Assembly: GCA_036502245.1 (NCBI GenBank)
Contig: DASXYX010000028.1
Location: forward strand, 96,637-160,636
Direction of reading: 5' to 3'
Source of the DNA: Verrucomicrobiia bacterium
GTDB taxonomy: Bacteria; Verrucomicrobiota; Verrucomicrobiia; Limisphaerales; UBA11358
DNA: 64,000 nucleotides
In this document: positions 1 to 64,000 of the stretch, piece by piece
Numbering within the stretch: the stretch's first letter is position 1
Layout of the letters: every line of letters starts with the position of its first letter
The notes under the pieces: model-generated
Seen by the model: the letters and a program-made list of their open reading frames with translations, nothing else
Database searches by the model: none
Told to the model about the DNA's origin: nothing
Position numbers and translations under genes: made by a program

Positions 1-375
1 GCCCACAAGGCAGTCCGCCGTCCTTCCAGGACGGAATCATTTTTTGGGCATTACCAGCCACGTTGTGGCTGGCTACATTCCGGTCGTCGCTTCGCGACTC
101 ACGGCGCGCAACGGAGTGCGTCCAAGAGACTAACAGGAGATAACGGAGGGGAACATTCAACATTCAACGCCCAACGTCGAAGGGTGAGAAGTCCCGCCCA
201 CAGTCCACAGTCATTAATCAGGGACTCGTGGAACTCGTCCCTCCGAGAAAAGCGGCGCGCAACGGACCAGCCTTCGCCAAGGCTACGGCGCGGCAGGCGC
301 TCGCCCCACCAAACAGCAAGTCCCGAGTCCACAGTCCACGGTCATTAATCAGGGCTCGACGGAGTCTCGCCCCAC
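1..375. repeat. Mosaic of short REP-like hairpins and direct repeats in intergenic DNA
   Basis: Hairpins CCGTCCT-TCC-AGGACGG (18-34) and CCAGCCAC-GTT-GTGGCTGG (54-72). A ~40-bp direct repeat at 189-228 / 318-358 (..CACAGTCCACRGTCATTAATCAGGG..). GGGACTCG..CTCGTCCC unit at 221-241 recurs at 19508 and 20113. AACATTCAACATTCAAC (152-168) is related to the 7-mer array at 31133. GGCTCGACGGAGTCTCGCC (353-371) is the inverse of 31061-31079. ORFs here are repeat-derived. Confidence 0.6.
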
Positions 376-449
376 CGCCATGTACTCATTTTTGATGACG
401 GGCAGGAAGTTTTTCATGGTTGTTTGTAGAATTGTCCATGTAATTAAAA

Positions 450-2831
450 TTGAAATATGCCGCGCCATTTCAGACCGTATACCATTCAAAGTTGCCATTA
501 CGCATGAAGAAGCAAGCTGTCGCCGCGACCCCGGCTTACAAGAATCGGAATCTGCCCGCTGAGAAGCGCGTTCGCGATCTGCTTTCCCGCATGTCCCTGG
601 AGGAAAAAGCCGCGCAGATGATGTGTGTGTGGCAGGAAAAAAGCGCCAAACTCCTCGATGCGGCAGGGAATTTCGACGCGGCAAAGGCGAAGGCCAGTTT
701 CAAGAAGGGCCACGGCATCGGGCAAGTCGGCAGGCCGAGCGACGCGGGCGCGCCGGCCACGGAACCGTGGCGCGGTAAAACGGCGCGCGGCATGGCCGAG
801 CTGACCAACGCCATCCAGAAATTTTTCATCGAACATTCGCGGCTGGGCATCCCGGTTTTTTTCCACGAGGAATGCCTGCACGGCCATGCGGCGCATGAGG
901 GCACGAGTTTTCCCCAGCCGATCGGCCTGGGCGCGACGTTCAATCCGGACCTGATCGAAAAATTATACACGATGACGGCGGAGGAGACGCGCACGCGCGG
1001 CGGGCACCAGGCGTTGACGCCGGTGGTGGACGTGGCGCGCGACCCGCGCTGGGGACGCGTAGAGGAAACCTACGGCGAAGACCCGTACCTGGTCTCGCGC
1101 CTGGGCATCGCGGCGGTCCGCGGCTTCCAGGGCGACGCGCAGTTCAAGAACAAGAACCGCGTGATCGCGACGTTGAAACATTTTGCGGCGCACGGCCAGC
1201 CGGAGTCGGGCATGAACTGCGCGCCGGTGAACGTGTCTGAGCGCGTCCTGCGCGAGACGTTCCTGTTCACCTTCAAGGAAGCCATCCAAAAAGCGGGCGC
1301 GATCAGCGTGATGGCGAGCTACAATGAGATCGACGGCGTGCCGTCCCATGCGAGCACGTGGCTTTTGCGCGACGTGCTGCGCAAGGAATGGGCGTTCAAA
1401 GGTTTCGTGGTCTCGGATTATTATTCCATCTGGGAGCTGAACAATCGCCCGGACACACACGGCCATTTTGTGGCGGCGGACAAAGCCGAAGCGTGTGCGC
1501 TCTCGGTGAAAGCAGGTGTGAATATCGAGTTCCCCGAGCCGGACTGCTACCTGCACCTCGTGGAACTGATCCGCAAGAAGGTACTGAAGGAATCGGAATT
1601 GGATGATCTGGTCGCGCCGATGTTGCTGTGGAAATTCAAGATGGGCCTGTTCGATGATCCGTACGTGGACCCGAACGTGGCGGCACGCGTCGTGGGCAGC
1701 GAGGCGAACCGCAAGTTGGCCCGCCAGGCCGCGCGCGAAACCATCACGCTCCTAAAAAACGACGGTAACCTCGCGCCGCTGGACCTGAATAAATTTAAGA
1801 CCATCGCCGTCGTCGGCCCGAATGCGAACCGCAGTTTGCTGGGCGGTTACAGCGGCGCGCCGAAGCATGACGTGACGGTGCTCGAAGGCATCAAGGCCCG
1901 GGTGGGCAATCGCGCCAAAGTCGTTTACAGCGAGGGCTGCAAGATCACCAGGGCCGGTTCGTGGCAGCAGGACGAAGTCCTGGCGAGCGATCCCGTGGAG
2001 GACCGCAAGCAGATCGCCGAAGCGTTTGAAGTGGCCCACGATGCGGATGTCATCGTCATGGCCATCGGCGGCAACGAGCAGACGTCGCGCGAGGCGTGGA
2101 ACCTGAAGCACATGGGCGACCGCACGAGCCTGGACCTGATCGGGCGGCAGGATGAATTGGTGGCGGCGATGCTGGCGACCGGCAAACCGGTGGTCGTGCT
2201 GCTGTTCAACGGGCGTCCGCTCTCCATCAACGAGGTCGCCAAGAATGTCCCGACGATTTTCGAATGCTGGTACCTGGGCCAGGAATGCGGCCATGCGGTG
2301 GCGGACGTGTTGTTCGGCGATTTCAATCCGGGCGGCAAGCTCCCTATCACCATCCCCCGCTCCGCCGGGCATCTGCCGGCGTTCTACAATTACAAGCCGT
2401 CGGCGCGGCGCGGTTATCTGTTCGCGGATGTCACGCCGTTGTTCCCCTTCGGCTACGGCTTGAGCTACACGACTTTCAATCTCAAAAATGTTCGGCTGAA
2501 AAATAAAAAGATCCGCGCGAACGGTTCCACGCAGGCGCTGGTGGAGGTCACGAACACCGGCAAACGCGCAGGCACCGAGACCGTGCAGATGTATATCCGC
2601 GACCTGGCCAGTTCGGTGACGCGGCCGATCAAGGAATTGAAAGGGTTTGCGAAGATCGAATTGCGGCCGGGCGAGACCAAAACCGTGGCGCTGGACATCA
2701 CGCCCGAATCGCTCGCGTTCTACGACATCAATATGAAGTACGTCGTGGAGCCAGGCGGGTTCGAGATCATGGTGGGCAATTCGTCGCGCGATGAAGATTT
2801 GCAGAAAGTCGTTTTGACCGTCACCCAATAA
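450..2831 (+). CDS. Glycoside hydrolase family 3 beta-glucosidase/beta-xylosidase (BglX-like)
   Basis: 793-aa ORF (alternative start ATG 504). GH3 hallmarks: SLEEKAAQM, KHFAAHG, GFVVSDY nucleophile region, C-terminal Fn3-like beta-sandwich. First gene of a co-directional sugar operon. Confidence 0.93.
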   Translation: MKYAAPFQTVYHSKLPLRMKKQAVAATPAYKNRNLPAEKRVRDLLSRMSLEEKAAQMMCVWQEKSAKLLDAAGNFDAAKAKASFKKGHGIGQVGRPSDAGAPATEPWRGKTARGMAELTNAIQKFFIEHSRLGIPVFFHEECLHGHAAHEGTSFPQPIGLGATFNPDLIEKLYTMTAEETRTRGGHQALTPVVDVARDPRWGRVEETYGEDPYLVSRLGIAAVRGFQGDAQFKNKNRVIATLKHFAAHGQPESGMNCAPVNVSERVLRETFLFTFKEAIQKAGAISVMASYNEIDGVPSHASTWLLRDVLRKEWAFKGFVVSDYYSIWELNNRPDTHGHFVAADKAEACALSVKAGVNIEFPEPDCYLHLVELIRKKVLKESELDDLVAPMLLWKFKMGLFDDPYVDPNVAARVVGSEANRKLARQAARETITLLKNDGNLAPLDLNKFKTIAVVGPNANRSLLGGYSGAPKHDVTVLEGIKARVGNRAKVVYSEGCKITRAGSWQQDEVLASDPVEDRKQIAEAFEVAHDADVIVMAIGGNEQTSREAWNLKHMGDRTSLDLIGRQDELVAAMLATGKPVVVLLFNGRPLSINEVAKNVPTIFECWYLGQECGHAVADVLFGDFNPGGKLPITIPRSAGHLPAFYNYKPSARRGYLFADVTPLFPFGYGLSYTTFNLKNVRLKNKKIRANGSTQALVEVTNTGKRAGTETVQMYIRDLASSVTRPIKELKGFAKIELRPGETKTVALDITPESLAFYDINMKYVVEPGGFEIMVGNSSRDEDLQKVVLTVTQ

Positions 2832-2846
2832 CAACCCAAAAAACCT

Positions 2847-4373
2847 ATGGCTGCATCCAACGAGAAATTGTCGTTCATCGAAAAGGCCGGTTATAGCGCG
2901 GGCGATTCCGCCGCGAATTTCGTCTTCATGACGATGGTGCTGTTCCAGACGAATTTTTACACGGATGCGATGGGACTTTCGGCGAGTGCGGCGGCGGCGA
3001 TCCTGCTGTGGCCCCGGTTGTGGGACGCGGTGGCGGACCCGATTGTGGGCATCCTGGCCGACCGCACGAAATCGCGTTGGGGCCGGTTCCGTCCATGGGT
3101 CATTTTCACCGCGGTGCCGTGGTGCGTGGTGATGATTGCGGCGTACCACACGCCGCACGGCTTGAGCACGACCGCACTGATCGCGTACGCGGCCATCACG
3201 AACACGCTGCTCATGTCCATCTACTCGATGAACAACATGCCGTACGCGGCGCTGGGCGGCGTCATGACCGGCGACCTGAACGAGCGCGCAAAACTGAATT
3301 CGTACCGGTTCATCGCCGTGAACGTGGCGCAATTCATCGTCGGCGGGTTCACCCTGCCGCTGATCGCGAAATTTGCCGCCAGTCACGCGGCAGGCGGAAC
3401 CGTTGGAGTCGCGGACAGGCAATATGGCTGGCAGATGACGATGACGATTTGGGCGGCGTTGTGCCTCGTTTTGTTCGTGATCACTTTTTTCACGACCAAA
3501 GAACGCGTCAACCCCATCAACAAAGTGCAGTCCTCACCGCTCCAGGATTTCACCGACCTGCTTAAGAACAATCCCTGGAAGGTCATGTGGTGCTGGACGA
3601 TGGTGCATTTCGGCATTCTCGTGTTCCGCGGCGGCGCTCTTTACAATTATTATCATCACTACACGGACAAGAAGGCGATGTATGATTGGTTGAACAGCAT
3701 CGGCCTGGTCGCGCCGTCCGGCTCAGCGCCCGGCCATGGAATTCTGGAATTCCTCGGTTACATCGTCCACGGCGACCCATCCAATCTGGCAAACTCCAAC
3801 GTAGCGGACGTTTTCAACAGCATCATCAATATGATGGGCACTGGCATCACGATCTTCGTCATCCTCGGCTCAACGTCGCTGGCGAAACGGTTTGGCAAGA
3901 AAGCGGTTTCCACCACCTGCTTCGCGCTGTCGGCGGTCGGTTCGCTGGCCTATTCTTTTCTCGCGCCGACAAACGTGTGGGGCATGATCGGCGTCACGTT
4001 CTTCGTCTCCATCGCCTACGCGCCGTCGATCCCGCTGAACTGGGCCATCTTCGCCGACGTGGCGGATTATTCGGAATGGAAAGTGGGCCGCCGCTTCACC
4101 GGCATGGTGTTTGCCACGATCGGGTTCTCTTTGAAATCGGGACTGGCACTGGGTGGCGCTTCATTCCTTTGGATCATGTCCGGATGCTTCAATTACGATA
4201 CGAGCCTGCCGGATGCCCCATCAGCCATCAGGGGATACTGCGTGTGCAGCGGAATCATTGTGGGAATCCTGTTCGCCATTTGCACGGTGTTGCTGGCCAT
4301 TTATCCGTTGAACAAGCGACTCACTATCCAGATGGCCGATGAATTGGCCGAGCGCCGGAGAGCAGCAGCATAA
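2847..4373 (+). CDS. MFS transporter, glycoside-pentoside-hexuronide (GPH):cation symporter family (xyloside/oligosaccharide uptake)
   Basis: 508 aa, multi-TM. GYSAGD N-terminus and DRTKSRWGRFRPW loop are typical of MelB/YicJ/XynT-type symporters. Lies between GH3 and GH10. Confidence 0.88.
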   Translation: MAASNEKLSFIEKAGYSAGDSAANFVFMTMVLFQTNFYTDAMGLSASAAAAILLWPRLWDAVADPIVGILADRTKSRWGRFRPWVIFTAVPWCVVMIAAYHTPHGLSTTALIAYAAITNTLLMSIYSMNNMPYAALGGVMTGDLNERAKLNSYRFIAVNVAQFIVGGFTLPLIAKFAASHAAGGTVGVADRQYGWQMTMTIWAALCLVLFVITFFTTKERVNPINKVQSSPLQDFTDLLKNNPWKVMWCWTMVHFGILVFRGGALYNYYHHYTDKKAMYDWLNSIGLVAPSGSAPGHGILEFLGYIVHGDPSNLANSNVADVFNSIINMMGTGITIFVILGSTSLAKRFGKKAVSTTCFALSAVGSLAYSFLAPTNVWGMIGVTFFVSIAYAPSIPLNWAIFADVADYSEWKVGRRFTGMVFATIGFSLKSGLALGGASFLWIMSGCFNYDTSLPDAPSAIRGYCVCSGIIVGILFAICTVLLAIYPLNKRLTIQMADELAERRRAAA

Positions 4374-4375
4374 AT

Positions 4376-5497
4376 ATGAAACATCCATATATTATATTTG
4401 CGGTGGCAGCGGCGATGCTGGCCGGTTGCGCCACTCCCCCGCCCTGCAACAAAGCCACGACGCTCAAGGACGCTTTCAAAAACGATTTCATGGTCGGCGC
4501 GGCATTGAACGAATCTGAGTATGAAGGCACTGATACGAAGGCAGTGGCTATTGTGCAGCAACAGTACAATTCCATCAGCCCGGAGAATTGCCTGAAGTGG
4601 GAAAAAGTGCATCCGCAACCGGATAAATATGATTTCAGCGACGCGGACCAGTACGTGGCTTTTGGCGAGACGAACCACATGTTCATCATCGGGCACAATT
4701 TGATCTGGCATCAGCAGACGCCCGATTGGGTCTTCCAGGACGCGAACAGCAACGCCCTTTCCCGCGATGCGTTGATCGCCCGGATGCGCGACCATATATA
4801 TACCGTGGTGGGCCGTTATCAAGGCCGGATTGGCGGCTGGGACGTGGTGAACGAGGCGTTGAATGAAGATGGGTCATGGCGGACATCCAGGTGGGAGAAG
4901 ATCATTGGCGATGATTATATCACGCTGGCGTTCCGATTCGCGCACGAGGCCGATCCGAACGCGCAATTGTATTACAACGATTACTCGCTGGAGAACAAAC
5001 CGAAGCGCAAGGGCGCAATCGCTTTGATTAAGAAATTGCAAGCGGCGGGAGTTCCGATTTATGCTGTGGGTTTGCAAGGCCATTACAAGATGGATTGGCC
5101 GACAACCGGTCAATTGGATAAAACGATCAAACAATTTGCGGCCCTGGGCGTTAAAGTGAGCATTACTGAACTCGACGTGGATCTGTTGCCCCAGGCTCCG
5201 AACTCGCAAAGCGCGGAGGTGTCGAAGAATTACAAGTACCAGGCGAAGATGAATCCGTATGCCAATGGCCTGCCGGATGCGAAGCAGCGCGCGCTGGCGA
5301 AACGCTATGCGCAATTGTTCAAAGTGTTCGTGGCCGACAAGCAGGACATGGAACGTGTCACGTTTTGGGGCGTGACGGATTCGCAATCCTGGCTGAATAA
5401 CTGGCCGATTTCCGGGCGCAAATCGTATCCGCTCCTTTTCGGGCGCGATTATTTGCCCAAACCGGCCTTTGCGGCCGTCCTTAACACAGCTAACTGA
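4376..5497 (+). CDS. Endo-1,4-beta-xylanase, glycoside hydrolase family 10, lipoprotein
   Basis: Lipobox ..MLAGC. GH10 catalytic motifs WDVVNEA and ITELDV. Starts 3 nt after the transporter stop. Confidence 0.93.
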   Translation: MKHPYIIFAVAAAMLAGCATPPPCNKATTLKDAFKNDFMVGAALNESEYEGTDTKAVAIVQQQYNSISPENCLKWEKVHPQPDKYDFSDADQYVAFGETNHMFIIGHNLIWHQQTPDWVFQDANSNALSRDALIARMRDHIYTVVGRYQGRIGGWDVVNEALNEDGSWRTSRWEKIIGDDYITLAFRFAHEADPNAQLYYNDYSLENKPKRKGAIALIKKLQAAGVPIYAVGLQGHYKMDWPTTGQLDKTIKQFAALGVKVSITELDVDLLPQAPNSQSAEVSKNYKYQAKMNPYANGLPDAKQRALAKRYAQLFKVFVADKQDMERVTFWGVTDSQSWLNNWPISGRKSYPLLFGRDYLPKPAFAAVLNTAN

Positions 5498-5504
5498 AAC
5501 ATTT

Positions 5505-6542
5505 ATGAGTAAAAAAATTATCATCAAGAATAAAGCCGGCAAGAACGGCATCGGAGCCGGCGTCTGGAATCTGGGGGCGGGACGCGATCCGTTCGGCGGG
5601 CCGACGCGTGAAGAAATTCCCGTCCTGGACCGTATCGAATTGCTGGCTGGCGCAGGCATCACTTACATCGAAGCGCACGACGTGGAAATCTCCTCGCGCG
5701 ACGTTCCGAAGGCCAAAGTGTTGATGAAGAAATACGGCGTCAAGATGGGCATGTACACGCCGTCGTTCTTCGCCGATGCCATTTTCAAAGACGGCGCGAT
5801 GACCAGCAACGATCCTGCCGTGCGCAAGCTCGCGCTCGCGAACGCGTTGAAGGCAGTGGATGTGACCGTGGCCCTCGGCGCGGAAGTCATGGTGTTCTGG
5901 AACGGGCGCGAAGGTTTTGATTTCATGCTCGCCAAGAACGGGCAGGATTCGTTCCGCCGGATGGTCGAAGGCTTCACTGCGGTAGGCCAGTATGCGTTAC
6001 GAAAATACGGCAAGCGTTCGCCGAAATTCGCGATCGAGCCGAAACCGAACGAGCCGCGCGCCAATATGTATTTGGGCAACGTCGGCGAGGCTCTGTATCT
6101 CATCAGCCGCCTTGATCCCAGGGTGCAGCATCTGTTCGGCCTCAACCCGGAGACGGCGCACAGTCGCATGGCCGGTTTGGATTATTTGTGGGATGTCGAG
6201 TTGTGCCTGGAGGCCGGTAAGCTGTTCCATATCCATCTCAATTCGCAGGACACGACGCGATACGACCAGGATTTGCCGTTCGGTTATACGGAGCCGTTGA
6301 AAGATTTGGCGTTGTGCGTGGCGTTGCAGGACGCCAGGTGGCCGGGTATTTTGGCGTTCGACGTGAAAGCGCCGCGCACCGACCGGCAGGAGGACATTGC
6401 GGACATCTTGCACACGAGCGCATCGAACCTGGAGCGGCTCTGGAACCGGGCGTCGAAAGTGAACCGCAAAAAGATTCTTGAATTTCGCAAGACGGGGCGT
6501 TACACAGCTCTGGCCGGTTACCTGGCAGAATGTCTCTACTAA
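5505..6542 (+). CDS. xylA: Xylose isomerase, short class-I-like
   Basis: 346 aa from ATG 5505. Motifs GRDPFG, FAIEPKPNEP, NPETAH, RYDQDLPFG, FDVKAPR align to actinobacterial-type XylA. The ORF-track start at 5469 overlaps the GH10 end and is less likely. Confidence 0.85.
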   Translation: MSKKIIIKNKAGKNGIGAGVWNLGAGRDPFGGPTREEIPVLDRIELLAGAGITYIEAHDVEISSRDVPKAKVLMKKYGVKMGMYTPSFFADAIFKDGAMTSNDPAVRKLALANALKAVDVTVALGAEVMVFWNGREGFDFMLAKNGQDSFRRMVEGFTAVGQYALRKYGKRSPKFAIEPKPNEPRANMYLGNVGEALYLISRLDPRVQHLFGLNPETAHSRMAGLDYLWDVELCLEAGKLFHIHLNSQDTTRYDQDLPFGYTEPLKDLALCVALQDARWPGILAFDVKAPRTDRQEDIADILHTSASNLERLWNRASKVNRKKILEFRKTGRYTALAGYLAECLY

Positions 6543-6546
6543 AGCG

Positions 6547-8034
6547 ATGATCTATCTCGGAATTGACTGCGGCACGCAAGGAACCAAAACGGTGGCGCTC
6601 GACGGCGACACGGGCAAATTCATGGCCTCCGCGTCGCAGAGCTATGATGTCCTGCCCGGTTTGCCCGCCGGCAACATGGAGCAAAATCCCGCCACCTGGA
6701 CCGACGCGGTGGATGCCACCGTCAGCCAGGTCCTGGAAAAGCTCGGCCCGCGCCGCAAAGAAGTGCGGGCCATCGGCGTCTCCGGCCAGCAACACGGGTT
6801 CGTTCCGCTGGACAAAGAAGGCCAGGTCATTCGCCCGGCCAAATTGTGGTGCGACACCTCCACTGCCGAAGAATGCGACCTGATGCGCAAAAATTTCGGC
6901 GGCTCGGCTTTTTTCATCGATCGCGTCGGCATGGACATGCTGCCGGGATTTACCGCGCCGAAAATTTATTGGCTCAAACGGCATGAGCCGGACAATTTCA
7001 AGAAGCTCGCCACCGTCCTTCTGCCGCACGATTACCTGAATTATTACCTGACGGGTACGCCCCGGATGGAATACGGCGACGCTTCGGGCACGGCGCTGTT
7101 GAACGTCCACCTGCGCACGTGGGAACAAGGCATCCTGGAATTCATCGACCCGGCGTTGCCGGAGAAAATGCCCGCGCTCGAATCCTCGCGCAAGCCGGTC
7201 GGCACACTGAAAGCGGAACTGGCCAAACGCTGGAACCTGTCGCCTGACGTCATCATCAGCGCGGGTGGCGGCGACAACATGATGGGAGCGATCGGCACGG
7301 CGAATGTCATTCCCGGGCGGGTCACGGCCAGCATCGGCACGTCCGGCACCATTTACGCCTACAGCGATAAACCGGTCATCGATCCGTTCGGTGAGATCGC
7401 CGGTTTTTGTGATAGCACGGATGCATGGCTTCCCCTGCTCTGCACCATGAACGTGACCGTGGCCACTGAAGCCTTCCGAAATATGTTTGGATGGTCGGTC
7501 GCCCAATTGAATGAAGCCATCGCCGGCGCGCCGGCGGGCGCGGGAGGTCTTCTCTTTCTGCCGTACCTGAACGGCGAACGCACTCCCAATCTGCCGTACG
7601 CCACCGGCGTGTTGCACGGCATGACCACGCAAAATATGAAGCCGGCCCTGATGGCCCGCGCCATCATGGAAGGTGTCACGCTCGGCCTCGCTTACGGCCT
7701 GGACCGGATGCGCCAGCTCGGGATCGTCCCGAAGGAGATCCGGCTGACCGGCGGCGGCAGCAAGAGTGCTGTCTGGCGGCAGATGTGCGCCGATATTTTC
7801 AATTGCCGGGTCGTGACCCTGGCCGAGGCCGAAGGCGCCGCCCTTGGCGCGGCCATCCAGGCTTTTGCCGCCGTTGAAACCAAAAAATCCGTCACGGAAT
7901 TGGCCATCAATTGCGCCACTGTGAAAGCGGATGAAGCCGCCGAGCCGGATGCCCAACGCGCCCATGATTATCTCGTCGTGCGCAAAAAATACGTGGCGCT
8001 CACGCAGACCCTGGCGCGGTATAAATTCATTTAG
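6547..8034 (+). CDS. xylB: Xylulokinase (FGGY carbohydrate kinase)
   Basis: MIYLGIDCGTQGTK N-terminus, GGGDNMMGAIG, TGGGSKS. ATG 6547 lies 5 nt after the xylA stop. Confidence 0.92.
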   Translation: MIYLGIDCGTQGTKTVALDGDTGKFMASASQSYDVLPGLPAGNMEQNPATWTDAVDATVSQVLEKLGPRRKEVRAIGVSGQQHGFVPLDKEGQVIRPAKLWCDTSTAEECDLMRKNFGGSAFFIDRVGMDMLPGFTAPKIYWLKRHEPDNFKKLATVLLPHDYLNYYLTGTPRMEYGDASGTALLNVHLRTWEQGILEFIDPALPEKMPALESSRKPVGTLKAELAKRWNLSPDVIISAGGGDNMMGAIGTANVIPGRVTASIGTSGTIYAYSDKPVIDPFGEIAGFCDSTDAWLPLLCTMNVTVATEAFRNMFGWSVAQLNEAIAGAPAGAGGLLFLPYLNGERTPNLPYATGVLHGMTTQNMKPALMARAIMEGVTLGLAYGLDRMRQLGIVPKEIRLTGGGSKSAVWRQMCADIFNCRVVTLAEAEGAALGAAIQAFAAVETKKSVTELAINCATVKADEAAEPDAQRAHDYLVVRKKYVALTQTLARYKFI

Positions 8035-8112
8035 TGTTGGGTCACAGACATCTCTTTCCAGCGGCTGGCAACGGTGAGGTTTGCAAACACCGGCTGACAT
8101 CCGAACGCTGTT

Positions 8113-8148
8113 CCCTCTCCGTTCCCATTCTGATGGGAGGGGAGAGGG
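8113..8148 (+). repeat. GC-rich REP-like hairpin downstream of xylB (possible terminator)
   Basis: CCCTCTCCGTTCCCAT-TCTG-ATGGGAGGGGAGAGGG, 14 of 16 arm positions paired. No clean T-tract follows. Confidence 0.45.
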
Positions 8149-8224
8149 TTAGGGTGAGGTGAGGGCTTTGATTTTGGCTCATGGTAAAACGTTCGTTGAA
8201 ACAAGAGATTATCGAGAAATACTT

Positions 8225-10933
8225 ATGAGACTGATCTATTACACTGCCATCGGACTATTTTGTCTGCTCTCAAACGTCGCCGCGTTGGCCGATGAGACCT
8301 GCGTCTCGTGCGATAAACAGATCACCGTCACCGGCCAGTTCCAGCACCGGCGCGCGTTCGGCGTGGCGACCATCCAGGGCGAGCTTTCGCGCTGGGGCGA
8401 TGCGTTCCGCGAGGAGATTTACGGCACGAACTTCACCATCACCATCGCCAACCTGCCGGCGGGAAGTTATACGGCATACATCGGATTTGCGGAAGTGGAT
8501 TACACCAACACGGGTGACCGCGTGTTCGACATCACGGGCAATGGCCAACCCATCGCCACCAATTTTGACATCGTCGCCGCGGCAGGTGGTTCGGGCAAAG
8601 TGTATTTCATCACTAACCAAATTGATTTTGCAGGAGAATCAATCGGCGGACCGATGACGTTCAATTTTGCGGGCCGCGTTGGCGACGCCAAAATGAATTC
8701 GTTCGAGCTGCGCGATGCCAGCAAGCAATCGATTGTGTTTATCCGCGCGGCGGATCTGCTGGACGTCGGCGACAAAGCCGCGCTGGCGCCGCCCGTGGTG
8801 AACGGGCCGGAGATATGGAAAGACCCGGCGCAGCCCGTTGACGCGCGCGTGCAGGACCTGATCAGCCGCATGTCGCTCGCCGAAAAAGTGCAGCAGATGC
8901 GCAATAATGCCCCGTCCATCCCGCGACTTGGCGTGCCGGCTTACAATTATTGGAGCGAATGCCTGCACGGCGTGGCGCGTTCGGGCGTGGCCACGGTGTT
9001 TCCCCAGGCCATCGGCATGGCCGCTACGTGGGACACCCCGCTCATCCATCAGGAGGCGCATGTCATTGCCGTGGAAGCGCGCGCGAAGAACAATGATTAT
9101 CGCGCCAAACACGACGGCAATACTGTCCAGTACTACGGCCTGCATTTCTGGACGCCGAACATCAACATTTTCCGCGACCCGCGTTGGGGCCGCGGCCAGG
9201 AAACCTACGGTGAAGATCCGTTCCTGACCGGGCAACTGGGCGTCTCGTTCATCCAGGGTTTGCAAGGCGACGACCCGAAATATCTCGAAGCCTACGCGTG
9301 CGCGAAACATTACGCCGTCCACAGCGGACCGGAACCGCTCCGTCATGAATTTGATGTCTCTCCGCCTGAGCGCGATCTTTACGAGACCTACCTGCCCCAG
9401 TTCGAAGCGGCGGTGCGCGAAGGCCATGTCGGCGGCGTGATGGGAGCCTACAATGCGGTCGAAGGCAAACCCGCCTGCGCGAGTCCGTTTTTGCTGACCG
9501 ACCTATTGCGCAATCAATGGGGATTTGACGGTTACGTCACTTCCGATTGCGGCGCGATCTTCGATATCTGGGCTAATCATAAATTTGTCAACTCACCCGA
9601 AGAAGCCGCCGCCGTGGCAGTGAAGGCGGGCGACGACCTTTGCTGCGGCACGGATTACGATGCGCTGGCGCGCGCCGTACAGGAAGGCCTCATCACGCAA
9701 CAGGAGATCGATACCGCCCTTGCGTGGTTGCTCAAGACGCGCTTCCGCCTCGGCATGTTCGACCCACCCTCAATGGTTCCTTACGACCAGATTCCGGCAT
9801 CGGAGAATAATACGCCCGCGCACCAGGAACTGGCGCTACAGGTCGCGCGGGAATCGATGGTCTTGCTAAAAAACAATGGCCTGTTGCCGCTCAACCGCAA
9901 CAAAATCAAACGCATCGCTGTCATCGGCATCAATGCCGATTCCACGAACGTGTTGCTCGGCAATTACAACGGCACGCCGTCAAACCCGATCAGAATTCTC
10001 GATGGCATTCGCGCCGTCGCCGGTGTAGACGTCCAGGTGGATTATGTGCGCGGCTGTCCTTTGGCCACGCATACCAATGAGACCTATCAGCCGGACGACG
10101 ATTTCACCAATGCCGTCAACGCTGCCGCTCAAGCCGACGTAGTCATTTATGTGGGCGGCATTGACGCCCATCTGGAAGGCGAAGAGATGCGTGTTTATCT
10201 GGACGGATTTAACGGCGGTGACCGCACGCGCATCGAATTGCCCACGTCACAGGAAACGCTGTTGAAAGCGTTGCAGGCGACCGGCAAACCGGTGGTCTAT
10301 GTCAATTGCAGCGGCAGCGCCATGGCCATGCCGTGGGAAAAGAAATTTCTTCCCGCCATTTTGCAAGCGTGGTATCCCGGCGAGGAAGGCGGACGCGCCG
10401 TGGCCGAGACCTTGTTCGGCGATTACAATCCTGCCGGACGTTTGCCGGTAACATTTTACCAGTCCACTGCCGATCTGCCGGATTTTGAAAACTATTCCAT
10501 GAGCAACCGCACCTACCGTTATTTCACCGGCAAACCGCTCTTCGCCTTCGGCCATGGATTGAGCTATACGAAGTTCGCTTATCGCCATGCCAAGTTGGCG
10601 GACAAAACAATCAGCTCAAACGGCACACTCACGGTAACGTTTGACGTCAAGAATACTGGCAACCGCGACGGTGATGAAGTGGCGCAAGTTTATTTCCGCC
10701 ATGTGAATTCTGCCGTGCCGCAACCCCTGGAGGCGCTATGCGGCTTCCAACGCGTCCACCTGGCCGCTGGCCAAAGCCAGACGGTCACCAACGAAATCCC
10801 CGTCGAACGATTCCGTTATTGGGACACAACGAAACAACAATACGTTGTTGAGCCGGGCAAATACCAGTTGCTCGTGGGAGCAGCGTCCGATGATATCCGG
10901 GAACGGTTGGCGTTTAGTGTGGCAGGGCAATGA
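8225..10933 (+). CDS. Exported GH3 beta-xylosidase/beta-glucosidase with N-terminal malectin-like carbohydrate-binding domain
   Basis: Hydrophobic N-terminus (MRLIYYTAIGLFCLL). Malectin-like segment YTAYIGFAEVDYTNTGDRVFDITGNG...FDIVAAAGG. Then a GH3 core (SLAEKVQQM, KHYAVHSGPE, GYVTSDC) and an Fn3-like C-terminus. Confidence 0.9.
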   Translation: MRLIYYTAIGLFCLLSNVAALADETCVSCDKQITVTGQFQHRRAFGVATIQGELSRWGDAFREEIYGTNFTITIANLPAGSYTAYIGFAEVDYTNTGDRVFDITGNGQPIATNFDIVAAAGGSGKVYFITNQIDFAGESIGGPMTFNFAGRVGDAKMNSFELRDASKQSIVFIRAADLLDVGDKAALAPPVVNGPEIWKDPAQPVDARVQDLISRMSLAEKVQQMRNNAPSIPRLGVPAYNYWSECLHGVARSGVATVFPQAIGMAATWDTPLIHQEAHVIAVEARAKNNDYRAKHDGNTVQYYGLHFWTPNINIFRDPRWGRGQETYGEDPFLTGQLGVSFIQGLQGDDPKYLEAYACAKHYAVHSGPEPLRHEFDVSPPERDLYETYLPQFEAAVREGHVGGVMGAYNAVEGKPACASPFLLTDLLRNQWGFDGYVTSDCGAIFDIWANHKFVNSPEEAAAVAVKAGDDLCCGTDYDALARAVQEGLITQQEIDTALAWLLKTRFRLGMFDPPSMVPYDQIPASENNTPAHQELALQVARESMVLLKNNGLLPLNRNKIKRIAVIGINADSTNVLLGNYNGTPSNPIRILDGIRAVAGVDVQVDYVRGCPLATHTNETYQPDDDFTNAVNAAAQADVVIYVGGIDAHLEGEEMRVYLDGFNGGDRTRIELPTSQETLLKALQATGKPVVYVNCSGSAMAMPWEKKFLPAILQAWYPGEEGGRAVAETLFGDYNPAGRLPVTFYQSTADLPDFENYSMSNRTYRYFTGKPLFAFGHGLSYTKFAYRHAKLADKTISSNGTLTVTFDVKNTGNRDGDEVAQVYFRHVNSAVPQPLEALCGFQRVHLAAGQSQTVTNEIPVERFRYWDTTKQQYVVEPGKYQLLVGAASDDIRERLAFSVAGQ

Positions 10934-10934
10934 T

Positions 10935-11032
10935 CCAACCCTTTCAGGGTCGAAAATCATGCGGACAATTAACCCAGCGTAGGCGCGAGCGCCAACGCTG
11001 GGCTATATGATTTCAACCCCGTTGGGGTTGAA
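10935..11032. repeat. REP cluster (trailer-type module, solo copy)
   Basis: Three hairpins: CCAACCC-TTTCAG-GGTCG (degenerate), CCCAGCGT-N14-ACGCTGGG, TCAACCCC-GTT-GGGGTTGA. The same module occurs at 11672-11768 and 24362-24460. Confidence 0.75.
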
Positions 11033-11106
11033 AGGCGACTTTAACCAAAACTTCTACTTAATTTCCAAATACTCAAACATGAAGTAGCGAAACGTATTAA
11101 ACCTTT

Positions 11107-11206
11107 GGCAATCCCAAAGGGATTGCAATAATATAGCCCGGCGTTGCGAGGAACGAGCTACGCCGGGTTACGTCCAAAGCAAATATTCAACCCTGAAAGG
11201 GTTGAA
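11107..11206 (+). repeat. Structured ~100-bp leader of RAYT copy 1 (three hairpins)
   Basis: GCAATCCC-AAA-GGGATTGC; CCCGGCGT-N15-ACGCCGGG; TTCAACCC-TGAAA-GGGTTGAA. Near-identical copies at 23798-23897 and 24528-24627. Confidence 0.75.
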
Positions 11207-11215
11207 TCAAAGTTT

Positions 11216-11671
11216 ATGCCGCAGTCCTTATCAAATATTTTGGTGCATGCCGTATTTTCCACCAAAGATCGGCGTCCGTTTATCCGGGATAAAGGCTTAC
11301 GCGGTGAATTGCACAAATACATCGGCGGCATTTTGAATCATCTCGATTGTTATCCACTCATCGTTAGCGGTGTTGAAGATCACGTGCATCTGCTCTCCAC
11401 CCTCTCCCGTACTTGTGAACCGGCAGAAATGGTCAAAGAGGTCAAACGTGGCTCATCGTTATGGATTAAGCAAAGGGATGTAAAGCTGCAGGATTTTGCA
11501 TGGCAAAGTGGTTACGGGATCTTTTCCATCGGGGTTTCCCAAATTGAACCAGTCAGTAATTATATTGCGGGGCAGGAAGAACATCACCGGACAGTTTCAT
11601 TTCAGGATGAATTGCGGAAATTATTGCGCGAACACAAAATCGAATTTGATGAACGGTATGTCTGGGACTGA
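11216..11671 (+). CDS. rayT: REP-associated tyrosine transposase (RAYT; IS200/IS605-like Y1/HUH transposase fold), copy 1
   Basis: 151 aa from ATG 11216. HUH motif (DHVHLL) and YIAGQEEHH catalytic-Tyr motif. No tnpB partner. Flanked by REP hairpins. The longer ORF-track start at 11144 runs through the repeat leader. Confidence 0.9.
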   Translation: MPQSLSNILVHAVFSTKDRRPFIRDKGLRGELHKYIGGILNHLDCYPLIVSGVEDHVHLLSTLSRTCEPAEMVKEVKRGSSLWIKQRDVKLQDFAWQSGYGIFSIGVSQIEPVSNYIAGQEEHHRTVSFQDELRKLLREHKIEFDERYVWD

Positions 11672-11768
11672 TTCAACCCTTTCAGGGTTGAATTTATTCG
11701 CAACCTGAACCCAGCGTAGGCGCAAACGCCAACGCTGGGCTTTATTATTTCAACCCCGTTGGGGTTGA
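11672..11768. repeat. REP cluster (trailer of RAYT copy 1)
   Basis: TTCAACCC-TTTCAG-GGTTGAA; CCCAGCGT-N14-ACGCTGGG; TCAACCCC-GTT-GGGGTTGA. Confidence 0.75.
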
Positions 11769-11790
11769 CGACCGTCCGTTTCACAATTTA

Positions 11791-13020
11791 CTACCCCAAA
11801 AAATCCGCGCCTTTTTCTTCGACATAGCGCAGGCCGTGGATCTTGCGTTTGCCGATGATGAGGATGGCAAAGCCGATCCAGGAGGTCGCGGCCAGGATGA
11901 AGGCCACGGGCAGCATGGTGTGGGAATCGAAGATGCCCACCGCGGCCGAGGCCAGGACCGAGATGCCGATCTGCAGGAAGCCCAGCATGGCCGAAGCGCT
12001 CCCGATGTTCTGCGAAAAAGGCACGAGCGAGAGCGCCGCCGCATTCGGAAAAGCCAGTCCCAGGCTGGACAGGATGATGAACAGGAGCGCGAACGTTTCC
12101 GCCAGGTTAAACCAGCCAAGCCATGTCCCGATGAGCAAGAGCGTGACCATGGGACAATTCACAAGCATGGTCACGCGGTAGATCTGTTCACTGGTGAATT
12201 TGCGGAGCAGGAAGACGTTCACCTGGTTGCTGCCAACGAATCCCACCGCCAGCATCGCAAAGATAGCGCTAAACTCTTTGGGACTGACATGGAAGGCTTC
12301 CATAAAGATGATGGGCGAACTGGCAACGTACGCCAGCAGGCCGGAAAAAGAGAACGCGCCGGACAATGCATAGACGAGGAACTGCGGTTCGCGCAGCACG
12401 GCAGCGTAATTGCGCAAAATGGGCACTGGCCGGAGGGAAATACTGCGGTCAGGCTGATGCCCGGTGGGGAGTTTCCAGATGGAAATGACCAGCATCAACA
12501 GGGCGAATGCCGCCAGCACGATGAACACCGCCTGCCAGCCAAGATGTTTCGCCACAAAAAGCCCGGCACTGGGCGCCAGAAATGGCGACACGCTCAGGAT
12601 GAGGATGAGCAGCGAGATGATCTTGGCGGTCTCGTCCACGTGAAAAAAATCGCGCACCATGGCCATAGCAGCGACCTGCGCGGCGCACCCACCCATCGCC
12701 TGCAGGATGCGGCAGACAATCAGCCACTCCACCGAACGCGAACACAGACAGAGGATGGAGGCGATCATGAACATTACCATGCCCACATATAACGGCGGTT
12801 TGCGCCCGAACCGGTCCAGCAACGGCCCGTAGCAGAGTTGTCCCACGGCCAGTCCGCCAAAATAACTGGAGATCGACAGCGAAAGATGGGTCGTCGTCGT
12901 GTTCAGCGCGGCGGCCACTTCCGGAAACGCCGGCAAATACATGTCGATGGCGAACGGGCTGATGGTGGACAGCCCGCCCAAAATCAAGATGATCAGGTTT
13001 CGGTTGCGTGATTGGGACAT
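11791..13020 (-). CDS. Bcr/CflA-family MFS drug efflux transporter
   Basis: Start at ATG 13020 (MSQSRNRNLIILILGGLSTISPFAIDMYLPAFP, the typical Bcr/CflA N-terminus). 12-TM pattern. The ORF-track start at 13155 extends into repeat DNA. Confidence 0.88.
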   Translation of the reverse strand: MSQSRNRNLIILILGGLSTISPFAIDMYLPAFPEVAAALNTTTTHLSLSISSYFGGLAVGQLCYGPLLDRFGRKPPLYVGMVMFMIASILCLCSRSVEWLIVCRILQAMGGCAAQVAAMAMVRDFFHVDETAKIISLLILILSVSPFLAPSAGLFVAKHLGWQAVFIVLAAFALLMLVISIWKLPTGHQPDRSISLRPVPILRNYAAVLREPQFLVYALSGAFSFSGLLAYVASSPIIFMEAFHVSPKEFSAIFAMLAVGFVGSNQVNVFLLRKFTSEQIYRVTMLVNCPMVTLLLIGTWLGWFNLAETFALLFIILSSLGLAFPNAAALSLVPFSQNIGSASAMLGFLQIGISVLASAAVGIFDSHTMLPVAFILAATSWIGFAILIIGKRKIHGLRYVEEKGADFLG

Positions 13021-13129
13021 ATCTTGCGTTCCAAGGGCACGCAAAATGGCAGCAAAAGAAAAAATAGACAGAAAAAAATTACCGCCGGCGCTCTTATGGG
13101 CGCATCTCACTTTTTTGCAACTGTTATGC

Positions 13130-13510
13130 CTGAATCCTGAAAGGATTCCCATCATTCAGCCCAGCGTAGGCTCGCAGACTCGCCAACGCTGGGTTTGGTG
13201 GAGAAAAAGATCAACCCCAACGGGGTTGTATCGCCAATGGGCACGAATGGATTCAACCCTTTCAGAGACCTCTGCAAAAGGGGTAGCGCAGGTTTCCTAA
13301 CCTGCTGTATCGCCGACTTCCAAGTCGGCAGAGCGTGGAAACATTGGGAAACCAGCGGATTGGGAAATCCGCGATACAAGTCTGCGCTACAATAAGGTGT
13401 TTTGCAGAGGTTTCTTTCAGGGTTGAATTCATGGCGTCATCACCCCAGGGCAGCTCGTTCCTCGCAACCTTTGGGCTGAATGATTCAATCCCGTTGGGAT
13501 TGCTGAACAG
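13130..13510. repeat. Composite REP cluster (BIME-like) including a nested insertion
   Basis: Degenerate trailer module at 13130-13240 (CCCAGCGT..ACGCTGGG; TCAACCCC-AAC-GGGGTTG). Split TTCAACCC/GGGTTGAA REP at 13251-13430. Inverted degenerate RAYT-leader copy at 13440-13505 (..GCTCGTTCCTCGCAAC..CAATCCC-GTT-GGGATTG). Confidence 0.7.
13266..13414. mobile_element. 149-bp non-coding foldback (MITE-like) element inserted in the loop of a REP hairpin
   Basis: 12-bp perfect terminal inverted repeats ACCTCTGCAAAA (13268-13279) / TTTTGCAGAGGT (13400-13411). Flanking TTTCAG duplicated at 13260-13265 and 13415-13420. Inner stem GTAGCGCAG / CTGCGCTAC plus three internal hairpins. Confidence 0.6.
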
Positions 13511-13610
13511 GCAAGAACTGCAAGAAACTGAGATGCGCCCCGCTCTTACTCTCCATCGCCATCTCATTGCCCGCCCTCGCCATCCCCACGCCTTCTGCTA
13601 ATCTCAATAC

Positions 13611-13961
13611 GTGACCGAAGTCAAACCCGGCCAATCGCGAAAGTTGAGCGCCCGCCTCAAACGGGCCGGCAGCATTATTTTGGCCGTTGGCATCCTCGCT
13701 GCCGGAACCGTTTATTGGATCGGCACTCGCAATAATAGCCTGGATGACGATCCGTCGATGCAGGGCTTCAATCGCGCCGAACAACGCCAAATGGGCCAGC
13801 TCTATGGCAATTCCGGCGAAATGATTGATGATTGGACGAACGATTTGAAACAGCCCGGCACTCAGGCAGTTTTGATCCTCATCGTAACTGGCGTGGCCGC
13901 TGCGGGCTGCTTGTACTTTGCGCGTCTGGTCACGATTGATGAAGAATCGTCCGGGCCATAG
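13611..13961 (+). CDS. Hypothetical small membrane protein (2 predicted TM)
   Basis: 116-aa ORF with GTG start and two hydrophobic segments (IILAVGILAAGTVYWI; AVLILIVTGVAAAGCLYFA). No recognisable family. Confidence 0.5.
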   Translation: MTEVKPGQSRKLSARLKRAGSIILAVGILAAGTVYWIGTRNNSLDDDPSMQGFNRAEQRQMGQLYGNSGEMIDDWTNDLKQPGTQAVLILIVTGVAAAGCLYFARLVTIDEESSGP

Positions 13962-14073
13962 CCCTTTATTGCATTTTACAAAAAGTCTCGTGCGAAATGC
14001 CACGATGCGCCGACATCGCAGCTAGAAAATCTTAATAAATCGCGTCTTTCCCCTGCTGGCATAGCAAACGCTA

Positions 14074-14598
14074 ATGAGGACGCACATGAAACAACTGATT
14101 TCGGTGATGGGGATACTAGGGATGTCAGTTTCTATCGCGTGTGCCCAGGACATGAGCACCAATCAGGTGTCATCTCAAATGCCACCGTTGCCGTTGAACG
14201 ATTTTGCGCACAGCCTGAGCGCGGGGTTGATGGTGGGAGAACCGACGGGGCCAACGGTCAAATATTTTCTCACGGATGTGCTTGCGGTGGATGGGGCCTT
14301 CGGGTGGTCGCCGTTCCCGCATGCAGACATGGAATTCCATGCGGACATCCTGTACCACGACTTCAACCTGATCCATGTGGATGAAGGGAGACTGCCGGTC
14401 TATGTCGGGGCCGGTGCCTTTGTAAGATTCCGGCATAACGCCGACAACCAGGGCGGCATCCGGATACCATTTGGCATCTCGTACATGTTCCAGGACATCC
14501 CGGTGGACATTTTTGCGGAAGTTGGTCCGGCCATCGTGCTCACGCCGGATGTGCGGGGCGAAATCGTAGGCGGTATTGGCGCGCGCTATCGATTTTAG
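14074..14598 (+). CDS. Small outer-membrane beta-barrel protein (OmpW/OprF-N-like porin-family fold)
   Basis: Signal peptide (..MSVSIACAQ; alternative start 14086). Alternating beta-strand pattern. C-terminal ..GARYRF aromatic terminus is typical of OMPs. Confidence 0.7.
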   Translation: MRTHMKQLISVMGILGMSVSIACAQDMSTNQVSSQMPPLPLNDFAHSLSAGLMVGEPTGPTVKYFLTDVLAVDGAFGWSPFPHADMEFHADILYHDFNLIHVDEGRLPVYVGAGAFVRFRHNADNQGGIRIPFGISYMFQDIPVDIFAEVGPAIVLTPDVRGEIVGGIGARYRF

Positions 14599-14643
14599 GT
14601 TGGTTTAGAATTTTTCGCCAAGGAACGAAGAAACGAGAAAAGG

Positions 14644-14680
14644 GCGCGGACATCTTTGTCCGCGCTCTTTCATTTTTCAC
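14644..14680 (+). terminator. Rho-independent terminator after the OMP gene
   Basis: GCGCGGACA-TCTT-TGTCCGCGC followed by TCTTTCATTTTT. Confidence 0.7.
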
Positions 14681-14860
14681 TAGAGCGTTTTAAAAAATAG
14701 TGTGGCCGTTCGGAGCGAGGATTTTTGGTGTTTTGGCGAGGCTTTGGCGAAGGAGCATGTTTGAAAACCCTGTGACTGAGCCGAAACGAAGCCAAAACCC
14801 AAAAAGACCGCTTCCTCTCCTCCTCCCCCGAATGGCTACAATATTTTTTAAAACGCTCTA
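14681..14860. mobile_element. 180-bp MITE-like foldback element
   Basis: 33-bp terminal inverted repeats TAGAGCGTTTTAAAAAATAGTGTGGCCGTTCGG / CCGAATGGCTACAATATTTTTTAAAACGCTCTA, 30 of 33 complementary. A second internal complementary block (TTTTTGGTGTTTTGGC / GCCAAAACCCAAAAA). No ORF. Begins and ends with TA. Confidence 0.55.
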
Positions 14861-14902
14861 AAACCTCTGGCGTCCGCGCGCAATATTTCGTTTCCTTGCG
14901 CG

Positions 14903-16063
14903 GTGATCGCCAATGCCATTTTCGCCGCGCTCGCTCTCCTGAGCTGCGCCCTGCTCTTTTGGCAATGGCGGGCAGCCATGAGATTCCCCCTGCATCAGCG
15001 CATCACCTTACCGGATTTTGCGCCGGCCCTGACTCTCCTCAAGCCTTTAAAGGGCTGCGACGATTCAACCGTCGCCTCTCTGGACTCCTGGCTCGCGCAG
15101 AATTACACAGGCCAAACGCAGATCCTCTTCGGAGTGGCTGACGCGTCCGACCCAATCTGCAAACTTGTTGAAGACCTACTCAAAAAACACCCGGCAACCG
15201 ACGCACGACTGGTGATCTGCAGCCAATCACTCGGCGCCAACGCCAAAGTCTCCACGCTCGCCCAATTGGAGCCACTGGCAAAACATGACCTGATCCTTAT
15301 CAGCGATGCCGATGTGCGCGTGCCACCGGATTTCCTGGCAAATGTTGTCGCGCCGTTGCGTGATGAGAAAGTAGCCCTCGCGAATAGTTTCTATCGCCTG
15401 GCCAATCCTTCGACCGTCGCAATGCAGTGGGAGGCGATCGCCATCAACGCCGATTTCTGGAGCCAGGTGCTACAATCGCAAACACTCAAGCCTCTCGATT
15501 TCGCGATGGGTGCCACGATTTTAGTGCGCCGCAAATCGCTCGAAAGCATCGGAGGGTTCAGGTCTTTGTTAGATTGTCTCGCCGACGATTTCCAGATCGG
15601 AAATCGCATCGCCAAAAAGAGCGGGCGTATCGCGCTGTGTCCCGTGGTGGTCGAATGCTGGGACTCGCCGAAGGGTTGGGAAGCAGTCTGGAAGCATCAA
15701 TTGCGCTGGGCGCGGACCATTCGCGTCTGCCAGCCCCTGCCCTATTTTTTCAGCATCCTCTCCAATGCCACGCTTTGGCCGCTGCTATGGCTCGTCATCG
15801 CGATCATAACGACAAAAACACTTTGCGCGCCACTGACCGCAGTTGCCCTCATACTAATAAGAATTTGTCTCGCTCAAAACCTGCAACGCCGCTTCACGCC
15901 GGATCGCAAACTGATCTCGCCCTTCTGGCTGGTGCCGGTGAAGGACCTGCTCCAGGCCGCGATCTGGTTCTGCGCTTTTGCCGGAAACACCGTGGAATGG
16001 CGCGGGCAAAAAATGAAATTGCGCGGGGACGGAACTTTGATTGCGAAACCCGCCGCCGACTGA
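14903..16063 (+). CDS. GT2/GT21-type glycosyltransferase (ceramide glucosyltransferase / HpnI-like)
   Basis: 386 aa, GTG start. N-terminal TM, LKPLKG, ISDADV (DxD) and QLRWARTIR (Q/RxxRW) motifs, C-terminal TM helices. Confidence 0.8.
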   Translation: MIANAIFAALALLSCALLFWQWRAAMRFPLHQRITLPDFAPALTLLKPLKGCDDSTVASLDSWLAQNYTGQTQILFGVADASDPICKLVEDLLKKHPATDARLVICSQSLGANAKVSTLAQLEPLAKHDLILISDADVRVPPDFLANVVAPLRDEKVALANSFYRLANPSTVAMQWEAIAINADFWSQVLQSQTLKPLDFAMGATILVRRKSLESIGGFRSLLDCLADDFQIGNRIAKKSGRIALCPVVVECWDSPKGWEAVWKHQLRWARTIRVCQPLPYFFSILSNATLWPLLWLVIAIITTKTLCAPLTAVALILIRICLAQNLQRRFTPDRKLISPFWLVPVKDLLQAAIWFCAFAGNTVEWRGQKMKLRGDGTLIAKPAAD

Positions 16064-16080
16064 TAATGTATCAGCCGGTC

Positions 16081-16155
16081 AGGCGCTTAGCGCAGCGGTA
16101 GCGCAGCAGCTTTACACGCTGTTGGTCGGGGGTTCGAATCCCTCAGCGCCTACCA
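16081..16155 (+). tRNA. tRNA-Val (anticodon TAC), CCA encoded
   Basis: Manual cloverleaf: acceptor AGGCGCT/AGCGCCT; D arm GCGC-AGCGGTA-GCGC; anticodon arm GCAGC-TTTACAC-GCTGT; variable TGGTC; T arm GGGGG-TTCGAAT-CCCTC; then A-CCA. Confidence 0.93.
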
Positions 16156-16456
16156 TCCCAAAAATTGCACACAATCAGGCTATTTTTGCGCTGTACATTA
16201 TATCGCACTGCGATATATTTTAACCAAGATTAAGATTGGATTAAACCAAGATTAAAATGGCAACACAGGTTTGACCTGAACCAGGGGTATGATAAAAACC
16301 AGTAGTTCTTTTAACATAAAACAGCTTTGAATTTGCTGTTCGTTAGGTTGGCATAGAGATTTTGCCCGCGGCGCGGCTTGAACAGCACCCCCCAAATAAG
16401 CCCGCCGCCCTTCTGAGCGTTTCCGGTGAGGACGTCTAAATCTCGATCACCGCGTG

Positions 16457-16488
16457 AAGCCGGACTTTATGTCCGGCTTTATGTTTTT
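16457..16488 (+). terminator. Orphan rho-independent terminator-like hairpin in ORF-free region
   Basis: AAGCCGGAC-TTTAT-GTCCGGCTT followed by TATGTTTTT. No upstream CDS on this strand between the tRNA and this site. Confidence 0.5.
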
Positions 16489-16619
16489 GCCAGGGTGCTC
16501 TAACAGACCATTCACCCCCCCGAAACGCCGCGCGAGGGTACGCGGCCTACAGAATTCGTTCGGTATTCGCAAGTTTTGTAGGCCCGGTGCCCTCACCGGG
16601 CGAGTTTTTCAATGGCCTG

Positions 16620-17750
16620 CTAAATCAACTTTTTGAGCCTCGCATCTTCTCCGAGCTTCTTGACCATTTCCTTGACCTTCTGCGCCTGCGATTTGTGCGC
16701 CAGTAAAACCGCGTCGTCCGTCTGCACCAAAATCGAATCACGCAGGCCGACGACGGCGATGGGCGTCCTGTTCTTTGTGCGCGCGTCAAAGATGATGTTG
16801 CGCGCAGCGTCCACATGGATGAAGTCCGCCACGGCGCAATTGCCCTCGGCATCGGCCTTGAGGTGGCGGCTCAGGGCGTTCCACGCGCCGAGATCGTCCC
16901 ATTCAAAATCGCCGTCAGCGCAGATGACATTTTGCGCGCGTTCCATCAGCGCATAGTCTATGGAAATTCTTTTGATGTTGGGATAGTCCTTGCTGAGAAC
17001 TTTTGCGAGCTTGGCGGGTTTGGCGGCGACCTTGAACCATCGCTGGCATGCGGCGAACATTTCCGGTTGATGCTTTTCCAGGCCATTGGTCACAGTGATG
17101 AAGCTCCAGACAAACATCCCGGCGTTCCAGCGATATTGCCGGCTGTTGACGTAATCCAGCGCCCGCTGGAAGTCCGGCTTCTCCACGAACTGCTCGGCCT
17201 TGTAAAAGGTCGTTTTGTATTTCTTCACGCCATCGGGTGCCGGCAATTCGCTGCCGATGCGGATGTACCCGTAACCGGTCGCCGGCTCGGTCGGTTTGAT
17301 GCCAATGGTCACGATGGCCTGACCGCGCGAGGCCAGGTCAAAGGCATCGCCCAGGATTTGTTGGAATTTTTTGGCATCCGGAATGACATGGTCAGCCGGT
17401 AACACAGCCATTACGCCCATGGTGGATCGCGCGCCAACCAACGCCGCGCCCAGGGTCACCGCCGCGCACGTGTCCCGGCCCATCGGTTCGGCAATGAGAT
17501 TGCCCTTGGGGATCTTCGGCAATTGTTTGCGCACTTCCGGCAGTTGCGCCTCGTTGGTGATGACGAAAATATTCTTGGCCGGAACCAGCGGCAGCACGCG
17601 CGCCACGGCTTCCTGGAGGAACGATTGCTTGCCGAGCAGAGACAGGAGTTGCTTGGGCATCTTTTCGCGGCTCAACGGCCAGAACCGCTCGCCACGTCCA
17701 CCGGCCATGATGATGACAAAACGATTTTTTGTGTCGGGTTTGGTTTTCAT
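16620..17750 (-). CDS. manC: Mannose-1-phosphate guanylyltransferase (nucleotidyltransferase only, no PMI/cupin domain)
   Basis: FVIIMAGGRGERFWPLSR N-terminal NTP-transferase motif; 376 aa. Confidence 0.9.
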   Translation of the reverse strand: MKTKPDTKNRFVIIMAGGRGERFWPLSREKMPKQLLSLLGKQSFLQEAVARVLPLVPAKNIFVITNEAQLPEVRKQLPKIPKGNLIAEPMGRDTCAAVTLGAALVGARSTMGVMAVLPADHVIPDAKKFQQILGDAFDLASRGQAIVTIGIKPTEPATGYGYIRIGSELPAPDGVKKYKTTFYKAEQFVEKPDFQRALDYVNSRQYRWNAGMFVWSFITVTNGLEKHQPEMFAACQRWFKVAAKPAKLAKVLSKDYPNIKRISIDYALMERAQNVICADGDFEWDDLGAWNALSRHLKADAEGNCAVADFIHVDAARNIIFDARTKNRTPIAVVGLRDSILVQTDDAVLLAHKSQAQKVKEMVKKLGEDARLKKLI

Positions 17751-17759
17751 GAAAAATAT

Positions 17760-18230
17760 CTAAATTTCACCGGCCAATTCCAAAGTTTGTTGAATCAATG
17801 CTTTACTAAAGTAGAAACCAGATTCTTGAAATTTATTCACAGCAGGACGAACGGCGGAAATCAATCGATGCTCTTTCAAAATGAGCAGCACTCTTAACGA
17901 GCCGATCAATTGCAAATCAAATTCCTCCGCGCAACGCCGCGCCTTCAAATCGTCTAAAATGGCCTTGCAGTCACGATTGGCTATAACCCAGGACAAAACT
18001 TGCGTTTCCCCCAACCCCAAATCCCATGACAAGAGAATTGGCGGGGTGGGGACGGGCTGGACAATGAACTTTGCGCCTTCGTTTTCGAGCCACGCGCACC
18101 CGGCATCGCGCGTTTTTGCGCGGCGAACTTCTTCGACCACGCCGGATGGAATGATGAGTTGCCCACAGATTTGAGGGACAAATTGAATAACGCCTGCCTT
18201 TGCCAGCAGCACAACGGGCGAGGCATTCAT
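17760..18230 (-). CDS. DUF3368-type PIN-like protein, putative type II toxin
   Basis: ASPVVLLAKAGVIQFV...IIPSGVVEEV pattern typical of DUF3368. Immediately downstream of a UPF0175 gene. An alternative start at 18248 would overlap the antitoxin stop. Confidence 0.8.
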   Translation of the reverse strand: MNASPVVLLAKAGVIQFVPQICGQLIIPSGVVEEVRRAKTRDAGCAWLENEGAKFIVQPVPTPPILLSWDLGLGETQVLSWVIANRDCKAILDDLKARRCAEEFDLQLIGSLRVLLILKEHRLISAVRPAVNKFQESGFYFSKALIQQTLELAGEI

Positions 18231-18240
18231 TACCCATCGC

Positions 18241-18498
18241 TCACCCACGCCGGCATTCCTCCACGAGTTCTTCCGGTGTCATCTGAATCGGTGAAACTTT
18301 ATGACGGCCTAAAACGTCGAAAAATTCCCCGCGCGATAACCCGAGTAATTCCGCTGCCTTGCCTTGTGAGACAAGCCCCTCATCAAACCATTTCACCACA
18401 GCAGTCTCATACATCGCTCGCGCAAAACGGGCGTCATCTTTGTCACCAAATAGCCTGATGGCATCTTCCGGTACTTCGACTGTCACTTGTTTGCTCAT
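18241..18498 (-). CDS. UPF0175-family putative antitoxin
   Basis: 85 aa. ..GLVSQGKAAELLGLSRGEFFDVLGRHKVSP.. HTH-like segment characteristic of UPF0175. Paired with DUF3368. Confidence 0.8.
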   Translation of the reverse strand: MSKQVTVEVPEDAIRLFGDKDDARFARAMYETAVVKWFDEGLVSQGKAAELLGLSRGEFFDVLGRHKVSPIQMTPEELVEECRRG

Positions 18499-18641
18499 GT
18501 CTCAAATCTATCAGAAATCAAATAACCCGTCAAAGGCTTGCCCTGCCCACGTGATAATGAAAAAACGATTCTCGGCTTTGTCGTACTGCACCTGTATCTC
18601 AGGCAGTTCTTTAATCCGTGTCCATCTGTGTTCATCCGTGG

Positions 18642-19442
18642 TTAAATTGTTTTTACCGCATCCACCATCGCTTTCACAAATTTACCCACGCGCTTCACCA
18701 GATCTTTCGATTTTCCATGTTCGGCGATCTGGTTCACCACTGCGCTCCCCACCACCACGGCATCGGCGACCCGCGCCACCAACTTGGCCTGCTCGGGACT
18801 CGAAACACCAAACCCCACGGCGATCGGCAACTCTGTATGCGCGCGCAGTTTTGCGACTTGTTGTTCAAGATTCGTCGCGACCTGTTTTTGCATGCCCGTC
18901 ACCCCTTCACGCGAGACATAATAGATGAACCCGCTGCCACGCTTGACGATATATCCCATGCGCTCTTCGGGCGTCGTCGGCGCCACCAGATAGATATGGC
19001 AGAGGCCGTGTTTGCGCATCAGGGATTCGTAATTGTCCGATTCCTCCGGCGGCAGGTCCAGTACCAGCAATCCGTCCACGCCGGCTTTGGCTGCGTTACG
19101 GATAAAATTCTCCGCGCCGATCCGATGGATAAGATTGAAATAAATGTAGAGGACGATAGGTATCTGTGATTTCTTTCGGATGGCGGCGATGGTCTCCAAA
19201 ACTTTGGGCGGCGTGGCGCCGGATTCCAGGCCGCGCTGGGCGGCAAGCTGGTTCACCAATCCATCCGCCAGCGGGTCGCTGAAAGGAACACCCAGCTCCA
19301 AAATATCCACGCCGGCCTGGTCAAAAGCCAGGGCCAATTCGCGCGTGGCTTTGAGGTCCGGGTCGCCCGCGCCGATATACACAATGAAACCCTTTGCGCC
19401 CGCGCGGTTCAATCGCGCGAAGCGTTCCTGTATGCGATTCAT
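18642..19442 (-). CDS. trpA: Tryptophan synthase alpha subunit
   Basis: 266 aa. ELGVPFSDPLADG and GFGV motifs. No trpB adjacent. Confidence 0.95.
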   Translation of the reverse strand: MNRIQERFARLNRAGAKGFIVYIGAGDPDLKATRELALAFDQAGVDILELGVPFSDPLADGLVNQLAAQRGLESGATPPKVLETIAAIRKKSQIPIVLYIYFNLIHRIGAENFIRNAAKAGVDGLLVLDLPPEESDNYESLMRKHGLCHIYLVAPTTPEERMGYIVKRGSGFIYYVSREGVTGMQKQVATNLEQQVAKLRAHTELPIAVGFGVSSPEQAKLVARVADAVVVGSAVVNQIAEHGKSKDLVKRVGKFVKAMVDAVKTI

Positions 19443-19507
19443 CGGGGAGAGTTTATTTCGGACGAGCGGGTTATACGAGTCTGAAAATGCGCCTTTCCAT
19501 GGTCGGA

Positions 19508-19528
19508 GGGACGAGTTACACGAGTCCC
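19508..19528 (+). repeat. REP unit GGGACGAG-TTACA-CGAGTCCC (family 2), downstream of RAYT-2
   Basis: Imperfect 21-nt palindrome. Inverse-orientation copies at 20113-20133 and 221-241. A degenerate copy at 19461-19482. Confidence 0.6.
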
Positions 19529-19555
19529 TGAATTTTTTTCGAAGCTATTCAAAAC

Positions 19556-20047
19556 TCAAGACGGCTCATGCCATTGGAGCGCATTAAGTTCACCTTGATA
19601 TGGCCAATCCTGCCAGCAGCCTGCCAAACCAGCTTTTACAGGATTTTCGAGCGTATATAGCCATTTTTGATGATAGCTCTCACCACTGCGCAGTTGTCGG
19701 TCAAAAAAATCTTTTTGCCAAATCGGTTTTTCAAGCGGGCGTGGCCAGTGACGGGTAACCTCCGCACGCCAAAACTCCATCCATCGTTTGAGCGGTGTAA
19801 AAGGCACTTTCAGCGGGGCACAAAAGAAATGGACATGATCCGGCATTACGACATAACGCCCAATAATCCAATGATCCGCCTTGCGCCATGATTCAACAAG
19901 TAACTGATGGATGCGAGGATTTGTCAGCAATGGCCGTTGTCTAGCAACCTTTAAACTAACAAATTGAATTATTGTCTGATTGGAAATTTTCAACGGAGAC
20001 AGGTGTGGCAATTGCTTTCGACCCGGTTCCTTTGAAGGCTCATTCAT
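19556..20047 (-). CDS. Divergent REP-associated tyrosine transposase-like protein (Y1/HUH), family 2
   Basis: 163 aa from ATG 20047. HUH motif (PDHVHFF) and YHQKWLYTLENP Tyr motif. Flanked by inverted GGGAC..GTCCC REPs. The ORF-track N-terminal extension to 20218 overlaps the aroC start and a REP. Confidence 0.85.
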   Translation of the reverse strand: MNEPSKEPGRKQLPHLSPLKISNQTIIQFVSLKVARQRPLLTNPRIHQLLVESWRKADHWIIGRYVVMPDHVHFFCAPLKVPFTPLKRWMEFWRAEVTRHWPRPLEKPIWQKDFFDRQLRSGESYHQKWLYTLENPVKAGLAGCWQDWPYQGELNALQWHEPS

Positions 20048-20112
20048 TGGCTGTGAGGAATTATATAAACCCAATCGGTAGTCAATCAATTTTGGAATAT
20101 TTGATTTGATTT

Positions 20113-20133
20113 GGGACTCGCATAGCTCGTCCC
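20113..20133 (-). repeat. REP unit (family 2), upstream of RAYT-2, inverted relative to 19508
   Basis: GGGACTCGCATAGCTCGTCCC. Its reverse complement GGGACGAGCTATGCGAGTCCC matches 19508-19528 at 18 of 21 positions. Confidence 0.6.
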
Positions 20134-20211
20134 TCCGAATGATGGCGCCGCAGTGTGTCCGTCCGGTAAGGGAGATTTGACCATTCGACCCATTTTTTGC
20201 ATCATTGAGGC

Positions 20212-21291
20212 ATGGCAAGCACTTTCGGGCACTTGTTCCGCATCACCACATGGGGCGAATCCCATGGGGGCGGCGTTGGCGTCGTCGTGGATGGCTGCCC
20301 GCCCAATCTCAAATTGACCGAGGCGGACATCCAGCCGGAGTTGAATCGCCGCCGCCCCGGCCAATCCAGAATCACCACCCGGCGCAAAGAGCCCGACACG
20401 GTGCAAATCCTTTCGGGCACGTTCGAAGGCAAAACGCTGGGCACACCCATCTGCATGTGGGTCAAAAATGAAGACGCCCGCCCCGAAGCGTACAGCGAGA
20501 TGAAGGAAAAATTCCGCCCTTCCCACGCGGACTTCACCTACTTCACCAAATACGGCATCCGCAATTGGCAGGGCGGCGGACGCGCCAGCGCGCGCGAAAC
20601 CATTGGCCGCGTGGCCGCCGGCGCTATCGCCAAAAAAATCCTGCGCGAACGATTTGGCGTGGAGACCCTCGCCTATGTCAAACAGGTCCAAACCATTTCC
20701 GGTGATATCGACCCGGACAAAGTGCGATTGAAAGACGTCGAATCCAACATCGTCCGCTGTCCGGACAAGGTGGCGGCGGAAAAAATGATTTCGTTGATCG
20801 ACGGAATGCGCCGCGCCGGCGACACCGTCGGGGGCATTGTGGAAGGCATCGCCCGCGGCGTTCCCGCCGGCTGGGGCGAACCGGTCTTTGACAAGCTTGG
20901 CGCCGACCTGGGCAAGGCCATGCTGAGCCTCCCGGCAACGAAGGCCTTTGAGATCGGCTCGGGCTTCGACAGCATCCTGATGACCGGCCGCGAGCACAAC
21001 GACGCCTTTCGCGCGAAGAACAAAAAAGTGTTCACCACCACGAATTTTTCCGGCGGCATCCAGGGCGGCATCTCGAACGGCCAGACGATCTTCTTCCGTA
21101 TCGCCTTCAAGCCGGTGGCCACGGTCATGCACGAGCAGGACACGATTGACGTGCGCCTGGAAAACACCAAACTAAAGGCCCGTGGTCGGCACGACCCCTG
21201 CGTGTTGCCGCGCGCGGTGCCGATGGTGGAAGCGATGACCGCCCTGGTGTTGATTGACCATGCCCTGCGGCACAAAGCGCAATGCGGTTGA
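20212..21291 (+). CDS. aroC: Chorismate synthase
   Basis: [28 protein letters not shown]-terminus; GRHDPCV motif; 359 aa. Confidence 0.96.
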
Positions 21292-21321
21292 TTTTTTTAG
21301 AACCCAAACGAATTTATAACT

Positions 21322-22716
21322 ATGGCTGAGAAAAATTTGAATGAAATTTCGCGGGACGCGCGCGCTCTCTTTACCAAGGGCACCGAGGCGCTCTCGAGGG
21401 AAAACCTGGACTACGCCATCGCGTTGTTGACCCAGGCGGTGGATAAAGAACCCGGGTTCTTCGATTGCCGCAAGGCGTTGCGCGAGGCGCAATTCCGCAA
21501 GGCCGGCGAGAGCAAGGGCTTTTTCAAAAAGATGTTGAGCGGCGCCGGCTCCTCGCCGCAGGTCGCCAAGGCCAAAATGGCCATGGGCAAAAATCCCGCC
21601 GAGGCCATGTCCATCGCCGAACAGATCCTGGGCAGCGACCCGAACAATTCCGCGGCGCATCGCATCGTTGTGGACGCGGCCAAGGCGTTGGAATTGCCAC
21701 GCACCGCAGTGTTGTCCTATGACGTCCTGGTGAGAAATTCGCCCAAGGACAAGGCGCTGGTCATCGAATATGCCTATGCCGCGTCGGAGATCGGCGAAAG
21801 CGCCAAAGCGGAAAAGGTCCTGATGGACCTGTTGCGCGAAAATCCGGCTGACGGAGAACTCAACGGCGCGCTCAAGGACTTATCGGCCCGCAAAACGATG
21901 AAGGAAGGCGGCTACGGCGCGCTCGAAGGCGGCGGTGGCTCCTATCGCGACATCCTCAAAGATAAAAAGCAAGCCACGCAATTGGAACAGGAAAAGCGCG
22001 TGGAAAAATCCGAGGACGTCACGGACCGGCTCATCCGCGAATACGAAGCCCGCCTGCAGACTGAGCCGAACAACCTGAAGCTCGTCCGTCAACTGGCTGA
22101 ATCATACACGGCGAAAAAACAATTCGAGCAGGCGCTCGCCCTCTATGATCGCGTCAAAAAATCCGATATGGGCAACGACCCTTCGCTCGAACTGGCCATT
22201 GCCAACACCATGGTCAAACAATTCGACCATAAGATTGAGCAGATCAACCCGTTTGATGCCGAACATGCCGCCCAGGTTGAGCAGATCAAGGCGGAAAAAC
22301 TGAATTTCCAGCTCACGGAATGCCAGAAGCGCGTTGAGAAATATCCGACGGACCTGGCCATCCGTTTCGAGATGGGGCAGCTTTATTTTCAGGCGGGAAA
22401 AATTAGCGAAGCCATCCCCGAATTCCAAAAGTCTCAAAACAACCCGCACAAGAAACTGGCCTCCATGGGGTATCTGGCGCAATGCTTTGCCAAACGCAAA
22501 ATGTTTGACATGGCCGCGCGCACCCTGCAGAACGCCATCAAAGAAAAGCCCGTCTTCGACGACGAAAAGAAGGATTTGATCTATAATCTTGGCACTGTCC
22601 TGGAAAGCATGGGCAAAAAAGAGGAAGCCATCGAGCAGTTCAAACTCATCTTTGAAGTGGACGCCGGCTACAAAGATGTGTCCGCCAAAGTGGATGCGTT
22701 CTACTCCGGACAATGA
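21322..22716 (+). CDS. Tetratricopeptide-repeat protein
   Basis: 464 aa with multiple TPR-like helical repeats (..AIALLTQAV.., ..ALALYDRV.., ..AIPEFQKSQ.., ..AIEQFKLIFEVD..). No signal peptide. Confidence 0.8.
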   Translation: MAEKNLNEISRDARALFTKGTEALSRENLDYAIALLTQAVDKEPGFFDCRKALREAQFRKAGESKGFFKKMLSGAGSSPQVAKAKMAMGKNPAEAMSIAEQILGSDPNNSAAHRIVVDAAKALELPRTAVLSYDVLVRNSPKDKALVIEYAYAASEIGESAKAEKVLMDLLRENPADGELNGALKDLSARKTMKEGGYGALEGGGGSYRDILKDKKQATQLEQEKRVEKSEDVTDRLIREYEARLQTEPNNLKLVRQLAESYTAKKQFEQALALYDRVKKSDMGNDPSLELAIANTMVKQFDHKIEQINPFDAEHAAQVEQIKAEKLNFQLTECQKRVEKYPTDLAIRFEMGQLYFQAGKISEAIPEFQKSQNNPHKKLASMGYLAQCFAKRKMFDMAARTLQNAIKEKPVFDDEKKDLIYNLGTVLESMGKKEEAIEQFKLIFEVDAGYKDVSAKVDAFYSGQ

Positions 22717-23792
22717 TCAATCTACCGCGCGTGCAAAAATTGTTTTTCCTGTTCCTGGTCGCCTGCGGATTCTCCGCGGGCGCTTCAGAGATCAAGCTGG
22801 ATTTCAACCGGTATTCGGCCGGTCAAACACCCACCAACTTTTCCAGCGCACTGGCCGGCACGGGTTCGCCCGGAGATTGGAAGATTGTTTCCGACGCCGT
22901 GCCATCCGCTTTCGCGCCACTGATGCCCGGACTGACGCCAACTCCCACCGAAGCCACCCACGGAGTTCTCGCGCAGTTGAGCCAGGATACTACCGATGAA
23001 CATTTCCCGATGTTCATCTACGATGGCGCGACGTTCCGGAAATTCAAGGTCACCACCCAATTCAAGATCATCAGCGGCACGGCAGAGCAAATGGCGGGCA
23101 TTGTCTTCCGTTATCAAAATCCATCCAACTTTTACGTCATTCGGGCCAGCGGCCTCGGCCAAAACCTCCGGTTCTACAAAGTGGTGAACGGTGTTCGCGG
23201 AAATCTTCTCGGACCGGACATGAACATCACCACCAATGCCTGGCATTCCTTGTCCGTGGCCTGCGATGGCGATCAGATTTCGGTTTGGTACGACGGCCGC
23301 CTGGCGTTTCCGCCATTGCAGGACACCTCGTTTTCTGAAGGCAAAGTCGGGTTTTGGACCAAATCCGACTCTGTGACATACTTCGGCGATACCACCATCG
23401 ATTACACGCCGATCGTGCCGGGAGCGCAAGCGATCGTGAACGAGACCATGCAGAAATATCCGCGCATCCTCGGCTTGCGGATCTATTTGCCCGACGATAA
23501 AGGACAGATGCGGATCGTCGCCAGTAACAAGCCGGAAGAGATCGGGCGACCCGGCACAGATGCGGAGGAAAAGGCCTATCACGGAGGCGCCCTCTTTTAC
23601 GGACATGGCGCCGGCACCGTGGCGGTGACCACCGGCCTCAATGACCGCAACGGCGACCCGATGGCTGCGGTGCGCGTGGAATTGAAGTCTTATAAATTGG
23701 CCGAAACGCAGGACATGGTTCTCGACCGCGTGCGCATCATCATCAATGAAATGCAGAAACACGCTCTCTCCCTGGAAGATTTGACGGAGTAA
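22713..23792 (+). CDS. Secreted protein with concanavalin/LamG-like (DUF1080-like) N-domain and GAF/PDC-like C-domain
   Basis: Signal peptide (LFFLFLVACGFSAGA). ..AGIVFRYQNPSNFYVIRASG...WHSLSVACDGDQISVWYDG...GKVGFWTKSDS.. pattern of lectin-fold DUF1080 proteins. ATGA overlap with the upstream TPR gene. Confidence 0.6.
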   Translation: MINLPRVQKLFFLFLVACGFSAGASEIKLDFNRYSAGQTPTNFSSALAGTGSPGDWKIVSDAVPSAFAPLMPGLTPTPTEATHGVLAQLSQDTTDEHFPMFIYDGATFRKFKVTTQFKIISGTAEQMAGIVFRYQNPSNFYVIRASGLGQNLRFYKVVNGVRGNLLGPDMNITTNAWHSLSVACDGDQISVWYDGRLAFPPLQDTSFSEGKVGFWTKSDSVTYFGDTTIDYTPIVPGAQAIVNETMQKYPRILGLRIYLPDDKGQMRIVASNKPEEIGRPGTDAEEKAYHGGALFYGHGAGTVAVTTGLNDRNGDPMAAVRVELKSYKLAETQDMVLDRVRIIINEMQKHALSLEDLTE

Positions 23793-23797
23793 GTTTT

Positions 23798-23897
23798 GGC
23801 AATCCCAAAGGGATTGCAATAATATAGCCCGGCGTTGCGAGGAACGAGCTACGCCGGGTCACGTCCAAAGCAAATATTCAACCCTGAAAGGGTTGAA
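23798..23897 (+). repeat. Structured leader of RAYT copy 2
   Basis: Same three hairpins as 11107-11206, with single-base differences. Confidence 0.75.
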
Positions 23898-23906
23898 TCA
23901 AAGTTT

Positions 23907-24362
23907 ATGCCGCAGTCCTTATCAAACATTTTGGTGCATGCCGTATTTTCCACCAAAGATCGGCGTCCATTTATCCGGGATAAAAGCTTACGCGATGAAT
24001 TGCACAAATACATCGGCGGCATTTTGAACCATCTCAATTGTTATCCACTCATCGTCGGAGGTGTTGAGGATCATGTGCATCTGCTCTCCACCCTTTCCCG
24101 AACCTGTGAACCGGCTGAAATGGTGAAAGAAGTCAAACGCGGATCATCGTTATGGATCAAGCAAAAGGATTTAAACCTGCAGGATTTTGCATGGCAGAGT
24201 GGCTATGGAATCTTTTCCCTCGGAGTTTCCCAAATCGAACCAGTCAGTAATTATATTGCAGGGCAGGAAGAACATCACCGGACAGTTTCATTCCAGGACG
24301 AATTGCGGAAATTATTGCGCGAACATAAAATCGAATTTGATGAACGGTATGTATGGGACTGA
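23907..24362 (+). CDS. rayT: REP-associated tyrosine transposase (RAYT), copy 2
   Basis: 151 aa. 8 amino-acid differences from copy 1 by manual alignment (G27S, G30D, D44N, S51G, R87K, V89L, K90N, I105L). Same HUH and Y motifs. Confidence 0.9.
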   Translation: MPQSLSNILVHAVFSTKDRRPFIRDKSLRDELHKYIGGILNHLNCYPLIVGGVEDHVHLLSTLSRTCEPAEMVKEVKRGSSLWIKQKDLNLQDFAWQSGYGIFSLGVSQIEPVSNYIAGQEEHHRTVSFQDELRKLLREHKIEFDERYVWD

Positions 24363-24460
24363 TTCAACCCTTTCAGGGTTGAATTCGTTTGGAACCTGAA
24401 CCCAGCGTAGGCGAGAACGCCAACGCTGGGCTATATGATTTCAACCCCGTTGGGGTTGAA
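24362..24460. repeat. REP cluster (trailer of RAYT copy 2)
   Basis: TTCAACCC-TTTCAG-GGTTGAA; CCCAGCGT-N14-ACGCTGGG; TCAACCCC-GTT-GGGGTTGA. Confidence 0.75.
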
Positions 24461-24527
24461 GGCCAATTACGTTAGTGCTCCCCCATTATATTATTTCGTC
24501 AAGACTTGAAGATTCAGAAATGTTTTT

Positions 24528-24627
24528 GGCAATCCCAAAGGGATTGCAATAATATAGCCCGGCGTTGCGAGGAACGAGCTACGCCGGGTCATGTCCAAAC
24601 CAAATCTTCAACCCTGAAAGGGTTGAA
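24528..24627 (+). repeat. Solo RAYT leader (third copy, no transposase gene behind it)
   Basis: GGCAATCCCAAAGGGATTGC..CCCGGCGT..ACGCCGGG..TTCAACCCTGAAAGGGTTGAA, followed directly by the 3' end of the convergent gene at 24660. Confidence 0.7.
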
Positions 24628-24659
24628 TCAATTTCATCAACAACAGCAAACCTCCCCTA

Positions 24660-25535
24660 CTATTTCGCCGGCGCGGGTGATTCACTCGGCGGCACAATGA
24701 CCGGCATGGCCACGGGTTTCGTTTTTAGCGCCCCGCCAACCACCACAATCTGGCCCGCATCATTCAAACTCAAATGCGGCCGGGAATTGACATAGTTATA
24801 AATATCCCGTTCCACGATATTTCCGTCTGGATCGGCGACCGTATAAAGAAATGTCTCGCCGCCGTTTTGATAGAGCAGATGCAGGTTGCTGTCGCCATCC
24901 AACTGCGCTTCCGGCCTGCTGAAGGACACCATGTCGCCAATGGCGGTGACTTTGAAGATCTGCCTGCCTGAGGCATCGGTCACCATCAAGTACATCCGCA
25001 ATTGTTTTTGCAAATAATTCGCCTCTTCCAAGGTATATTTGCGGACTTCCGGAGGGCGATTGGACATACCGGCGGGCATCGGCACACCGAATTCCTGCGA
25101 CCATAATTCCGCACCATCAATGATGTCAAACTCCTGTGGCTTGCTTGGGACATCCATGTTCCATTGCGGGATATGCACATGCGCTGTCACGCTATAGCGG
25201 CCCGTCTGTTTCAGATTGAAATAAGGCTCGAGATCCACGCGCTTGGTGGCCACTTCGGAAGAGCCCAGGTCAAACGCCCCCGTGACCGGCGGCTGTGAAC
25301 CATTGATCGCGGTGGTATTGTTATCCAGCGATTGAACATTAAATGTCACCCATTCGTTGTCCGCCCCCAAATGAAGCGTTTGGCCGGAATTGTTATACAA
25401 ATGGATCGTGACCGGCAGCGTTTCGGCCGGCAGAAACTGGCTTTGGGCCAGGGAAAGATCCAGGGTCATCACCTGGGCCTGCGCCGGTAGAAACGCCAGG
25501 AATGCCAAAGCCAAAATAAAGGGGAGCTTTTTCAT
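24660..25535 (-). CDS. Hypothetical secreted protein
   Basis: 291 aa. Clear signal peptide MKKLPFILALAFLAFLPAQAQ. Beta-rich composition. No recognisable family. Confidence 0.6.
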   Translation of the reverse strand: MKKLPFILALAFLAFLPAQAQVMTLDLSLAQSQFLPAETLPVTIHLYNNSGQTLHLGADNEWVTFNVQSLDNNTTAINGSQPPVTGAFDLGSSEVATKRVDLEPYFNLKQTGRYSVTAHVHIPQWNMDVPSKPQEFDIIDGAELWSQEFGVPMPAGMSNRPPEVRKYTLEEANYLQKQLRMYLMVTDASGRQIFKVTAIGDMVSFSRPEAQLDGDSNLHLLYQNGGETFLYTVADPDGNIVERDIYNYVNSRPHLSLNDAGQIVVVGGALKTKPVAMPVIVPPSESPAPAK

Positions 25536-25650
25536 TTAATTATGGACAGGGTAGCCCTCGCGCCGTTCGAGGCAAATGGAAAAGTTCCTGAAAATCGTTT
25601 CCTTCCAGCGCGAATTCCTATAAACAATCTTTAGAAGCGCGAGGCTTTCG

Positions 25651-26235
25651 ATGAAAAAATGTTCCTATTGTGGCGCAGAATATCCTGATGAAACAACGGC
25701 GTGTCCGATAGATCAGACGCCGCTCGGAGAAACCTCCCCGGAACAAATTTCCGAAACTCCCTCTCGAAAATTTCCGATCTTTGCGGTGTTCTCAGAAAAC
25801 AAAGTGCCCGTTTCACTGGCCATCGTCTCTTACTTGTACTTTTTTCCGGCTGCAATGTGTTGTGCGGTTATTGCTTTCATAATGATGTTCAGCTTTCTCG
25901 GCGCTTCGCTAAGCGGCCGAATGGTGTTGATGTGCATGGTTGCCGCAGCCTTAGCGGTATTTTTCGTTTTTCTCTCGAGAGGGTTACGGCGATGCTCACC
26001 GGGCTGGCGTATTTGCGCATTGGTTCTTATTTGGTGGGGATTCCTGGCCATCGCATTTGATGTCGGACATTATTTTGCAACTCACGAGACTCCTCGCCAC
26101 GAATCGCCCCGTGAATTCTTTATCTACTATGGGTTGACGATTATTATCCAAATTTGGCAGTACAGGGTTCTTACCCGGCCTGACATCAAGGAATTATTTT
26201 ATGGGAAACCGGACTATTCCACTCAATTCCCATAA
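25651..26235 (+). CDS. Hypothetical membrane protein with N-terminal zinc-ribbon
   Basis: CSYCG..(12)..CPID zinc-ribbon-like N-terminus, then about 4 hydrophobic helices. Confidence 0.55.
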   Translation: MKKCSYCGAEYPDETTACPIDQTPLGETSPEQISETPSRKFPIFAVFSENKVPVSLAIVSYLYFFPAAMCCAVIAFIMMFSFLGASLSGRMVLMCMVAAALAVFFVFLSRGLRRCSPGWRICALVLIWWGFLAIAFDVGHYFATHETPRHESPREFFIYYGLTIIIQIWQYRVLTRPDIKELFYGKPDYSTQFP

Positions 26236-26435
26236 TTCCAATCCACGCCAGGGGCTATGGAAACAAAATGAAAATGGCTGTGGCGGAATCAATTGGAGAA
26301 CCGCTCCGCAAATCCAGCCACATCCTCTCGCTGTTCCTTCTCCAGGTGGAGAAGGTCAGGATGAGGACGGGCTTTAAAAACGCTCTTCCTTTCAAATCCA
26401 ATCCTCTTTCAAGTCACCAGGTCCTGGCAGTGAAA

Positions 26436-28007
26436 TCACTTCCAATAATTCCAATCCACATCCGGGAAGAGATTGTCCCGCGATTCGATCTCGGCCAGCC
26501 ATTTTTCATCGATGCCAGTTGCCGTGATCTGGTCGTGCAATGATATGAACCGCAGCAAATGGTCTTTCACGCGCCGCCGGGCGTATTCCGTGCTCGTGCC
26601 GGCGCGCAAAATGAACGGCCAATCGCTCGATTGCGCCAGCAACAGTTCCCGCGCCGCCTGTTTCAATGCGCGCGCTTTCACTCCCGTGGCCTTTGGGTGC
26701 TTCTTCGCCAATTCAGTCATTCGCTCCTGCGCGATCTGCAAATGCGGATAGATCCATTCGTTCTTCTCGTTAAGCCACGCGCGCAGGTAACCTTCCTCAC
26801 CCCACGTGGACGCGCTGGGCCGGGCGATCTGGTTCGTTGCATAGCGGTGCAAATAATCGCCCGGCGTGATCATCCCCACGGTCTTCTGGTCGTAACATAA
26901 TTTGCGCGCAAAGTAATCCAGGAATTCCGGCCCTTCATACCACCAGTGCCCGAACAATTCCGCGTCGTACGGCGCAACAATCATCGGCGGACGGTCCAAT
27001 AGCCCCGCCAACCGCTGAACCTGCGTGACCCGTTCATTCAGGAAATGTTGTGCGTGCTCGCCCGCCGCGTGCAAGGCTGCGCCGCGGTCGTAGATCTCTT
27101 TGTCCGCCGCGCCGGTGATGCGATAATATTTGATACCTGTGAACCCGCGGTTTTCCGGCGCCGGCAAATACGGTTTGACGTAATCGAAATCCAGGTCAAA
27201 GCCGATGTCCCGGTAAAAATCCCGGTAGCGCGGGTCGCCCGGATAACCTTCCCGCTGGCTCCAGACCTGGCGCGAGGAATCGTAATCGCGACCAAAAACC
27301 GCGATGCCGTTCGGCGTAAAAATCGGCGCAAACGTCCCATACCGGGGCCGCGGACGCGCGTGCAACACGCCGTGCGTGTCCAGGATGAACCAGCGGATGT
27401 TCGCCTCCTGCAAAAAAGTTTCCACACCGTCCACATAAGCGCATTCCGGCAGCCAGATGCCGCGCGGATCGCGTCCAAAACAGCTCTTGTAATGGTCGCG
27501 CGCCGTAAAAATTTGCGCGCGGATCGAGGAAGGATGATTGGCCAGCAGCGGCAACAGCGCATGGGTCGCCGCCGTGGTGATGATTTCGATGCGATGATCA
27601 TCCTGCAATCTCCGGAACACTCCCAGCAGGTCTCTCCGGTATGAATCCCAGGCATCGCGGATGGTCGTGAACCGGTGATGATACATCCAGGCCAGCTCGC
27701 GAAACGCGCGGTCCCAGTGCGTGCGATGGATCTCTTTTTCCGCCAGCGCGATGAGGTCGTTCAAATACCGCTCGTAGCGCTGTTGCAAGAGCGGGTCCGC
27801 CAGCATGGAGCAGAGCGTTGGCGAGAGCGAGAGCGTGATGGGTGCGTCCATGCCGTCCCTTCGCCAGCCTTCCAGGATCTGCAGGAGCGGGATATAGGTT
27901 TCGGTGATGGCCTCAAACAGCCAGTTTTCCTCCAGGAATTTTTCGCGTTCCGGGTGGCGCACAAACGGCAAATGCGCGTGCAATACGATGGAAAGGCAGC
28001 CTTGCAT
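26436..28007 (-). CDS. GH57-family 1,4-alpha-glucan branching enzyme
   Basis: CLSIVLHAHLPFVRHPE...ENWLFEAITETYIPLL N-terminus typical of GH57/DUF1957 branching enzymes; 523 aa. Confidence 0.9.
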   Translation of the reverse strand: MQGCLSIVLHAHLPFVRHPEREKFLEENWLFEAITETYIPLLQILEGWRRDGMDAPITLSLSPTLCSMLADPLLQQRYERYLNDLIALAEKEIHRTHWDRAFRELAWMYHHRFTTIRDAWDSYRRDLLGVFRRLQDDHRIEIITTAATHALLPLLANHPSSIRAQIFTARDHYKSCFGRDPRGIWLPECAYVDGVETFLQEANIRWFILDTHGVLHARPRPRYGTFAPIFTPNGIAVFGRDYDSSRQVWSQREGYPGDPRYRDFYRDIGFDLDFDYVKPYLPAPENRGFTGIKYYRITGAADKEIYDRGAALHAAGEHAQHFLNERVTQVQRLAGLLDRPPMIVAPYDAELFGHWWYEGPEFLDYFARKLCYDQKTVGMITPGDYLHRYATNQIARPSASTWGEEGYLRAWLNEKNEWIYPHLQIAQERMTELAKKHPKATGVKARALKQAARELLLAQSSDWPFILRAGTSTEYARRRVKDHLLRFISLHDQITATGIDEKWLAEIESRDNLFPDVDWNYWK

Positions 28008-28013
28008 TGAAAA

Positions 28014-28247
28014 TTATTCAAGCTTGTCCGCCACCCATTCCGAGATCGCCCTGGCCCTCACCAAAATAACGATGCCGATGACCGTCGGGATTAAATTCCA
28101 TATGATTGGAGATGGTTTGACCGGCGCGCGATGTTTTGGTTCAAAACATTGCGTCAAATAAAGTCCCACGTCCAATAAGCCTATCACGATGACACAAACA
28201 GCGACCAGACGGACCAGCATCAGGGCGCCGCGAGCAGGTGCGCTCAT
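28014..28247 (-). CDS. Hypothetical small membrane protein (2 TM)
   Basis: 77-aa ORF packed between DUF4912 (stop 28249) and GH57 (start 28007). Two hydrophobic helices. Confidence 0.45.
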   Translation of the reverse strand: MSAPARGALMLVRLVAVCVIVIGLLDVGLYLTQCFEPKHRAPVKPSPIIWNLIPTVIGIVILVRARAISEWVADKLE

Positions 28248-28248
28248 A

Positions 28249-29568
28249 TCATACGTTTTCCGGCAGCGGCGGCCGGAGCGACGGGTCCTGCGGGTGTTTG
28301 CCGACCTCGCCGCGATATTGGGTGTCTCTGCTGAATTTTAATTCCGCCGCCCGTCCATCCGTGCCATCCGCGGAGACCGCCACAGCCGGCAGTTCATATT
28401 TGCCGTCCGGCAGCGAGAAGCGGTAGCTGAAGGAACCATCCGGGCGCAATTTGATCTCATGTCCGGCCAGCGTGACCTTCGCATCCGGTTCAGTGGCGCC
28501 GTAGATGATCAACTCGGCATTGACGTTGAACCAAAAACCTTTGCGCTTTTCAACGCCGCCGGGCGGGCTGGAAAAACTGGAAACGCCAAAAGAAGAGATG
28601 CCCATCGAGGAGATTTCCTGCGCCAGCCGGCGGCGGATCAATTCGGTGATCTCCATCGAGCCCATCCACACCCGGCGCATCGGGTCGATGGTGACGATCT
28701 TCGAGAGCGCCTTTTCCTGTTGCGGCGTCCATGGGATGCCGTTTCCGGCGACCCGCGGCAGGTCCGGATGACCGCTGCGGCGAAGTTCTTCCACGGCCTG
28801 CGCCAGCGGATAATTTTCACGCACCGCAGCCTTGACCAACTCCATCAGCCGCATGAACGGAAAATCGAACGGGATCGTCGCCATCTCAAATTCTTCCTCG
28901 TTGGAAACCGCGTCCGGCGGCGTCACCGTCAGGCCGGATACGGCCACGCGGGTCCAACGCCCCAGGCTCGAATAGAAACCCAGTTCGGCGGCGTAAGAAT
29001 TGCCCGCGCGCTCCACGTGCGCGAACCAATGGCGCGACTCCGGATGCACGTGGATCTCGTAAAGGGGATGTCCCTCGACCGCGCTGGAGTAAATCCTCAA
29101 CACCATGTGCCCGTCCGAAGAACGCGCGTTCAATTTAGCCTGCTGCTCCTGGGTCAGGTCCCAGTTGGCATAAAGCCAGTGCGGATCGCGCGCGGTGATG
29201 AAAAGTTTTTTCGTTCCGTAAGCTTCCGGCAATTCGCCTTCAGTGCTCCGAAAAGTTTGCGCTACCGGTTCGGGACCGGTCTCAAATTTCTGGCCGGGAC
29301 CGCCCGCGGAAGACACAGGCGATTCATCGCCTTCCAACAATATCTTCGGCACTTCAATCTTTTTCTTGCGCGTATAAGTGCGTTGCACGCGCGTTTCAGC
29401 GGTGACTTTGACACCCATCTCACCCGCCTTGGCTTTTATCCCCGCGCGCCTGGCCTTCAATGGCGCCGTCACCGTTTCGATGGCTGAAGCGATCGTCTCT
29501 TTGATTCTTTTTGCAGGCGACCGTTTGGTCTTTGGCGAAGCACCGGAGCTTTTTTGGGCGGGAGTCAT
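28249..29568 (-). CDS. DUF4912 domain protein (commonly linked to GH57 branching enzymes)
   Basis: K/R-rich N-terminus, then ..ITARDPHWLYANWDL.. and C-terminal ..FWFNVNAELIIYGATEPDAKV.. segments characteristic of DUF4912. Confidence 0.8.
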   Translation of the reverse strand: MTPAQKSSGASPKTKRSPAKRIKETIASAIETVTAPLKARRAGIKAKAGEMGVKVTAETRVQRTYTRKKKIEVPKILLEGDESPVSSAGGPGQKFETGPEPVAQTFRSTEGELPEAYGTKKLFITARDPHWLYANWDLTQEQQAKLNARSSDGHMVLRIYSSAVEGHPLYEIHVHPESRHWFAHVERAGNSYAAELGFYSSLGRWTRVAVSGLTVTPPDAVSNEEEFEMATIPFDFPFMRLMELVKAAVRENYPLAQAVEELRRSGHPDLPRVAGNGIPWTPQQEKALSKIVTIDPMRRVWMGSMEITELIRRRLAQEISSMGISSFGVSSFSSPPGGVEKRKGFWFNVNAELIIYGATEPDAKVTLAGHEIKLRPDGSFSYRFSLPDGKYELPAVAVSADGTDGRAAELKFSRDTQYRGEVGKHPQDPSLRPPLPENV

Positions 29569-29843
29569 TTGAACTTCTATAGGATTTTTAGAGTTGGCAC
29601 AGTTTCGACAGGGTTTTCAATCGCGTCATGCGCGGGGCAGACGTTCTTCCTCTTAAGCAAAGCTGACGGTTTTATTTTCATATCCGTTTATGCCTCAATC
29701 CCCCTCAATTGGCGTCACCTTTCACGTTCCACTTTATCGCCGGAAAGGCCGGTGCGCAAGGAAAACTTCCATTGTGAATAACTTTCTCAAAACGGGCTTG
29801 CCTATGGCCCTGAATAAGAGAATTATGATTTGCAGGTGTTGGA

Positions 29844-30230
29844 ATGAGTGCCCCTGATACCCATGATTCGATAACGGTTTTCGTCGTGGACGACGAACCT
29901 TTGCTGCTGGATTTGGCCAAGACCATCCTTAATCCTCTTGGCTATAATATCCAGATTTTCAGTGACCCCCGAAAGGCGCTCGCCGCATATCCTAAAGCCA
30001 AACCCGCGCTGGTCGTCACGGATTATGCCATGCCCTGGATGACCGGCCTGGAAGTCATCCGTGAATGCCGGCGCATCCATCCCGACCAGAAGACCATCCT
30101 CCTGAGCGGCACCGTGGATGAAATGATCTATGCCTCGGAACCGGAACCGACCCGGCCAAATCAATTCCTTGCCAAACCCTATCAAGTCCGCGATTTTATT
30201 CAGGCCGTGCAGAAACTCGCAACCAGCTAA
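29844..30230 (+). CDS. Single-domain response regulator (CheY-like receiver)
   Basis: VFVVDDEP, phospho-acceptor context LVVTDYAMPWMTG, ILLSGT, conserved K in FLAKPY. No output domain and no kinase nearby. Confidence 0.88.
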   Translation: MSAPDTHDSITVFVVDDEPLLLDLAKTILNPLGYNIQIFSDPRKALAAYPKAKPALVVTDYAMPWMTGLEVIRECRRIHPDQKTILLSGTVDEMIYASEPEPTRPNQFLAKPYQVRDFIQAVQKLATS

Positions 30231-30239
30231 TCTCAAATC

Positions 30240-30986
30240 ATGAGCAAAAAACTTTTCCGACGCATTATTGTAACCGTGGTGATCGTTGTTGTCATCGTCA
30301 TCGCCGTGCTGGTAGTGAACCTGGATCGCATCGTCAAAGAGGCCGTGGAATATTATGGCCCGCAAATCACCAAGGTTTCCGTGACCGCGGATTCCGTGCA
30401 TCTCGGTTTGGGAACCGTCGAGATCAAAAACTTCGTCGTGGGAAATCCGGACGGTTACAAAACACCGCAGGCCGTCAGCGTGGGCGATGTCAGCGTAGCC
30501 GTGAATCCACTGACTGTTTTCTCCGATAAAATCGACGTGCTCTCGATCAAAGTGAAATCGCCGGATATTACCTTTGAAGGCGGTTTCAACGAAAACAATT
30601 TGAGTCAAATCCTCGACAACGTGAACGGCACGGCGCGGACCAATAACGCCACCGTGACGACCCCTTCAGGCAAAACCAAACCCGCCAAAAAACTTGAAGT
30701 GGATGATTTCATCATCAGCGGCGCCAAAGTACACGTCAACCTCACTGAATTAGGCAGCAAGGAAATGACCCTCACCATCCCCGACATTCAACTCTCCAAC
30801 CTGGGCACCGGCCCCAATGGCATCACCCCCGCGGATCTGGCCAGCCGCGTCTTGAGCGCCATCACCAGCGCCACCCTCAAAGCTGTTTCCAGCCAGATCA
30901 CCAACCTGGGCAGCAACGCGGCCAATCTCGGCAAGGGAACCGTCAACAGCGTCAAAGGCGCCATCAGCAATCTCTTTAAGAAATAG
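30240..30986 (+). CDS. Hypothetical membrane-anchored protein (AsmA/DUF748-like N-terminal region)
   Basis: N-terminal TM (IIVTVVIVVVIVIAVLVV) followed by a beta-rich region. 9 nt after the response-regulator stop. Confidence 0.55.
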   Translation: MSKKLFRRIIVTVVIVVVIVIAVLVVNLDRIVKEAVEYYGPQITKVSVTADSVHLGLGTVEIKNFVVGNPDGYKTPQAVSVGDVSVAVNPLTVFSDKIDVLSIKVKSPDITFEGGFNENNLSQILDNVNGTARTNNATVTTPSGKTKPAKKLEVDDFIISGAKVHVNLTELGSKEMTLTIPDIQLSNLGTGPNGITPADLASRVLSAITSATLKAVSSQITNLGSNAANLGKGTVNSVKGAISNLFKK

Positions 30987-31055
30987 CAGAAGCGTGAACT
31001 GGCTATTGCCATTCCCAATCATCCTCACGCTTATCCTCATCCTTCACTGTTTTTC

Positions 31056-31180
31056 GGTGAGGCGAGACTCTGTCGAGCCGTGACTTCATTAGTCATCAGT
31101 TTCATCCGCCCCTTGAATTTTGAAGCTTCTCTGGATGTTGGATGTTGGATGTTGGTTGTTCGATATTCGATGTTTCCCCT
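31056..31180. repeat. REP mosaic with a 7-mer tandem array
   Basis: GGCGAGACTCTGTCGAGCC (31061-31079; inverse copy at 353-371). (GGATGTT)x3 then GGTTGTT, CGATATT, CGATGTT at 31133-31174, ending TCCCCTC (compare the reverse complement of 145-168). Confidence 0.6.
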
Positions 31181-31240
31181 CATTTCTCAACTATGCCAAT
31201 CACACATTAGTGTCAGATAAACAAGACTGTTATTGACTTT

Positions 31241-31582
31241 ATGTCGGCAATACAGGACACTATTCTCATGTCGAAAACCAGCTCGATTCCGCTGCCTGCC
31301 GCCCATGCGCTTCGCAAGTTGGGCCGCGACCTCGCGCTCGCGCGGCGCAAACGCGGCATCTCCACGAGCGACATGGCGGCCCGTCTTTTTGTCAGCCGCG
31401 ATACGCTCTGGCGTCTGGAGCGCGGTGATCCAACGGTGGCCCTCGGCACTTTGGTGACGGCGACATTCGTTCTCGGGCTGCATGACCGGCTGGCAAACCT
31501 CGCGTCACCCGCCAGCGATGAACTTGCTCTGGGCCTTGATGAACGCCGCCTGCCGCAACGCATCCGCCGCCCCCGCTTATGA
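31241..31582 (+). CDS. hipB: XRE-family HTH antitoxin (HipB-like)
   Basis: 113 aa. HTH ..RRKRGISTSDMAARLFVSRDTLWRLERGD... ATGA overlap with hipA. Confidence 0.8.
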   Translation: MSAIQDTILMSKTSSIPLPAAHALRKLGRDLALARRKRGISTSDMAARLFVSRDTLWRLERGDPTVALGTLVTATFVLGLHDRLANLASPASDELALGLDERRLPQRIRRPRL

Positions 31583-32808
31583 GCCTGGAAGTCCACATTG
31601 ATTGGCGGGGGCAGACCCATCTGGTGGGGCGGCTCCATGCGGCTGAACGGGGTTCGTCAGTTTCATTTGAATATGTGACTGAATGGCTCCAGCGTGCTGA
31701 CGCCTTCGCCATTGACCCGACATCCCTTCCGCTACAACGTGGGGCGCATCATGGCGGGGTGCTCTTTGGAGCGATTCACGATTGCGGGCCTGACCGCTGG
31801 GGCCGGGTTCTCATTGAGCGCGCAGTTCGCAAGAAAGTTCTGGCGCAAAAACCGTATCACGACCTTCACTATGTGCTGGCATTGGACGATGCGTCGCGCA
31901 TCGGGGCTTTGCGTTTCCGGCTTGACCCCCAAAGCCCGTTTCTCGCCGCCACGACTGGAAAACTCCCGCCTTTGGTCCGCCTCAACGCTCTGCTTCGGGC
32001 AACGGACGCCATTCACAGCGAAACTGAAACCGCCCAGGATTTGCGGTTTCTGCTTGGCGCCGGGTCGCCGCTCGGCGGGGCGCGCCCCAAGTCTGCGGTC
32101 AGTCTGGCGGATGAACGACTCGCCCTCGCGAAGTTTCCCAAACCGGATGACACGCGGGATATTGCGGCAGGTGAAATTCTCGCGCTTACCCTTGCAGAGC
32201 AGGCGGGCATTCAGGTTGCGGAACATCGGCTCGTGCCGGTCGGCGGACACAATGTGGCAGTCATCACCCGATTTGATCGTGCGGGCAAAAACCGCATTCC
32301 CTTCATTTCCGCATCGAGCCTGCTGGGACTGTCCCAGGGCGACCCTGGCGCTTACACGTTGCTGGCCGACGGCATCCGTCGCTTCGGCAACGATGTCCCC
32401 GGTGACCTTCGCGAGTTGTGGCGGCGACTCGTTTTTTCGCTCCTTGCCGGCAATTACGATGACCACCTCCGCAATCATGGTTTTTTGATGCACGAACCCG
32501 GACGCTGGTCGCTTTCACCTGCCTACGACATCAATCCCGTGCCGGAAATGGATCGTGTCCGCATGAGCAAAACCGCCATCACTGAAGACCAGCAGGAACC
32601 GGCCATCTCCAGCGCGCTTGCGGCCGCGCCGCGCTTTGGTCTCAAGGCAGCCGATTCGAAGAAAATTCTCCGCGAGGTTTTCACGCCGGTTTCCGGCTGG
32701 CGCAAAACCGGGCGTCAACTTCGCCTCAAAGCATCCACTTTGGACGCCTACGCCAGCGCCTTCGAGCATCCACTCATGGATGAAACCAGGCAACTCCTTG
32801 GCAAATAG
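31579..32808 (+). CDS. hipA: HipA-family serine/threonine kinase toxin
   Basis: 409 aa. HipA N-terminal coupling region (VGRL..FEY) and C-terminal kinase core (GGARPK; NYDDHLRNHGFL; SPAYDINP). Confidence 0.9.
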   Translation: MSLEVHIDWRGQTHLVGRLHAAERGSSVSFEYVTEWLQRADAFAIDPTSLPLQRGAHHGGVLFGAIHDCGPDRWGRVLIERAVRKKVLAQKPYHDLHYVLALDDASRIGALRFRLDPQSPFLAATTGKLPPLVRLNALLRATDAIHSETETAQDLRFLLGAGSPLGGARPKSAVSLADERLALAKFPKPDDTRDIAAGEILALTLAEQAGIQVAEHRLVPVGGHNVAVITRFDRAGKNRIPFISASSLLGLSQGDPGAYTLLADGIRRFGNDVPGDLRELWRRLVFSLLAGNYDDHLRNHGFLMHEPGRWSLSPAYDINPVPEMDRVRMSKTAITEDQQEPAISSALAAAPRFGLKAADSKKILREVFTPVSGWRKTGRQLRLKASTLDAYASAFEHPLMDETRQLLGK

Positions 32809-32864
32809 GCCCAACAATCCGGGAATCGCCCCCTCAAAAATACCATATTTCCTCTTCACTTTCT

Positions 32865-33110
32865 TTCGTGTAGTTCGTGCTTTTCGTGGTTAACCCTTAT
32901 CCCTCATCTATTTACCCACAAATCCATCAATCCACCCATCCGTCCTTGTCACGTCGGAGCTTTAGCGGAGACGGATCCGATTTTGTTTCCGGGAAACATT
33001 ACATCTTCATTTTTCCATGCTTAAATCACCCCGTATGAATGCAACGACACATTCACGCAGTAGGGCGGGCTTCCAGCCTGCCGATTCCACGGGCATCCTG
33101 CCCGTCATCC
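32865..33110. repeat. REP mosaic in the 620-bp hipA-GH42 spacer
   Basis: TTCGTGTAGTTCGTGCTTTTCGTGGTTAA (compare 18616-18645 at the trpA stop). GGCGGGCT-TCC-AGCCTGCC and ACGGGCA-TCC-TGCCCGT hairpins at 33064-33106. Confidence 0.5.
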
Positions 33111-33172
33111 AGGCCCTTTTTGGATCCAGCTGTTCAAGCCCCTTACGCAAAGTTACGCGAACTTACGCGAAC

Positions 33173-33192
33173 TTGCGTTTAATTAAACGCAA
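33173..33192. promoter_or_regulatory. Perfect 20-bp palindrome, candidate operator upstream of GH42
   Basis: TTGCGTTTAATTAAACGCAA, 244 nt upstream of the GH42 ATG. Preceded by the tandem TTACGCGAAC x2. Confidence 0.3.
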
Positions 33193-33435
33193 GGATTCAT
33201 TCGCCGCAGTCTCTCAACTCAAATTCCTCTCAACTGCCGCTTCAAATTTAACCGGACTAAACCATTCCTTTTCCCAAACGAATTGTTCCCCGGAAACAAA
33301 AAATCCTAAAAACCTCAATGTTTGTGACGTCAATCGACGCCTCCTGACGCGAATTGACATGAAAGCATTCTTTGAATTGTATTGGCAGGTGTGGCAACTT
33401 GCCCTACAGTGTTGGTGAGCCAGTAACCTTGACCT

Positions 33436-35514
33436 ATGTATTTTGGCGTCGATTACTATCCCGAACATTGGGTCTATCCTTATGCCGGCACCGCCGACAA
33501 TCCCGAGGCTGCATGGGAACGGGACGCAGCCCTCATGGCCAAAGCCGGCGTCAATATCGTCCGCATCGGCGAATTCACCTGGGGCATCTGCGAACCCGAA
33601 GAAGGCAAATACGATTTCCTCTGGCTGCGGCGCGTGATGGACATCATGGCCGCCCATGATATCAAAGTCGTTCTCTGTACGCCCACCGCCGCTCCGCCGG
33701 TCTGGCTTTCGCAAAAACACCCGGAAATCCTGCCCGTGGACGAGCACGGCAAACGAAAGCATGAAGGCACCCGCCGCGCCGTCTGCCTGACCAGCGACGT
33801 CTTCTGGGATTATGCCAAACGCATCGTGACCCAGATGGCCACCGCACTGGGCGACCATCCCCAATTGCTCGCGTGGCAGATCGATAACGGCATTGGCGCG
33901 CATGACTCTGAATTTTCCTTCAACGACGCCACCCGCAATGAATGGCACTCCTGGCTGGAGGCAAAATACGAAACCGTGGAACGGCTCAATGAATTGATGG
34001 GCCTCCGTTTTTGGGGACAGACGGTGACCTCGTTCAAGCAGGTGCCCATGCCCATGTCGGCGCCGGCCATGCACAACTCCGCATTGCTGCTCGATTGGAG
34101 CCGCTTCAGCAGTGATACCATGGTGCAATTCGTCAAAATGCAGGCCGACCTCCTGCATGAAGTCTGCCCGCAACATCCCGTCACCGTCACCATGCGGGCC
34201 TTTACGCGCAAATTCGACCATTTCGACATGGCGAATGCCGTCGATTTTGTTTCCATCGAAAGCAATCCCGTGACCCGCGCCAGGACTTCTGAACTGGCCT
34301 GCGACGTGGACTTTTTGCGCTCCCTCAAAAAATCGGATATCCGCACGCCCGACGGCGACCATGGATTTTGGGCGCTGGAACAGAAAGTCGGCCAGGGAAC
34401 GGCGCAGGACGTCAACGCACTCATCCGCCCCACTCTCATCCGCCTCTTCACCTACCAGTTGGTTTCGCGCGGGGCCACGGGCGTCCTGTTTTTCCGCTGG
34501 CGCCAGCCGCGCATCGGGAACGAGAAGTTTTACGGCGCCGTCATGCCGCATCATGTCGATGGCAACAACCGGATCTACCAGGAGGTCACGCAGATCGGCG
34601 AAGAACTGAAATTGCTCGCGCCCTCGCTGGCGGACACCAAAGTCGTTTCGGAGGCCTGCATCCTTTACACGCACGATAATGAATGGTCGTTGCAACAGCC
34701 GATGCAGCCGAACAAATTTTACAACCTGCGCGAGCACATCCAGCTCATCTACAATGCGCTGCATGACCGCAACATTCCTGTGGAGTTTGCGCGCCCCACT
34801 GAAGACCTGTCGAAGTATAAGATCGTTTTTGCTCCGTCCCTCCAGGTGCTGTCGTCCGCCGAAGCCGACCGCTTGAAATTATATGTTCAAAATGGCGGCG
34901 TACTGGTGGGCACGTTCAACACCGGTTTGGTCAACGAATACCATATTGCGCCCGATAGCGGTTTGCCAAACGATCTGATGGACTTGTTCGGTCTGGAAGT
35001 CCTGGAATTTGACCCGATACCGCCCGGGGAAGAAAATCATCTGACATTCAAGGGCGCCTTCCCGACGAGCCATTTGCATCCGGCCAAATTGTGGTGCGAC
35101 ATCATTGAGCCGAAAGGCTGCCAGGTCCTCGCCGTGTATGCCAAAGACTTTTATTCCGGCAAACCCGCGATGACCATGAACACCTTCGGATTGGGCAAAG
35201 CGATTTATATCGGAACGCTCAGCCACCAGCATTTTTATCACGACCTCGTCTCATGGTTGCGGCAGGTATGCAGCCTGCATCCTCTGCTGAAAGTCCCTGA
35301 GAATGTCGAAGTGAGCATGAGAGAAAAGGCCGGCACACGCGTTTATTTCCTGCTCAACCACCAGAATTCGCCGGTGCGCATCCAGTTCTATAAGCCAATG
35401 CACGATTTTCTCACCGGCACCAGTTTTTCGGGCAATTACGATCTTCCCCCGCACGGCGTGTTGGTCCTCGATGAACATCCCGAACCCAAGCCCGTGCCTG
35501 CTGAGACAGAGTGA
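33436..35514 (+). CDS. Beta-galactosidase, glycoside hydrolase family 42
   Basis: MYFGVDYYPEHW N-terminus, ..WQIDNG.. region; 692 aa, three-domain length typical of GH42. Confidence 0.93.
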   Translation: MYFGVDYYPEHWVYPYAGTADNPEAAWERDAALMAKAGVNIVRIGEFTWGICEPEEGKYDFLWLRRVMDIMAAHDIKVVLCTPTAAPPVWLSQKHPEILPVDEHGKRKHEGTRRAVCLTSDVFWDYAKRIVTQMATALGDHPQLLAWQIDNGIGAHDSEFSFNDATRNEWHSWLEAKYETVERLNELMGLRFWGQTVTSFKQVPMPMSAPAMHNSALLLDWSRFSSDTMVQFVKMQADLLHEVCPQHPVTVTMRAFTRKFDHFDMANAVDFVSIESNPVTRARTSELACDVDFLRSLKKSDIRTPDGDHGFWALEQKVGQGTAQDVNALIRPTLIRLFTYQLVSRGATGVLFFRWRQPRIGNEKFYGAVMPHHVDGNNRIYQEVTQIGEELKLLAPSLADTKVVSEACILYTHDNEWSLQQPMQPNKFYNLREHIQLIYNALHDRNIPVEFARPTEDLSKYKIVFAPSLQVLSSAEADRLKLYVQNGGVLVGTFNTGLVNEYHIAPDSGLPNDLMDLFGLEVLEFDPIPPGEENHLTFKGAFPTSHLHPAKLWCDIIEPKGCQVLAVYAKDFYSGKPAMTMNTFGLGKAIYIGTLSHQHFYHDLVSWLRQVCSLHPLLKVPENVEVSMREKAGTRVYFLLNHQNSPVRIQFYKPMHDFLTGTSFSGNYDLPPHGVLVLDEHPEPKPVPAETE

Positions 35515-36141
35515 TCACCAGTCCTTGATGACTTGATTTTGCGGCGGTTGCTGATTTCCCTTTGGCCCCATTTGCAGATATTGCTCGTTTTCCTTTTGCG
35601 CGTCCAATAATCGCTTGGCGTCTTCCGCCGACATCATGTTCGCCTGCTGTTGATTCTGATCAGCCTGCTGCGCCTGCTGGCCTTTTTGTTGTTGGTTCTG
35701 CTTCGCCTGATTTGGTTGATTCTGCTGCTTTTGACCCTGCTGTTGTTGATTTTTTTGGTTTTGCGACTGGTTCTGCTGGTTCTGTTGCGATTGCTGATTC
35801 TGTGATTGTTGCTGTTGGGACTGGTTCTGCTGAGATTGATTCTGTTGCGATTTATTTTGCTGGCTCTGCTGGCTCTGGTTTTGATTCTGCTGATTTTGCT
35901 GGTTCTGTTGATTCTGTTGGCTTTGGGACTGCTGCTGTTGCTTGAGTAATTGCTCCAGCTTTTTCAATTTGTCGTCGTCGGGGTAGAGCTTCAAGCCCTT
36001 CTCCGTCCTGTCCAGTGCCGCGGGGACGTTGTTGGAAATATAAAGCCGCGCGCCGCCGTTGAAATAATCGTCAGCGGTCTGCGCGTCCGCGGCCATGGAG
36101 GCCAACAGGAGATTAAGGCTGATGAGGTGTCGAAATGTCAT
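35515..36141 (-). CDS. BatC-like exported TPR protein with long Gln/Asn-rich low-complexity region
   Basis: Signal peptide (..LLLASMAADAQT), one TPR-like unit, then about 100 residues of Q/N/S repeats. Last gene of the Bat operon; overlaps the batB end by 29 nt. Confidence 0.65.
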   Translation of the reverse strand: MTFRHLISLNLLLASMAADAQTADDYFNGGARLYISNNVPAALDRTEKGLKLYPDDDKLKKLEQLLKQQQQSQSQQNQQNQQNQQNQNQSQQSQQNKSQQNQSQQNQSQQQQSQNQQSQQNQQNQSQNQKNQQQQGQKQQNQPNQAKQNQQQKGQQAQQADQNQQQANMMSAEDAKRLLDAQKENEQYLQMGPKGNQQPPQNQVIKDW

Positions 36142-37774
36142 CGATGTCCTTCAATCGTTTGGTGTAATCCTGGAATTGTTTAGCCGCGACCGTCTTTTGC
36201 AACGGCGCCATGATCTCCAAGGCGCGATGATACTCGGCCTGCCGGACCGCCGTATCCGCTTCCTGCTTGGCTCGCAACATCATCTCGCGGAATTCCTTGA
36301 TCTGCTCGATCGCATTTTTTGTGAACTGATCATTGTACACCGCATCGGTGTCATTGGTGTTCAGGTTCACAGCGCGGGCATAACTCTTTTCCGCCATCTC
36401 CAATCCCGCCTGGAGTCCGTCCAAATCCTTCGCGTCTTTTGCGGACTCGAACTGCGCGTTGCCCAGGTTGTAATACGCCTGTTGTTGCATTTTCCAATCC
36501 GGCGAGAGTGCCGCCTGCGTGAACAACTCCTGCGCCATGTCAAAGTTTGTTGCCCGATACGCTGCGTCTCCGGCATTGAAAACCAGGCGGAAGTCGTTCG
36601 TGCGCGTTTCCGCCAATTGCGAATATTCCGCCAGCGCATTCGTGAAATTGCCTGACTGATATTCATGCAGCGCCGAGGACGGTGATGCTTTGGACGCCAT
36701 CGGCAGCACCAAAAGTGCGAATAGCACCGCGACCGCCGTCGCCGTCGTTGCTTTGGGCAGGCCTTGTGCTCGAGGCTGATTCTTTCTTTCGGGCACAAAC
36801 ATTTCTACCAGCAACAACACGATGGCCAACGCCAATGGCCAGAAAAACTGTTCATGGTATTGCCGGATGAGCTTCCCCTGCCCTTGCGTTTTTGGCAACG
36901 GAGCCAACCCGCGTTCATAGAGCACATCCATGGTTTGGGCGCCTAATGGCAGATAAAATCCGCCCGTGACTGTTGCTATCTGTTGCAGGAGTGCCTCGTT
37001 CAAATGCGATTTCACGACGTTGCCTTGCGGATCCCGCACATAATCCGTGTTTCCGTTCGAATCGGCGATTCTGATCAGATCACCATCCTTGGTTCCAATG
37101 CCAACAGTGAATATCCTGACGTCGTCTTTGGCCGCCTGTTGCGCCGCCGCGAGCGCGGCGGCTTCGTTGACATTGTCTTCGCCGTCCGTCAAAAGCACGA
37201 CAATTTTGTGGGCGACACTCTGCTTGAATGCGGCCTCCGCCGTCTGGATCGCGCCGGCAATATCCGTGCCGCCTTCGGGAATGGCGTTCACATCAAGCGC
37301 CTGCACGCTCTCCTGGAAAGCGGAGTCATCCACCGTCAACGGGCATTCGGCAAATCCTTCGCCGGCGAATGCCACCAGTCCCAGCCGGTCGGATTTCGCG
37401 TCCTGCATCAATTCCATTGCAGCCAGCTTGGCACGTTCCAGGCGATTCGGCGCGATGTCTTGCGTCAGCATCGATTTGGACGTATCGATCACCACCATGA
37501 TGTCCAGGCCGTTCTGCTCGACTTCTTGCAGGTCGAACCCATGCTGCGGCCCTGCCAATGCGATGATCAAAAATACGGCCGCAAAGACCATCAGCGTCAT
37601 CCGGATTTTTCTCCGTCGCCGGGAAATGCCGACCGTCAGCGCCGGCAACAAACGGGCCTCGATAAATTGCGCCAGCAATTTTTGCCGTGTGCGCGACGCC
37701 CACCAATAAAAGGCGATTAGCGCCGGCGGTATCACCAGCAACAACCACAGCAGATAAAGATGTTCCCAGTTCAT
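36113..37774 (-). CDS. batB: BatB-like membrane VWA-domain protein with C-terminal TPR repeats
   Basis: Two N-terminal TMs, VWA MIDAS region (DIMVVIDTSKSM), C-terminal TPR. 4-nt overlap with batA. Confidence 0.85.
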   Translation of the reverse strand: MNWEHLYLLWLLLVIPPALIAFYWWASRTRQKLLAQFIEARLLPALTVGISRRRRKIRMTLMVFAAVFLIIALAGPQHGFDLQEVEQNGLDIMVVIDTSKSMLTQDIAPNRLERAKLAAMELMQDAKSDRLGLVAFAGEGFAECPLTVDDSAFQESVQALDVNAIPEGGTDIAGAIQTAEAAFKQSVAHKIVVLLTDGEDNVNEAAALAAAQQAAKDDVRIFTVGIGTKDGDLIRIADSNGNTDYVRDPQGNVVKSHLNEALLQQIATVTGGFYLPLGAQTMDVLYERGLAPLPKTQGQGKLIRQYHEQFFWPLALAIVLLLVEMFVPERKNQPRAQGLPKATTATAVAVLFALLVLPMASKASPSSALHEYQSGNFTNALAEYSQLAETRTNDFRLVFNAGDAAYRATNFDMAQELFTQAALSPDWKMQQQAYYNLGNAQFESAKDAKDLDGLQAGLEMAEKSYARAVNLNTNDTDAVYNDQFTKNAIEQIKEFREMMLRAKQEADTAVRQAEYHRALEIMAPLQKTVAAKQFQDYTKRLKDIDDISTPHQP

Positions 37775-38742
37775 GGCAATCGGCGAAAAACAGTTTGGCT
37801 CAATGCAATTTCAGCCAGCAATACTGCCAGCCCTCCAGCAATGAACCATGCGTACAATTGGCGATATTGCGTGTACTTGCTGATGACCGCTTCGGTCTTT
37901 TCCAGTTTATTGATGTCTTTATAAATCGCCGTAAGTTCTTCGGCATTCGGCGCCTGGTAAGATTTTGCACCGGTCATATCGGAAATTTTTTGCAGCGTAT
38001 CAGTATCGGGCAAATATCCCGGTGGCAATCCCATTTCATTGACGAGTTCGGCGTTGCCCAGGCCGACCGTGTAAATCTTCACGCCCAATGCCTGCGCCGC
38101 CTGCGCCGCAGTGAAAGGATCAATCTTGCCCGAATTATTTCCGCCATCCGTCATCAGCACGATGATTTTGCTCTTCGATTTCAGGTCCCGCAAACGGTTC
38201 AACGCCGTCATGATGCCATCGCCAATCGCCGTGGCGTCCGAATTGATCGTGCCAATTCCCAGACGGTCTAAATCATCCAAGAGAAAATCATGGTCCAGCG
38301 TAAGCGGAGATGCGATGAATGCCTGCGCGGCAAACACGACGATCCCAATGCGGTCATCCGGGCGGCCCTCAATGAATTTCTTCAGCACGGCCTGGGCAAT
38401 ATTGAACCGGCTGATGCGTTGTCCGTTGATCGCGTAGTCGGGCGTGTTCATGCTGCCCGAAAGGTCGAGCGCCACGACAATGTCAATGCCGCTGGCCTTC
38501 ACCTCGGTTGTGCTTTTGGAGAGGCGCGGCTGCGCCAGTGCAGCAATGAACAACGCCAAAACCAGCCAGCGCAGAGCGGCAAGGAAATGCCCCGCGCGCG
38601 ACTTGCGCACCGACGTCAACCCTTCGATTAGTTTCAGCGAGGAATATAAGAATGCCGGCTGCGCGCTGCGCCGGCCCTTCAGCCATGCCGCCACGGGCAG
38701 CAGCAACAACAGCAATAGAAGATATGGATGGCCAAAGCTCAT
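37771..38742 (-). CDS. batA: BatA-like membrane VWA-domain protein
   Basis: MSFGHPYLLLLLLLLP N-terminus typical of BatA. MIDAS DIVVALDLSGSM. C-terminal TM. Confidence 0.88.
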   Translation of the reverse strand: MSFGHPYLLLLLLLLPVAAWLKGRRSAQPAFLYSSLKLIEGLTSVRKSRAGHFLAALRWLVLALFIAALAQPRLSKSTTEVKASGIDIVVALDLSGSMNTPDYAINGQRISRFNIAQAVLKKFIEGRPDDRIGIVVFAAQAFIASPLTLDHDFLLDDLDRLGIGTINSDATAIGDGIMTALNRLRDLKSKSKIIVLMTDGGNNSGKIDPFTAAQAAQALGVKIYTVGLGNAELVNEMGLPPGYLPDTDTLQKISDMTGAKSYQAPNAEELTAIYKDINKLEKTEAVISKYTQYRQLYAWFIAGGLAVLLAEIALSQTVFRRLP

Positions 38743-39308
38743 TTCGATTTCCCGCTCATTTCTGCCAGCGCCTGGATCATTTCACCACCTGACATTTCTT
38801 TAGGCTCCGTTTCCTCGACCAATTTGACCGCCGCGCCGTGCAGGTCGCGCAACTCATTTTCACCCGGTTCGTATTTGGCGAATTTAACCAGGTCGCAATT
38901 CTCCAGGAAATTTCCCAGGCTTTCCTTTTGCTCGGGTGCCAGGCGGTCAGTCTCGCTCAATTCGCGTAAAAACTCTTCGGTCGTCCGCTCAGGCGCGCGA
39001 AATTTGAAACGCTCTTCCAGGTAAAAGCGCACCGTGTCCGAAACCAGCACGCAAAAGGGCTTTGGTTGCGTGATGATCTCCAGCGCTTTCTCCAGAGCCT
39101 GCTTCGCGCGAATATGCGCCGGAACAGGTGGCACGTATGCCGCAGCCGCGCGCCTCTTTTGCCAATACAACCACGCCAACCGCGAGATCACCAGCAACAC
39201 CACCAGCGCGAGCGTCCACCAGACGAATATCCAACCGTTCGAGATCTCAATCGGCGGTTTGATATCCCGGATGTCCGGCATAGCCTGCGCTGGAATATTT
39301 GTAGTCAT
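38739..39308 (-). CDS. DUF4381-domain membrane protein
   Basis: IRDIKPPIEIS..W..TM.. N-terminus typical of DUF4381 proteins in MoxR/DUF58/VWA operons. Confidence 0.8.
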   Translation of the reverse strand: MTTNIPAQAMPDIRDIKPPIEISNGWIFVWWTLALVVLLVISRLAWLYWQKRRAAAAYVPPVPAHIRAKQALEKALEIITQPKPFCVLVSDTVRFYLEERFKFRAPERTTEEFLRELSETDRLAPEQKESLGNFLENCDLVKFAKYEPGENELRDLHGAAVKLVEETEPKEMSGGEMIQALAEMSGKSK

Positions 39309-39313
39309 TCAGA

Positions 39314-40222
39314 TCATCCACGCAACCTTCGCTTCTCACGCGTCTCAAAAAATCGCCCCAGGGCCGCGCTATATGGCTCGTCAGTTCGAACCTGGATAGA
39401 GTCGATGCCTGACGACCTGAATTGCCTTGCCAGTTCTTCAATCTGTTTTTCCTGTTTTAACGCAAATGCGCTTCGGCTGCTCGTACTCCCCGTATTGATT
39501 TCAAGGATTTCGCCTGATTCGGCGTCCTCCAAAATCAACCGTCCCAACGCCGGTAATTCCATTTCGTAACGGTCCGTGATCTGCACCGCCACCACATCAT
39601 GTTTACGGTTCGTCTGCCGAAGCGCGCTTTGGACTACTTTTGGCAGCATACCGCCGCCTTTTTCCGTTAGAAAATCGGAGACCACCACCGTCACAGCCTT
39701 GTGCGATTGTACCCGCATGAGGAATTCCAACGCCCGCCCGAGGTCGGTGCCCCGCCGCTTTGGCTCAAAATACAACACTTCGCGGATGACTCGAAGCACG
39801 TGACTGCGCCCTTTGCGGGGCGGAATGAATTTCTCCACCTCGTCTGTAAAAAGGATCAGCCCCACCTTATCACTGTTGCGGATGGCGGAAAATGCGAGCA
39901 CCGATGCAATTTCCGCCGCCAGCTCGCGTTTCGACTGCCCGCGCGAACCGAACAATCCCGATCCGCTCACGTCCACGACAAGCATGAGCGTCAACTCACG
40001 CTCTTCGACAAATTTTTTGATGAACGGATGGTTCATGCGGGCGGTAACGTTCCAATCAATCGAACGCACGTCATCCCCGGGCTGGTATTCACGCACCTCA
40101 TCGAAGTTCATCCCCTGCCCCTTGAAGACCGAATGATACTGGCCTGCGAGCGTCTCCGTCACGATACGGTTCGTGCGGATCTCGATCTGCCGGATTTTTT
40201 TGAGGATTTCGCGGGGGATCAT
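39314..40222 (-). CDS. DUF58-domain protein (MoxR-associated, VWA-like)
   Basis: 302 aa. ..GQYHSVFKGQGMNFDEVREYQPGDDVRSIDW.. is the canonical DUF58 motif. Confidence 0.9.
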   Translation of the reverse strand: MIPREILKKIRQIEIRTNRIVTETLAGQYHSVFKGQGMNFDEVREYQPGDDVRSIDWNVTARMNHPFIKKFVEERELTLMLVVDVSGSGLFGSRGQSKRELAAEIASVLAFSAIRNSDKVGLILFTDEVEKFIPPRKGRSHVLRVIREVLYFEPKRRGTDLGRALEFLMRVQSHKAVTVVVSDFLTEKGGGMLPKVVQSALRQTNRKHDVVAVQITDRYEMELPALGRLILEDAESGEILEINTGSTSSRSAFALKQEKQIEELARQFRSSGIDSIQVRTDEPYSAALGRFFETREKRRLRG

Positions 40223-40242
40223 GCGCTTGCAAAATGATTCGT
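40148..40242. repeat. Direct repeat A (5' leader + first 25 codons of the intact DUF58 gene)
   Basis: Aligns with 40813-40907 (offset 665 bp). The 74-nt core 40155-40228 vs 40820-40893 has a single mismatch. Confidence 0.85.
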
Positions 40243-40261
40243 GGGCGGTAGATTAAGAGAT

Positions 40262-40498
40262 ATGAGCGCGACCGAAATATTTAACGCAGCAAAGGCCCTT
40301 CCAGTGGCTGAGCGAATCGAACTTGCGCAAAAATTAAATGACGATCTTCTCGATGAAGGTTTCGACCCCGATTTGACACCGGAACAAGCCGCGGAACTGG
40401 ACCGTCGTGCTGAAGATGCGCTAAAACATCCTGGACGTGGCACACCCGTCGAAGAAATTTCTGCCGAAATCAAAAAACGCCTCCTGGCTAAAAAATGA
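40262..40498 (+). CDS. Addiction-module antitoxin (Unstab_antitox/TIGR02574-like)
   Basis: 78 aa from ATG 40262. ..[25 protein letters not shown]....[13 protein letters not shown]... ATGA overlap with the ParE-like toxin. Confidence 0.8.
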
Positions 40499-40803
40499 CG
40501 TTCAGCATCATTGCCGGGGCTGAAGCCAAGAGAGAGTGGAATGAGGCTGTGGACTGGTATGAAGCGCGAGAAATAGGTGTAGGCTGGCGATTCAACGACG
40601 AACTCCAGGCCTTTCTGCAAATTCTTAGACATAATCCAGAACGGTTTCAAATGGCGACTACCTTGACGCGCAAGGCTAAAATGCCGGAACCATGGCCTTA
40701 CTCGGTTTACTTCACCATTAATAAAGAACATCGCGAAGTTAAAATTCTTGCCATCTGGCATGGTGCACGAAATCCCACAGACCTGCGCCAACGGCTGAAG
40801 TAA
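40495..40803 (+). CDS. parE: RelE/ParE-family type II toxin
   Basis: 102 aa. ..[11 protein letters not shown]....[17 protein letters not shown]......RKAKM..WPYSVYF.....[14 protein letters not shown].. pattern of ParE-like toxins. Confidence 0.85.
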
Positions 40804-40812
40804 CATGCTCAC

Positions 40813-40907
40813 GAGTGTTTCCGTCACGATGCGGTTCGTGCGGATCTCGATCTGCCGGATTTTTTTGAGGATTTCGCGGGGGATCATGCGCTTACAATAT
40901 GCTTCGT
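40813..40907 (-). pseudogene. Direct repeat B: orphan duplicate of the DUF58 5' leader and first 25 codons
   Basis: Minus strand from ATG 40887 encodes [25 protein letters not shown], identical to the DUF58 N-terminus, then diverges. Lies 43 nt downstream of the DUF5069 stop. Confidence 0.75.
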
Positions 40908-40930
40908 TGCCGATCAAATTTTCCATGCAC

Positions 40931-41344
40931 CTAGTCTTCTGCTTCATCGGCTTTGTGAAAATCAAAAGCAGTTTGAATGTCGTCACGATGCGTAAATCCG
41001 TGCTTCTTCTTTTCCGCGACTAACCATTCACTCACGTCGTCGCGCCAGCCGCGTTTGGTCATGAAAGCGTTCCAAACAAAAATCTCTTCTTCAGTTGGAC
41101 GGCGGCCATTTTGAAAACTCCATTCTAAAATATCTTCGTCAGTTCCACCCTGCAAAGCGCGTTTCACAAGCGTTTCGTAATCAACATGAAGGAACCGGAG
41201 ACAGCGGCCATCAAACCCATGTCCGCGATTGTAATCCGACGGCAACACGCCTTGAGCATGCAGACGGATCTTATCGAGCATGCGTCCGAAGAAAACAATG
41301 TCGCCAACTTTTTCGTATGAGTTTCGCAGACCAGGAATTTTCAT
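40931..41344 (-). CDS. DUF5069-domain protein
   Basis: 137 aa from ATG 41344. ..[31 protein letters not shown].. resembles the DUF5069 family. 10 nt after the moxR stop. Confidence 0.7.
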
Positions 41345-41354
41345 GGCAATTGGC

Positions 41355-42359
41355 TCACGGCACCGGCAGTTCATCAAAAATCTTCTGGATGACCGTCTCG
41401 CTGGTCTTTTCCTCGGCTTCCGCTTCGTAAGTGATGGCCACGCGATGGCGCAACACGTCCATGCCGATGCTTTTGACGTCTTGCGGTGTCACATAACCGC
41501 GCCCTTTTAAGAACGCATACGCTTTTGATGCGAGCGTCAGCGCAATGGTCGCGCGCGGTGAGGCGCCCAGTTGGATAAACTCTTTCACCGCGATCTTGTA
41601 ATGGTCCGGATCGCGCGTGGCGCAGACCAAATCCACGATGTAATCCTTCACCTTGTCGTCCACGTAAATGTCATTGATGACTTCGCGCGCTTTGACGATG
41701 TCTTTTGGGTCCACCACGGCTGAAGCGGTCGGGGTGCCGGAAGTTTTGGCCATAACGTCGAGAATTTGGCGCTCTTCCGCGCGGTTCGGATAACCGATCT
41801 TCAACTTCAACATGAAGCGGTCCACTTGCGCTTCGGGCAGCGGATAAGTGCCCTCCTGCTCAATGGGATTTTGCGTCGCCAGCACCAGGAACGGCTCATC
41901 CAACTTGAACGTCTGGTCGCCGATGGTCACCTGGCGCTCCTGCATGGCTTCCAGCAACGCGCTTTGCACCTTAGCCGGCGCGCGGTTGATTTCATCCGCG
42001 AGGACCAGGTTGGCGAAAATCGGCCCTTTGCGCGTAGTGAATCCGCCGGATTGTGGGTTATAGATCTGCGTGCCGACCACGTCGGCAGGCAACATGTCCG
42101 GCGTGAATTGCAGGCGCGAAAATTTCACGCGTATCGTGTTGGCCAGCGATTTCACCGCCAGTGTCTTGGCCAGGCCGGGCACGCCTTCCAACAGCACATG
42201 GCCGTTGGCGAGCAGGCCGACGACCAGCCGCTCGGTCAAATAATTCTGGCCGACGATGACTTTGCCGAGTTCATTAAAGAGCGGATGCGTGAACGCTCCC
42301 GCTTCTTTGACGGCTTCATTGATTGCAGAAATGCCTGTGTTCATTATGTTTTCCGACAA
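41355..42359 (-). CDS. moxR: MoxR-family AAA+ ATPase
   Basis: Walker A LLEGVPGLAKT, Walker B LVLADEINRA, ..ATQNPIEQEGTYPLPEAQ(V)DRF.. signature. Confidence 0.93.
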   Translation of the reverse strand: MSENIMNTGISAINEAVKEAGAFTHPLFNELGKVIVGQNYLTERLVVGLLANGHVLLEGVPGLAKTLAVKSLANTIRVKFSRLQFTPDMLPADVVGTQIYNPQSGGFTTRKGPIFANLVLADEINRAPAKVQSALLEAMQERQVTIGDQTFKLDEPFLVLATQNPIEQEGTYPLPEAQVDRFMLKLKIGYPNRAEERQILDVMAKTSGTPTASAVVDPKDIVKAREVINDIYVDDKVKDYIVDLVCATRDPDHYKIAVKEFIQLGASPRATIALTLASKAYAFLKGRGYVTPQDVKSIGMDVLRHRVAITYEAEAEEKTSETVIQKIFDELPVP

Positions 42360-42390
42360 TTAAGTTTGTATGATGTTCAACCTTTTCTCC

Positions 42391-43128
42391 CTAGGCTCCC
42401 GGAATAAGTTCTACCTGTTTCGTGGACAGCCAACCAATCTTTCCTGACCCGTCGGTCACCTGCACCCAGCCCCCGTGCTGGTCCAAAACTGAAAGCTCGG
42501 TGCCGTCGCGGGCGGCGAACGCGTTTTGCGCGTCGTCAAAAGGCCCGGTTCGCGTGACCACATCGCCCACGATCACCGCGCTATGTTGCGTGAAATGTTC
42601 CACCGCCTGCGCGCCGGCGACCGCCGCAAAAAAGACCGTGAGAAAAATCAACCAGCCTGTGACCCAGCGCAGCCGGGGCGCCAGCGCAGGACGCAGTTGG
42701 CGCGCCGCGAGTAACAGGAAAGTCAGCCAAAATGCCACTGCCGCCAGCAATGTCCATTCGTTCAACGTCAGTTGACCCAGCCAGCCCTGCAATCGCCCTT
42801 CATGCAAACTGGAGCCTTGCACCTGGCCACGAACAAAATCCAGGTTGGCGGGGATTTCCGGATCGCGCGGCGACAATAACTCCGCCTGGCGGAACGCGGC
42901 AACCGCTTTGCCCACGTTGCCTGTCTTGAATTCCGCGTTCCCATAATTGAATAACAAATTCGGCGAAACCTGGCCGGATTGCAGGATCGTCTCGTAAGCG
43001 CTCGCGGCGTCGGCAAATTTTCCTTTCGCATATAACTCGTTGGCAGAAGAAAAATCCGAGACTGGATCTGCCGCCAGAACTTCTCCGGCGCACAGGAGCG
43101 CAATCAATATGGAAAGCCAATATTTCAT
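42391..43128 (-). CDS. BatE-like protein (signal peptide, TPR, TM segments, C-terminal SH3b)
   Basis: Start ATG 43128 (MKYWLSILIALLCAGEVLA), which forms an ATGA overlap with the batD stop. TPR units. C-terminal ..GGWVQVTDGSGKIGWLSTKQVELI is SH3-like. Confidence 0.75.
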   Translation of the reverse strand: MKYWLSILIALLCAGEVLAADPVSDFSSANELYAKGKFADAASAYETILQSGQVSPNLLFNYGNAEFKTGNVGKAVAAFRQAELLSPRDPEIPANLDFVRGQVQGSSLHEGRLQGWLGQLTLNEWTLLAAVAFWLTFLLLAARQLRPALAPRLRWVTGWLIFLTVFFAAVAGAQAVEHFTQHSAVIVGDVVTRTGPFDDAQNAFAARDGTELSVLDQHGGWVQVTDGSGKIGWLSTKQVELIPGA

Positions 43129-44906
43129 ACCTTCAAGTTCTGTAATTCGCCCACTACTTTTTCGAATTTTGTCGCGATCGTGTTCAGTTCTTCGCTGCCA
43201 CGGACGGGCGCGTATCGCGCCTGATTGCATAATTGGAAGAGTTCACGCAAGCCGGTGAGCAGTCCCTCCGGCGCACCCCGGCGCGCCAGACTATCGTCCA
43301 CCACCGCCTCAGTGATGGAACTGGCCGGACAATCCAGCCGCTCACCCAGTTGCTCTTGTAGCAACCGGAAAAGCGTTGTGAAAAATGCCTCCGGATTGTT
43401 TTCCGCGGCGAATTTTTTCAAATCTCCCATCCCCATCTCGATCAGTCCCGCCACCAGGCGCTGCCTCCGCAACCGCGGATTGTTTGCCAAATTGTCCGTA
43501 CGCTTTCTCCATACCAGAGCCGCGATAAAAGCGATGACTGGAAGCGCCTGGGCTGCCAAAAAGACCGGACTGGCGACCAATGTTCCTGTGGCCGACGTAA
43601 GCATTCCCAGATTCTGTTTGATGGGCAAAATGTCCTGCGGCGCCTGGCCCTCCTGAGTTGAATTTTTCGCGACGGCGACCGTGGGCAGAGGCGTCGCGCT
43701 CCCCGCCTGCACTACCAACCGCTCGGATGGCTGGATCAGGGTATGATATTGGCCATCATCGGGGTTAAAATAAGAGAAAGAAAATCCGGGCAGTTCATGG
43801 ACATTCGCGCTTTCTGGCGTCACGATCTCTTCAAAAGTTTTGGCGCCCTCTTGTCCCAGTGAATCCGTAGTCTCAATTTTGGAGGTCGGTGTAAAAATTT
43901 TGAAGCCGTTCCAGCCGGATTGGTCGGGCATCTTCACATTATCCAGCGAGCCGCGCCCGCTGATCTGCACGTGGACGGTGATGGGATCGCCCGCAGTCAC
44001 ATTCGTCGGCCCCGCAGTGACATTCATGGAAAAATCGCCAATGGCCCCGTTAAAATTCGCCGGCACATTCTGATCCGGCAACGGCAACGATTGGGCTTTG
44101 ACCGGATCGGTCGCCACCGTCACCTGTTTTTCCTGGCCCTGATTGAAAAATTGCGAGACGAAGTCTCCTCCCTGGTTTTGCGACGGCAAAACGACGATCA
44201 TACTGGCAGTGAACGGCCCGAGAGTTAAATCTCCCGCGCGTGTCACCGTTAGCGCCAGCGAGAGCGGGATGACCGTATAGCCCCGATTCCCGATTTGTGT
44301 GTGAAAACGTGTTCCCTGCGCGTCTTTGCCGAGTATGAACCCATCGGCGGGCGTGGATGTCATTTGGAATCTTCCAAAATTCTGGACGTCATCGCGCAAA
44401 TAAATCTGCACTTCCGCGGCCAGCGTTTCGCCATTGTAAAGCCGCTGTTGTGGCAGGCTTAATTTCATGAAGGCCACTTCGCTGCCGGAATTGACCACGG
44501 CGGCGGAAGGCGCATTGGCCTGGCTCACCGTCAATTCCAGCGCCCGACTGGTGATCTGCTGGCCGTTGATATCCGCCTGCATCGCCGGGATGGTAAATTT
44601 TCCAGCGCGTTGGGGTGTGATCGAATAAGTCACCGTAACGGATGAACTCATCGCCCCATTGACATAACTCATGGTCTCAGAATTGCCGGTATAAGAAATC
44701 TGCAACCCGGAAACGTTCGGCGTAGGAGGACGACCCGGCTGCGCTCCCTGGAAGGAAAGCGACAGCGTCGCCGTTTCACCCAATGAAATCGTGTCACGGT
44801 CGAGCGACGCCGTAAAACTGGCGGCGCGCGCAACCGATACTATCGCTGTCAGGAAAAAAAAGAGAACAGCTACTACGGTTGATAACTTGTATCTGGTCAA
44901 ACGCAA
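43125..44906 (-). CDS. batD: BatD-like oxygen-tolerance protein
   Basis: 593 aa, TTG start. Signal peptide; ..FTASLDRDTISLGETATLSLSF.. N-terminal BatD pattern; late TM and C-terminal helical region. Confidence 0.85.
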   Translation of the reverse strand: MRLTRYKLSTVVAVLFFFLTAIVSVARAASFTASLDRDTISLGETATLSLSFQGAQPGRPPTPNVSGLQISYTGNSETMSYVNGAMSSSVTVTYSITPQRAGKFTIPAMQADINGQQITSRALELTVSQANAPSAAVVNSGSEVAFMKLSLPQQRLYNGETLAAEVQIYLRDDVQNFGRFQMTSTPADGFILGKDAQGTRFHTQIGNRGYTVIPLSLALTVTRAGDLTLGPFTASMIVVLPSQNQGGDFVSQFFNQGQEKQVTVATDPVKAQSLPLPDQNVPANFNGAIGDFSMNVTAGPTNVTAGDPITVHVQISGRGSLDNVKMPDQSGWNGFKIFTPTSKIETTDSLGQEGAKTFEEIVTPESANVHELPGFSFSYFNPDDGQYHTLIQPSERLVVQAGSATPLPTVAVAKNSTQEGQAPQDILPIKQNLGMLTSATGTLVASPVFLAAQALPVIAFIAALVWRKRTDNLANNPRLRRQRLVAGLIEMGMGDLKKFAAENNPEAFFTTLFRLLQEQLGERLDCPASSITEAVVDDSLARRGAPEGLLTGLRELFQLCNQARYAPVRGSEELNTIATKFEKVVGELQNLKV

Positions 44907-45046
44907 CTTTCTTAAAATTATGTCTGTTGATAATGACAGATAAAAGACAACGCTGCATGAAAAATGTTCATCTTTTATGGGCTAAACGTTTTTTCCGCTC
45001 TCCCGGTTACCGGCTGTAGATTTACTGCCCGGAAACACTTCCGGGC

Positions 45047-45074
45047 ATAAAAATTCCGCTTGCGCGAACACAAG
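45047..45074 (-). terminator. Terminator-like hairpin downstream of the OMP gene
   Basis: Minus strand GCTTGTGTTCGCGCAAGC followed by GGAATTTTTA. A second hairpin GCCCGGAA-GTGT-TTCCGGGC follows at 45027-45046. Confidence 0.45.
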
Positions 45075-45106
45075 CAGAATTCACCCGAACAAAGCTTCCT
45101 GCTATT

Positions 45107-45730
45107 TTAAAATACCAGCCTGACGCCCGCGCGGCCTAACCCAAAGTTCTCCTCATCGCGTGTCGGCATCACGTAACGGGCATCCACAAAGAGTCCCCAG
45201 TGATGGGTCACCCGGATGTCCAATCCGGCGCCAAACTGCCCGAACGCCGAATCACCCGGATAGAATTGATAGCCTCCACCACCATAAATGTAAGGAGCCA
45301 GATGCACCGACTCGATCGGGAGGCGCAGATAGAGATTGCCGGAGGCATTATTGATAAAATCTTTCTCTGTATTTTCCGAATAAACATCCCCGCCGATACC
45401 CACGTAACGGCAGAAATATGTCGTAATGCCAGCGCCGGCTCCGAAGCGGCCATTGCGAGTGACCTTGTCGCCGGAAATATTTTTAAGGATTTCCTCATTC
45501 ACCGAAATACTGCCGAACGCGTCCACTTGCAACTCGTTAGGCTTGAAAATCAGGTCGTCTGGCGGAGGAGTCGCAGGGGTATAATCCGGCGGAGGAGGAG
45601 TTGTGTTATCCGGTGCCACAGTCACAGATCCGTCTGGATAAGTGCTCGGAGCCGCACTGTTTTGTGCCAATGCCGTCAGGCCCGAAAATGCCACGGCAAC
45701 CATTCCAATAACCAATTGCTTCTTTTTCAT
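45107..45730 (-). CDS. Outer-membrane beta-barrel protein with Pro-rich linker
   Basis: Start ATG 45730 (MKKKQLVIGMVAVAFSGLTALAQ). PPPPDYTPATPPPD linker. Beta-strand alternation. C-terminal ..GVRLVF. Confidence 0.7.
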   Translation of the reverse strand: MKKKQLVIGMVAVAFSGLTALAQNSAAPSTYPDGSVTVAPDNTTPPPPDYTPATPPPDDLIFKPNELQVDAFGSISVNEEILKNISGDKVTRNGRFGAGAGITTYFCRYVGIGGDVYSENTEKDFINNASGNLYLRLPIESVHLAPYIYGGGGYQFYPGDSAFGQFGAGLDIRVTHHWGLFVDARYVMPTRDEENFGLGRAGVRLVF

Positions 45731-45886
45731 ACGAGCAATACCTAGCGAAGTGTATGCCACATGAAATTATGCCCATCCCGGGGGAAAATTCGCTGCAATC
45801 TGCAAAAGAACACCCGCGTCTAATGCAATTTGCCAATATTTTAAGGAAAACTATGAAATCTATCGGAACAAATCGCGCAGTCCGCG

Positions 45887-47023
45887 TCACCCTTCAATCA
45901 ATACACGCGAAGGCGCTTCGATGATCTCTTTGAGCCGGCGCAGAAACATGACTGCTTCGCGGCCGTCCACCAGGCGATGATCGTATGTCAACGCGGTGTA
46001 CATCATGGGCCGGATGACGACCTGACCATTCACGGCCATGGGCCGTTCCTGGATGGAATGCATACCCAGAATCCCCGTTTGCGGCGGATTGATGATGGGT
46101 GTGGAAAGCAACGAGCCGAACACACCGCCATTGGTGATCGTGAAGGTGCCGCCTTCCAATTCCTGCGGCTTCAATTTTCCTTCGCGCGAGCGTTTGGCGT
46201 AGTCGCCGATCGCTTTTTCAACCCCGTCAAAGCTCATCTTGTCCGCTTCGCGCAGCACAGGCACAACCAACCCGCGGTCGCTGGCGATCGCCACGCCGAT
46301 GTCGTACCGCTCGTGATAAACGATGTCGTTGCCACGGATCTCCGCGTTGAGTTGGGTGAACTCTTTGAGCGCAACGGCGACGGCGTTCACAAAGAATGAC
46401 ATGAAGCCCAGTTTGATGCCGTGGCGTTTCTCAAATTTCTCCTGCACTTCCTTCCGCAAAATCTGCACCGCGCCCATGTCCACCTCGTTGAACGTCGTGA
46501 GCATCGCCATGTGCTGCTTGGCCTCGACCAGTCGCCGCGCCGCCGTCCGGCGCAACATCGTCATCGGGACAACCCGCTCGCCTTCTTTGGGCGTGGCCGC
46601 AGGCACCGGCTTTTCGGCCTGGAGCGCGCGCGCCGGTTTTGCTGCCGGTTTCGCGGGAGATTCCGCCGCCGGTTCCTTTTTCTTCTCAACTTTTGCGGCG
46701 GCCTTTTCTTTCGGCGGTTCGGGAGCCTCGGCTTTTTTCTTTTCAGCGGGAGCTTTGGCTTCCTTGCTTTCCGTGGCAGCCGGTTCGCCGTTCAATTCGA
46801 TGCGCCCGACCACTGTGCCGATAGGGATCGTTTCGCCGGCCTGGCGCAAGATCCGCAAACGGCCGTTTTCCGGCGCGGGCAATTCCAGCGTCGTTTTCTC
46901 GGAATCGATCACGGCGACATTTTCGTCTTTTTTGACTTCGTCGCCTTCTTTTTTCAGCCATTCGGCGATCTGCACTTCTGTGATGGATTCGCCGACACTG
47001 GGAATTATCAGATCAACTGGCAT
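45887..47023 (-). CDS. sucB: 2-oxoglutarate dehydrogenase E2 (dihydrolipoyllysine succinyltransferase)
   Basis: N-terminal lipoyl domain, Ala/Pro/Lys linker, catalytic domain with DHRLVDG. Confidence 0.93.
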
Positions 47024-47028
47024 AAATT

Positions 47029-47538
47029 TTATGTGCTCGGTTTTACCTGGATGGTTGACGTCACGTCACGCACCCCGTCCGCGTCCAGCGCCAGCGTGAC
47101 TGCCCTGCCGATATCTTCCGGCGCCGACACCGTCCCCGACAGCGTAACATGGCCCTGGCTGCAGGAAACGGAAATTTTCCAGACGGAGAGATTGGGATCC
47201 ACGGCATATTTTGCCTTGATCTCCATCACCGCATGCGCGTCTGAGGCGGCATTGACCTCTTCCGCTCCGATGTCATGGGCTTTGTGCCGGATGACCTCTC
47301 CCGTATGCTCAAGCTCATCGCGAATCTCATCCGTATGCAGGTCGAGCGTATCGAGTTTCGATTTTAAAGCGTCAGTGGCGCTTTCCGCCGTGGCCACAGC
47401 ATTACTGCCGGTCTGGTCGGCGGATTGTTTAAAGTGTTGTTCCGCCTCGGGATGCTCCTGCGCTTTCCGCTCGAAATACCAATAGCCCAATGCGCCGATG
47501 ATGATGCCCAAAATCAATCCGTTGAAAAACTTTCTCAT
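47029..47538 (-). CDS. YtxH-like/BON-domain protein
   Basis: N-terminal TM ([15 protein letters not shown]), helical middle, C-terminal BON-like segment (..[44 protein letters not shown]). Confidence 0.75.
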
Positions 47539-47553
47539 AGCCTCTGCTTCCTC

Positions 47554-50361
47554 CTATTTCGCCGCCGCTTTCTGCGCCTTAGCCGGCGCGGTTTCGCTGT
47601 CACCGAACGCCCGGCGGATCAATCGCTGTTGTTCAAGTTTATGCGCGCTGTGCGACCCCGTCGCCGGGCTGGCCGACTCCGCGCGGGCTACGACCGCAAA
47701 CGGCCAGCGCCCGAACAGATGCTTCCCGAATTTCTCGTGCAAAAATCTCCAGGCCCCCATGTTCTGCGGCTCCTCCTGCACCCATAACACCGGGATCTTT
47801 TCCGCGTACGGCTCGAGGGTTTCTTCCAAAGCCTCATCATGCAACGGATACAGTTGCTCCAGCCGGACGATCGCTACGTCGTTCCGCTTCTGCTCTTCGC
47901 GATACGCCAGCAGTTCGTAGTAAATTTTCCCGCTGCAAACCAGCACGCGTTTAGTGTCTTTGGCCGGCAAAGGATCCGCAATGATGCGTTGGAAATGGCC
48001 GCCGGTGAATCGCTCGCGCGGCGAAATCACCCGGGGATGACGCAACAAACTCTTGGGCGTGAGCACCACCAATGGCTTGCGCCATTTGCGCATGATCTGC
48101 CGCCGGAACAGATGGAATAATTGCGCGGGTGTGCTCGGCTGCGTTATCTGGATGTTGTTTTCCGCCGCCAGCGTTAAAAACCGCTCGAGTCGCGCGCTGG
48201 AATGCTCCGGCCCCATCCCCTCGAAACCGTGCGGCAGCAACAGAACCAACCCCGACAGGCGGTTCCATTTGTCTTCCGCGCTCGTGATGAACTGGTCCAG
48301 GATGACCTGCGCCACGTTCACAAAATCACCGAACTGCGCTTCCCATAAAATCAATCCATCCGGATAGTCCAGGCTGTATCCGTATTCAAAACCCAGCGCG
48401 CCCGCCTCGCACAAGGAACTGTTCACTATCTCCACCGGCGCCTGTTTCGCGTCCAGGTGCTGCATGGGACAGTACGGCGAGCCGTTTTCATAATCATAAA
48501 AATACGCGTGGCGATGGCTGAAAGTCCCGCGCACGGAGTCCTGCCCCGCCAGCCGGATGCGGATGCCCTGGGTCGCGAGCGATCCCAATGCCAGTGCTTC
48601 CGCCGCCGCCCAGTCGAGCGGCTGTCTGCCCTCCGCCATCTCGCGGCGCGCCTGCACGTTCTTCTGCAATTTCGGGTGCAGATGAAAACCATCCGGCACC
48701 GTTGCCAGTTTGCCGAGCATGTCCGAAATCTTTTCGGGCGCCAACCCCGTATCCGTTTCCTGCTTCGGTTCGGGCCCGCCGGTGTAACCCTGCCAGACGC
48801 CGCGTTCCTTGGGCATGAACGCGCACTGCCCTTTGCGCGCGTCTTCCAGTTGTTTTTCCAATTTATCGTGGCGTCCGCGCGAAATCTTTTCCGCCTCCTC
48901 CGCCGTCAATCCGTTCAATTTGAGCAGATGTTCACGGTAATGCGTCTGCACACCCTTGCGCTTCTCAATCTGCCGGTACAAAACCGGTTGCGTGAACGAC
49001 GGTTCGTCGGTCTCGTTGTGGCCGCGCCGGCGATAACCGTACATGTCGATGAACACGTCGTTCTTGAACTGCCGTTGAAAATCCAATGAAAGGCTCACCA
49101 CCTGCGCCACGGCCTCGGGGTCTTCTCCATTTACGTGGAAAATCGGCGCGCGCAACATGCGCGCCACGCTCGTGGAATAGACCGACGACCGGTACTCGTT
49201 CGGCATCGTCGTGAACCCGATCTGGTTGTTGATGATGATATGCAGCGTGCCGCCCACTGAATACCCCGCCAATTTGCTCAGGTTCAACGTCTCCTGCACC
49301 ACCCCTTCGCCCGCGAACGACGCATCACCGTGGATCAACAGGCTCAAAATATATTTGCGCTCCGGATCGCCGAAACGGTCCTGTCGCGCACGGGTGCGCC
49401 CCATGGCAACGGGGTTGATGAATTCCAGGTGGCTCGGATTGAAGCAAAGCGAGAGATGTATCTTCTTGCCGTCGGCGGTCGTCCAGCGTCCACTGTGCCC
49501 CAAATGATATTTGACGTCGCCGCGGCCCTGTTTTGTTTCCGCGTCCAGGTCCGCAAATTCGCGGAATATCTCGCACGGGTTTTTGCCCGCGATATTCGCC
49601 AGCACGTTCAACCGTCCACGGTGCGCCATGCCCAGCACAATATCCAGGATGCCCTGGCTGGCCGCCTTTTCGATGGCCAGATCCAACAACGGGATGAGGG
49701 TTTCACAGCCCTCCAGTGAAAACGTCTTGGCGCCGAGAAATTTTTTCTGGAGAAATTCTTCGAATACCACCGCATCGGTCAGCCGCGTAAAAATACGCAC
49801 CTGGTCCTGGCGAGAAAGCTCTATATGGTTCTCGGTGCTTTCCATCCGGCGCTGGAGCCAATGGCGCGTCTCCATGTCGTCGATGTGCATGAACTGCGCG
49901 CCGATCGAGCCGCAATACGTCCTGCGCAGCCGTTCGTAAATTTCCCGGATGGTCAGGGGCGTTGCAAAATGGAGCGTGGGCACCTGCACCAATTGGTTCA
50001 ATTCGCGCTCCGAAAAATTGTAGAAATCCAATTCCAATTCCGGCGGCATTGGACGGGGCGCGCCAAGCGGATCAATGGCGGCGATACGATGGCCCCGCAC
50101 GCGATAATTGCGGATCAACAGGTGAAGCTTTTGGTCGAGATTGCTGTTGCGCGCCGTGCGCCCGGGCAGCAGCAGTGCCTGCTCCGGCGTCCGTTCGCCG
50201 TTCTCAAAGGGTGCGCCACCGGAGTCATGTCCGGCGCCATTCCCATTGCCATCGGCAGGGTCTGCTTTATCAAAATACTCACGCCATTCATCGGGGACCG
50301 ACTTCGGGTCAGCCTGAAAGCGCGAATACAGCGTCTCCAAATAACCAAGATTTTCCAGCAT
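47554..50361 (-). CDS. sucA: 2-oxoglutarate dehydrogenase E1 component
   Basis: 935 aa. ..YRVRGH..A..DPL.., ThDP-binding ..IHGDASFAGEGVV.. and transketolase-like C-terminal half. Confidence 0.95.
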   Translation of the reverse strand: MLENLGYLETLYSRFQADPKSVPDEWREYFDKADPADGNGNGAGHDSGGAPFENGERTPEQALLLPGRTARNSNLDQKLHLLIRNYRVRGHRIAAIDPLGAPRPMPPELELDFYNFSERELNQLVQVPTLHFATPLTIREIYERLRRTYCGSIGAQFMHIDDMETRHWLQRRMESTENHIELSRQDQVRIFTRLTDAVVFEEFLQKKFLGAKTFSLEGCETLIPLLDLAIEKAASQGILDIVLGMAHRGRLNVLANIAGKNPCEIFREFADLDAETKQGRGDVKYHLGHSGRWTTADGKKIHLSLCFNPSHLEFINPVAMGRTRARQDRFGDPERKYILSLLIHGDASFAGEGVVQETLNLSKLAGYSVGGTLHIIINNQIGFTTMPNEYRSSVYSTSVARMLRAPIFHVNGEDPEAVAQVVSLSLDFQRQFKNDVFIDMYGYRRRGHNETDEPSFTQPVLYRQIEKRKGVQTHYREHLLKLNGLTAEEAEKISRGRHDKLEKQLEDARKGQCAFMPKERGVWQGYTGGPEPKQETDTGLAPEKISDMLGKLATVPDGFHLHPKLQKNVQARREMAEGRQPLDWAAAEALALGSLATQGIRIRLAGQDSVRGTFSHRHAYFYDYENGSPYCPMQHLDAKQAPVEIVNSSLCEAGALGFEYGYSLDYPDGLILWEAQFGDFVNVAQVILDQFITSAEDKWNRLSGLVLLLPHGFEGMGPEHSSARLERFLTLAAENNIQITQPSTPAQLFHLFRRQIMRKWRKPLVVLTPKSLLRHPRVISPRERFTGGHFQRIIADPLPAKDTKRVLVCSGKIYYELLAYREEQKRNDVAIVRLEQLYPLHDEALEETLEPYAEKIPVLWVQEEPQNMGAWRFLHEKFGKHLFGRWPFAVVARAESASPATGSHSAHKLEQQRLIRRAFGDSETAPAKAQKAAAK

Positions 50362-50574
50362 GATACCGACCTTTCGACTGGACGCGCGTGGCAGTGTTTG
50401 AAAAATTAACTAATTTTAACGTGTTTTTAATGCAAATCGCATGACACGCGCCTACGCAGTCCGCAGAACACTGTCCCATGCTATAGCCCCTTGTTCAATG
50501 AAATTCTCGTCACCAGTTTGTGTGATTGCGCAGTAATATAGTACATGTGTCCCGCCCCTTCATCCCGGGTTTGT

Positions 50575-51006
50575 TCAAAGCGGGAAGAAAGGTTTGGCCG
50601 GGCGTTGGGTGGGAATCACCGGCATGCCATCCTTGGGCAGGGTCCACATATGATGGCAATGTTCACAATAGGCCTCGTGGTCGATGATCCGGAAGATGAT
50701 CCCCAAATGCAGATGAAGGGTTGGCAGAAGAAATTTACGGGTCATCTGCGGATAATTGATCCGCAACGAGCCGCAGGACGGGCAATGATATGCTTCCTGC
50801 AAAATCGCCGGTTGCTCCTTTTCCAAAATATTGGCCACGATCTTGAATTCGCTCTCACGCACCTGCACCCGGTAGGTGATGCGGGGTGGGCGCAGAAATA
50901 GAAAATATCTCAGCAGCTTGTCGTCATACGCCCGGGCCTCGAACTTTCGCTGCTGCAAAAGTTCCACCAGCGTTTTTCCGTCCTCCAACCTCTCGAAAAC
51001 CGCCAT
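50575..51006 (-). CDS. Hypothetical protein (DUF2007-like N-region with CxxC...CxxC zinc-ribbon)
   Basis: ORF with CPSCGS and CEHC motifs. Alternative start at 51042. No confident family. Confidence 0.5.
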   Translation of the reverse strand: MAVFERLEDGKTLVELLQQRKFEARAYDDKLLRYFLFLRPPRITYRVQVRESEFKIVANILEKEQPAILQEAYHCPSCGSLRINYPQMTRKFLLPTLHLHLGIIFRIIDHEAYCEHCHHMWTLPKDGMPVIPTQRPAKPFFPL

Positions 51007-51145
51007 GTCAGTCCAGGAACGATGTGTTCGACCTCCAGTCATAACTAATCTGTCGTCCCTTTCGTTGCGCCCGTCAATTTTTTTTCCTCAGAAATAATTT
51101 GCGCCATTTGCGAATATTGTCTGCTCGTGCAATAGTTTTATCACA

Positions 51146-52966
51146 ATGAGGTATCAGCCGATTGAAAACTACGGCGTGATCGGAGATTTGACCACGACGG
51201 CAATGGTCGGGATGGACGGCTCGATTGATTTCATGTCTTTTCCAGCCTTTGATTCCCCCACCATTTTCGCGCGGCTGCTGGATTACGACCACGGCGGATT
51301 TTTTCAGATCGCGCCGGTGTCCGGTAAATTCAAGCATCGCCAGCGCTATTCGCCGGACACAAATATCCTGTTGACCCGTTTTCTCGGGGACCAGGGCATC
51401 CTGGCCATCTCCGATTTCATGGCCATGCAACATCTCGGCCATTCGCACAATCTCGTCCGCCGCGTCAAAGCTGTGCGCGGCCAGTTGGACCTCCGCATGA
51501 TATGCGCGCCGAAATTCGATTATGCGCGCTGCGGCCATACCATCGAACGCAAAAAAAACGAGGTGATCTTTATTCCCGAAAAAAAGGCGCTCCCGGCATT
51601 GCGGTTGCGCGGCAGTGTCCCGCTGCGGGTGATTGACGGCGAAGTCGTGGCGGAATTCAAATTGAAGGCCGGACAAACGGCTTTTTTCATCCTCGAAGAA
51701 GCCACCAATGAACCTTCCCCGTCGGCTCATCCGGATTACGTTTCAGACGCATTCAAAGAAACGATGAATTACTGGCTGGGCTGGGTCGCCCAATCGAATT
51801 ACAAAGGGCGCTGGCGTGAAATGGTGAACCGGTCGGCCTTGACCCTGAAGCTCCTCACCTCCCAACGGCACGGCTCAATCGTTGCCGCGCCAACCTTTGG
51901 GCTGCCTGAACTTGTCGGCGGCGGTCGCAATTGGGATTATCGCTACACGTGGATCCGCGACGCGTCATTCACGTTGTACGCCTTGATGCGTCTGGGCTAC
52001 GCCGGTGAAGCAAAAGCCTTCATCGGCTGGATGGAAAAGCGATGCCAGGAATTGAAAGCTGGCCGGCCCTTGCAGGTGATGTATCGGCTTGATGGGGGCC
52101 ACGAGTTGTCCGAAAAGATTCTGAAGCATTTTGAAGGATACAAAAAATCCCAGCCGGTGCGCATCGGCAACGCCGCCTCCGATCAATTGCAATTGGATAT
52201 TTACGGTGAACTGCTCGATTCCATCTCCATTTACGACAAACACAGCGAGCCGATTTCATACGATTTTTGGACCAATATCAGCACGTTGATCGAATGGGTC
52301 TGCAAAAACTGGCGCAAGCCGGACGACGGCATCTGGGAAGTGCGCGGCGGCGCCCGTCCTTTTCTTTACTCACGCGCCATGTGCTGGGTGGCCATCGACC
52401 GTGCCATGGATATTGCGCGCAGGCGTTCCTACCCCGCCCCGCTGGTCCGCTGGCATCGCATCCGCGACGAGATTTACCAAAATATTTACCACACGTTCTG
52501 GAACAAAAAACTGAATTCATTCGTGCAATACAGTGGCGCAGATAACGTGGACGCGTCGTCATTGCTGCTGCCGTTGATGAAATTCATCAGCCCCACCGAT
52601 CCCCGCTGGAAATCGACGCTGAAGACCATTGAAAAACGGCTCGTGGAGGATTCGCTGGTCTATCGCTATCGGCCAAATAAAGCGGCCTCGGACGGCATGA
52701 CCGGCCGGGAAGGCACTTTTTCCGTATGCTCGTTCTGGTACGTCGAATGCCTGGCACGCTCCGGCGACTTAAAACAGGCGCGGTTCATTTTTGAAAAGGC
52801 GTTGGGTTACGCAAACCACTTGGGACTTTATGCCGAGCAACTAGGGCCTTGCGGCGAACATCTGGGAAATTTTCCCCAGGCGCTGACGCATATAGCGCTC
52901 ATCAGCGCGGCCAGCTTCCTGGACCGGCGCCTTTCGCAGGAGACTGCCTCTTCTGGTCTCGATTAG
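51146..52966 (+). CDS. Glycoside hydrolase family 15 (glucoamylase/trehalase-like)
   Basis: YQPIENYGVIGDLTTTAMVGMDGSIDFMSFPAFDSP N-terminus and ..NWDYRYTWIRDASFT.. catalytic-domain motif, typical of bacterial GH15. Confidence 0.9.
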   Translation: MRYQPIENYGVIGDLTTTAMVGMDGSIDFMSFPAFDSPTIFARLLDYDHGGFFQIAPVSGKFKHRQRYSPDTNILLTRFLGDQGILAISDFMAMQHLGHSHNLVRRVKAVRGQLDLRMICAPKFDYARCGHTIERKKNEVIFIPEKKALPALRLRGSVPLRVIDGEVVAEFKLKAGQTAFFILEEATNEPSPSAHPDYVSDAFKETMNYWLGWVAQSNYKGRWREMVNRSALTLKLLTSQRHGSIVAAPTFGLPELVGGGRNWDYRYTWIRDASFTLYALMRLGYAGEAKAFIGWMEKRCQELKAGRPLQVMYRLDGGHELSEKILKHFEGYKKSQPVRIGNAASDQLQLDIYGELLDSISIYDKHSEPISYDFWTNISTLIEWVCKNWRKPDDGIWEVRGGARPFLYSRAMCWVAIDRAMDIARRRSYPAPLVRWHRIRDEIYQNIYHTFWNKKLNSFVQYSGADNVDASSLLLPLMKFISPTDPRWKSTLKTIEKRLVEDSLVYRYRPNKAASDGMTGREGTFSVCSFWYVECLARSGDLKQARFIFEKALGYANHLGLYAEQLGPCGEHLGNFPQALTHIALISAASFLDRRLSQETASSGLD

Positions 52967-52973
52967 TCATTTC

Positions 52974-53030
52974 AGTGGCGCCGTTGGCAATCGCGACGCG
53001 AATGCCAGGGGAAAACGGCGCCACTTTTTG
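52974..53030 (+). terminator. Rho-independent terminator after GH15
   Basis: AGTGGCGCCGTT ... AACGGCGCCACT (12-bp perfect stem with an inner sub-hairpin) followed by TTTTTG. Confidence 0.6.
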
Positions 53031-53116
53031 ATTTGATAACGGACACGTTACTCCTCGCACGCATTAGATTGAACGCCGTTGACATCCAGATTGTTTAATG
53101 CCTAACTGACTACTGC

Positions 53117-53470
53117 GTGAAGCAATTGTACGCCATTCTATTCTGCGTGTTGGTGATGTGGGCGCAAGTCGCCCCCACATCAGCAAGCACAGTCTTGTCG
53201 CCATGTTGCAAAATGGCTGGCAAGGATTGTTGTGCCGCATCATCCGGGAACAGCGATTGCTGCGTTGCGCCTCCTTCATCAGATTCAAAACCAACGCCTG
53301 CGATTCCGGCGCAACAAAAAGTTCAAAATCAAATTTCGCTCCTCGTCCCGGCAATGGTGATTTGGACATTGCCGGCTAATGAGGCCATTTCCTTTTCTTC
53401 CACCCCGGTATCGCCATTGGCGGCCACCGGCGCTTCGTTATACGCGCGCAATTGCGCCCTGCTTCTCTGA
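53117..53470 (+). CDS. Hypothetical exported Cys-rich small protein (candidate metal-binding)
   Basis: 117-aa ORF, GTG start. Signal-like N-terminus. Three CC doublets in 20 residues (CCKMAGKDCCAASSGNSDCC). 136 nt upstream of the HMBD gene ATG (53607) on the same strand. Gene reality unproven. Confidence 0.45.
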   Translation: MKQLYAILFCVLVMWAQVAPTSASTVLSPCCKMAGKDCCAASSGNSDCCVAPPSSDSKPTPAIPAQQKVQNQISLLVPAMVIWTLPANEAISFSSTPVSPLAATGASLYARNCALLL

Positions 53471-53606
53471 TTTAGCCCCTTCTAAAGCTCGTGGTGTGCC
53501 TTGAGACGGCGCGCCTGTTTTCCTCTCTTTCTCCACGGAATTTTGTGCCCGTGAATTGCCCCTAAAGTCCCGCCGCGCATGAATGGCGGAAGAAAAATTT
53601 GAACCT

Positions 53607-54044
53607 ATGAAAACGAATAAGATTTTGATGATAGCTTTAGCCGCTTTTATCGGCTTTGGCATGGTAATGATTTTAAACCATGCTCGTTCCCAATCCACCA
53701 GCGACCGGAAAGCCCTTTACTATACCTGTCCGATGCACCCGTCTGTCAAAGCAGACAAACCCGGGAGTTGCCCCATTTGCGGCATGAACCTTGAGCCGGT
53801 TTACGGAGATGATGCCACCAACACAGTCTCCAGCGGCACAAACAACGCGACGACGAATTCCGCCGCTAAACCGTATCCCTTCGACACCTGCCTGGTTGAT
53901 GGAATGAAGCTCGGCAGCATGGGCGATCCGTATGTGTTCGTCTACCAGGGGCAGGAGGTCAAATTTTGTTGCGTCAGTTGCAAGCCGGTTTTCCTGAACG
54001 ATCCCGACAAATATCTAAAAAAGATCCAGGACACCCAAAAATAA
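53607..54044 (+). CDS. Membrane-anchored heavy-metal-binding-domain (HMBD) protein with C-terminal Cys motif
   Basis: TM anchor. [27 protein letters not shown] (HMBD). C-terminal ..DTCLVDG....[10 protein letters not shown].. TRASH/YHS-like. Alternative start at 53583. Confidence 0.75.
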
Positions 54045-54045
54045 T

Positions 54046-54915
54046 ATGAAAGCAAAATTCATTCTATTTGTGATCGTCGTGTTGGCAGCTATCGCGGTTT
54101 TTATCCACCTTCCGGCAAAGTTCAGTTCCGCGTCGGCGTCCAATGGCCGCAAAGCGCTTTACTACACTTGCGCGATGCACCCGTGGGTCAGAGAAAACAA
54201 ACCCGGCCCATGCCCGGTTTGCGGCATGAACCTGACACCGGTGTATACCGATGAAAACGGCGCGGCAACCAATCAGGACGGCGATCCCGGCACCGTCACC
54301 CTTGAATCTGAAAGCATCAGCGCCATCAACGTGCAGACGGATCTGGTTGAGCGGCGTCCCCTGCGGCACACGTTGCATCTTTCCGGGCAGATCACCGGCA
54401 ATTCGGCGCAAGCGGCATGGTTCGAGTTCACCGCCTATCAACGCGATCTGGAATGGCTCAAGATCGGCCAAACGCTCAATATTTTTGTGGCCGGGCTGCC
54501 GGACAAAATTTTTACGGCGCAGATTAAACTGCACGGCACTCAACCGTTTGCCGACATAAATTTCGACATGATGACCAGCAGCACAACCATTCGCGCGGAG
54601 ATTTCCGATCCACCGGTTGAAGTTGGTGATTTGGGCAAAGCAAAACTGTTCAACGGCCTTCATGCCGAAGCTCATCTGGTGGCTGAAACCGGGCCGACGT
54701 TGACGATCCCGCGCAGCGCAATCATTTCACGCGGTATCGGTGCAATGGTCTATGTGGATAAAGGCAACGGCCACTACGCGCCGCGAGCCGTGGAGCTTGG
54801 CCGCATCGGCGATGAATTTGCCGAAGTGACCGCCGGGTTGAATGAAGGGGAAAAAGTCGTCACCACCGGAAACGTGTTGATCGATTCGGAAGCGCAACTC
54901 AACGCCGGCGAATAA
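54046..54915 (+). CDS. cusB: RND efflux periplasmic adaptor (CusB-like), short form with N-terminal HMBD
   Basis: TM anchor. YYTCAMHPWVRENKPGPCPVCGMNLTP. Barrel-sandwich/beta-barrel/MP-like segments. Only 289 aa, with no obvious alpha-hairpin. Confidence 0.8.
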   Translation: MKAKFILFVIVVLAAIAVFIHLPAKFSSASASNGRKALYYTCAMHPWVRENKPGPCPVCGMNLTPVYTDENGAATNQDGDPGTVTLESESISAINVQTDLVERRPLRHTLHLSGQITGNSAQAAWFEFTAYQRDLEWLKIGQTLNIFVAGLPDKIFTAQIKLHGTQPFADINFDMMTSSTTIRAEISDPPVEVGDLGKAKLFNGLHAEAHLVAETGPTLTIPRSAIISRGIGAMVYVDKGNGHYAPRAVELGRIGDEFAEVTAGLNEGEKVVTTGNVLIDSEAQLNAGE

Positions 54916-54918
54916 TTT

Positions 54919-57900
54919 ATGATCAATCGCATCATCGAATGGTCGTTGCGCAATCGTTTCCTCGTTGTTTGCAGCGCATTATTGCTCGCCGGATTTGGCG
55001 TTCGCGCCCTGTATCAAACGCCCGTGGATGCCATTCCCGATCTGAGCGAAAACCAGGTCGTCGTCTATGCCGATTGGATGGGGCGCAGTCCGCAAGAAGT
55101 TGAAGATCAGGTCACATATCCGCTCTCGGTGAATCTTCAAGGTTTGGCAGGAGTGAAGGCCGTTCGCGCGGCTTCCATGTTCGGCTTCTCGCTCATCACG
55201 GTTGTTTTTGATGATAAGATCGACAATTACTTTGCCCGCTCACGGGTGCTGGAGCGGTTGAATGACCTCGGCGACATTTTGCCGCAAGGCGTTGACCCAA
55301 AACTCGGCCCTGATGCCACTGGCCTGGGCTGGATTTACGAATACTACCTGGATGTTGACCCTAAATTTTCTCCCAAAGGCGGTTACGATTTAGGTCAACT
55401 GCGCTCAATTCAGGACTGGTTTGTCCGCTACCAGCTCAATTCCGTGCTCGGCGTTGCCGAAGTGGCCGGCATCGGCGGTGAAGTGCAGCAATATCAGATC
55501 GAAGTCTCATCGCTCAAAATGCGTGACCATGGCGTGATGCTCATGGATGTGATGAATGCCGTGAAGGAGAGCAACCTCAATGTCGGTGGAAAAACCATCG
55601 ACGAAAATGGCATGGAGTTTGTCGTGCGCGGCCTGGGCCTCATCCATTCTCTTTCAGATTTGGAAAATATTGTCGTTGCCCAAAACAATGGAATGCCTGT
55701 TTACCTGAAGGATGTGGCGACAGTTCAACTGGGCGGCGATTTCCGGCGTGGCGCGCTTGATGTGAACGGCCATGAAGTGGTCGGCGGTGTCGTGGTCATG
55801 CGCAACGGACAAAATGCGATGACTGTGATCCAGGCGGTGAAAAATAAAATCGCGCAAATTTCTTCCAGCCTGCCGCCCGGCGTCAGTATCAAGCCATTTT
55901 ATGACCGGAGCGACCTGATCTCCCGCACGCTGGATACGCTGAAACACGCGTTGACGGAAGAAATCATCCTGGTCACGGTCGTCATCATCATTTTCCTCTT
56001 TCATTTCCGCAGCATCTTTATCGTCGCGCTGCCGTTGCCGCTTTCGATCCTCGTTTCATTCATCCTGATGAATCATTTCGGCATCTCGTCAAATATCATG
56101 TCGCTGTCCGGCCTCGCCATTGCCATAGGCGTTCTGGTGGATGCTGGGATTGTGATGGTCGAAAATGTCATCCGCCAATGCGAGTGCGCGGAACGGGAAA
56201 AAGGCCGTCTGCTCAACAGTGCCGAAATTTTTGATGTTACGCTCGTGGCGGCTAAACAAGTCGGACGTCCGATCTTTTTTGCCGTGGTCATCATCATTTT
56301 GGCGTTCGTTCCCGTGTTCGCCTTGAGCGGGCAGGAAGGAAAATTGTTCCATCCGTTGGCATTCACCAAGACCTTTGCCATGATCGGCGCAGCGGTTTTG
56401 GCGATCACGCTCGTGCCTGTTTTGTGCGCCACGTTCATTCGCGGGCCATTCCAGGCGGAACAGGAAAACTGGTTAATGCGCGGATTGCTTGCCCTTTACG
56501 ATCCGGTTTTGAATTCAGCGCTCCGGTTTCGGAAAACCGTTCTGACACTGGCTGCCCTTTCGATTGCCATCGCCCTGGTCCTTGCCTTCGGCCTGCCGCA
56601 ATCGATTGTTTCTTTCATTTCAAAGAGTGATCCGCGGCTGGCTGCAAAATTACCACAAGGGATGGGCAGCGAATTCATGCCGCCGCTCAATGAAGGCAGC
56701 CTGCTTTTTATGCCCGTTCTGCTGCCGCAAGTATCACTTTCAGAAGTTCAGCGCATCATGGCGTGGCAGGACACGGTAATCAAGCAGACGCCGGAAGTTG
56801 AATCTGTCGCCGGCAAACTTGGCCGCGCCGACACGCCGACCGACCCGGCCCCGGCGCAAATGATCGAGACAACCATCATGCTTAAGCCCGAATCCGAATG
56901 GCGTCCGGGCATGACGAAAGACAAATTGATCGCCGAACTCACCGAAAAACTCGGCCGTGTTCCGGGATATGTGCCCGGATTTTTGCAGCCGATCCAAAAT
57001 CGCATCCTGATGATCAGCACCGGTATTCGCGCGCAGGTTGGCATCAAAGTTCTTGGTGATGATCTGGATGCCATCCAACAAAAGGCATTTGAGATTGAGC
57101 GCGTCGTCCGGGACATTCCGGGCGCCATCGGCGTGGTGGCTTCGCGGATGCAGGGCAAACCCTATCTGGATATCGAAGTGAATCGCGCCCATTTGTCGCA
57201 TTATGGATTGCGCGCGCAGGACATTTTGGATGTGGTTGAAACTGGCATTGGCGGCATGAATGTTTCGACGGTGATCAATGGGCGCGAACGTATCCCGATC
57301 CAGGTTCGCCTTGCTCGCGACGAACGCGACGACATTGAAAAACTTGGCGACATCCTTGTGCCGACAGGCATGGGCAAGTTCATTCCTCTCGGCCAGGTTG
57401 CCACTATCAACCGCGTTGTAGGTCCGGATGAGATTGATAGTGAAAATGGCCAGTTGCGCGTCTTCGTCCAGGCCAATGTGCAGGGCCGCGACCTGAGCAG
57501 CTTTGTGAAGGAAGCGCAAGAACGCATCGCCAAAGCGATCCAATTGCCGCCGGGCATGACCATCGAATGGAGCGGGCAATATGAAGACCAAATCCGCGCC
57601 CAACACACGTTGGAACTCATCGTGCCAACGGCGTTGTTCATCATTTTCCTGCTCCTCTATATTGTCTATCACAGTCTGAAAGAGGCGGCGCATGTCATTC
57701 TAGCCGTGCCATTCGCGCTGACCGGCGGTGTCTTTTTGCAATGGTTGCTCGGCTATAACTTCAGCGTCGCCGTTTGGGTCGGTTACATCGCGTTGTTCGG
57801 AACGGCCATCCAGACCGGTGTCGTCATGGTCGTTTATCTCCAGGAATCTGTAGCCAAAAAGCGGGCGGAATCCGGCGGACAGATTTCCCCTGCAGAATTG

Positions 57901-58143
57901 TTACAGGCGGTGAAGGACGGGGCGCGGTTGCGGTTGCGTCCTGTCGTGATGACCGTGGCCACCATCGTCGCCAGTCTTCTGCCGATTTTATGGAGCCATC
58001 GCGCCGGTTCGGAAGTGATGAAGCCTCTGGCCGCCCCGATCATCGGCGGCATGATCAGCAGCCTGGCCTGTATCCTGATCGTGACACCGGTGATTTTTGC
58101 ATGGTTGCGCGAACGGGAAATTAAGACAAACTCAAAACCGTGA
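54919..58143 (+). CDS. cusA: CusA/CzcA-family heavy-metal efflux RND permease
   Basis: 1074 aa. MINRIIEWSLRNRFLV N-terminus and 12-TM/two-large-loop architecture typical of the HME-RND family. Confidence 0.93.
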   Translation: MINRIIEWSLRNRFLVVCSALLLAGFGVRALYQTPVDAIPDLSENQVVVYADWMGRSPQEVEDQVTYPLSVNLQGLAGVKAVRAASMFGFSLITVVFDDKIDNYFARSRVLERLNDLGDILPQGVDPKLGPDATGLGWIYEYYLDVDPKFSPKGGYDLGQLRSIQDWFVRYQLNSVLGVAEVAGIGGEVQQYQIEVSSLKMRDHGVMLMDVMNAVKESNLNVGGKTIDENGMEFVVRGLGLIHSLSDLENIVVAQNNGMPVYLKDVATVQLGGDFRRGALDVNGHEVVGGVVVMRNGQNAMTVIQAVKNKIAQISSSLPPGVSIKPFYDRSDLISRTLDTLKHALTEEIILVTVVIIIFLFHFRSIFIVALPLPLSILVSFILMNHFGISSNIMSLSGLAIAIGVLVDAGIVMVENVIRQCECAEREKGRLLNSAEIFDVTLVAAKQVGRPIFFAVVIIILAFVPVFALSGQEGKLFHPLAFTKTFAMIGAAVLAITLVPVLCATFIRGPFQAEQENWLMRGLLALYDPVLNSALRFRKTVLTLAALSIAIALVLAFGLPQSIVSFISKSDPRLAAKLPQGMGSEFMPPLNEGSLLFMPVLLPQVSLSEVQRIMAWQDTVIKQTPEVESVAGKLGRADTPTDPAPAQMIETTIMLKPESEWRPGMTKDKLIAELTEKLGRVPGYVPGFLQPIQNRILMISTGIRAQVGIKVLGDDLDAIQQKAFEIERVVRDIPGAIGVVASRMQGKPYLDIEVNRAHLSHYGLRAQDILDVVETGIGGMNVSTVINGRERIPIQVRLARDERDDIEKLGDILVPTGMGKFIPLGQVATINRVVGPDEIDSENGQLRVFVQANVQGRDLSSFVKEAQERIAKAIQLPPGMTIEWSGQYEDQIRAQHTLELIVPTALFIIFLLLYIVYHSLKEAAHVILAVPFALTGGVFLQWLLGYNFSVAVWVGYIALFGTAIQTGVVMVVYLQESVAKKRAESGGQISPAELLQAVKDGARLRLRPVVMTVATIVASLLPILWSHRAGSEVMKPLAAPIIGGMISSLACILIVTPVIFAWLREREIKTNSKP

Positions 58144-59264
58144 CTTGGCTTTGGCACAGTTTGTATGCGACGGCTGCGATGCTCTGGGAAACCCTCTGGG
58201 CATTGGTGCTGGGATTCAGCATGTCAGCGTGCTTGCAGGTATTCTTCCGGAAAGACGAAGTCACAAAGTATTTTGGCCTGACGAACCTGCGATCGGTCGG
58301 GCTGGCAACATTTCTAGGCGCGGTCAGTTCGTCCTGTTCCTATGCGGCGGCGGCAGCCGGCAAAACGGCCTTCAAAAAAGGCGCCGCGCTCGTGCCGATG
58401 CTGGCCTTCATGTTCGCCTCGACCAACCTCGTGTTGGAACTGGGCTTTCTTCTCTGGCTGCTGTTGGGCTGGCAATTTGTTCTGGCCGAAATCGCTGGCG
58501 CCCTGGCGCTCATCGCCGTCATGTGGTTGCTGATCAAACTGACTTTGCCTAAAGGACTGGTGGAGTCGGCGCGGGCGCACGAGGCCGAAGAAGTGAAATC
58601 GTGTTGCGGTGAATGTTGCGGATCGGAAAGTGCAGCCAGCACTCGAACGTTTTCGGAAATGATCAAACGCCGCGAAGCATGGCAACAAGTCGCCAACGCC
58701 TTTATGGGCGATGTGATGATGTTATGGAAAGAAATGCTCATCGGGTTTTTCATCGCCGGATTATTGATGACGCTGGTCCCCGAAAATGCGTGGGCGAAAT
58801 TATTTATTGCGCATCAAGCCGGCTTCACCCGGCTGGGTGAAAACGCGGTCATCGGAGTGCTCATCGGCATCGCTTCCTTTGCGTGTTCCTGCGGCAACAT
58901 TCCCTTGGCAGCCGTTTTGTGGTCCGGCGGCATCAGTTTTGGCGGCGTAATCTCATTCATTTATGCCGATTTGATTACCATCCCGTTGATTCTCATTTAC
59001 CGGAAATATTACGGCGCCAAAGCCGCGCTCTACCTCACCGCCATCATGTTTGTGTCCATGGTGATCGCCGGGATTGTTGTGGACCTGCTTTTCAATGCGT
59101 TGGGCCTGATCCCAACTGTGCATCCGCTTAACGCTATCGCCCAGGCTCCTTTTCAATGGAACTACACGACCTGGTTGAATTTCATCGCCCTGATCCTTAT
59201 CGGTTGGTTTGCTTTCATGCGCCTTGCGAAAAAGAGCATCTCAAAACCGATGGCCGCTCAATAA
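58140..59264 (+). CDS. Permease of the DUF318/ArsP-like family with Cys-rich loop
   Basis: 374 aa. GTG start overlaps the cusA stop (GTGA). CSYAAAA and FACSCGNIPLAAVL motifs typical of this family. Loop KSCCGECCGSES. Confidence 0.8.
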   Translation: MTWLWHSLYATAAMLWETLWALVLGFSMSACLQVFFRKDEVTKYFGLTNLRSVGLATFLGAVSSSCSYAAAAAGKTAFKKGAALVPMLAFMFASTNLVLELGFLLWLLLGWQFVLAEIAGALALIAVMWLLIKLTLPKGLVESARAHEAEEVKSCCGECCGSESAASTRTFSEMIKRREAWQQVANAFMGDVMMLWKEMLIGFFIAGLLMTLVPENAWAKLFIAHQAGFTRLGENAVIGVLIGIASFACSCGNIPLAAVLWSGGISFGGVISFIYADLITIPLILIYRKYYGAKAALYLTAIMFVSMVIAGIVVDLLFNALGLIPTVHPLNAIAQAPFQWNYTTWLNFIALILIGWFAFMRLAKKSISKPMAAQ

Positions 59265-59414
59265 GCGCGGATAGAAAAAAATTTATTTCCCTTCCTCTTT
59301 TTGCACGACTGCCCCCAGTAAGATTGCACTTTGCAGAATTCATCACCTCACCTCGAAATGAATCGTGCATATCTTAATGTCACGCCATGGCATTGCTAAT
59401 GCTCATTACAAATT

Positions 59415-59894
59415 ATGAAACTAAAACTCATCATATTTATGACCGCCACGATAGTTGCCGCGGCCATGCTGGCTGTTGGCGCGCCCGGCGGTGGTGCGGC
59501 AGCGGGCGGCGGCGGGAGTGCTTCCAGTGGTCCAGCTCCTTCAGCTCCTTCGGTAACGCCCGCCCAAATCACTCCAGCATCTCCGTCCCAATCAGCAGCC
59601 CAGGCGCAACCACCCCAGGCTTCGCAGCCCAATAACAGCCAGAATTTAAATCCCAATAATCCAAATAATGTCATTCCTGGCAACCCCGGTACCAATACTG
59701 CGTCCGGCAATCCAAATATGATCACGAATTCGTCGGTATCGCCAAACAGCGGCATAATGACCAACGGCGGCGGGACCATCCAAACGAATGCCAATTCTTT
59801 AGGTACCAATTCGATGGGTTATATGACCAACTCTGCCGCCGTTTACACCAATGTGTTAAATATTCAAACGAACGCGCCCTATTACCAGCATTGA
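59415..59894 (+). CDS. Hypothetical secreted low-complexity (Gly/Pro/Asn/Ser-rich) protein
   Basis: Signal-like N-terminus MKLKLIIFMTATIVAAAMLAV. The rest is compositionally biased. Uncertain. Confidence 0.45.
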   Translation: MKLKLIIFMTATIVAAAMLAVGAPGGGAAAGGGGSASSGPAPSAPSVTPAQITPASPSQSAAQAQPPQASQPNNSQNLNPNNPNNVIPGNPGTNTASGNPNMITNSSVSPNSGIMTNGGGTIQTNANSLGTNSMGYMTNSAAVYTNVLNIQTNAPYYQH

Positions 59895-59927
59895 CGGCAA
59901 GCAGTTTATCGGAACACGCGCTCGAAA

Positions 59928-61619
59928 ATGAAAATCTCTTCGATAAATTTAAAAAGGTTCAAGGAGATCGCCGCCCTGCTCTGGAAATACGGCCATTCGG
60001 ACCTTGTTCGTCAGATGAATTTTGGCGATGAATTGGACGCCGAATTGCGCGAAGTCAAAACTTCCCCGTCCGGCAAAGCCTCGCCCGAAGAGCTGGCTGA
60101 TGACCTGGAAGCCATGGGCCCCACGTTCATCAAGATTGGCCAACTGCTTTCCAGCCGCTCGGACCTTTTGCCGCCCGCTTATCTCGAAGCGTTGGCGCGA
60201 CTGCAGGACAACGTAAAACCGTTCTCCTTCGAAGAAGTCGAGCAGATCATTTTGTCCGAGCTGGGCGTTCGTGTCTCCAAAGCGTTCTCGGATTTTAATC
60301 CAAAACCGATCGCCGCCGCGTCTTTGGGACAGGTTCACGGCGCCGCGTTGCGTGATGGGCGACAGGTCATCGTCAAAGTGCAGCGCCCGGACATCCGCAA
60401 GCAGATCGCCGCCGATTTTGAAGTGCTTTCGCAGATCGCAGAACTTCTCGATACGCATACTGAGTTCGGAAGGCGTTACCGTTTTGTGGAAATGCTCGAA
60501 GAATTTCGCGTCACCATCCAGCAGGAGCTTGATTACGAGCGCGAGGCCCAAAATCTCGTCATCCTGTCCAAAAACCTGGAGGAATTCGACCGCATTCGCA
60601 TTCCCCAACCCGTTGATGATTTCACCACCCGGAGCGTCTTGACCATGGATTACATCCAGGGCAGAAAAATCACCGCGCTTTCGCCATTGACGCGCCTCGA
60701 TACGGACGGCAAACCGCTCGCCGAGGAGTTGTTTAAGGCCTATCTGAAACAGATCATGGTGGATGGGATGTTTCATGCCGATCCGCATCCTGGAAATGTT
60801 TTTCTGACGGACGACGGGCGCATTGCCTTGCTTGATCTTGGAATGGTCGGGCATCTCTCGCCCGGATTGCAGGAAAATCTCTTGAAGCTATTGATGGCTG
60901 TTGGCGAAGAGAACAGCGAGATGGCCGCGGACATCGTGACTCAAATCAGCGAAGTGAGCGACGACTTCGATCGCGTCGAGTTTCACCGGCGCCTCGCCCG
61001 CATCATGACCTTGCAACAAAATCAAAGCCTGGAACATTTGAATGCCGGGAGGGCCTTGATGAAAGTCAGCCGCGCGGCAACCGATAGCGGGCTTTATGCG
61101 CCCAGTGAATTGACGCTCCTGGGCAAAACACTCCTGCATCTCGATGAAGTCGGAAAGATCATTGACCCTGAATTCGATCCTTTCGCTTCGATCCGCCGCA
61201 ACGTGCCCTCGTTGGTCGCGCGTCGCGCGCAAAAAACTCTCACGCCCGGAAATCTGTTCAGTTCGATGTTGGAGATGAAAGACTTCGTCGCGGGCCTGCC
61301 CCGCCGATGCAATCGTTTGATGGACGCCCTCACCAATTCCGAACTGGAGGTCAAAATCAAAACTGTGGACACCGCCACCCTGGTGGAAGGCTTTCAAAAA
61401 ATTGCCAACCGGATCACCGCAGGCATTCTTCTCGCATCGTTGATCCTGGGAGCCTCTCTCCTCATGCGCGTGCAAACTTCCTACGAAATTTTTGGTTATC
61501 CCGCGCTGGCCATCGTTTGTTTTCTCTTTGCCGCCGCCGGCGGCCTGTGGCTGCTCTTCAGCATCTTCTTCCAGGATGAAAAGATCAAAAAAAGTAAAAA
61601 GCCACGTCTGAAGAGTTAA
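59928..61619 (+). CDS. ABC1/UbiB-family atypical kinase
   Basis: ..KIGQLLSSRSDLLPPAYLEALARLQD.., ..AAASLGQVH.. , ..FHADPHPGN.. motifs. Two C-terminal TMs. Confidence 0.9.
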   Translation: MKISSINLKRFKEIAALLWKYGHSDLVRQMNFGDELDAELREVKTSPSGKASPEELADDLEAMGPTFIKIGQLLSSRSDLLPPAYLEALARLQDNVKPFSFEEVEQIILSELGVRVSKAFSDFNPKPIAAASLGQVHGAALRDGRQVIVKVQRPDIRKQIAADFEVLSQIAELLDTHTEFGRRYRFVEMLEEFRVTIQQELDYEREAQNLVILSKNLEEFDRIRIPQPVDDFTTRSVLTMDYIQGRKITALSPLTRLDTDGKPLAEELFKAYLKQIMVDGMFHADPHPGNVFLTDDGRIALLDLGMVGHLSPGLQENLLKLLMAVGEENSEMAADIVTQISEVSDDFDRVEFHRRLARIMTLQQNQSLEHLNAGRALMKVSRAATDSGLYAPSELTLLGKTLLHLDEVGKIIDPEFDPFASIRRNVPSLVARRAQKTLTPGNLFSSMLEMKDFVAGLPRRCNRLMDALTNSELEVKIKTVDTATLVEGFQKIANRITAGILLASLILGASLLMRVQTSYEIFGYPALAIVCFLFAAAGGLWLLFSIFFQDEKIKKSKKPRLKS

Positions 61620-61978
61620 TCTCCCCGATACACCGCCCGTGCGGTGCAAGTCTCTGCCACCACCACTTCAGTCAACAACGGCAGTTTCGGCTTCAACTTC
61701 TTCCAGATCCAAACCGCGATGTTTTCGCTCGTCGGATTTTCCAGGCCGGGAATCTCATTTAGATAATAATGGTCCAGCTTCCCCCAAATCGGCCTGAAGG
61801 CTTCCGAAATGTCCGCGTAATCCATCAACCAGCCGAGTTTCTTATCGCATTCCCCCGCCACCACGATCTCCACCTTGAAACTGTGGCCGTGTAATCGACG
61901 GCACTTGTGCGCTTTGGGCAGATGCGGCAGCAAATGCGCCGCCTCAAATTGAAACGTCTTTCGTAATTCCATTTTCAT
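61616..61978 (-). CDS. queD: 6-carboxy-5,6,7,8-tetrahydropterin synthase (PTPS family)
   Basis: 120 aa. ..FEAAHLLP....KC.RLHGHSF.. zinc/catalytic motif. Confidence 0.92.
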   Translation of the reverse strand: MKMELRKTFQFEAAHLLPHLPKAHKCRRLHGHSFKVEIVVAGECDKKLGWLMDYADISEAFRPIWGKLDHYYLNEIPGLENPTSENIAVWIWKKLKPKLPLLTEVVVAETCTARAVYRGD

Positions 61979-63336
61979 AATTCAATATCGGTCCAGGTGA
62001 TCAAGTCGCCGAGCGCGGGACGGCCATCATGTCGCCATGTCAGTGGCGGATTTTGCATTTGTCCGAGCGGACACACCCGTGTCACGCCCCAGCGCGCCAA
62101 TTGCAGGCCAAGTTTGGAAACGTGTTCCTCCGGCGCGGCGATGCCCACCGTCGAAACTTGCCCGCGAAGGGCATCGGCATTCTCCAATGCCACTTTTAAA
62201 TCAGAGACCGGCTTCACGTAAATAAATCGGTTCAGGCAGGAGAGTTGAAACCGCGCGTCTGCCTCAAACACCACCGTCCATGCCGTTGAATCTTTGCTGC
62301 ACCAGTGCTGCGTGTGTTCCGGCGCATGCGCGGCGCGAACTTCGTAAACTCCGCGACGCGTGGCTATCGCCGCCGATTCCTCCGCTGAAATCTCACCGCG
62401 CGGCTCGTGCGCCTCGCGCCTCTCCAGTTCTTCCGCCAATAATTGTCCGAAATGTTCCGGCGAAATCTCGCCGCCCGATTGCACGTAGATGACGTGCGGC
62501 GAAAGACAGCCCTGCTGGTTCCACGCCACCACATCATCTACTGCCGCGGCAATGATCTTCTTCGCGCGCGCGCCATATAAAACGTCCGCCGCAACATATC
62601 CAAAACTCACGCGATGCCCATAGCCGACAAATCGCGCCTTGAGCGGCACCCGCTTGCGAATGGCGTCCAACGTTTCGTCACTGCCGGTCGCCGTCACACA
62701 ATTGGCCTCGGTGAACAATGCGTTCTCCAGTTCAATGCTCCCTCCACGCCATTCGGCGATTTCCAGGCACGCACCGAGCTTTCGGTCCGCATCATAAATT
62801 GAATGCGCGAATAATCGCGGTAACAGCGAAGTGCCCGTGCCGCATTTCAAAAATTGCGCTGAGCGCGTCAGCAGGCCGAAAACCATGGATGTCAGCGCTG
62901 CATTCGGAATATTCCCGGCGCAAATATGCACGAGAAATTCCGGCGCATTCGCCGTGGCCGAGCGCGATGTTTTCTCCTCCACACCAGTCGCACAAACTTC
63001 GTCCAGCCGTTTCGCATCGCCCAGTTCCTGGATGAGCAGCGATTGAAAATTTTCCCGGGTCAATTGCTTGAAGAAACTATCCAATCCGCGCTCCAGCGTC
63101 GCGCGCGAAAACCCCGTGGCCTTTGCATTCTCCAATGCGAATCTCCGGAACGAAAACTCCGGTTCCAGCCAGTGTTCCGCGACATCGCTCAAGAGTTTCA
63201 CCAAACTTTGCGTCGAACGACCTGCCAGATACTGCTCGCGATTCCGCTTCAACGTTTGGCACGCCTCCACGATCATCGCCGGCGACAACGTGGCCTCCGG
63301 CGGCAGGTCAGCGAGAAAATAGTTGGGTAGATTCAT
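61975..63336 (-). CDS. LuxC-family acyl-CoA reductase
   Basis: 453 aa. ..CAGNIPNAALTSMV.. and catalytic-Cys context ..WNQQGCLSPH.. typical of LuxC-like reductases. Confidence 0.85.
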   Translation of the reverse strand: MNLPNYFLADLPPEATLSPAMIVEACQTLKRNREQYLAGRSTQSLVKLLSDVAEHWLEPEFSFRRFALENAKATGFSRATLERGLDSFFKQLTRENFQSLLIQELGDAKRLDEVCATGVEEKTSRSATANAPEFLVHICAGNIPNAALTSMVFGLLTRSAQFLKCGTGTSLLPRLFAHSIYDADRKLGACLEIAEWRGGSIELENALFTEANCVTATGSDETLDAIRKRVPLKARFVGYGHRVSFGYVAADVLYGARAKKIIAAAVDDVVAWNQQGCLSPHVIYVQSGGEISPEHFGQLLAEELERREAHEPRGEISAEESAAIATRRGVYEVRAAHAPEHTQHWCSKDSTAWTVVFEADARFQLSCLNRFIYVKPVSDLKVALENADALRGQVSTVGIAAPEEHVSKLGLQLARWGVTRVCPLGQMQNPPLTWRHDGRPALGDLITWTDIEL

Positions 63337-63340
63337 AGCA

Positions 63341-64000
63341 TCATGCGGTCATCAATGAACAACCGCGCGCCTCGGCCAGTTTCGCCCGGCCAATCAGTTC
63401 AAATCCGTCGCCACGACGAATAGCCAAATCCTCCGTCTGTATTGCCGCCACGGAAAACACATTCGCCAGATCAAAAATCCGTATCAGTCCAGTCTCACCT
63501 TCCGCAACCTCTCTCCCCGTCTCTGGCGATATGATTTGCACCCGTGCCCAGGCTGGGAAATGAAATATCCTCGGCTGATGAGAAGACGCTCCTTTTCCAT
63601 GAGCCGGCTGCATGCTTCCGCGAGGTTGTGGAGTGCGCCAGTCCTCTGGCGCTTTTAGAGTACCTGTCATGTTTGAAAGCGGTCCCGATTTATCGGGACC
63701 GCACTCCAAGACGCTATCGCGATGGTTGGAGGTTTTTTCCAAATTGGAATCGTATGCCTGCGAACTCAGTTCGCTCATACCGTACTCGCAAATAATATCC
63801 TCTGCCGGGACGCCAAGATATTCGGTAATCAACGCATGCAACTCCGTTTTCGGCATCGTTCGCGACCGGTTCTTATATCCGCCCGTCTCCATCACTCGCG
63901 AGCCATTCGACAATTGCAACCGAAGGTCTTTCTCCGCCAGATAATCAACCAGGTGAACGAACGAAAATGCCGTCCCGACGAGCAGAAAGGCTCTGGGGTC
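63341..64000 (-). CDS. LuxE-family acyl-protein synthetase/adenylating enzyme (5' end outside the window)
   Basis: The frame stays open to the window edge (..PRAFLLVGTAFSFVHLVDYLAEK..). METGGYK, EYGMSELSSQAY and C-terminal ..GFELIGRAKLAEARGCS motifs. Carries an extra ~55-aa segment (see findings). Confidence 0.85.
   Translation of the reverse strand, partial: DPRAFLLVGTAFSFVHLVDYLAEKDLRLQLSNGSRVMETGGYKNRSRTMPKTELHALITEYLGVPAEDIICEYGMSELSSQAYDSNLEKTSNHRDSVLECGPDKSGPLSNMTGTLKAPEDWRTPQPRGSMQPAHGKGASSHQPRIFHFPAWARVQIISPETGREVAEGETGLIRIFDLANVFSVAAIQTEDLAIRRGDGFELIGRAKLAEARGCSLMTA
63629..63708. repeat. Palindromic REP-like element inside the luxE-like coding sequence
   Basis: Outer stem TGGAGTGCG / CGCACTCCA. 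Inner hairpins GCGCCAG-TCCT-CTGGCGC and GGTCCCGAT-TT-ATCGGGACC. Confidence 0.6.

What the first reader, a model, noticed from the sequence alone, without database searches (positions are those of the whole stretch)
11107..11768. Two near-identical RAYT units with identical structured leader and trailer, 12.7 kb apart
RAYT copy 1 (11216-11671) and copy 2 (23907-24362) differ at only 8 of 151 residues by my manual alignment. Each has the same ~100-bp three-hairpin leader and the same ~100-bp three-hairpin trailer, so the whole ~660-bp unit is duplicated (11107-11768 vs 23798-24460). There is no tnpB. RAYTs are generally described as single-copy, domesticated genes that mobilise REPs. A recently duplicated complete unit therefore suggests that the RAYT gene itself, with its REP flanks, is or recently was mobile in this genome.
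Basis: partly seen in the sequence, partly recalled or inferred. Interest (0 to 1): 0.55.

Follow-up and report, generated by a model that had tools for sequence, protein, structure and literature searches.

The report
Hairpin-flanked IS200-like element, two copies
Two copies of a very small jumping gene, a single-strand-DNA transposase bracketed by ~100-base triple-hairpin inverted repeats, sit at two places that are empty in the closest sampled relatives of this Verrucomicrobial genome. The same hairpin modules also spread without the gene, so the element looks like a natural intermediate between classic IS200 insertion sequences and 'domesticated' REP/RAYT systems.

Summary
Units 11104-11770 and 23795-24461 each carry a 151-aa Y1/HUH transposase gene (143/151 aa identical) between the same three-hairpin leader (L) and trailer (T). 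There is no tnpB. The duplication is not recent: the CDS is 92.3% identical, with dS 0.33 and dN/dS 0.07. Only the leader is 99% identical.

The 'RAYT' label comes from a COG name. The protein passes NCBIfam's IS200 model, fails the REP-tyrosine-transposase model, and carries the TnpAY1 subclass 1.2 motifs (DHVH, WQ, Y-x3-Q-x2-HH).

T is the reverse-complement homologue of L. Each module holds an invariant GTAG, and covariation across 98 modules supports the three hairpins.

The L-gene-T unit recurs in many Verrucomicrobial contigs. Gene-less L-T doublets, with a spacer of about 22-24 nt, outnumber it, and one doublet keeps remnants of the gene.

Syntenic contigs of the closest relatives lack both units and all modules, and an outgroup polarises site 2 as a gain.

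Best reading: an autonomous IS200-like element with REPtron-like inverted ends and REPIN/MITE-like derivatives. The mobility inference is supported. The premises 'recent' and 'RAYT' are not.

The parts
10935..11032 (-). Solo trailer-type (T) three-hairpin module. It directly abuts, and partly replaces, the 3' end of the GH3 gene.
   Evidence: nhmmer module profile, 68.7 bits, E 2.8e-19. Hairpin motif hits. 82-85% identical to the two unit trailers. Absent from relatives.
11033..11104 (.). AT-rich 72-bp spacer between the solo T and the leader of unit 1.
   Evidence: Sequence. Not significantly similar to the spacer at site 2: 521 of 2000 shuffles score as high.
11105..11206 (+). Leader (L) module of unit 1. 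H1 is at 11106-11128, H2 at 11135-11169 (CTAC here, i.e. GTAG on the other strand) and H3 at 11186-11206. A sigma-70-like site, TTGGCA-16-AATAAT, lies at 11105-11132.
   Evidence: DNA fold -29.9 kcal/mol, z -6.5. nhmmer 85.5 bits. Promoter-like match of 10/12 with an upstream TG.
11216..11671 (+). Y1/HUH transposase gene, copy 1 (151 aa). Motifs: HUH = D54-H55-V56-H57, W96-Q97, Y116-x3-Q120-x2-H123-H124.
   Evidence: Pfam Y1_Tnp E 3.8e-22. NCBIfam transpos_IS200 57 bits against a cut-off of 55. Motifs invariant in the family. NCBI HEY3761106.1, 'IS200/IS605 family transposase'.
11672..11770 (-). Trailer (T) module of unit 1. H3' is at 11672-11692 and starts right after the TGA stop. H2' is at 11710-11739 and carries GTAG. 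H1' is at 11748-11768.
   Evidence: DNA fold -32.7 kcal/mol, z -8.3. Reverse-complement homologue of L with compensatory stem changes. nhmmer 69.3 bits.
13130..13506 (.). Gene-less L-T doublet of a different subfamily. M3 is at 13130-13229. M4 is at 13251-13266 plus 13415-13506. The first hairpin of M4 is split by a nested 148-bp insertion (13267-13414) with terminal inverted repeats ACCTCTGCAAAA/TTTTGCAGAGGT.
   Evidence: Sequence. nhmmer hits of 50.3 and 60.5 bits. The region is about 445 bp longer than in relatives.
23796..23897 (+). Leader (L) module of unit 2. It starts 4 nt after the stop codon of the upstream gene.
   Evidence: nhmmer 85.0 bits. 101/102 identical to the L of unit 1.
23907..24362 (+). 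Y1/HUH transposase gene, copy 2 (151 aa).
   Evidence: Pfam Y1_Tnp E 1.9e-22. 143/151 aa identical to copy 1. dN/dS 0.073. NCBI HEY3761119.1.
24363..24461 (-). Trailer (T) module of unit 2.
   Evidence: nhmmer 73.6 bits. 90/99 identical to the T of unit 1 by gapped alignment, with the hairpin stems unchanged.
24462..24627 (+). 64-bp spacer followed by a solo leader-type (L) module at 24526-24627.
   Evidence: nhmmer 86.8 bits. 96-97% identical to the two unit leaders. The whole block 23793-24659 replaces 4-20 bp in relatives.

Best explanation
Each ~667-bp unit is an autonomous, IS200-like single-gene transposable element. It encodes a Y1/HUH single-strand-DNA transposase (TnpAY1 subclass 1.2 type). 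It is bounded by ~100-nt imperfect inverted repeats (L and T).

On a single strand each repeat folds into three hairpins. The middle hairpin (H2) carries an invariant GTAG at the foot of its inner stem, like a canonical REP.

Shown here:
1. The gene is intact and under strong purifying selection, and its catalytic HUH and Tyr motifs are conserved.
2. The three hairpins are maintained by compensatory changes.
3. The L-gene-T unit occupies two sites that are empty in the closest sampled relatives, with similarity ending exactly at the outer hairpins.
4. The same ends occur far more often as gene-less L-T doublets and solo modules. At least one doublet is an internal-deletion derivative of a gene-bearing unit.

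Inferred, not shown:
- The transposase binds the GTAG-bearing hairpin on single-stranded DNA, for example the lagging-strand template. It cleaves and rejoins at the module borders, without target duplication. In this way it moves both the full unit and, in trans, the doublets (MITE/REPIN-like parasites).
- The leader hairpins and a promoter-like site may also limit and drive tnpA expression, as in IS200.
- The 99%-identical leaders, against 92% for the rest, are best explained by later gene conversion among L modules.
For: Protein:
- Pfam Y1_Tnp and NCBIfam transpos_IS200 above its cut-off.
- A family profile hits IS608, ISDra2 and other solved IS200/IS605-type TnpA chains at E 4.5e-5 to 7e-3.
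- HUH, WQ, Y116 and HH are invariant, and all 32 full-length family copies are intact.
- dN/dS is 0.073 between the two copies.

Ends:
- L is homologous to the reverse complement of T, with compensatory stem changes.
- On 98 modules, 92.2% of cells pair, 14 pairs show double changes and 0 of 500 shuffles reach the observed value. Slid controls pair at 26-48%.
- GTAG is invariant or nearly so in every position across the modules.

Mobility:
- Relatives with ManC 94-97% identical keep synteny but have only 4-20 bp where the window has an 867-bp insert at site 2. At site 1 they carry an unrelated repeat.
- There are 0 modules in about 62 kb of relatives against 8 in the window.
- The outgroup L142 also lacks site 2.
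- Divergence between the two copies (third-position p 0.18, dS 0.33) is lower than host divergence from the nearest relative (third-position p 0.25-0.31, dS 0.47-0.73).

Family:
- 9 of 15 genome loci and 30 of 120 metagenome loci picked by a hairpin motif carry a homologue (mostly 60-76% aa identity), nearly always next to the motif.
- All nine genome-locus copies and most of the 32 full-length copies show the same L/T architecture.
- The census finds 25 L-gene-T units and 64 L-T doublets.
- The L098/L110 doublet keeps ATG plus 6 codons fused to the end of the gene.
- Co-resident copies at 81-98% nucleotide identity occur in other contigs.
Against: - There is no direct evidence of excision, circles or current activity. 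dS of 0.33 shows the duplication is old.
- The ends are symmetric inverted repeats. Characterised IS200/IS605 elements use two asymmetric ends on one strand, so the IS608 'peel-and-paste' geometry cannot simply be transferred.
- No target motif or target duplication could be defined. The nearest relatives are 10-17% diverged, so junctions cannot be resolved to the base.
- Very strong purifying selection on both copies would also fit a host-useful (domesticated) gene.
- The near-identity of the leaders shows that recombination between modules occurs, which opens a passive route for copying the gene.
- Genome-wide copy number in the source organism could not be obtained.
Confidence: 0.6

Rival explanations
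1. Passive copying in a RAYT-like, domesticated system. Only the short gene-less modules or doublets are mobilised. The second gene copy arose when a resident L-T doublet was 'filled in' by homologous recombination or gene conversion from the first unit, using the ~100-bp L and T as homology arms, or by another recombination between dispersed modules.
For: - Doublets outnumber gene-bearing units 64 to 25.
- Modules cluster next to units.
- The leader plus the first 26 nt of the CDS is 99% identical while the rest is 92% (Fisher p 0.004). This looks like a conversion tract.
- dN/dS of 0.07 fits a gene kept for a host or system function.
- The literature holds that REPtrons do not self-propagate (PMC3733652; preprint 10.1101/2021.07.10.451892).
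Against: - The relatives lack doublets or any module at both sites. A two-step history is therefore needed at each site.
- The complete L-gene-T unit is the recurrent form in many different contexts and genomes.
- The protein groups with IS200-type transposases rather than class 2 RAYTs.
Confidence: 0.2
2. Ancient paralogues. Both units were present in the common ancestor and were precisely lost in the relatives, so nothing has moved in this lineage.
For: - dS of 0.33 shows the copies are not young.
- Site 1 is covered only by the sister clade (L138, L140/L141), so its polarity is not fixed by parsimony.
Against: - Site 2 is empty in both the sister clade and the outgroup L142. Loss would need two independent excisions that leave only 4-20 bp between two stop codons.
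- Divergence between the copies is smaller than host divergence from the nearest relative, so at most one copy can predate the split.
- All 8 modules are missing from the relatives.
Confidence: 0.07
3. Two independent horizontal acquisitions of related elements, rather than an intragenomic copy.
For: The family is very large and widespread in Verrucomicrobial metagenomes: 7994 of the 8000 scored candidates had E<=0.001. Incoming copies are therefore plausible.
Against: - The two proteins are 95% identical to each other but at most 78% identical to anything else among about 5.8 billion clustered proteins.
- They share the unusually short 10-nt leader between H3 and ATG.
- They lie 12.7 kb apart.
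Confidence: 0.05
4. Assembly artefact: a repeat collapsed or was duplicated in the metagenome contig.
For: The source is a metagenome-assembled contig.
Against: - The copies differ at 45 positions and have different flanks.
- The 12.7 kb between them is syntenic with three independent assemblies of relatives.
Confidence: 0.01

Closest known systems
IS200 (IS200 subgroup of the IS200/IS605 family; TnpAY1 subclass 1.1)
   Same: - About 0.7 kb, with a single ~150-aa Y1/HUH transposase gene and no tnpB.
- Highly structured left end and 5' leader.
- Multi-copy, with no evident target duplication.
- The protein passes NCBIfam transpos_IS200 and aligns to IS608 TnpA with HUH and Tyr in register (PMC4513863).
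   Different: - The ends are ~100-nt inverted repeats of three hairpins. They are not two asymmetric ends recognised on one strand.
- Signature residues are WQ and Y-x3-Q-x2-HH, instead of W[TS] and Y[IV]ENQ.
- There is an invariant GTAG in the ends.
- Gene-less doublets of the ends outnumber the gene-bearing units in the loci sampled.
REPtron / RAYT-REPIN systems (E. coli TnpAREP; Pseudomonas RAYTs; TnpAY1 class 2)
   Same: - A Y1 gene flanked by inverted, GTAG-tagged palindromes.
- The same palindromes are dispersed without the gene, typically as inverted doublets with a short spacer (REPIN-like).
- They cluster in intergenic space between convergent genes.
   Different: - The protein lacks the class 2 Y-x3-NP motif and scores 16-17 bits against a cut-off of 80 on REP_Tyr_transpos.
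- The gene sits inside the doublet.
- The unit itself shows presence/absence differences and repeated duplication.
- The repeat is a 100-nt three-hairpin composite, not a 20-40-nt REP.
TnpAY1 subclass 1.2 (Quentin et al. 2018, PMC6006769), which I suspect but did not show corresponds to 'IS200 Group 3' of Bertels et al. 2017
   Same: - DH[IV]H, WQ and Y-x3-Q-x2-HH motifs.
- About 150 aa, with a conserved ~30-aa C-terminal tail.
   Different: - The subclass was described as low-copy, without IS properties and without REPs, and as mainly cyanobacterial and Bacteroidetes.
- Here the carriers are Verrucomicrobia, the gene has GTAG-hairpin ends, and it shows insertion differences and gene-less derivatives.
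TIRtron / TIRYT (Di Nocera et al. 2013, PMC3733652)
   Same: A Y1 transposase gene bracketed by long terminal inverted repeats. In some genomes these repeats form repeat families, organised as dimers or clusters.
   Different: - According to Quentin et al., TIRYTs are mostly subclass 2.1 proteins of about 240 aa with C-terminal HTH domains and GGGGWSAS-type TIRs unrelated to REPs.
- Here the protein has 151 aa and the TIRs are built from GTAG hairpins.
MITEs derived from insertion sequences by internal deletion
   Same: L-T doublets of about 225 bp keep both ends and lose the gene. One doublet retains the start and the end of the ORF.
   Different: The ends are hairpin modules for a single-strand Y1 enzyme, not the binding sites of a DDE transposase. 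No target duplication is seen.

Membership tests
IS200/IS605 family (IS200 type) | Encodes a Y1/HUH transposase (Pfam PF01797) with a HUH motif and a catalytic Tyr. | tested here: met
   E 3.8e-22 and 1.9e-22. HUH and Y116 align with IS608 TnpA. Both motifs are invariant in the family.
IS200/IS605 family (IS200 type) | Reaches the curated cut-off of NCBIfam NF033573 transpos_IS200. | tested here: met
   57 and 58 bits against a cut-off of 55, so only marginally above it.
IS200/IS605 family (IS200 type) | Subclass 1.1 signature residues W[TS] and Y[IV]ENQ. | tested here: not met
   The protein has WQ and YIAGQEEHH.
IS200/IS605 family (IS200 type) | Asymmetric left and right ends with subterminal hairpins read on one strand, and no terminal inverted repeats. 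| tested here: not met
   The trailer is the reverse complement of the leader (79/94 identical). This holds across the family.
IS200/IS605 family (IS200 type) | Behaves as an IS: several copies, and presence/absence differences between related genomes. | tested here: met
   Two copies. Both sites are empty in relatives, and an outgroup polarises site 2. Co-resident copies occur in other contigs.
IS200/IS605 family (IS200 type) | Inserts 3' of a specific tetra- or pentanucleotide, without target duplication. | tested here: inconclusive
   No duplication and no consensus across about 90 element junctions. The relatives are too diverged to fix the junctions.
IS200/IS605 family (IS200 type) | Transposes through single-stranded excision and integration. 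| not testable with these tools
   Needs biochemistry or read-level data.
RAYT / REPtron (TnpAREP, class 2) | Class 2 Y motif Y-x3-NP, and a match to NCBIfam NF047646 REP_Tyr_transpos. | tested here: not met
   The motif is YIAGQ. Scores are 16.4 and 17.1 bits against a cut-off of 80. No chain named as a REP-associated transposase was listed at E<=10 in the profile search of solved structures.
RAYT / REPtron (TnpAREP, class 2) | Gene flanked by inverted GT[AG]G-tagged palindromes that also occur dispersed without the gene. | tested here: met
RAYT / REPtron (TnpAREP, class 2) | Single copy, at the same position in related genomes, with no self-mobility. | tested here: not met
   Two copies, both absent from syntenic relatives.
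TnpAY1 subclass 1.2 (Quentin 2018) | Motifs DH[IV]H, WQ and Y-x3-Q-x2-HH, about 148 aa, with a conserved C-terminal tail. | tested here: met
   DHVH, W96-Q97, Y116IAGQEEHH124 and 151 aa. The tail, ending in ERYVWD, is conserved.
TnpAY1 subclass 1.2 (Quentin 2018) | Low copy number, no IS-type ends and no associated REPs, as the subclass was described. | tested here: not met
   Structured ends, gene-less derivatives and insertion differences are all present.
TnpAY1 subclass 1.2 (Quentin 2018) | Assignment with the authors' own subclass HMMs or tree. | not testable with these tools
   The models are not available here. Assignment rests on the published motifs.
REP / REPIN | GT[AG]G at the 5' foot of a hairpin. 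| tested here: met
   The GTAG positions are invariant or nearly invariant in 98 modules, at the foot of the inner stem of H2.
REP / REPIN | Two inverted copies separated by a short spacer. | tested here: met
   64 L-T doublets, with spacers mostly 21-25 nt.
REP / REPIN | Short unit of 20-40 nt (REP) or about 100 bp (REPIN). | tested here: not met
   The module is about 100 nt with three hairpins, and the doublet is about 225 bp.
REP / REPIN | Tens to hundreds of copies per genome. | not testable with these tools
The window holds 8 modules in 64 kb.

The most novel reading that the evidence does not exclude
This Verrucomicrobial family may be a living intermediate between IS200 and REPIN-RAYT systems. 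It would be a self-mobile 'REPtron' whose two GTAG-hairpin ends, once the gene is deleted, become REPIN-like doublets that then outnumber the gene.

On this reading, TnpAY1 subclass 1.2 is the transposase of a widespread, still mobile, REP-generating element. That subclass was published as non-IS and REP-less.

The strand-symmetric three-hairpin ends would then imply a transposition geometry different from IS608.
Probability: 0.35. Interest if true: 0.6.

Novelty: new variant of a known kind. Interest (0 to 1): 0.45.

Why it matters
How REPs and REPINs arise, and how Y1 transposases move them, is still unsettled. The current model holds that the palindromic ends of an IS200-like ancestor fused into REPINs that exploit the transposase (preprint 10.1101/2021.07.10.451892).

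This family shows all the proposed stages side by side in extant genomes:
- the gene-bearing unit with insertion differences between related genomes
- an internal-deletion derivative that still holds gene remnants
- abundant gene-less doublets

It also corrects the published picture of subclass 1.2 as lacking IS properties and REPs. The 151-aa protein and the defined 100-nt ends make a compact system for in-vitro cleavage and binding tests.

For annotation, it shows that the JGI/COG label 'RayT' should not be read as 'domesticated, single-copy'.

Tried and rejected
1. Genome-wide census in the source organism. The window comes from a 190,664-bp JGI metagenome contig. A hairpin scan of the GTDB genome collection returned only other species. 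Copy number in this genome therefore remains unknown.

2. Circular-permutation idea. Site 1 reads T-sp-L-gene-T and site 2 reads L-gene-T-sp-L, as if one circle had integrated through T or through L. The two spacers are not significantly similar: 521 of 2000 shuffles score as high, and the reverse complement is only about 2.4 sd above the mean. I dropped this.

3. Target site or target duplication. I aligned about 90 outer junctions and found no consensus and no duplication.

4. AlphaFold2 model from 42 close homologues. Mean pLDDT was 45.5. That is too poor for a fold search, so I did not use it.

5. Rfam. Nothing matched the modules; the only hit in the window was a tRNA.

6. Phage vector. 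There were only 7 hits in 2.9 million viral contigs, one of them with a partial gene. This gives no support for phage carriage.

7. tnpB. None was called within +/-10 kb of either copy.

8. 'RAYT' as a family assignment. I rejected it on NCBIfam scores and the Y motif.
Full report
OBSERVATION

The two ORFs, 11216-11671 and 23907-24362, encode 151-aa proteins that are 143/151 identical. Both match Pfam Y1_Tnp.

Nucleotide similarity begins at 11104/23795 and ends at 11770/24461. These are the outer feet of the first and last hairpins. The sequence outside is unrelated.

Leader and trailer each fold as single-stranded DNA into three hairpins, with z-scores of -5.9 to -8.3. The hairpin motifs have essentially zero chance expectation in the window. 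No tnpB-like gene lies within 10 kb of either copy.

Identity is uneven across the unit:
- leader: 1 mismatch in 112 nt
- CDS: 35 in 456
- trailer: 9 in 98

For the CDS, dS is 0.334, dN is 0.024 and dN/dS is 0.073. The duplication is therefore old, both copies are under strong purifying selection, and 'recently duplicated' is an overstatement.

SOURCE

The window is part of a 190,664-bp JGI metagenome contig from a Verrucomicrobiae MAG. NCBI annotates both genes as 'IS200/IS605 family transposase' (HEY3761106.1 and HEY3761119.1). JGI's name 'RayT' is, to my knowledge, the COG1943 label.

WHAT THE PROTEIN IS

- NCBIfam scores are 57-58 bits on transpos_IS200 (cut-off 55). They are only 16-17 bits on REP_Tyr_transpos (cut-off 80).
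- A profile of the family hits the solved IS200/IS605-type TnpA chains (IS608, ISDra2 and others) at E 4.5e-5 to 7e-3. No chain named as a REP-associated transposase was listed at E<=10.
- The motifs are DHVH, WQ and Y116-IAG-Q-EE-HH, with a conserved C-terminal tail. They are invariant in the family.
- They match TnpAY1 subclass 1.2 of Quentin et al. 2018. That subclass was described as close to IS200 but without IS properties or REPs, low in copy number, and mainly found in Cyanobacteria and Bacteroidetes.
- The class 2 (RAYT) motif Y-x3-NP is absent.

WHAT THE FLANKS ARE

The trailer is the reverse-complement homologue of the leader, with compensatory changes in the stems. The unit therefore has ~100-nt imperfect terminal inverted repeats, each made of hairpins H1, H2 and H3.

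Across 98 modules from the window and from other contigs:
- 92.2% of cells pair.
- 14 of 28 pairs show changes on both sides.
- No shuffle out of 500 reaches the observed values, and slid controls fall to 26-48% paired.
- H2 carries a GTAG whose positions are invariant or nearly so, at the foot of its inner stem. This is a REP-like core clamped by an outer stem.

Rfam has no matching family. In this genome the leader contains a sigma-70-like site, TTGGCA-16-AATAAT. That is only a consensus match.

FAMILY-WIDE PICTURE

- A scan for the H3 hairpin in one genome per species found 15 loci in Verrucomicrobial MAGs. Nine of them carry a homologue (60-74% aa identity) right next to the hairpin, and all nine show the same L and T architecture.
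Thirty of these carry a homologue.
- With an nhmmer profile of the module I mapped 292 modules in 136 sequences.
- These comprise 25 L-gene-T units, 64 gene-less L-T doublets, 10 T-L neighbours and 83 other modules.
- The doublet spacer is mostly 21-25 nt, beginning with TCA and ending with TGA.
- In L098/L110 the doublet spacer still holds ATG plus six codons fused to the end of the gene. It is an internal-deletion derivative.
- Co-resident gene copies at 81-98% nucleotide identity occur in other contigs. Paired copies are therefore a family trait.
- No target motif or target duplication is visible at about 90 junctions.

THE WINDOW

The window holds eight modules:
- solo T at 10935-11032
- L and T of unit 1
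- a gene-less doublet at 13130-13506, whose first T hairpin is split by a nested 148-bp element with its own inverted repeats
- L and T of unit 2
- solo L at 24526-24627

Both units lie between convergent genes and point the same way as the upstream gene.

EMPTY-SITE TEST

Homologues of the ManC gene that lies between the two units (94-97% aa identity) led to syntenic contigs from other samples.

- Site 2: the relatives have only 4-20 bp between the two convergent stop codons. The window has an 867-bp insert there (L-gene-T-spacer-L plus about 30 bp).
- Site 1: the relatives have about 125-170 bp with an unrelated palindromic repeat. The window has T-spacer-L-gene-T, and its GH3 gene is shortened at the 3' end.
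- The relatives' contigs, about 62 kb in all, contain no module and no homologue.
- Pairwise distances give ((L138,L140),window) with L142 as outgroup. Site 2 is empty in the sister clade and in the outgroup, so a gain in the window's lineage is the parsimonious reading.
- Divergence between the two copies (third-position p 0.18, dS 0.33) is below host divergence from the nearest relative (0.25-0.31; dS 0.47-0.73).

INTERPRETATION

The best reading (confidence 0.6) is an autonomous IS200-like element with REPtron-like inverted GTAG-hairpin ends. Its Y1 transposase moves the full unit and, in trans, the gene-less doublets.

Shown here are the intact, constrained enzyme, the structurally constrained ends, the insertion differences at exact module borders, and the deletion derivatives.

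Inferred are the single-stranded substrate, the cleavage sites, the use of GTAG, and regulation by the leader hairpins. The last point is by analogy with IS200, which is 707 bp, has one ORF, and carries a terminator and an SD-sequestering hairpin in its left end (PMC4513863).

The 99%-identical leaders are nearly the same even in the H2-H3 linker, which varies across the family. This points to later gene conversion among L modules.

The same recombination underlies the main rival (0.2): doublets are the only truly mobile form, and the gene was copied passively into a doublet. Ancestral presence followed by loss (0.07), independent acquisition (0.05) and assembly artefact (0.01) are much less likely.

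COMPARISON WITH WHAT IS KNOWN

- Multiple REPtrons per genome, and GTAG repeats in the Verrucomicrobium O. terrae, have been reported. [quoted passage not shown]
- Bertels et al. found that 66% of IS200 genes but only 0.8-6% of RAYT group members have a >=95% identical copy. They also noted an odd 'IS200 Group 3' with abundant flanking 16-mers and no duplicates (PMC5581495).
- The present element fails defining features of canonical IS200 (asymmetric ends, subclass 1.1 residues). It also fails defining features of canonical RAYTs (Y-x3-NP, single copy).
- It fits the motifs of subclass 1.2 but not its published behaviour. I therefore rate it a new variant of a known kind.

Limits: there is no genome-wide count for the source organism, no strain-level comparison, no experiment, and the structure model was unusable.

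Noticed in passing
window 13130-13506: A third element lies in the same 13.5-kb stretch. It is a gene-less L-T doublet of a different module subfamily. The first T hairpin (TTCAACCCTTTCAG|GGTTGAA) is split by a nested 148-bp insertion at 13267-13414. The insertion has terminal inverted repeats ACCTCTGCAAAA/TTTTGCAGAGGT, a possible TTTCAG duplication, and an internal GTAGCGCAGG...CTGCGCTAC palindrome. No other copy of the insert occurs in the window or in the fetched loci.
   Followed up: partly
window 13160-13193; L058:4217-4325: In module M3 the core of H2 (the GTAG side) is inverted relative to the outer parts of the module. In L058 two tandem units share a fused 'double-foot' H2 (GTAG...CTAC). 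This suggests flip or inversion and fusion events at the hairpins.
   Followed up: no
window 10925-10954: The solo trailer begins inside what is the 3' end of the GH3/malectin gene in relatives. The gene in the window ends about 7 codons earlier, at a TGA that abuts the hairpin.
   Followed up: partly
window 17760-18498 (- strand): A UPF0175/DUF3368 gene pair, probably toxin-antitoxin, sits between trpA and manC. In three relatives trpA and manC overlap by 4 nt and the pair is absent. This is another lineage-specific insertion.
   Followed up: partly
L140:14436-14560 and L138:14405-14530 (relatives, site 1): The relatives carry a different palindromic repeat in this intergenic space (gaacgggctaccagcccgttgcggtcggcaacttgccgaccagc...gtagtagccggcgtgagccggct), including a GTAG-plus-hairpin unit. 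The spot appears to be a repeat hot spot.
   Followed up: no
L131: trailer of the unit whose gene is at 280-735 (- strand): An 18-nt piece of the trailer's first hairpin (TTTCAGGGTTGATGAATG) is repeated about five times in tandem, which looks like slippage within a module.
   Followed up: no
window 35515-36141 (- strand): A 208-aa ORF with a long Q/N/S-rich low-complexity core (QQNQQNQSQ...). It is the cause of the CTG/TTG-rich imperfect repeats at 35650-35949.
   Followed up: no
window 16081-16155 (+) and 31241-32808 (+): A tRNA-Val(TAC) lies between the glycosyltransferase and manC genes. An HTH_31/HipA-like gene pair lies further downstream.
   Followed up: no
L143-L149 (IMG/VR contigs): The H2 motif occurs in only 7 viral contigs. 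L143 has three modules and L144 has a partial transposase homologue at the contig end. These may be host flanks of prophages.
   Followed up: partly

What the first reader, a model, noticed from the sequence alone, without database searches (positions are those of the whole stretch)
13251..13430. A REP hairpin split in its loop by a 149-bp foldback element with a 6-bp duplication: a direct insertion footprint
The REP GATTCAACCC-TTTCAG-GGTTGAATT is intact at 11671-11695 and 24361-24385. At 13251-13430 it reads ATTCAACCC-TTTCAG, then a 149-bp insert at 13266-13414, then TTTCAG-GGTTGAATTC. The loop hexamer is therefore present on both sides. The insert has perfect 12-bp terminal inverted repeats (ACCTCTGCAAAA / TTTTGCAGAGGT). 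It also has a second 9-bp stem (GTAGCGCAG 13283-13291 / CTGCGCTAC 13382-13390) and three internal hairpins (GCAGGTT-TCCTA-ACCTGC, GCCGACTT-CCA-AGTCGGC, GCGGATT-GGGA-AATCCGC). It has no coding capacity. This is clean evidence that a small structured non-autonomous element transposed into the loop of another repeat. The apparent 6-bp target duplication is not expected for IS200/IS605/RAYT-type single-strand transposition, which leaves no duplication. The mobilising enzyme is therefore unclear.
Basis: seen in the sequence. Interest (0 to 1): 0.62.

Follow-up and report, generated by a model that had tools for sequence, protein, structure and literature searches.

The report
IS5-type MITE inside a REP hairpin
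A 150-bp non-coding transposon remnant (a MITE carrying the end sequences of IS5-family insertion sequences) has landed in the 5-base loop of a REP hairpin in a Verrucomicrobiae genome and duplicated that loop; it is a tidy but ordinary transposition footprint.

Summary
The interpretation needs two corrections.

- **Boundaries.** The REP is TTCAACCC-TTTCA-GGGTTGAA, an 8-bp stem with a 5-nt loop. The insert is 150 bp (13265-13414), with ends GAGACCTCTGCAAAA and TTTTGCAGAGGTTTC. The duplication is the 5-bp loop TTTCA (13260-13264 and 13415-13419). The apparent sixth base, G, is the first base of the inverted repeat on the left and the first base of the REP 3' arm on the right.
- **The enzyme class is identifiable.**
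  - Full-length 1,245-1,246-bp IS5-family insertion sequences from Bacteroidales carry perfect 15-bp ends GAGACCTCTGCAAAA/TTTTGCAGAGGTCTC. Source annotations name the closest relatives ISPg8, and they match NCBIfam NF033581.
  - These elements make 5-bp duplications at 10 distinct sites.
  - At least 117 small elements (135-165 bp) with the same end core occur across many phyla, with 4-bp YTAR-like or 5-bp AT-rich duplications.
  - Published relatives have near-identical ends: ISNme1 (with the ATR MITE) in Neisseria, and ISPg1 (with BrickBuilt) in Porphyromonas.

Hairpin-loop targeting is not a family trait: 2 of 60 copies, one being this one. No sibling copy and no cognate transposase was found in the window.

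Verdict: a new member of a known kind, of low interest.

The parts
13252..13259 (+). 5' arm of the split REP hairpin (TTCAACCC)
   Evidence: Matches the intact REP TTCAACCC-TTTCA-GGGTTGAA found six more times in the window.
13260..13264 (+). Left copy of the 5-bp target-site duplication TTTCA. This is the REP loop.
   Evidence: Identical to 13415-13419. A 5-bp duplication is the rule for GAGACC-ended elements: 23 small copies and 10 distinct sites of full-length IS.
13265..13414 (.). 150-bp non-autonomous IS5-family element (MITE), 52% G+C, a strongly folding foldback.
   Evidence: Boundaries come from the family comparison. Folding. At 150 bp it has no room for a transposase gene, and tblastn found no IS5-type transposase anywhere in the window. 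No Rfam match.
13265..13279 (+). Left terminal inverted repeat GAGACCTCTGCAAAA
   Evidence: 15/15 identical to the ends of the 1,245-1,246-bp IS5-family IS in L249-L269.
13400..13414 (-). Right terminal inverted repeat. Reverse complement is GAAACCTCTGCAAAA, one mismatch to the left end.
   Evidence: The GAAACC variant is the form seen at both ends of copies in Verrucomicrobiota MAG075 (L047, L067, L088).
13283..13390 (.). Internal stem (GTAGCGCAG/CTGCGCTAC) enclosing three local hairpins. The arms 13306-13329 and 13355-13378 are 79% complementary.
   Evidence: I2, I9, I13, I19, I20.
13415..13419 (+). Right copy of the 5-bp target-site duplication TTTCA
13420..13427 (+). 3' arm of the split REP hairpin (GGGTTGAA)
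13160..13228 (.). Two other REP-type hairpins of the same cluster: CCCAGCGTAGGC...GCCAACGCTGGG and CAACCCC-AAC-GGGGTTG.
   Evidence: I4, I18. The same composite unit sits next to the RAYT genes (family D4).
11216..11671 (+). RAYT / Y1 transposase gene flanked by inverted copies of the same REP (11186-11206 and 11672-11692). It is context for the target, not part of the insert.
   Evidence: PF01797 Y1_Tnp; NF033573, 57 bits against a cut-off of 55; JGI names it 'REP element-mobilizing transposase RayT'.
23907..24362 (+). Second RAYT gene copy (95% amino-acid identity), likewise flanked by the REP (23877-23897 and 24363-24383).
   Evidence: P0122.

Best explanation
[quoted passage not shown] It has no transposase gene of its own.

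Proposed mechanism:
1. A DDE transposase of the IS5 family (NCBIfam NF033581 type, ISPg8/ISNme1-like end specificity), supplied in trans, recognised the 15-bp terminal inverted repeats GAGACCTCTGCAAAA.
2. It integrated the element by cuts staggered 5 bp apart at the pentanucleotide TTTCA.
3. Repair of the gaps duplicated TTTCA.
4. That pentanucleotide happened to be the whole loop of a REP hairpin belonging to the genome's RAYT/REP system. The REP arms now lie 155 bp further apart, and the REP is probably disabled as a hairpin.

Shown here:
- the insertion footprint;
- identity of the ends with autonomous IS5-family elements;
- the matching 5-bp duplication rule.

Inferred:
- supply of the transposase in trans;
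- transposition as a small element rather than later shrinkage of a full-length IS;
- choice of the loop because it is an A+T-rich pentamer, not because it is a hairpin loop.
For: **The insertion footprint**
- Excising 13265-13419 restores a REP identical over 25 nt to intact copies.

**Autonomous relatives share the ends and the duplication length**
- Full-length 1,245-1,246-bp elements encoding 351-aa IS5-family transposases have perfect ends GAGACCTCTGCAAAA/TTTTGCAGAGGTCTC. The transposases are P0058, P0016 and P0008; P0058 scores 263.7 bits against NF033581, cut-off 140.
- They make 5-bp duplications at 10 distinct sites: ACTGT, TAACC, GATAT, AAATG, GGGTG, TAGAT, GTATG, CTATG, TGGAT, GCTTT.
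- In L130, a 100-bp element with the same ends and a 5-bp duplication (AAAGT) sits inside the transposase gene of such an IS. That IS's own end is TTTTACAGAGGTCTC.

**A large family of small elements has the same end core**
My estimate of the chance expectation is about 1.
- In 116 copies, G is at position -4 in 106. Of these, 38 have an exact 4-bp duplication, mostly CTAG/TTAG/TTAA/TATA. Another 23 have an exact 5-bp A+T-rich duplication, mostly with GAGACC ends.
- A 1.18-kb IS5-family IS on a Comamonas plasmid has ends GGAACCTCTGCATAA with a CTAG duplication. Among 80 metagenomic relatives, those whose ends could be located carry ends of the type GGAAnnTCTGCAnAA, mostly with 4-bp duplications.

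**Literature**
- ISNme1 (IS5 family) has ends GAGACCTTTGCAAAA and is the proposed parent of the ATR MITE. P. gingivalis MITEs share ends with ISPg1/ISPg4 (PMC4596501).
- MITEs are mobilised in trans by the cognate IS (PMC2575886).
Against: - No second copy of this particular 150-bp sequence was found. It is single-copy in the 64-kb window. There were no hits for its left-end 21-mer in the metagenome collection, although that collection does not hold the window's own contig either. There was no TIR-like motif in 128 kb around related RAYT genes.
- No IS5-family transposase is encoded in the window or in L001 (tblastn), so a cognate enzyme in this genome is not demonstrated.
- The interior has no similarity to any fetched IS or MITE.
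- Arm-to-arm identity beyond the 15-bp ends is at random level by a crude global alignment (32/60), unlike most family members (median 0.67). The usual foldback signature of a MITE is therefore only partial here.
- The autonomous elements with identical ends come from Bacteroidales, not from Verrucomicrobiota.
Confidence: 0.85

Rival explanations
1. It is an in-situ remnant. A full-length IS5-family insertion sequence inserted into the REP loop and made the 5-bp duplication. It later lost its interior by deletion, leaving 150 bp. On this reading the small element itself never transposed.
For: - It is single-copy, with no sibling found.
- Arm identity beyond the ends is at random level, as in full-length IS.
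Against: - Its size falls within the 135-165 bp range of more than 100 non-autonomous relatives. That range was set by the search pattern, so this is weak evidence.
- It folds far better than shuffles (z -8.8 to -9.5). It has a 9-bp second stem and 24-nt arms that are 79% complementary. The ends of full-length IS are not expected to show these features.
- No trace of transposase coding sequence remains: tblastn was negative.
Confidence: 0.1
2. It is a functional structured RNA gene or regulatory element (riboswitch, ribozyme, sRNA or terminator) whose conserved ends merely resemble transposon ends.
For: - Very stable predicted fold on both strands.
- It lies about 245 bp upstream of the MFS transporter gene start, in an intergenic region.
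Against: - No Rfam family at gathering threshold, or at E up to 10, apart from a weak CRISPR-DR9 match (E 0.56).
- No promoter-like or terminator-like site inside it.
- Its ends are identical to those of transposase-encoding IS, and it is flanked by a target duplication.
- The interior is not conserved in any relative.
Confidence: 0.03
3. It is a single-strand, RAYT or IS200/IS605-type insertion. The Y1 transposase encoded nearby moved the element into the REP.
For: - Two RAYT genes and many REPs are present in the window.
- The target is a REP.
Against: - There is a 5-bp direct duplication and 15-bp terminal inverted repeats. Neither is a feature of Y1-mediated transposition.
- The ends match those of DDE-transposase elements.
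Confidence: 0.01

Closest known systems
ISPg8/ISPg1 (IS1126)-like IS5-family insertion sequences of Bacteroidales, and ISNme1 of Neisseria meningitidis
   Same: - Terminal inverted repeats. The elements in L249-L269 have GAGACCTCTGCAAAA, identical to the window's left end.
- ISNme1 has GAGACCTTTGCAAAA, one base different. ISPg1 has GAGACCATTGCA (PMC4596501).
- A 5-bp target duplication at the 10 sites examined.
   Different: - They are 1.2-kb autonomous elements encoding a 351-aa DDE transposase. The window element is 150 bp and non-coding.
- They were found in Bacteroidales and Neisseria, not in Verrucomicrobiota.
- There is no interior similarity.
IS5-family MITEs: ATR of N. meningitidis; BrickBuilt and MITEPgRS of Porphyromonas gingivalis
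   Same: They are small non-autonomous elements that share only the IS5-type ends (GAGACC...TGCA) with a cognate IS. They are presumed to be mobilised in trans (PMC4596501, PMC2575886).
   Different: - The interiors are unrelated. BrickBuilt and MITEPgRS contain tandem repeats.
- Those elements are multicopy in their genomes. The window element is single-copy in the sequence available.
The 135-165-bp CCTCTGCAAAA-ended elements found here in many phyla (L002-L118)
   Same: - The same end core and the same size range.
- All are foldbacks.
- Copies with GAGACC or GAAACC ends mostly make 5-bp duplications, including copies in Verrucomicrobiota MAG075 and a Methylacidiphilales MAG.
   Different: - The interior sequence is unrelated.
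- The large roughly 161-bp class has GGRA-type ends and 4-bp YTAR-like duplications.
Insertion sequences that land in REPs (IS1397 and ISKpn1 of the IS3 family; ISPpu9/10 and IS621 of IS110; ISRm22; ISNm1106 of IS5)
   Same: A transposable element sits inside a REP. REP-associated IS belong to five families, including IS5 (PMC1525189).
   Different: Those elements target REPs specifically, with most or all copies in REPs. Here only 2 of 60 family members lie in a hairpin loop, so REP targeting is not shown.

Membership tests
IS5-family non-autonomous element (MITE) | Terminal inverted repeats the same as, or nearly the same as, those of an autonomous IS of the family. | tested here: met
   The left end is 15/15 and the right end 14/15 identical to the ends of the IS5-family IS in L249-L269. 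P0058, the transposase of L249-L258, matches NF033581 (263.7 bits, cut-off 140).
IS5-family non-autonomous element (MITE) | A target-site duplication of the length made by the cognate IS. | tested here: met
   TTTCA (5 bp) on both sides. The IS with identical ends make 5-bp duplications at 10 sites. 23 small copies also have exact 5-bp duplications.
IS5-family non-autonomous element (MITE) | Small size and no transposase gene. | tested here: met
   It is 150 bp, too short for a transposase gene. tblastn with an IS5 transposase found nothing in the window.
IS5-family non-autonomous element (MITE) | Several copies in the genome at different sites. | tested here: not met
   Single copy in the 64-kb window. 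No hit for its left-end 21-mer in the metagenome collection. None in 128 kb of related contigs. The rest of the genome could not be searched.
IS5-family non-autonomous element (MITE) | A cognate transposase present in the same genome. | not testable with these tools
   None in the window or L001.
REP / RAYT system (the target, not the insert) | A short G+C-rich palindrome repeated in intergenic regions and flanking a Y1 (RAYT) transposase gene in inverted orientation. | tested here: met
   - There are 6 intact copies plus the split one.
- Inverted pairs flank both RAYT genes.
- REPs within 3 mismatches of it lie next to the 75-77%-identical RAYT genes P0189 and P0125 in other contigs; a related cluster is annotated as Verrucomicrobiota.
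IS200/IS605- or RAYT-mobilised element | No terminal inverted repeats and no target duplication; subterminal hairpins; insertion 3' of a specific tetra- or pentanucleotide. | tested here: not met
   The element has 15-bp terminal inverted repeats and a 5-bp direct duplication.
REP-targeting insertion sequences (IS1397-like behaviour) | Most copies of the element are inserted in REP or hairpin loops. | tested here: not met
   Of 60 family copies with an exact duplication, only the window copy and L114 are flanked by a stem of 9 bp or more. 57 of the 60 have 0-2 bp.
Known structured RNA families (Rfam 15) | A covariance-model match at the gathering score. | tested here: not met
   No match in the window element or in 17 loci holding relatives.

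The most novel reading that the evidence does not exclude
In this Verrucomicrobiae lineage the element, or its transposase, may preferentially use extruded REP hairpin loops as targets. On this reading an IS5-type transposon parasitises the RAYT/REP system, the combined REP-plus-MITE stem has been kept as a structured RNA or DNA element upstream of the MFS transporter gene, and the hit on an A+T-rich pentamer was not random.
Probability: 0.07. Interest if true: 0.45.

Novelty: new member of a known kind. Interest (0 to 1): 0.22.

Why it matters
It gives a clean, base-resolved example of one class of bacterial repeat nested in another: a DDE-transposon-derived MITE inside a Y1/RAYT-dependent REP. 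It is useful for teaching and for repeat annotation.

The family survey also shows how far the IS5-type end GRRNCCTCTGCAAAA reaches. It marks hundreds of unannotated 135-165-bp elements in Verrucomicrobiota, CPR bacteria, Proteobacteria, Bacteroidota and other groups.

It changes no current understanding of transposition. The 'unexpected' duplication is exactly what the cognate IS family produces.

Tried and rejected
- **Rfam.** A gathering-threshold scan of the window, a permissive scan of 13150-13550, and a gathering scan of 17 loci holding relatives found nothing relevant. The CRISPR-DR9 match (E 0.56, 16.8 bits against 45) was rejected as chance.
- **ARAGORN.** No tRNA-like gene at the site.
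- **Literature search for the end sequence as text.** Only unrelated primers.
- **Autonomous copies within the 118 genome loci.** Exact and 2-mismatch end pairs 600-3000 bp apart, with ORFs, were all a MITE end paired with a chance match.
- **Viral-contig scan for GAGACCTCTGCAAAA.** Mostly chance 15-mers. It did yield L130, which led to the cognate IS.
- **Second viral scan with the L130 transposase.** It found only L130 itself.
- **Metagenome scan for the window-specific left end.** Zero hits, not even the window's own contig.
- **blastn against plasmids.**
  - The window element gave nothing.
  - Comamonas and Burkholderiales copies gave only more small copies.
  - A 30-nt end query found the Comamonas aquatica IS5-family element. 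It also gave an unrelated 19-nt match next to a phage integrase in E. coli plasmids, which was rejected.
- **Orthologous empty site.** Looked for via the neighbouring 172-aa and 409-aa proteins. The only other contig ends at the repeat.
- **The 3-bp duplication reading (TTC, with 16-bp ends).** Rejected. In 23 of 30 family copies whose central 3 bp match, both outer bases also match. About 1 in 16 would be expected if the duplication were only 3 bp.

Full report
**Observation**

- The palindrome TTCAACCCTTTCAGGGTTGAA is intact at 11186, 11672, 23877, 24363 and 24607. A two-mismatch variant is at 10934. No match is expected by chance.
- At 13252-13427 its two arms are separated by an insert.
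- The insert has perfect 12-bp inverted repeats (13268-13279 and 13400-13411).
- It has a 9-bp second stem and the three local hairpins at the stated coordinates.
- It folds far better than shuffled sequence. As RNA: -71.8 kcal/mol, z -8.8 on the + strand and z -6.5 on the - strand. As DNA with the REP arms included: z -9.5.
- Removing 13265-13419 restores GATTCAACCCTTTCAGGGTTGAATT, identical over 25 nt to the intact copies.

The footprint is real and is not a chance resemblance.

**Context**

- The window is part of a 190,664-bp JGI metagenome contig, 3300036780 Ga0376652_0000101.
- The second copy of its Y1 transposase is also held by NCBI as 'IS200/IS605 family transposase [Verrucomicrobiae bacterium]' (P0122). 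The organism is therefore a Verrucomicrobiae MAG.
- The palindrome is a genuine REP.
  - Inverted copies flank two RAYT genes, 11216-11671 and 23907-24362. These match PF01797 and NF033573, and JGI names them 'REP element-mobilizing transposase RayT'.
  - REPs within three mismatches of it lie next to the 75-77%-identical RAYT genes P0189 and P0125 in other contigs. A related cluster is annotated as Verrucomicrobiota.
- The split REP lies in a cluster of three hairpin types. The cluster sits in the intergenic region between an MFS transporter gene and a 172-aa ORF.

**What the insert is**

The element is single-copy in the window and matches no Rfam family.

My own estimate of the chance expectation is about one (596 Gb x 31 spacings / 4^22). 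The hits came from Verrucomicrobiota, CPR Uhrbacteria and Peregrinibacteria, Deltaproteobacteria, Comamonas, Lautropia, other Burkholderiales, Gamma- and Alphaproteobacteria, 'Bacteroides' periocalifornicus, Eggerthella and others.

I tabulated 116 copies.
- The inverted repeat extends four bases further out than the search core, as G-R-R-N-CCTCTGCAAAA. G is at position -4 in 106 of 116.
- The copies fall into about 28 clusters with unrelated interiors.
- 38 have an exact 4-bp direct duplication, mostly CTAG, TATA, TTTA, TTAA or TTAG. That is a YTAR-like target.
- 23 have an exact 5-bp A+T-rich duplication. Most of these have GAGACC ends.

A 3-bp reading of the 5-bp class can be rejected. In 23 of 30 copies whose central three bases match, both outer bases match too. 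About 1 in 16 would be expected otherwise.

Applied to the window, the element is 13265-13414 (150 bp), with ends GAGACCTCTGCAAAA and GAAACCTCTGCAAAA. The duplication is TTTCA, at 13260-13264 and 13415-13419. The REP is an 8-bp stem with a 5-nt loop, so the duplication is exactly the loop. The sixth 'duplicated' base, G, is the first base of the inverted repeat on the left and the first base of the REP 3' arm on the right.

**The enzyme**

No autonomous copy lay in the 118 loci. Three further routes identified the family.

1. *Comamonas plasmid.* A 30-nt end query against plasmids found a 1.18-kb IS on a Comamonas aquatica plasmid. It is annotated 'IS5 family transposase'. Its ends are GGAACCTCTGCATAA / GAAACCTCTGCATAA and its duplication is CTAG. 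Among 80 metagenomic relatives of that transposase, those whose ends could be located carry ends of the type GGAAnnTCTGCAnAA, mostly with 4-bp ttag, ctag or ctaa duplications.
2. *Nested element in L130.* On viral contig L130, a 100-bp element with GAGACCTCTGCAAAA ends and a 5-bp duplication (AAAGT) interrupts a transposase gene. The right end of that IS is TTTTACAGAGGTCTC. The repaired protein matches NF033581 'IS5 family transposase' (164.7 bits, cut-off 140) and Pfam DDE_Tnp_1.
3. *Full-length elements.* Homologues of the L130 protein include proteins named 'IS5 family transposase ISPg8'. DNA around three of them (P0058, P0016, P0008) shows full-length 1,245-1,246-bp elements.
   - Their 15-bp ends are perfect: GAGACCTCTGCAAAA / TTTTGCAGAGGTCTC.
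   - They have 5-bp duplications at ten distinct sites: ACTGT, TAACC, GATAT, AAATG, GGGTG, TAGAT, GTATG, CTATG, TGGAT, GCTTT.
   - One further site has no duplication.

The left end of the window element is identical to these ends and its duplication has the same length. The mobilising enzyme class is therefore an IS5-family DDE transposase.

The literature agrees.
- ISNme1 of N. meningitidis (IS5 family) has ends GAGACCTTTGCAAAA and is the proposed parent of the ATR MITE (PMC4596501).
- ISPg1 has GAGACCATTGCA. The P. gingivalis MITEs BrickBuilt and MITEPgRS share ends with ISPg1, ISPg9 and ISPg4 (PMC4596501).
- ISPg8 is the current name of ISPg1, which was formerly IS1126 (PMC5771137, PMC2575886).
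- MITEs are moved in trans by the cognate IS (PMC2575886).

**Is the REP loop a preferred target?**

I rebuilt the empty sites of the 60 copies that have an exact duplication. Only the window copy and L114 (TTAA at the centre of a palindrome with 14-bp arms) are flanked by a stem of 9 bp or more. 57 of the 60 have 0-2 bp, matching a control in which flanks were re-paired at random.

Hairpin-loop targeting is therefore not a family property. The simplest reading is that the A+T-rich pentamer TTTCA fitted the loose A+T-rich preference of the 5-bp class.

REPs are known landing sites for IS of five families, including IS5 (PMC1525189). Those cases show most copies in REPs, which cannot be tested here with one copy.

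**Limits**

- No sibling of this particular 150-bp sequence was found. It is single-copy in the window. Its left-end 21-mer gave zero hits in the metagenome collection, which also lacks the window's own contig. There was no end-like motif in 128 kb around related RAYT genes.
- No IS5-type transposase is encoded in the window or in L001.
- The interior matches nothing fetched.
- Arm-to-arm identity beyond the ends is at random level by a crude alignment: 32/60, against a family median of 0.67.
- An in-situ internal deletion of a full-length IS therefore remains possible, at about 10%. Either way, the insertion and the duplication were made by an IS5-family transposase.
- A role as a structured RNA is not supported. 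There is no Rfam match, no promoter-like or terminator-like site inside it, and no conservation of the interior.

**Verdict**

It is wrong on the duplication length, and its 'enzyme unclear' is now answered.

This is a new member of a known kind, an IS5-family MITE. It is a neat nested-repeat footprint but not surprising.

Noticed in passing
L008, L014, L032, L012, L009, L059, L021, L038, L043, L117, L007, L081, L010, L027, L036 (element coordinates): - A class of elements about 161 bp long (ends GGRANCCTCTGCAAAA, 4-bp YTAR-like duplication) recurs in at least 9 clusters with no detectable interior similarity.
- The clusters come from Burkholderiales, CPR Uhrbacteria, Gammaproteobacteria and others.
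- All are the same length (160-162 bp). Many have a central hairpin, AATAGC-nnn-GCTATT, flanked by T and A runs.
- The long foldback is kept, with 22 of 34 predicted pairs changed on both sides.
- No Rfam family matches.
- The length and structure conservation across phyla is unexplained.
   Followed up: partly
L130:3514-3613 (IMG/VR UViG_3300007646_000190): A 100-bp GAGACCTCTGCAAAA-ended element with a 5-bp duplication (AAAGT) is inserted inside the transposase gene of a related IS5-family IS. That IS's own end is TTTTACAGAGGTCTC. This is a MITE disrupting its likely helper.
   Followed up: yes
L114:1641-1793 (Candidatus Uhrbacteria-type contig): This is the only other family copy that sits in a hairpin loop. 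Its TTAA duplication lies at the centre of a palindrome with 14-bp arms, TTTTCGTTTAAA...TTTAAACGAAAA.
   Followed up: no
window 11104-11692, 23795-24383 and 24524-24631: - There are two RAYT genes with 95% amino-acid identity. Each lies in a 96-98%-identical repeat with inverted REPs on both sides.
- A third, gene-less copy of the 108-bp RAYT 5' flank is at 24524-24631.
- At least four different hairpin types form composite REP clusters around them.
   Followed up: partly
window 13046-13300 (+): The JGI annotation calls an 84-aa gene here. It runs across the REP cluster and 36 bp into the MITE, and it has no Pfam hit. It is probably a spurious call caused by the repeats.
   Followed up: no
window 35650-35949: A run of imperfect CTG/TTG-rich repeats (12 overlapping 51-nt copies, 61-75% identity) lies inside a 211-aa ORF on the - strand. 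It would encode a Q/N-rich low-complexity tract.
   Followed up: no
window 40147-40247 and 40812-40912: A 101-nt repeat of 92% identity marks the 5' ends of two adjacent - strand ORFs (312 and 266 aa). They look like tandem paralogues.
   Followed up: no
window 1038-2335 versus 9173-10437: Two GH3 beta-glucosidase paralogues, 70-75% identical at the DNA level, lie 8.1 kb apart in a xylan/sugar-utilisation gene cluster.
   Followed up: no
L264-L269 (P0008 element): One full-length IS with perfect GAGACCTCTGCAAAA ends has no flanking duplication: ATTAT on the left against AAATT on the right. This suggests a later rearrangement between copies.
   Followed up: no

Follow-up and report, generated by a model that had tools for sequence, protein, structure and literature searches.

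An antisense toxin–antitoxin cassette between duplicated DUF58 gene starts in Limisphaerales, and the stop-free reading frame that spans it

In a moxR–DUF58–bat operon of the Limisphaerales, a type II toxin–antitoxin (TA) pair lies antisense between two copies of the 5′ end of the DUF58 gene, and a single reading frame on the operon strand, which we call the bridge ORF, begins in the upstream copy, runs through the entire cassette without a stop codon and closes at the start of the intact DUF58 gene. The arrangement recurs in related genomes, and there the bridge frame is under selection for openness. The best explanation, which we consider somewhat probable, is that an addictive cassette was recruited by recombination into the 5′ end of DUF58 and has been kept translatable on the operon strand; the open antisense frame probably keeps a selfish insert from splitting the operon. 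No description of this arrangement, a duplicated-start bridge ORF across a TA insert, was found in the literature that we searched. Coordinates below are those of the window, the whole stretch of 64,000 nucleotides that was analysed.

Anatomy of the cassette in the window

The genes around the cassette all lie on the minus strand: moxR, encoding an AAA+ ATPase (41355..42359; Pfam AAA_3, E 2.9e-66, and AAA_lid_2), a DUF5069 gene (40931..41344; PF16798, E 3e-39), the intact DUF58 (vWA-like) gene (39314..40222; PF01882, E 6.6e-82), a DUF4381 gene (38739-39308; a weak Pfam match), batA (37771-38742; BatA and VWA) and batB (36113-37774; VWA and TPR). These Pfam matches bear out the identities that the original prediction had assigned to the flanking genes. 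DUF4381, batA and batB (36113..39308) are linked through 4-nt overlaps or 5-nt gaps, and with a MoxR AAA+ protein, a DUF58 protein and BatA/BatB-type vWA proteins encoded on one strand the locus has the composition of a Bat/MoxR–DUF58–vWA operon.

Between DUF5069 and DUF58 the plus strand encodes a 78-aa antitoxin (40262-40498), which matches PF09720 Unstab_antitox (E 2.5e-10; 40.7 bits against a cut-off of 23.3) and TIGR02574 (E 1.2e-14; 54 bits against 31.9), the models of the 'addiction module component' family. It is followed by a 102-aa toxin of the ParE/RelE family (40495-40803), which matches PF05016 ParE_toxin (E 1.3e-7; 32.5 bits against a cut-off of 23) and has no match in NCBIfam. 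The antitoxin stop codon overlaps the ParE start codon in an ATGA at 40495-40498. A toxin scoring above the curated cut-off, with a small, co-oriented and overlapping antitoxin gene directly upstream, places the pair among type II TA systems and upholds the antisense antitoxin/ParE cassette, bracketed by the duplicated 5′ end of DUF58, that had been proposed from the sequence.

A repeat search returned one repeat family, consisting of 40147-40247 (copy A) and 40812-40912 (copy B), each 101 nt long, 92% identical and spaced by 665; no other long repeat was found within 5 kb, and the similarity of the two copies is far beyond chance. In both, codons 1-25 of the minus-strand DUF58 gene, beginning with an ATG, follow some 20-25 nt of upstream sequence. 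In copy A the promoter end of the cassette is joined to the ATG and codons 1-25 of the intact gene, and in copy B 25 nt resembling that promoter end precede the DUF58 ATG and codons 1-25 (40813-40887). Copy A ends 19 nt before the antitoxin ATG, the ParE stop lies 9 nt from copy B, and the ATG of the fragment lies 43 nt from the DUF5069 stop. The repeats, counts and distances noted originally thus all hold on pairwise alignment, as does the claim that the differences in the duplicated codons (CGT/CGC, GAG/GAA and ACG/ACA) are synonymous in all three cases. The repeat has no single-strand fold, attC-like or other: on both strands of both copies it folds about as well as shuffled sequence (z -0.28 to +0.17). 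A diversity-generating retroelement with a TR/VR pair was considered and rejected, since the differences (C/T, C/T and A/G, with changes in the leader) are not confined to adenines; no ORF of reverse-transcriptase size lies between or beside the repeats.

The original prediction had treated copy B as a dead-end fragment. Instead, it forms the beginning of the bridge ORF (40219..40926, minus strand; part of a listed ORF at 40219..40986), which runs antisense to both ParE and the antitoxin and closes on a TGA (40221-40219) that overlaps the DUF58 ATG (40222-40220). Counted from an ATG at 40926-40924, 4 nt past the DUF5069 stop, the bridge ORF has 235 codons, and from the duplicated DUF58 start codon (40887-40885) it has 222. 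It has no match in Pfam or NCBIfam. In the window alone an open frame of this kind is not significant (P ~0.3 given the encoded proteins and host codon usage), and the case for selected openness therefore rests on comparison across genomes. Across the cassette the C over G skew of the operon-strand RNA is slightly positive (+0.02) and a strong Rut site is not evident.

A promoter-like element (40227..40254, plus strand) consists of TTGCAA at 40227-40232, a 16-nt spacer and TAGATT at 40249-40254. It matches the consensus at 8/12 positions, under the threshold of our sigma-70 scan, and ends 7 nt before the antitoxin ATG. The motif TTGC[AG]N-N16/17-TA[AG]ATT-N6/7-ATG is kept in 23 cassettes of differing types, and in all cassette types it is located within the 39-nt spacer, 6-7 nt before the antitoxin ATG, a distance that implies a leaderless mRNA. 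The original prediction had insisted on a TA promoter inside DUF58 coding DNA, which this element makes unnecessary. On the TA strand just past the ParE stop, within the duplicated DUF58 codons, a consensus scan (6 sites found, 4.5 expected) picked out a weak hairpin followed by a T7 run (40840..40865; GCGGATCTCGATCTGC CGGATTTTTTT), which, speculatively, may serve as the terminator of the TA pair. The intrinsic-terminator and sigma-70 scans as a whole were at background level, and a permissive Rfam scan of 38000-43500 returned no RNA family.

Recurrence in relatives and selection for an open frame

We compared the window with a sample of 80 orthologous DUF58 loci from Limisphaerales (Verrucomicrobia subdivision 3). 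The order moxR–DUF58–bat is the same across all 80, and moxR, the operon gene upstream of the variable junction, is 80-97% identical in every related locus. DUF5069 is itself a variable occupant of that junction: only about 13 loci out of the 80 have it, and in L063 it is preceded by an N-terminal fragment of DUF58. About 35 of the 80 loci carry such a fragment in addition to the DUF58 gene. In most loci the direct repeats start right at the ATG, with a left extension of 0-2 nt, and they finish within a narrow range of 61-85 nt (mode 81); the first 61-85 nt of DUF58 are both the repeat unit and the recombination target in this lineage.

Antisense ParE/antitoxin pairs occur in 27 loci, with both genes intact, and are 28-62% identical to the pair in the window; in three of three genomic contexts that we looked up, ParE homologues of 63-100% identity sit at the same junction. 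Other cargoes at the site include KilA-N, HNH, restriction–modification (RM) and VanY genes, and REP/MITE-like inserts at the junction are likewise bridged. Tandem arrays of two fragments or cassettes are present in L027, L077 and L087, the last with a bridge ORF of 494 codons over two cassettes. Duplicated segments that lack a TA pair, which the original prediction had named beforehand as telling against it, are present in eight loci (L025, L040, L056, L064, L029, L047, L003 and L068); the duplication thus belongs to the insertion site and not to the TA pair. The empty-site alleles that it had expected do exist. In L002, L011, L016 and others moxR abuts or overlaps DUF58, and in L045, L067 and L074, where DUF5069 occupies the junction, DUF58 starts 1 nt after DUF5069. 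About 12 'empty' relatives have an untranslated spacer of 56-111 nt before DUF58, and translation of DUF58 therefore does not strictly require coupling.

Of 38 intervals, 32 have a bridge frame that remains open for 87-377 codons and closes on the ATGA; most of the six off-pattern intervals hold genes on the sense strand or a further ORF joined through an ATGA. Among 79 loci, the sense ORF closest upstream reaches into the DUF58 ATG in 51, and only 2 have it farther off than 120 nt. Sense-ORF coverage, taken as the fraction of the interval within ORFs of at least 60 codons, is too crude a measure to inform. Gene callers have reported 185 homologues of the bridge ORF, labelled as hypothetical proteins; nearly all of the 55 that we fetched begin with MIPREILKK, and three exceptions that we looked up are also located between moxR and DUF58.

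Counted over 6349 codons of insert in the three same-strand frames, stop codons number 0 in the bridge frame against 180 and 198 in the other two, and frame-matched controls from host genes carry 0.4-1.1% and 1.2-3.4% stops per codon. By gene, bridge-frame stops amount to 0 in 2780 codons opposite ParE and 2 in 2736 opposite the antitoxin. Under a null of synonymous recoding each TA gene would leave the frame open with P ~0.58, and it was seen open in 28/28 and 33/34 cases, for which the null probabilities are 10^-6.6 and 10^-9.7. The codons TTA, CTA and TCA are absent from ParE in all 28 orthologues. The offset from one repeat copy to the next is 2 mod 3 in 31 of 39 cases (p = 4e-9).

Over ParE, dN/dS is 0.12 in the ParE frame and 1.23 in the bridge frame; only the openness of the bridge is kept, not its sequence. 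The antitoxin has a dN/dS of 0.16, and the value of 0.26 for the bridge frame opposite the antitoxin carries no information, as both frames share their wobble positions there. ParE and antitoxin are thus both under purifying selection. The bridge ORF resembles an antisense overlapping gene in being long, antisense to known genes and open across taxa; purifying selection on its own amino acids is not seen over the ParE part (dN/dS 1.23). Between the fragments and the N-terminal 25-27 residues of DUF58 there are 111 synonymous and 53 non-synonymous differences. Synonymous codon identity is 0.7-0.8 in DUF58 codons 1-80 and about 0.5 farther on; as a special signature of homogenization by recombination this is not diagnostic, since moxR codon identity is 0.6-0.75 along its whole length. 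As for the duplicate having once been under selection, the original prediction was right in a sense it had not foreseen, the upstream copy being what opens the bridge frame.

Route of insertion and competing explanations

Two pairs of filled and empty sister loci, L001/L002 and L025/L058, carry reciprocal mosaics in the repeat. In both pairs the left copy has a native 5′ part and a foreign 3′ part, and the right copy has a foreign 5′ part and a native 3′ part, the pattern of a reciprocal crossover within the repeat. The crossover interval is nt 14-32 in L001 and lies between nt 8 and 14-45 in L025; in the window the crossover apparently lies beyond nt 71 (it would need nt ~72-76). Against its nearest relative, L004, which is too distant to decide the matter, the window shows an allele pattern opposite to that of L001 and L025. 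The first codons by the antitoxin end (codon-2 alleles) travel together with the cassette type (Fisher p = 0.006). The codon-2 alleles and the mosaics lend support to the original suggestion that the cassette arrived with flanking homology from another lineage's DUF58 gene.

No recombinase gene was found in about 60 intervals examined, and no recombinase-like ORF was seen in the moxR–DUF58 intervals or in those 5-kb upstream flanks that were inspected. A pattern for a phage-borne DUF58 5′ segment as a possible attP (the N25 pattern) had 0 matches in viral contigs. A search of metagenome contigs with a 24-mer of the copy-B leader for an empty or variant allele of the window's species gave 0 matches; the window's own contig was not matched either and is apparently missing from that collection. 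The insert shares with site-specific elements the flanking direct repeats drawn from the end of the target gene; a recombinase of its own and a single fixed crossover point were not found.

We propose that the first ~27 codons of DUF58 at the moxR–DUF58 junction act as a recombination hotspot in Limisphaerales. Incoming DNA would carry a DUF58-start segment beside a cassette, here a putatively leaderless antisense ParE/TIGR02574 pair, and a single reciprocal crossover in the homology, most likely homologous (Campbell-type, presumably RecA-type) recombination of a circular intermediate, would leave the cassette between two DUF58-start copies. The TA pair would make the insert addictive, allowing it to persist although its flanking repeats would permit a precise deletion. 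As the upstream copy retains the start codon and early coding sequence of DUF58, ribosomes that have finished with the upstream gene could initiate there, translate the bridge antisense through the cassette and terminate at the TGA of the ATGA that holds the real DUF58 start. The frame would be kept free of stops in two ways, by an insert length of 3n+2 and by synonymous codon choice in ParE and the antitoxin. Untranslated RNA on the operon mRNA would then never exceed ~110 nt, which would avoid Rho-dependent polarity and would also keep termination–reinitiation coupling into DUF58 and the bat genes.

Site-specific integration with accretion would account for several of the same observations. 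Here the DUF58 5′ segment would be the attB core of a tyrosine or serine recombinase encoded elsewhere, and the TA cassettes would be integrase-less, cis-mobilizable units bounded by att sites, similar to CIMEs or integron cassettes, with the bridge ORF still selected. The regular start of the repeats at the ATG and their end within 61-85 nt (mode 81), the tandem [fragment-cassette]n arrays (L027, L077 and L087) and the many unrelated cargoes that share the site (KilA-N, HNH, RM, VanY) fit such a scheme, and the crossover intervals of L001 (14-32) and L025 (8-14 or later) both touch nt ~14. The inferred crossover intervals nevertheless vary among loci, with the window needing nt ~72-76, and the roughly 60 intervals lack a recombinase gene, the repeat lacks an unusual single-strand fold (z ~0) and viral contigs lack the N25 pattern; we regard this alternative as unlikely, though it deserves weight. 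A target-site duplication of the transposon kind, or a recent illegitimate insertion that left copy B as a dead-end pseudogene fragment, would likewise produce a small foreign module between direct repeats. Transposase target-site duplications measure 2-15 bp, far shorter than the 61-101 nt, non-identical repeats seen here. Neither a transposase nor terminal inverted repeats at the insert ends are present, the insert containing just the two TA genes, and the copies differ at synonymous sites and form reciprocal mosaics relative to sister genomes. Together with the fact that the copy-B fragment is the start of a conserved ORF, the repeat length, the mosaics and the absent transposase refute this reading.

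Two further alternatives concern the bridge ORF itself. It might encode a functional protein, either a third TA component or a MoxR-interacting decoy bearing the DUF58 N-terminal peptide, as the largely conserved N-terminal 25-27 residues of the fragments (111 synonymous against 53 non-synonymous differences) and the calling of this long ORF as a gene by standard pipelines could suggest. We think this improbable: its sequence is unconstrained over ParE (dN/dS 1.23), is the antisense of whatever cargo is present, including REP/MITE DNA and differing TA families, matches nothing in Pfam or NCBIfam and varies in length from 87 to 494 codons. Alternatively, the openness could be a neutral by-product of one ancestral insertion whose antisense frame, poor in stops, was open by accident, with descendants that have not yet acquired stops and repeats that are mere relics. 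Frames A and B are indeed intrinsically stop-poor, and chance would leave any one cassette open with P ~0.3. Yet the loci are not mostly recent copies of a single sequence. Protein identity among the cassettes is down to 28-62% and their synonymous sites are close to saturated (pS 0.4-0.7), and despite this divergence stops number 0/2780 and 2/2736 against about 190 in each of the other frames. Independent REP/MITE insertions retain both the frame and the 3n+2 length, and cassette content differs between sister genomes, so turnover is recent. A neutral by-product is strongly disfavoured and, in our estimate, very improbable.

Under recombinational recruitment with a frame kept open, the inserts may be regarded as 'translationally transparent' by virtue of the bridge ORF, which is made of a duplicated start from the downstream gene and a stop-free antisense strand of the cargo and closes on the ATGA of the real gene, a reading to which we give about even weight. 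Selection would then act on the transit of ribosomes rather than on the protein, and would reach back to the codon choice of the TA genes on the other strand. If true, the 5′ end of DUF58 would be a dedicated, recombination-fed cassette dock with the entry rule 'keep the frame open'. Long antisense reading frames in bacteria are contested and are usually argued from expression data of single genomes; the present one would be among the cleanest comparative cases of such a frame maintained by selection, the selected property being translation itself without regard to the product. It suggests a concrete way in which mobile or addictive genes inserted into operons could avoid costs, and predicts that stop codons in the bridge should be polar on DUF58 and bat expression in a Rho-dependent manner. 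The dock would also constitute a small cassette system that lacks an integrase and uses the first 27 codons of a host gene as its 'attachment site', with the crossover documented by the mosaics in sister genomes. For annotation, gene callers report sometimes the TA genes and sometimes the bridge ORF, as a 'hypothetical protein', and public MAGs are inconsistent as a result.

Comparison with known systems

The cassette follows other type II ParE/RelE systems with TIGR02574 (PF09720) antitoxins in having the antitoxin gene first, a 4-nt overlap, purifying selection and its own promoter, which is putative here. It differs from them in that, within the clade as sampled, it is present only at one chromosomal junction, always antisense in the operon and with hardly any non-coding DNA on either side (3-9 nt separate the ParE stop from the repeat), and in that a frame on the opposite strand limits which codons it can use.

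In sedentary chromosomal integrons such as the Vibrio cholerae superintegron, TA cassettes are thought to stabilize an array that could otherwise be deleted (PMC13108822). The shared features are small cassettes with their own promoters, in arrays parted by repeated recombination sites. In contrast to integrons, we find no IntI in the intervals and flanks inspected and no attC hairpin, the repeat folding no better than shuffled sequence; the repeat here is the 5′ coding end of a host gene, and the array lies in a working operon and appears to be read through by a translated frame. Campbell-type insertions, ICE/CIME elements and gene-restoring prophages are closer in form: direct repeats of the end of the target gene border the insert, foreign and native sequence are combined in the copy that remains attached to the gene, and successive insertions yield arrays. 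The units described here are, however, only 260-1100 bp long and without a recombinase, and it is the 5′ end including the start codon that is duplicated, with the displaced copy apparently reused as a start of translation.

Long antisense overlapping ORFs have been reported in E. coli O157:H7, for example pop, which is antisense to ompA (PMC7103648, PMC9927249). In both cases an ORF of several hundred nucleotides is fully embedded antisense to annotated genes. The evidence here differs in being comparative, with a frame open in dozens of species across two differently phased genes, and the sequence of the product is unconstrained, so that the selected property appears to be translation. Finally, Rut sites within genes are shielded by ribosomes in the act of translation, and when translation is lost the downstream genes of an operon suffer polarity (reviewed in PMC12360218). 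The ATGA stop/start overlaps and the probable continuous ribosome cover of the polycistronic mRNA are in keeping with translational coupling and the suppression of Rho polarity in general, but here the cover would be supplied by a makeshift ORF, assembled from a duplicated start and the antisense strand of a selfish insert.

The repeat-bracketed cassette and its relatives

Repeat search and alignment confirmed the original prediction that direct repeats, reported there as 95 bp long, bracket a toxin–antitoxin (TA) pair antisense to the MoxR–DUF58–Bat operon: the repeats span 101 nt (40147-40247, copy A, and 40812-40912, copy B), are 92% identical with an offset of 665 nt, and are the only long repeat pair within 5 kb. 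The alignment likewise upheld the claim that their three coding differences are synonymous. Each copy comprises the ATG and codons 1-25 of DUF58 behind ~20-25 similar nucleotides, copy A being the 5' end of the intact gene (39314-40222, minus strand). Between the copies lie two plus-strand genes only, encoding a 78-aa antitoxin (40262-40498; PF09720/TIGR02574) and, with an ATGA overlap, a 102-aa ParE-family toxin (40495-40803; PF05016); as a TA pair they are an unremarkable new addition to the ParE/TIGR02574 family. The minus-strand neighbours identified with Pfam are TPR/SH3, moxR, DUF5069, DUF58, DUF4381, batA and batB. After batB, a 208-aa ORF (35515-36141, minus strand) without a Pfam match consists mostly of a Q/N-rich low-complexity tract (QQQSQSQQNQQNQ...) that gives a 12-copy degenerate repeat family at 35650-35949.

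Scanning one genome per species yielded 80 orthologous loci (L-numbered here), all from Limisphaerales / Verrucomicrobia subdivision 3 MAGs. Upstream of the real gene, ~35 of the 80 have one or more additional DUF58 N-terminal fragments, and 27 of the 80 carry antisense ParE/antitoxin pairs (28-62% identical to the window's toxin and 34-75% to its antitoxin); L027, L077 and L087 have two fragments and two cassettes. Within a locus, the ATG is usually the exact start of the repeat, which is 61-85 nt long (mode 81 nt, 27 codons, ...TETLAG), and 3-9 nt separate the ParE stop from the fragment end. Empty sites comprise 11 loci in which moxR and DUF58 lie within 111 nt or overlap and three with moxR-DUF5069-DUF58. 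ParE homologues at 100%, 78% and 63% identity, the three contexts looked up, all sit at the moxR-DUF58 junction, to which this cassette clade is specific as far as sampled. Elsewhere the fragment is followed by REP/MITE-like DNA or by sense-strand KilA-N, HNH, VanY, DUF5069, methylase/RM or PIN genes.

The junction is a general hotspot, more than a TA dock. Sense-strand cargo of the defence/mobile-island type occupies the interval in L003, L039, L041, L048, L055, L066, L068, L075/L076, L081 and L082 (KilA-N, HNH nucleases, DNA methyltransferases and a likely RM pair, a PIN toxin, VanY, a beta-lactamase-like gene, RAYT), with many genes joined by ATGA overlaps. The window itself holds, away from the junction, two copies (96-98% identical) of a 175-aa RAYT/IS200-like gene (11144-11671 and 23835-24362, within 10954-11769 and 23794-24631; motif ...HVHLLSTL...), and these genes have palindromic REP-like repeats of 79 nt and 108 nt on their flanks (AACCCAGCGTAGGCG...CGCCAACGCTGGGCT, CAACCCCGTTGGGGTTGA); these REP-like sequences recur in bridged inserts elsewhere, e.g. 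L025 and L022-type ORFs. At 53698-54254, neighbouring genes (53583-54044 and 54046-54915) have in common a 115-nt segment, 75% identical, encoding a metal-binding-like N-terminal motif (CPMHP...CP.CGM), a local paralogous domain duplication with no relation to the cassette.

In all cassette types the antitoxin ATG is preceded by TTGC[AG]N, 16-17 nt, TA[AG]ATT and 6-7 nt (in the window, TTGCAA at 40227-40232 and TAGATT at 40249-40254, plus strand). This conserved motif resembles a promoter driving a leaderless mRNA and lies within the 39-nt spacer, so a promoter inside DUF58 coding DNA, held to be obligatory in the original prediction, is not required. Directly past the ParE stop, the TA strand of the duplicated DUF58 codons has a weak hairpin and then T7, which, speculatively, might end the TA transcript. 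Spacers of 60-110 nt from antitoxin ATG to DUF58 ATG (L013, L015, L018, L019, L021, L035, L051, L060, L004, L054, L069) contain tandem heptamers that vary by cassette type (e.g. GGCGAAT x3, GACGAAT x3, GAAGGTT x3, GCGTGAT x4, TGGCGAT x3, TTGCCGA x3); three to four adjoin the DUF58 ATG, upstream of the cassette −35 element, and could be operators or a UP-like element. The short type-1 spacer of the window is free of them.

An open frame across the inserts

Copy B had been described as a dead-end fragment. It is not: its ATG at 40887 opens a 222-codon ORF across the cassette, antisense to both ParE and antitoxin (ORF listing 40219..40986), whose TGA (40221-40219) overlaps the DUF58 ATG (40222-40220). 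A further in-frame ATG of this bridge ORF lies at 40926, 4 nt past the DUF5069 stop. The minus strand across the operon is thus a continuous chain of reading frames: moxR, 10 nt, DUF5069, 4 nt, bridge ORF, ATGA, DUF58, 5 nt, DUF4381, ATGA, batA, ATGA, batB. In the window by itself the openness is not significant (P ~0.3), and the conclusion therefore rests on comparison across genomes.

In 32 of 38 fragment-to-next-copy intervals, a frame begun at the fragment ATG meets no stop until the next copy's ATGA, crossing the entire insert (87-377 codons); L087 has a 494-codon frame spanning two cassettes, and L017 two chained bridge-type ORFs. Restricted to the 32 open intervals, insert DNA has no stop over 6349 codons of the bridge frame; the two alternative frames of that strand have 180 and 198. 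Relative to ParE the bridge frame runs antisense with its codons in register, and in the antitoxin it is shifted by one base; both phases are intrinsically stop-poor, so we used matched controls. Stops per codon in matching frames of same-locus host genes were 0.4-1.1% and 1.2-3.4%; in the bridge frame they numbered 0/2780 in ParE and 2/2736 in the antitoxin. When each gene was recoded with host synonymous codon usage, P(open) was ~0.58 per gene, against which 28/28 (10^-6.6) and 33/34 (10^-9.7) genes were open. Copy-to-copy offsets equal 2 mod 3 in 31/39 (p = 4e-9). At 51/79 loci the sense ORF closest upstream ends in a 4-nt overlap with the DUF58 ATG, and uncovered RNA ahead of DUF58 exceeds 120 nt in only two loci, both with a different DUF58 upstream context. 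Together these comparisons indicate that selection acts on the bridge frame.

With the window's bridge as query, a protein search returned 185 homologues called as genes by annotation. Nearly all of the 55 fetched begin with the same 14 residues, and three with a deviant start, when looked up, also lay between moxR and DUF58 in ORF chains with 4-nt overlaps. That the bridge is a functional protein is disfavoured by dN/dS, which is 1.23 for the bridge frame over ParE, while ParE (0.12) and antitoxin (0.16) are under purifying selection. Because the bridge also matches no protein family and is simply the antisense translation of whichever cargo is present, openness rather than protein sequence is what is maintained. 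That the frame is a neutral relic is likewise disfavoured, given the divergence of the cargo and the stops in the other frames. The best-supported reading is a ribosome-transit role, in which the bridge, whose translation we infer, would hold ribosomes on operon mRNA over a 0.3-1.1 kb antisense stretch otherwise untranslated; such cover would avert Rho-dependent polarity and let termination-reinitiation continue at the DUF58 ATGA. Translating ribosomes are known to protect intragenic Rut sites, and genes farther down an operon are silenced when translation is lost (PMC12360218). Against ribosome cover stand empty-site relatives with untranslated spacers of 56-111 nt and cassette RNA that is not markedly C-rich.

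Orphan antitoxin-like genes (87-135 aa, ending ...RRKNPACA.K.KE, without toxin) lie between a complete TA cassette and the DUF58 ATG in L004, L022, L042, L054 and L069, and the bridge frame spans them too.

Insertion and turnover

A transposon-type target-site duplication was refuted. Arrival with foreign DUF58 homology, as originally suggested, gains support from reciprocal mosaics. In filled L001, whose DUF58 is 94.5% identical to that of empty L002, the left copy is native upstream and at nt 0-11, with the same GTG start over the moxR stop as in L002, and is foreign from ~nt 32. In the right copy, nt 0-14 are foreign and the remainder is native. L025/L058 form a reciprocal mosaic too, with the crossover nearer nt 8-14. 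A single crossover between a chromosomal DUF58 start and a circular molecule carrying the first ~27 DUF58 codons plus cassette would yield these mosaics. Crossover position varies from locus to locus, and cassette type is associated with the first codons beside the antitoxin end of the cassette (Fisher p = 0.006). No recombinase gene was found in any interval examined, no attC-like fold in the repeat, and no match to the DUF58 5' segment in viral contigs. On these sequence grounds homologous recombination is our preferred mechanism; a trans-acting recombinase is a live rival, and integrase-mediated accretion bears on the insertion step alone.

Cassette type differs among relatives whose DUF58 genes are ~91% identical (e.g. 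L033 vs L035; L027, L042, L047), so turnover is fast. With a TA pair as main cargo between deletable repeats, the arrangement is consistent with post-segregational retention. The further 20 nt of similar leader in the window match how one cassette type ends on its antitoxin side (seen also in L001, L005, L022, L030, L042, L071, L077), so the DNA upstream of copy B is probably a remnant of an earlier cassette end. The 43 nt from the DUF5069 stop to the copy-B ATG, now read as a 13-codon extension of the bridge ORF, resemble a degraded cassette promoter end (TTACAA-N16-TCAAAT, plus strand; 40913-40930), which suggests that a cassette was formerly present there.

Synonymous codon identity between species (L001-L080) is 0.7-0.8 in the first ~80 DUF58 codons vs ~0.5 beyond, and 0.6-0.75 along the whole of moxR; the raised DUF58 values may reflect recombinational exchange near the hotspot or ordinary codon constraint.

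Comparison with known systems

The bridge signal is strong and was unexpected, and the idea, its mechanism inferred, is directly testable. Our full-text literature search found no description of such a bridge, and we give translationally transparent selfish inserts an even chance of being a new principle. TA cassettes of chromosomal integrons are alike in having their own promoter, arrays and a stabilising role (PMC13108822); unlike them, the DUF58 system has neither attC nor IntI, and its repeat is the host gene's 5' end. Campbell-type or att-mediated insertion similarly restores the target gene, whereas here the displaced copy gains a new use as a translation start. Reported antisense overlapping genes (PMC7103648, PMC9927249) are also alike, although here the product is unconstrained.
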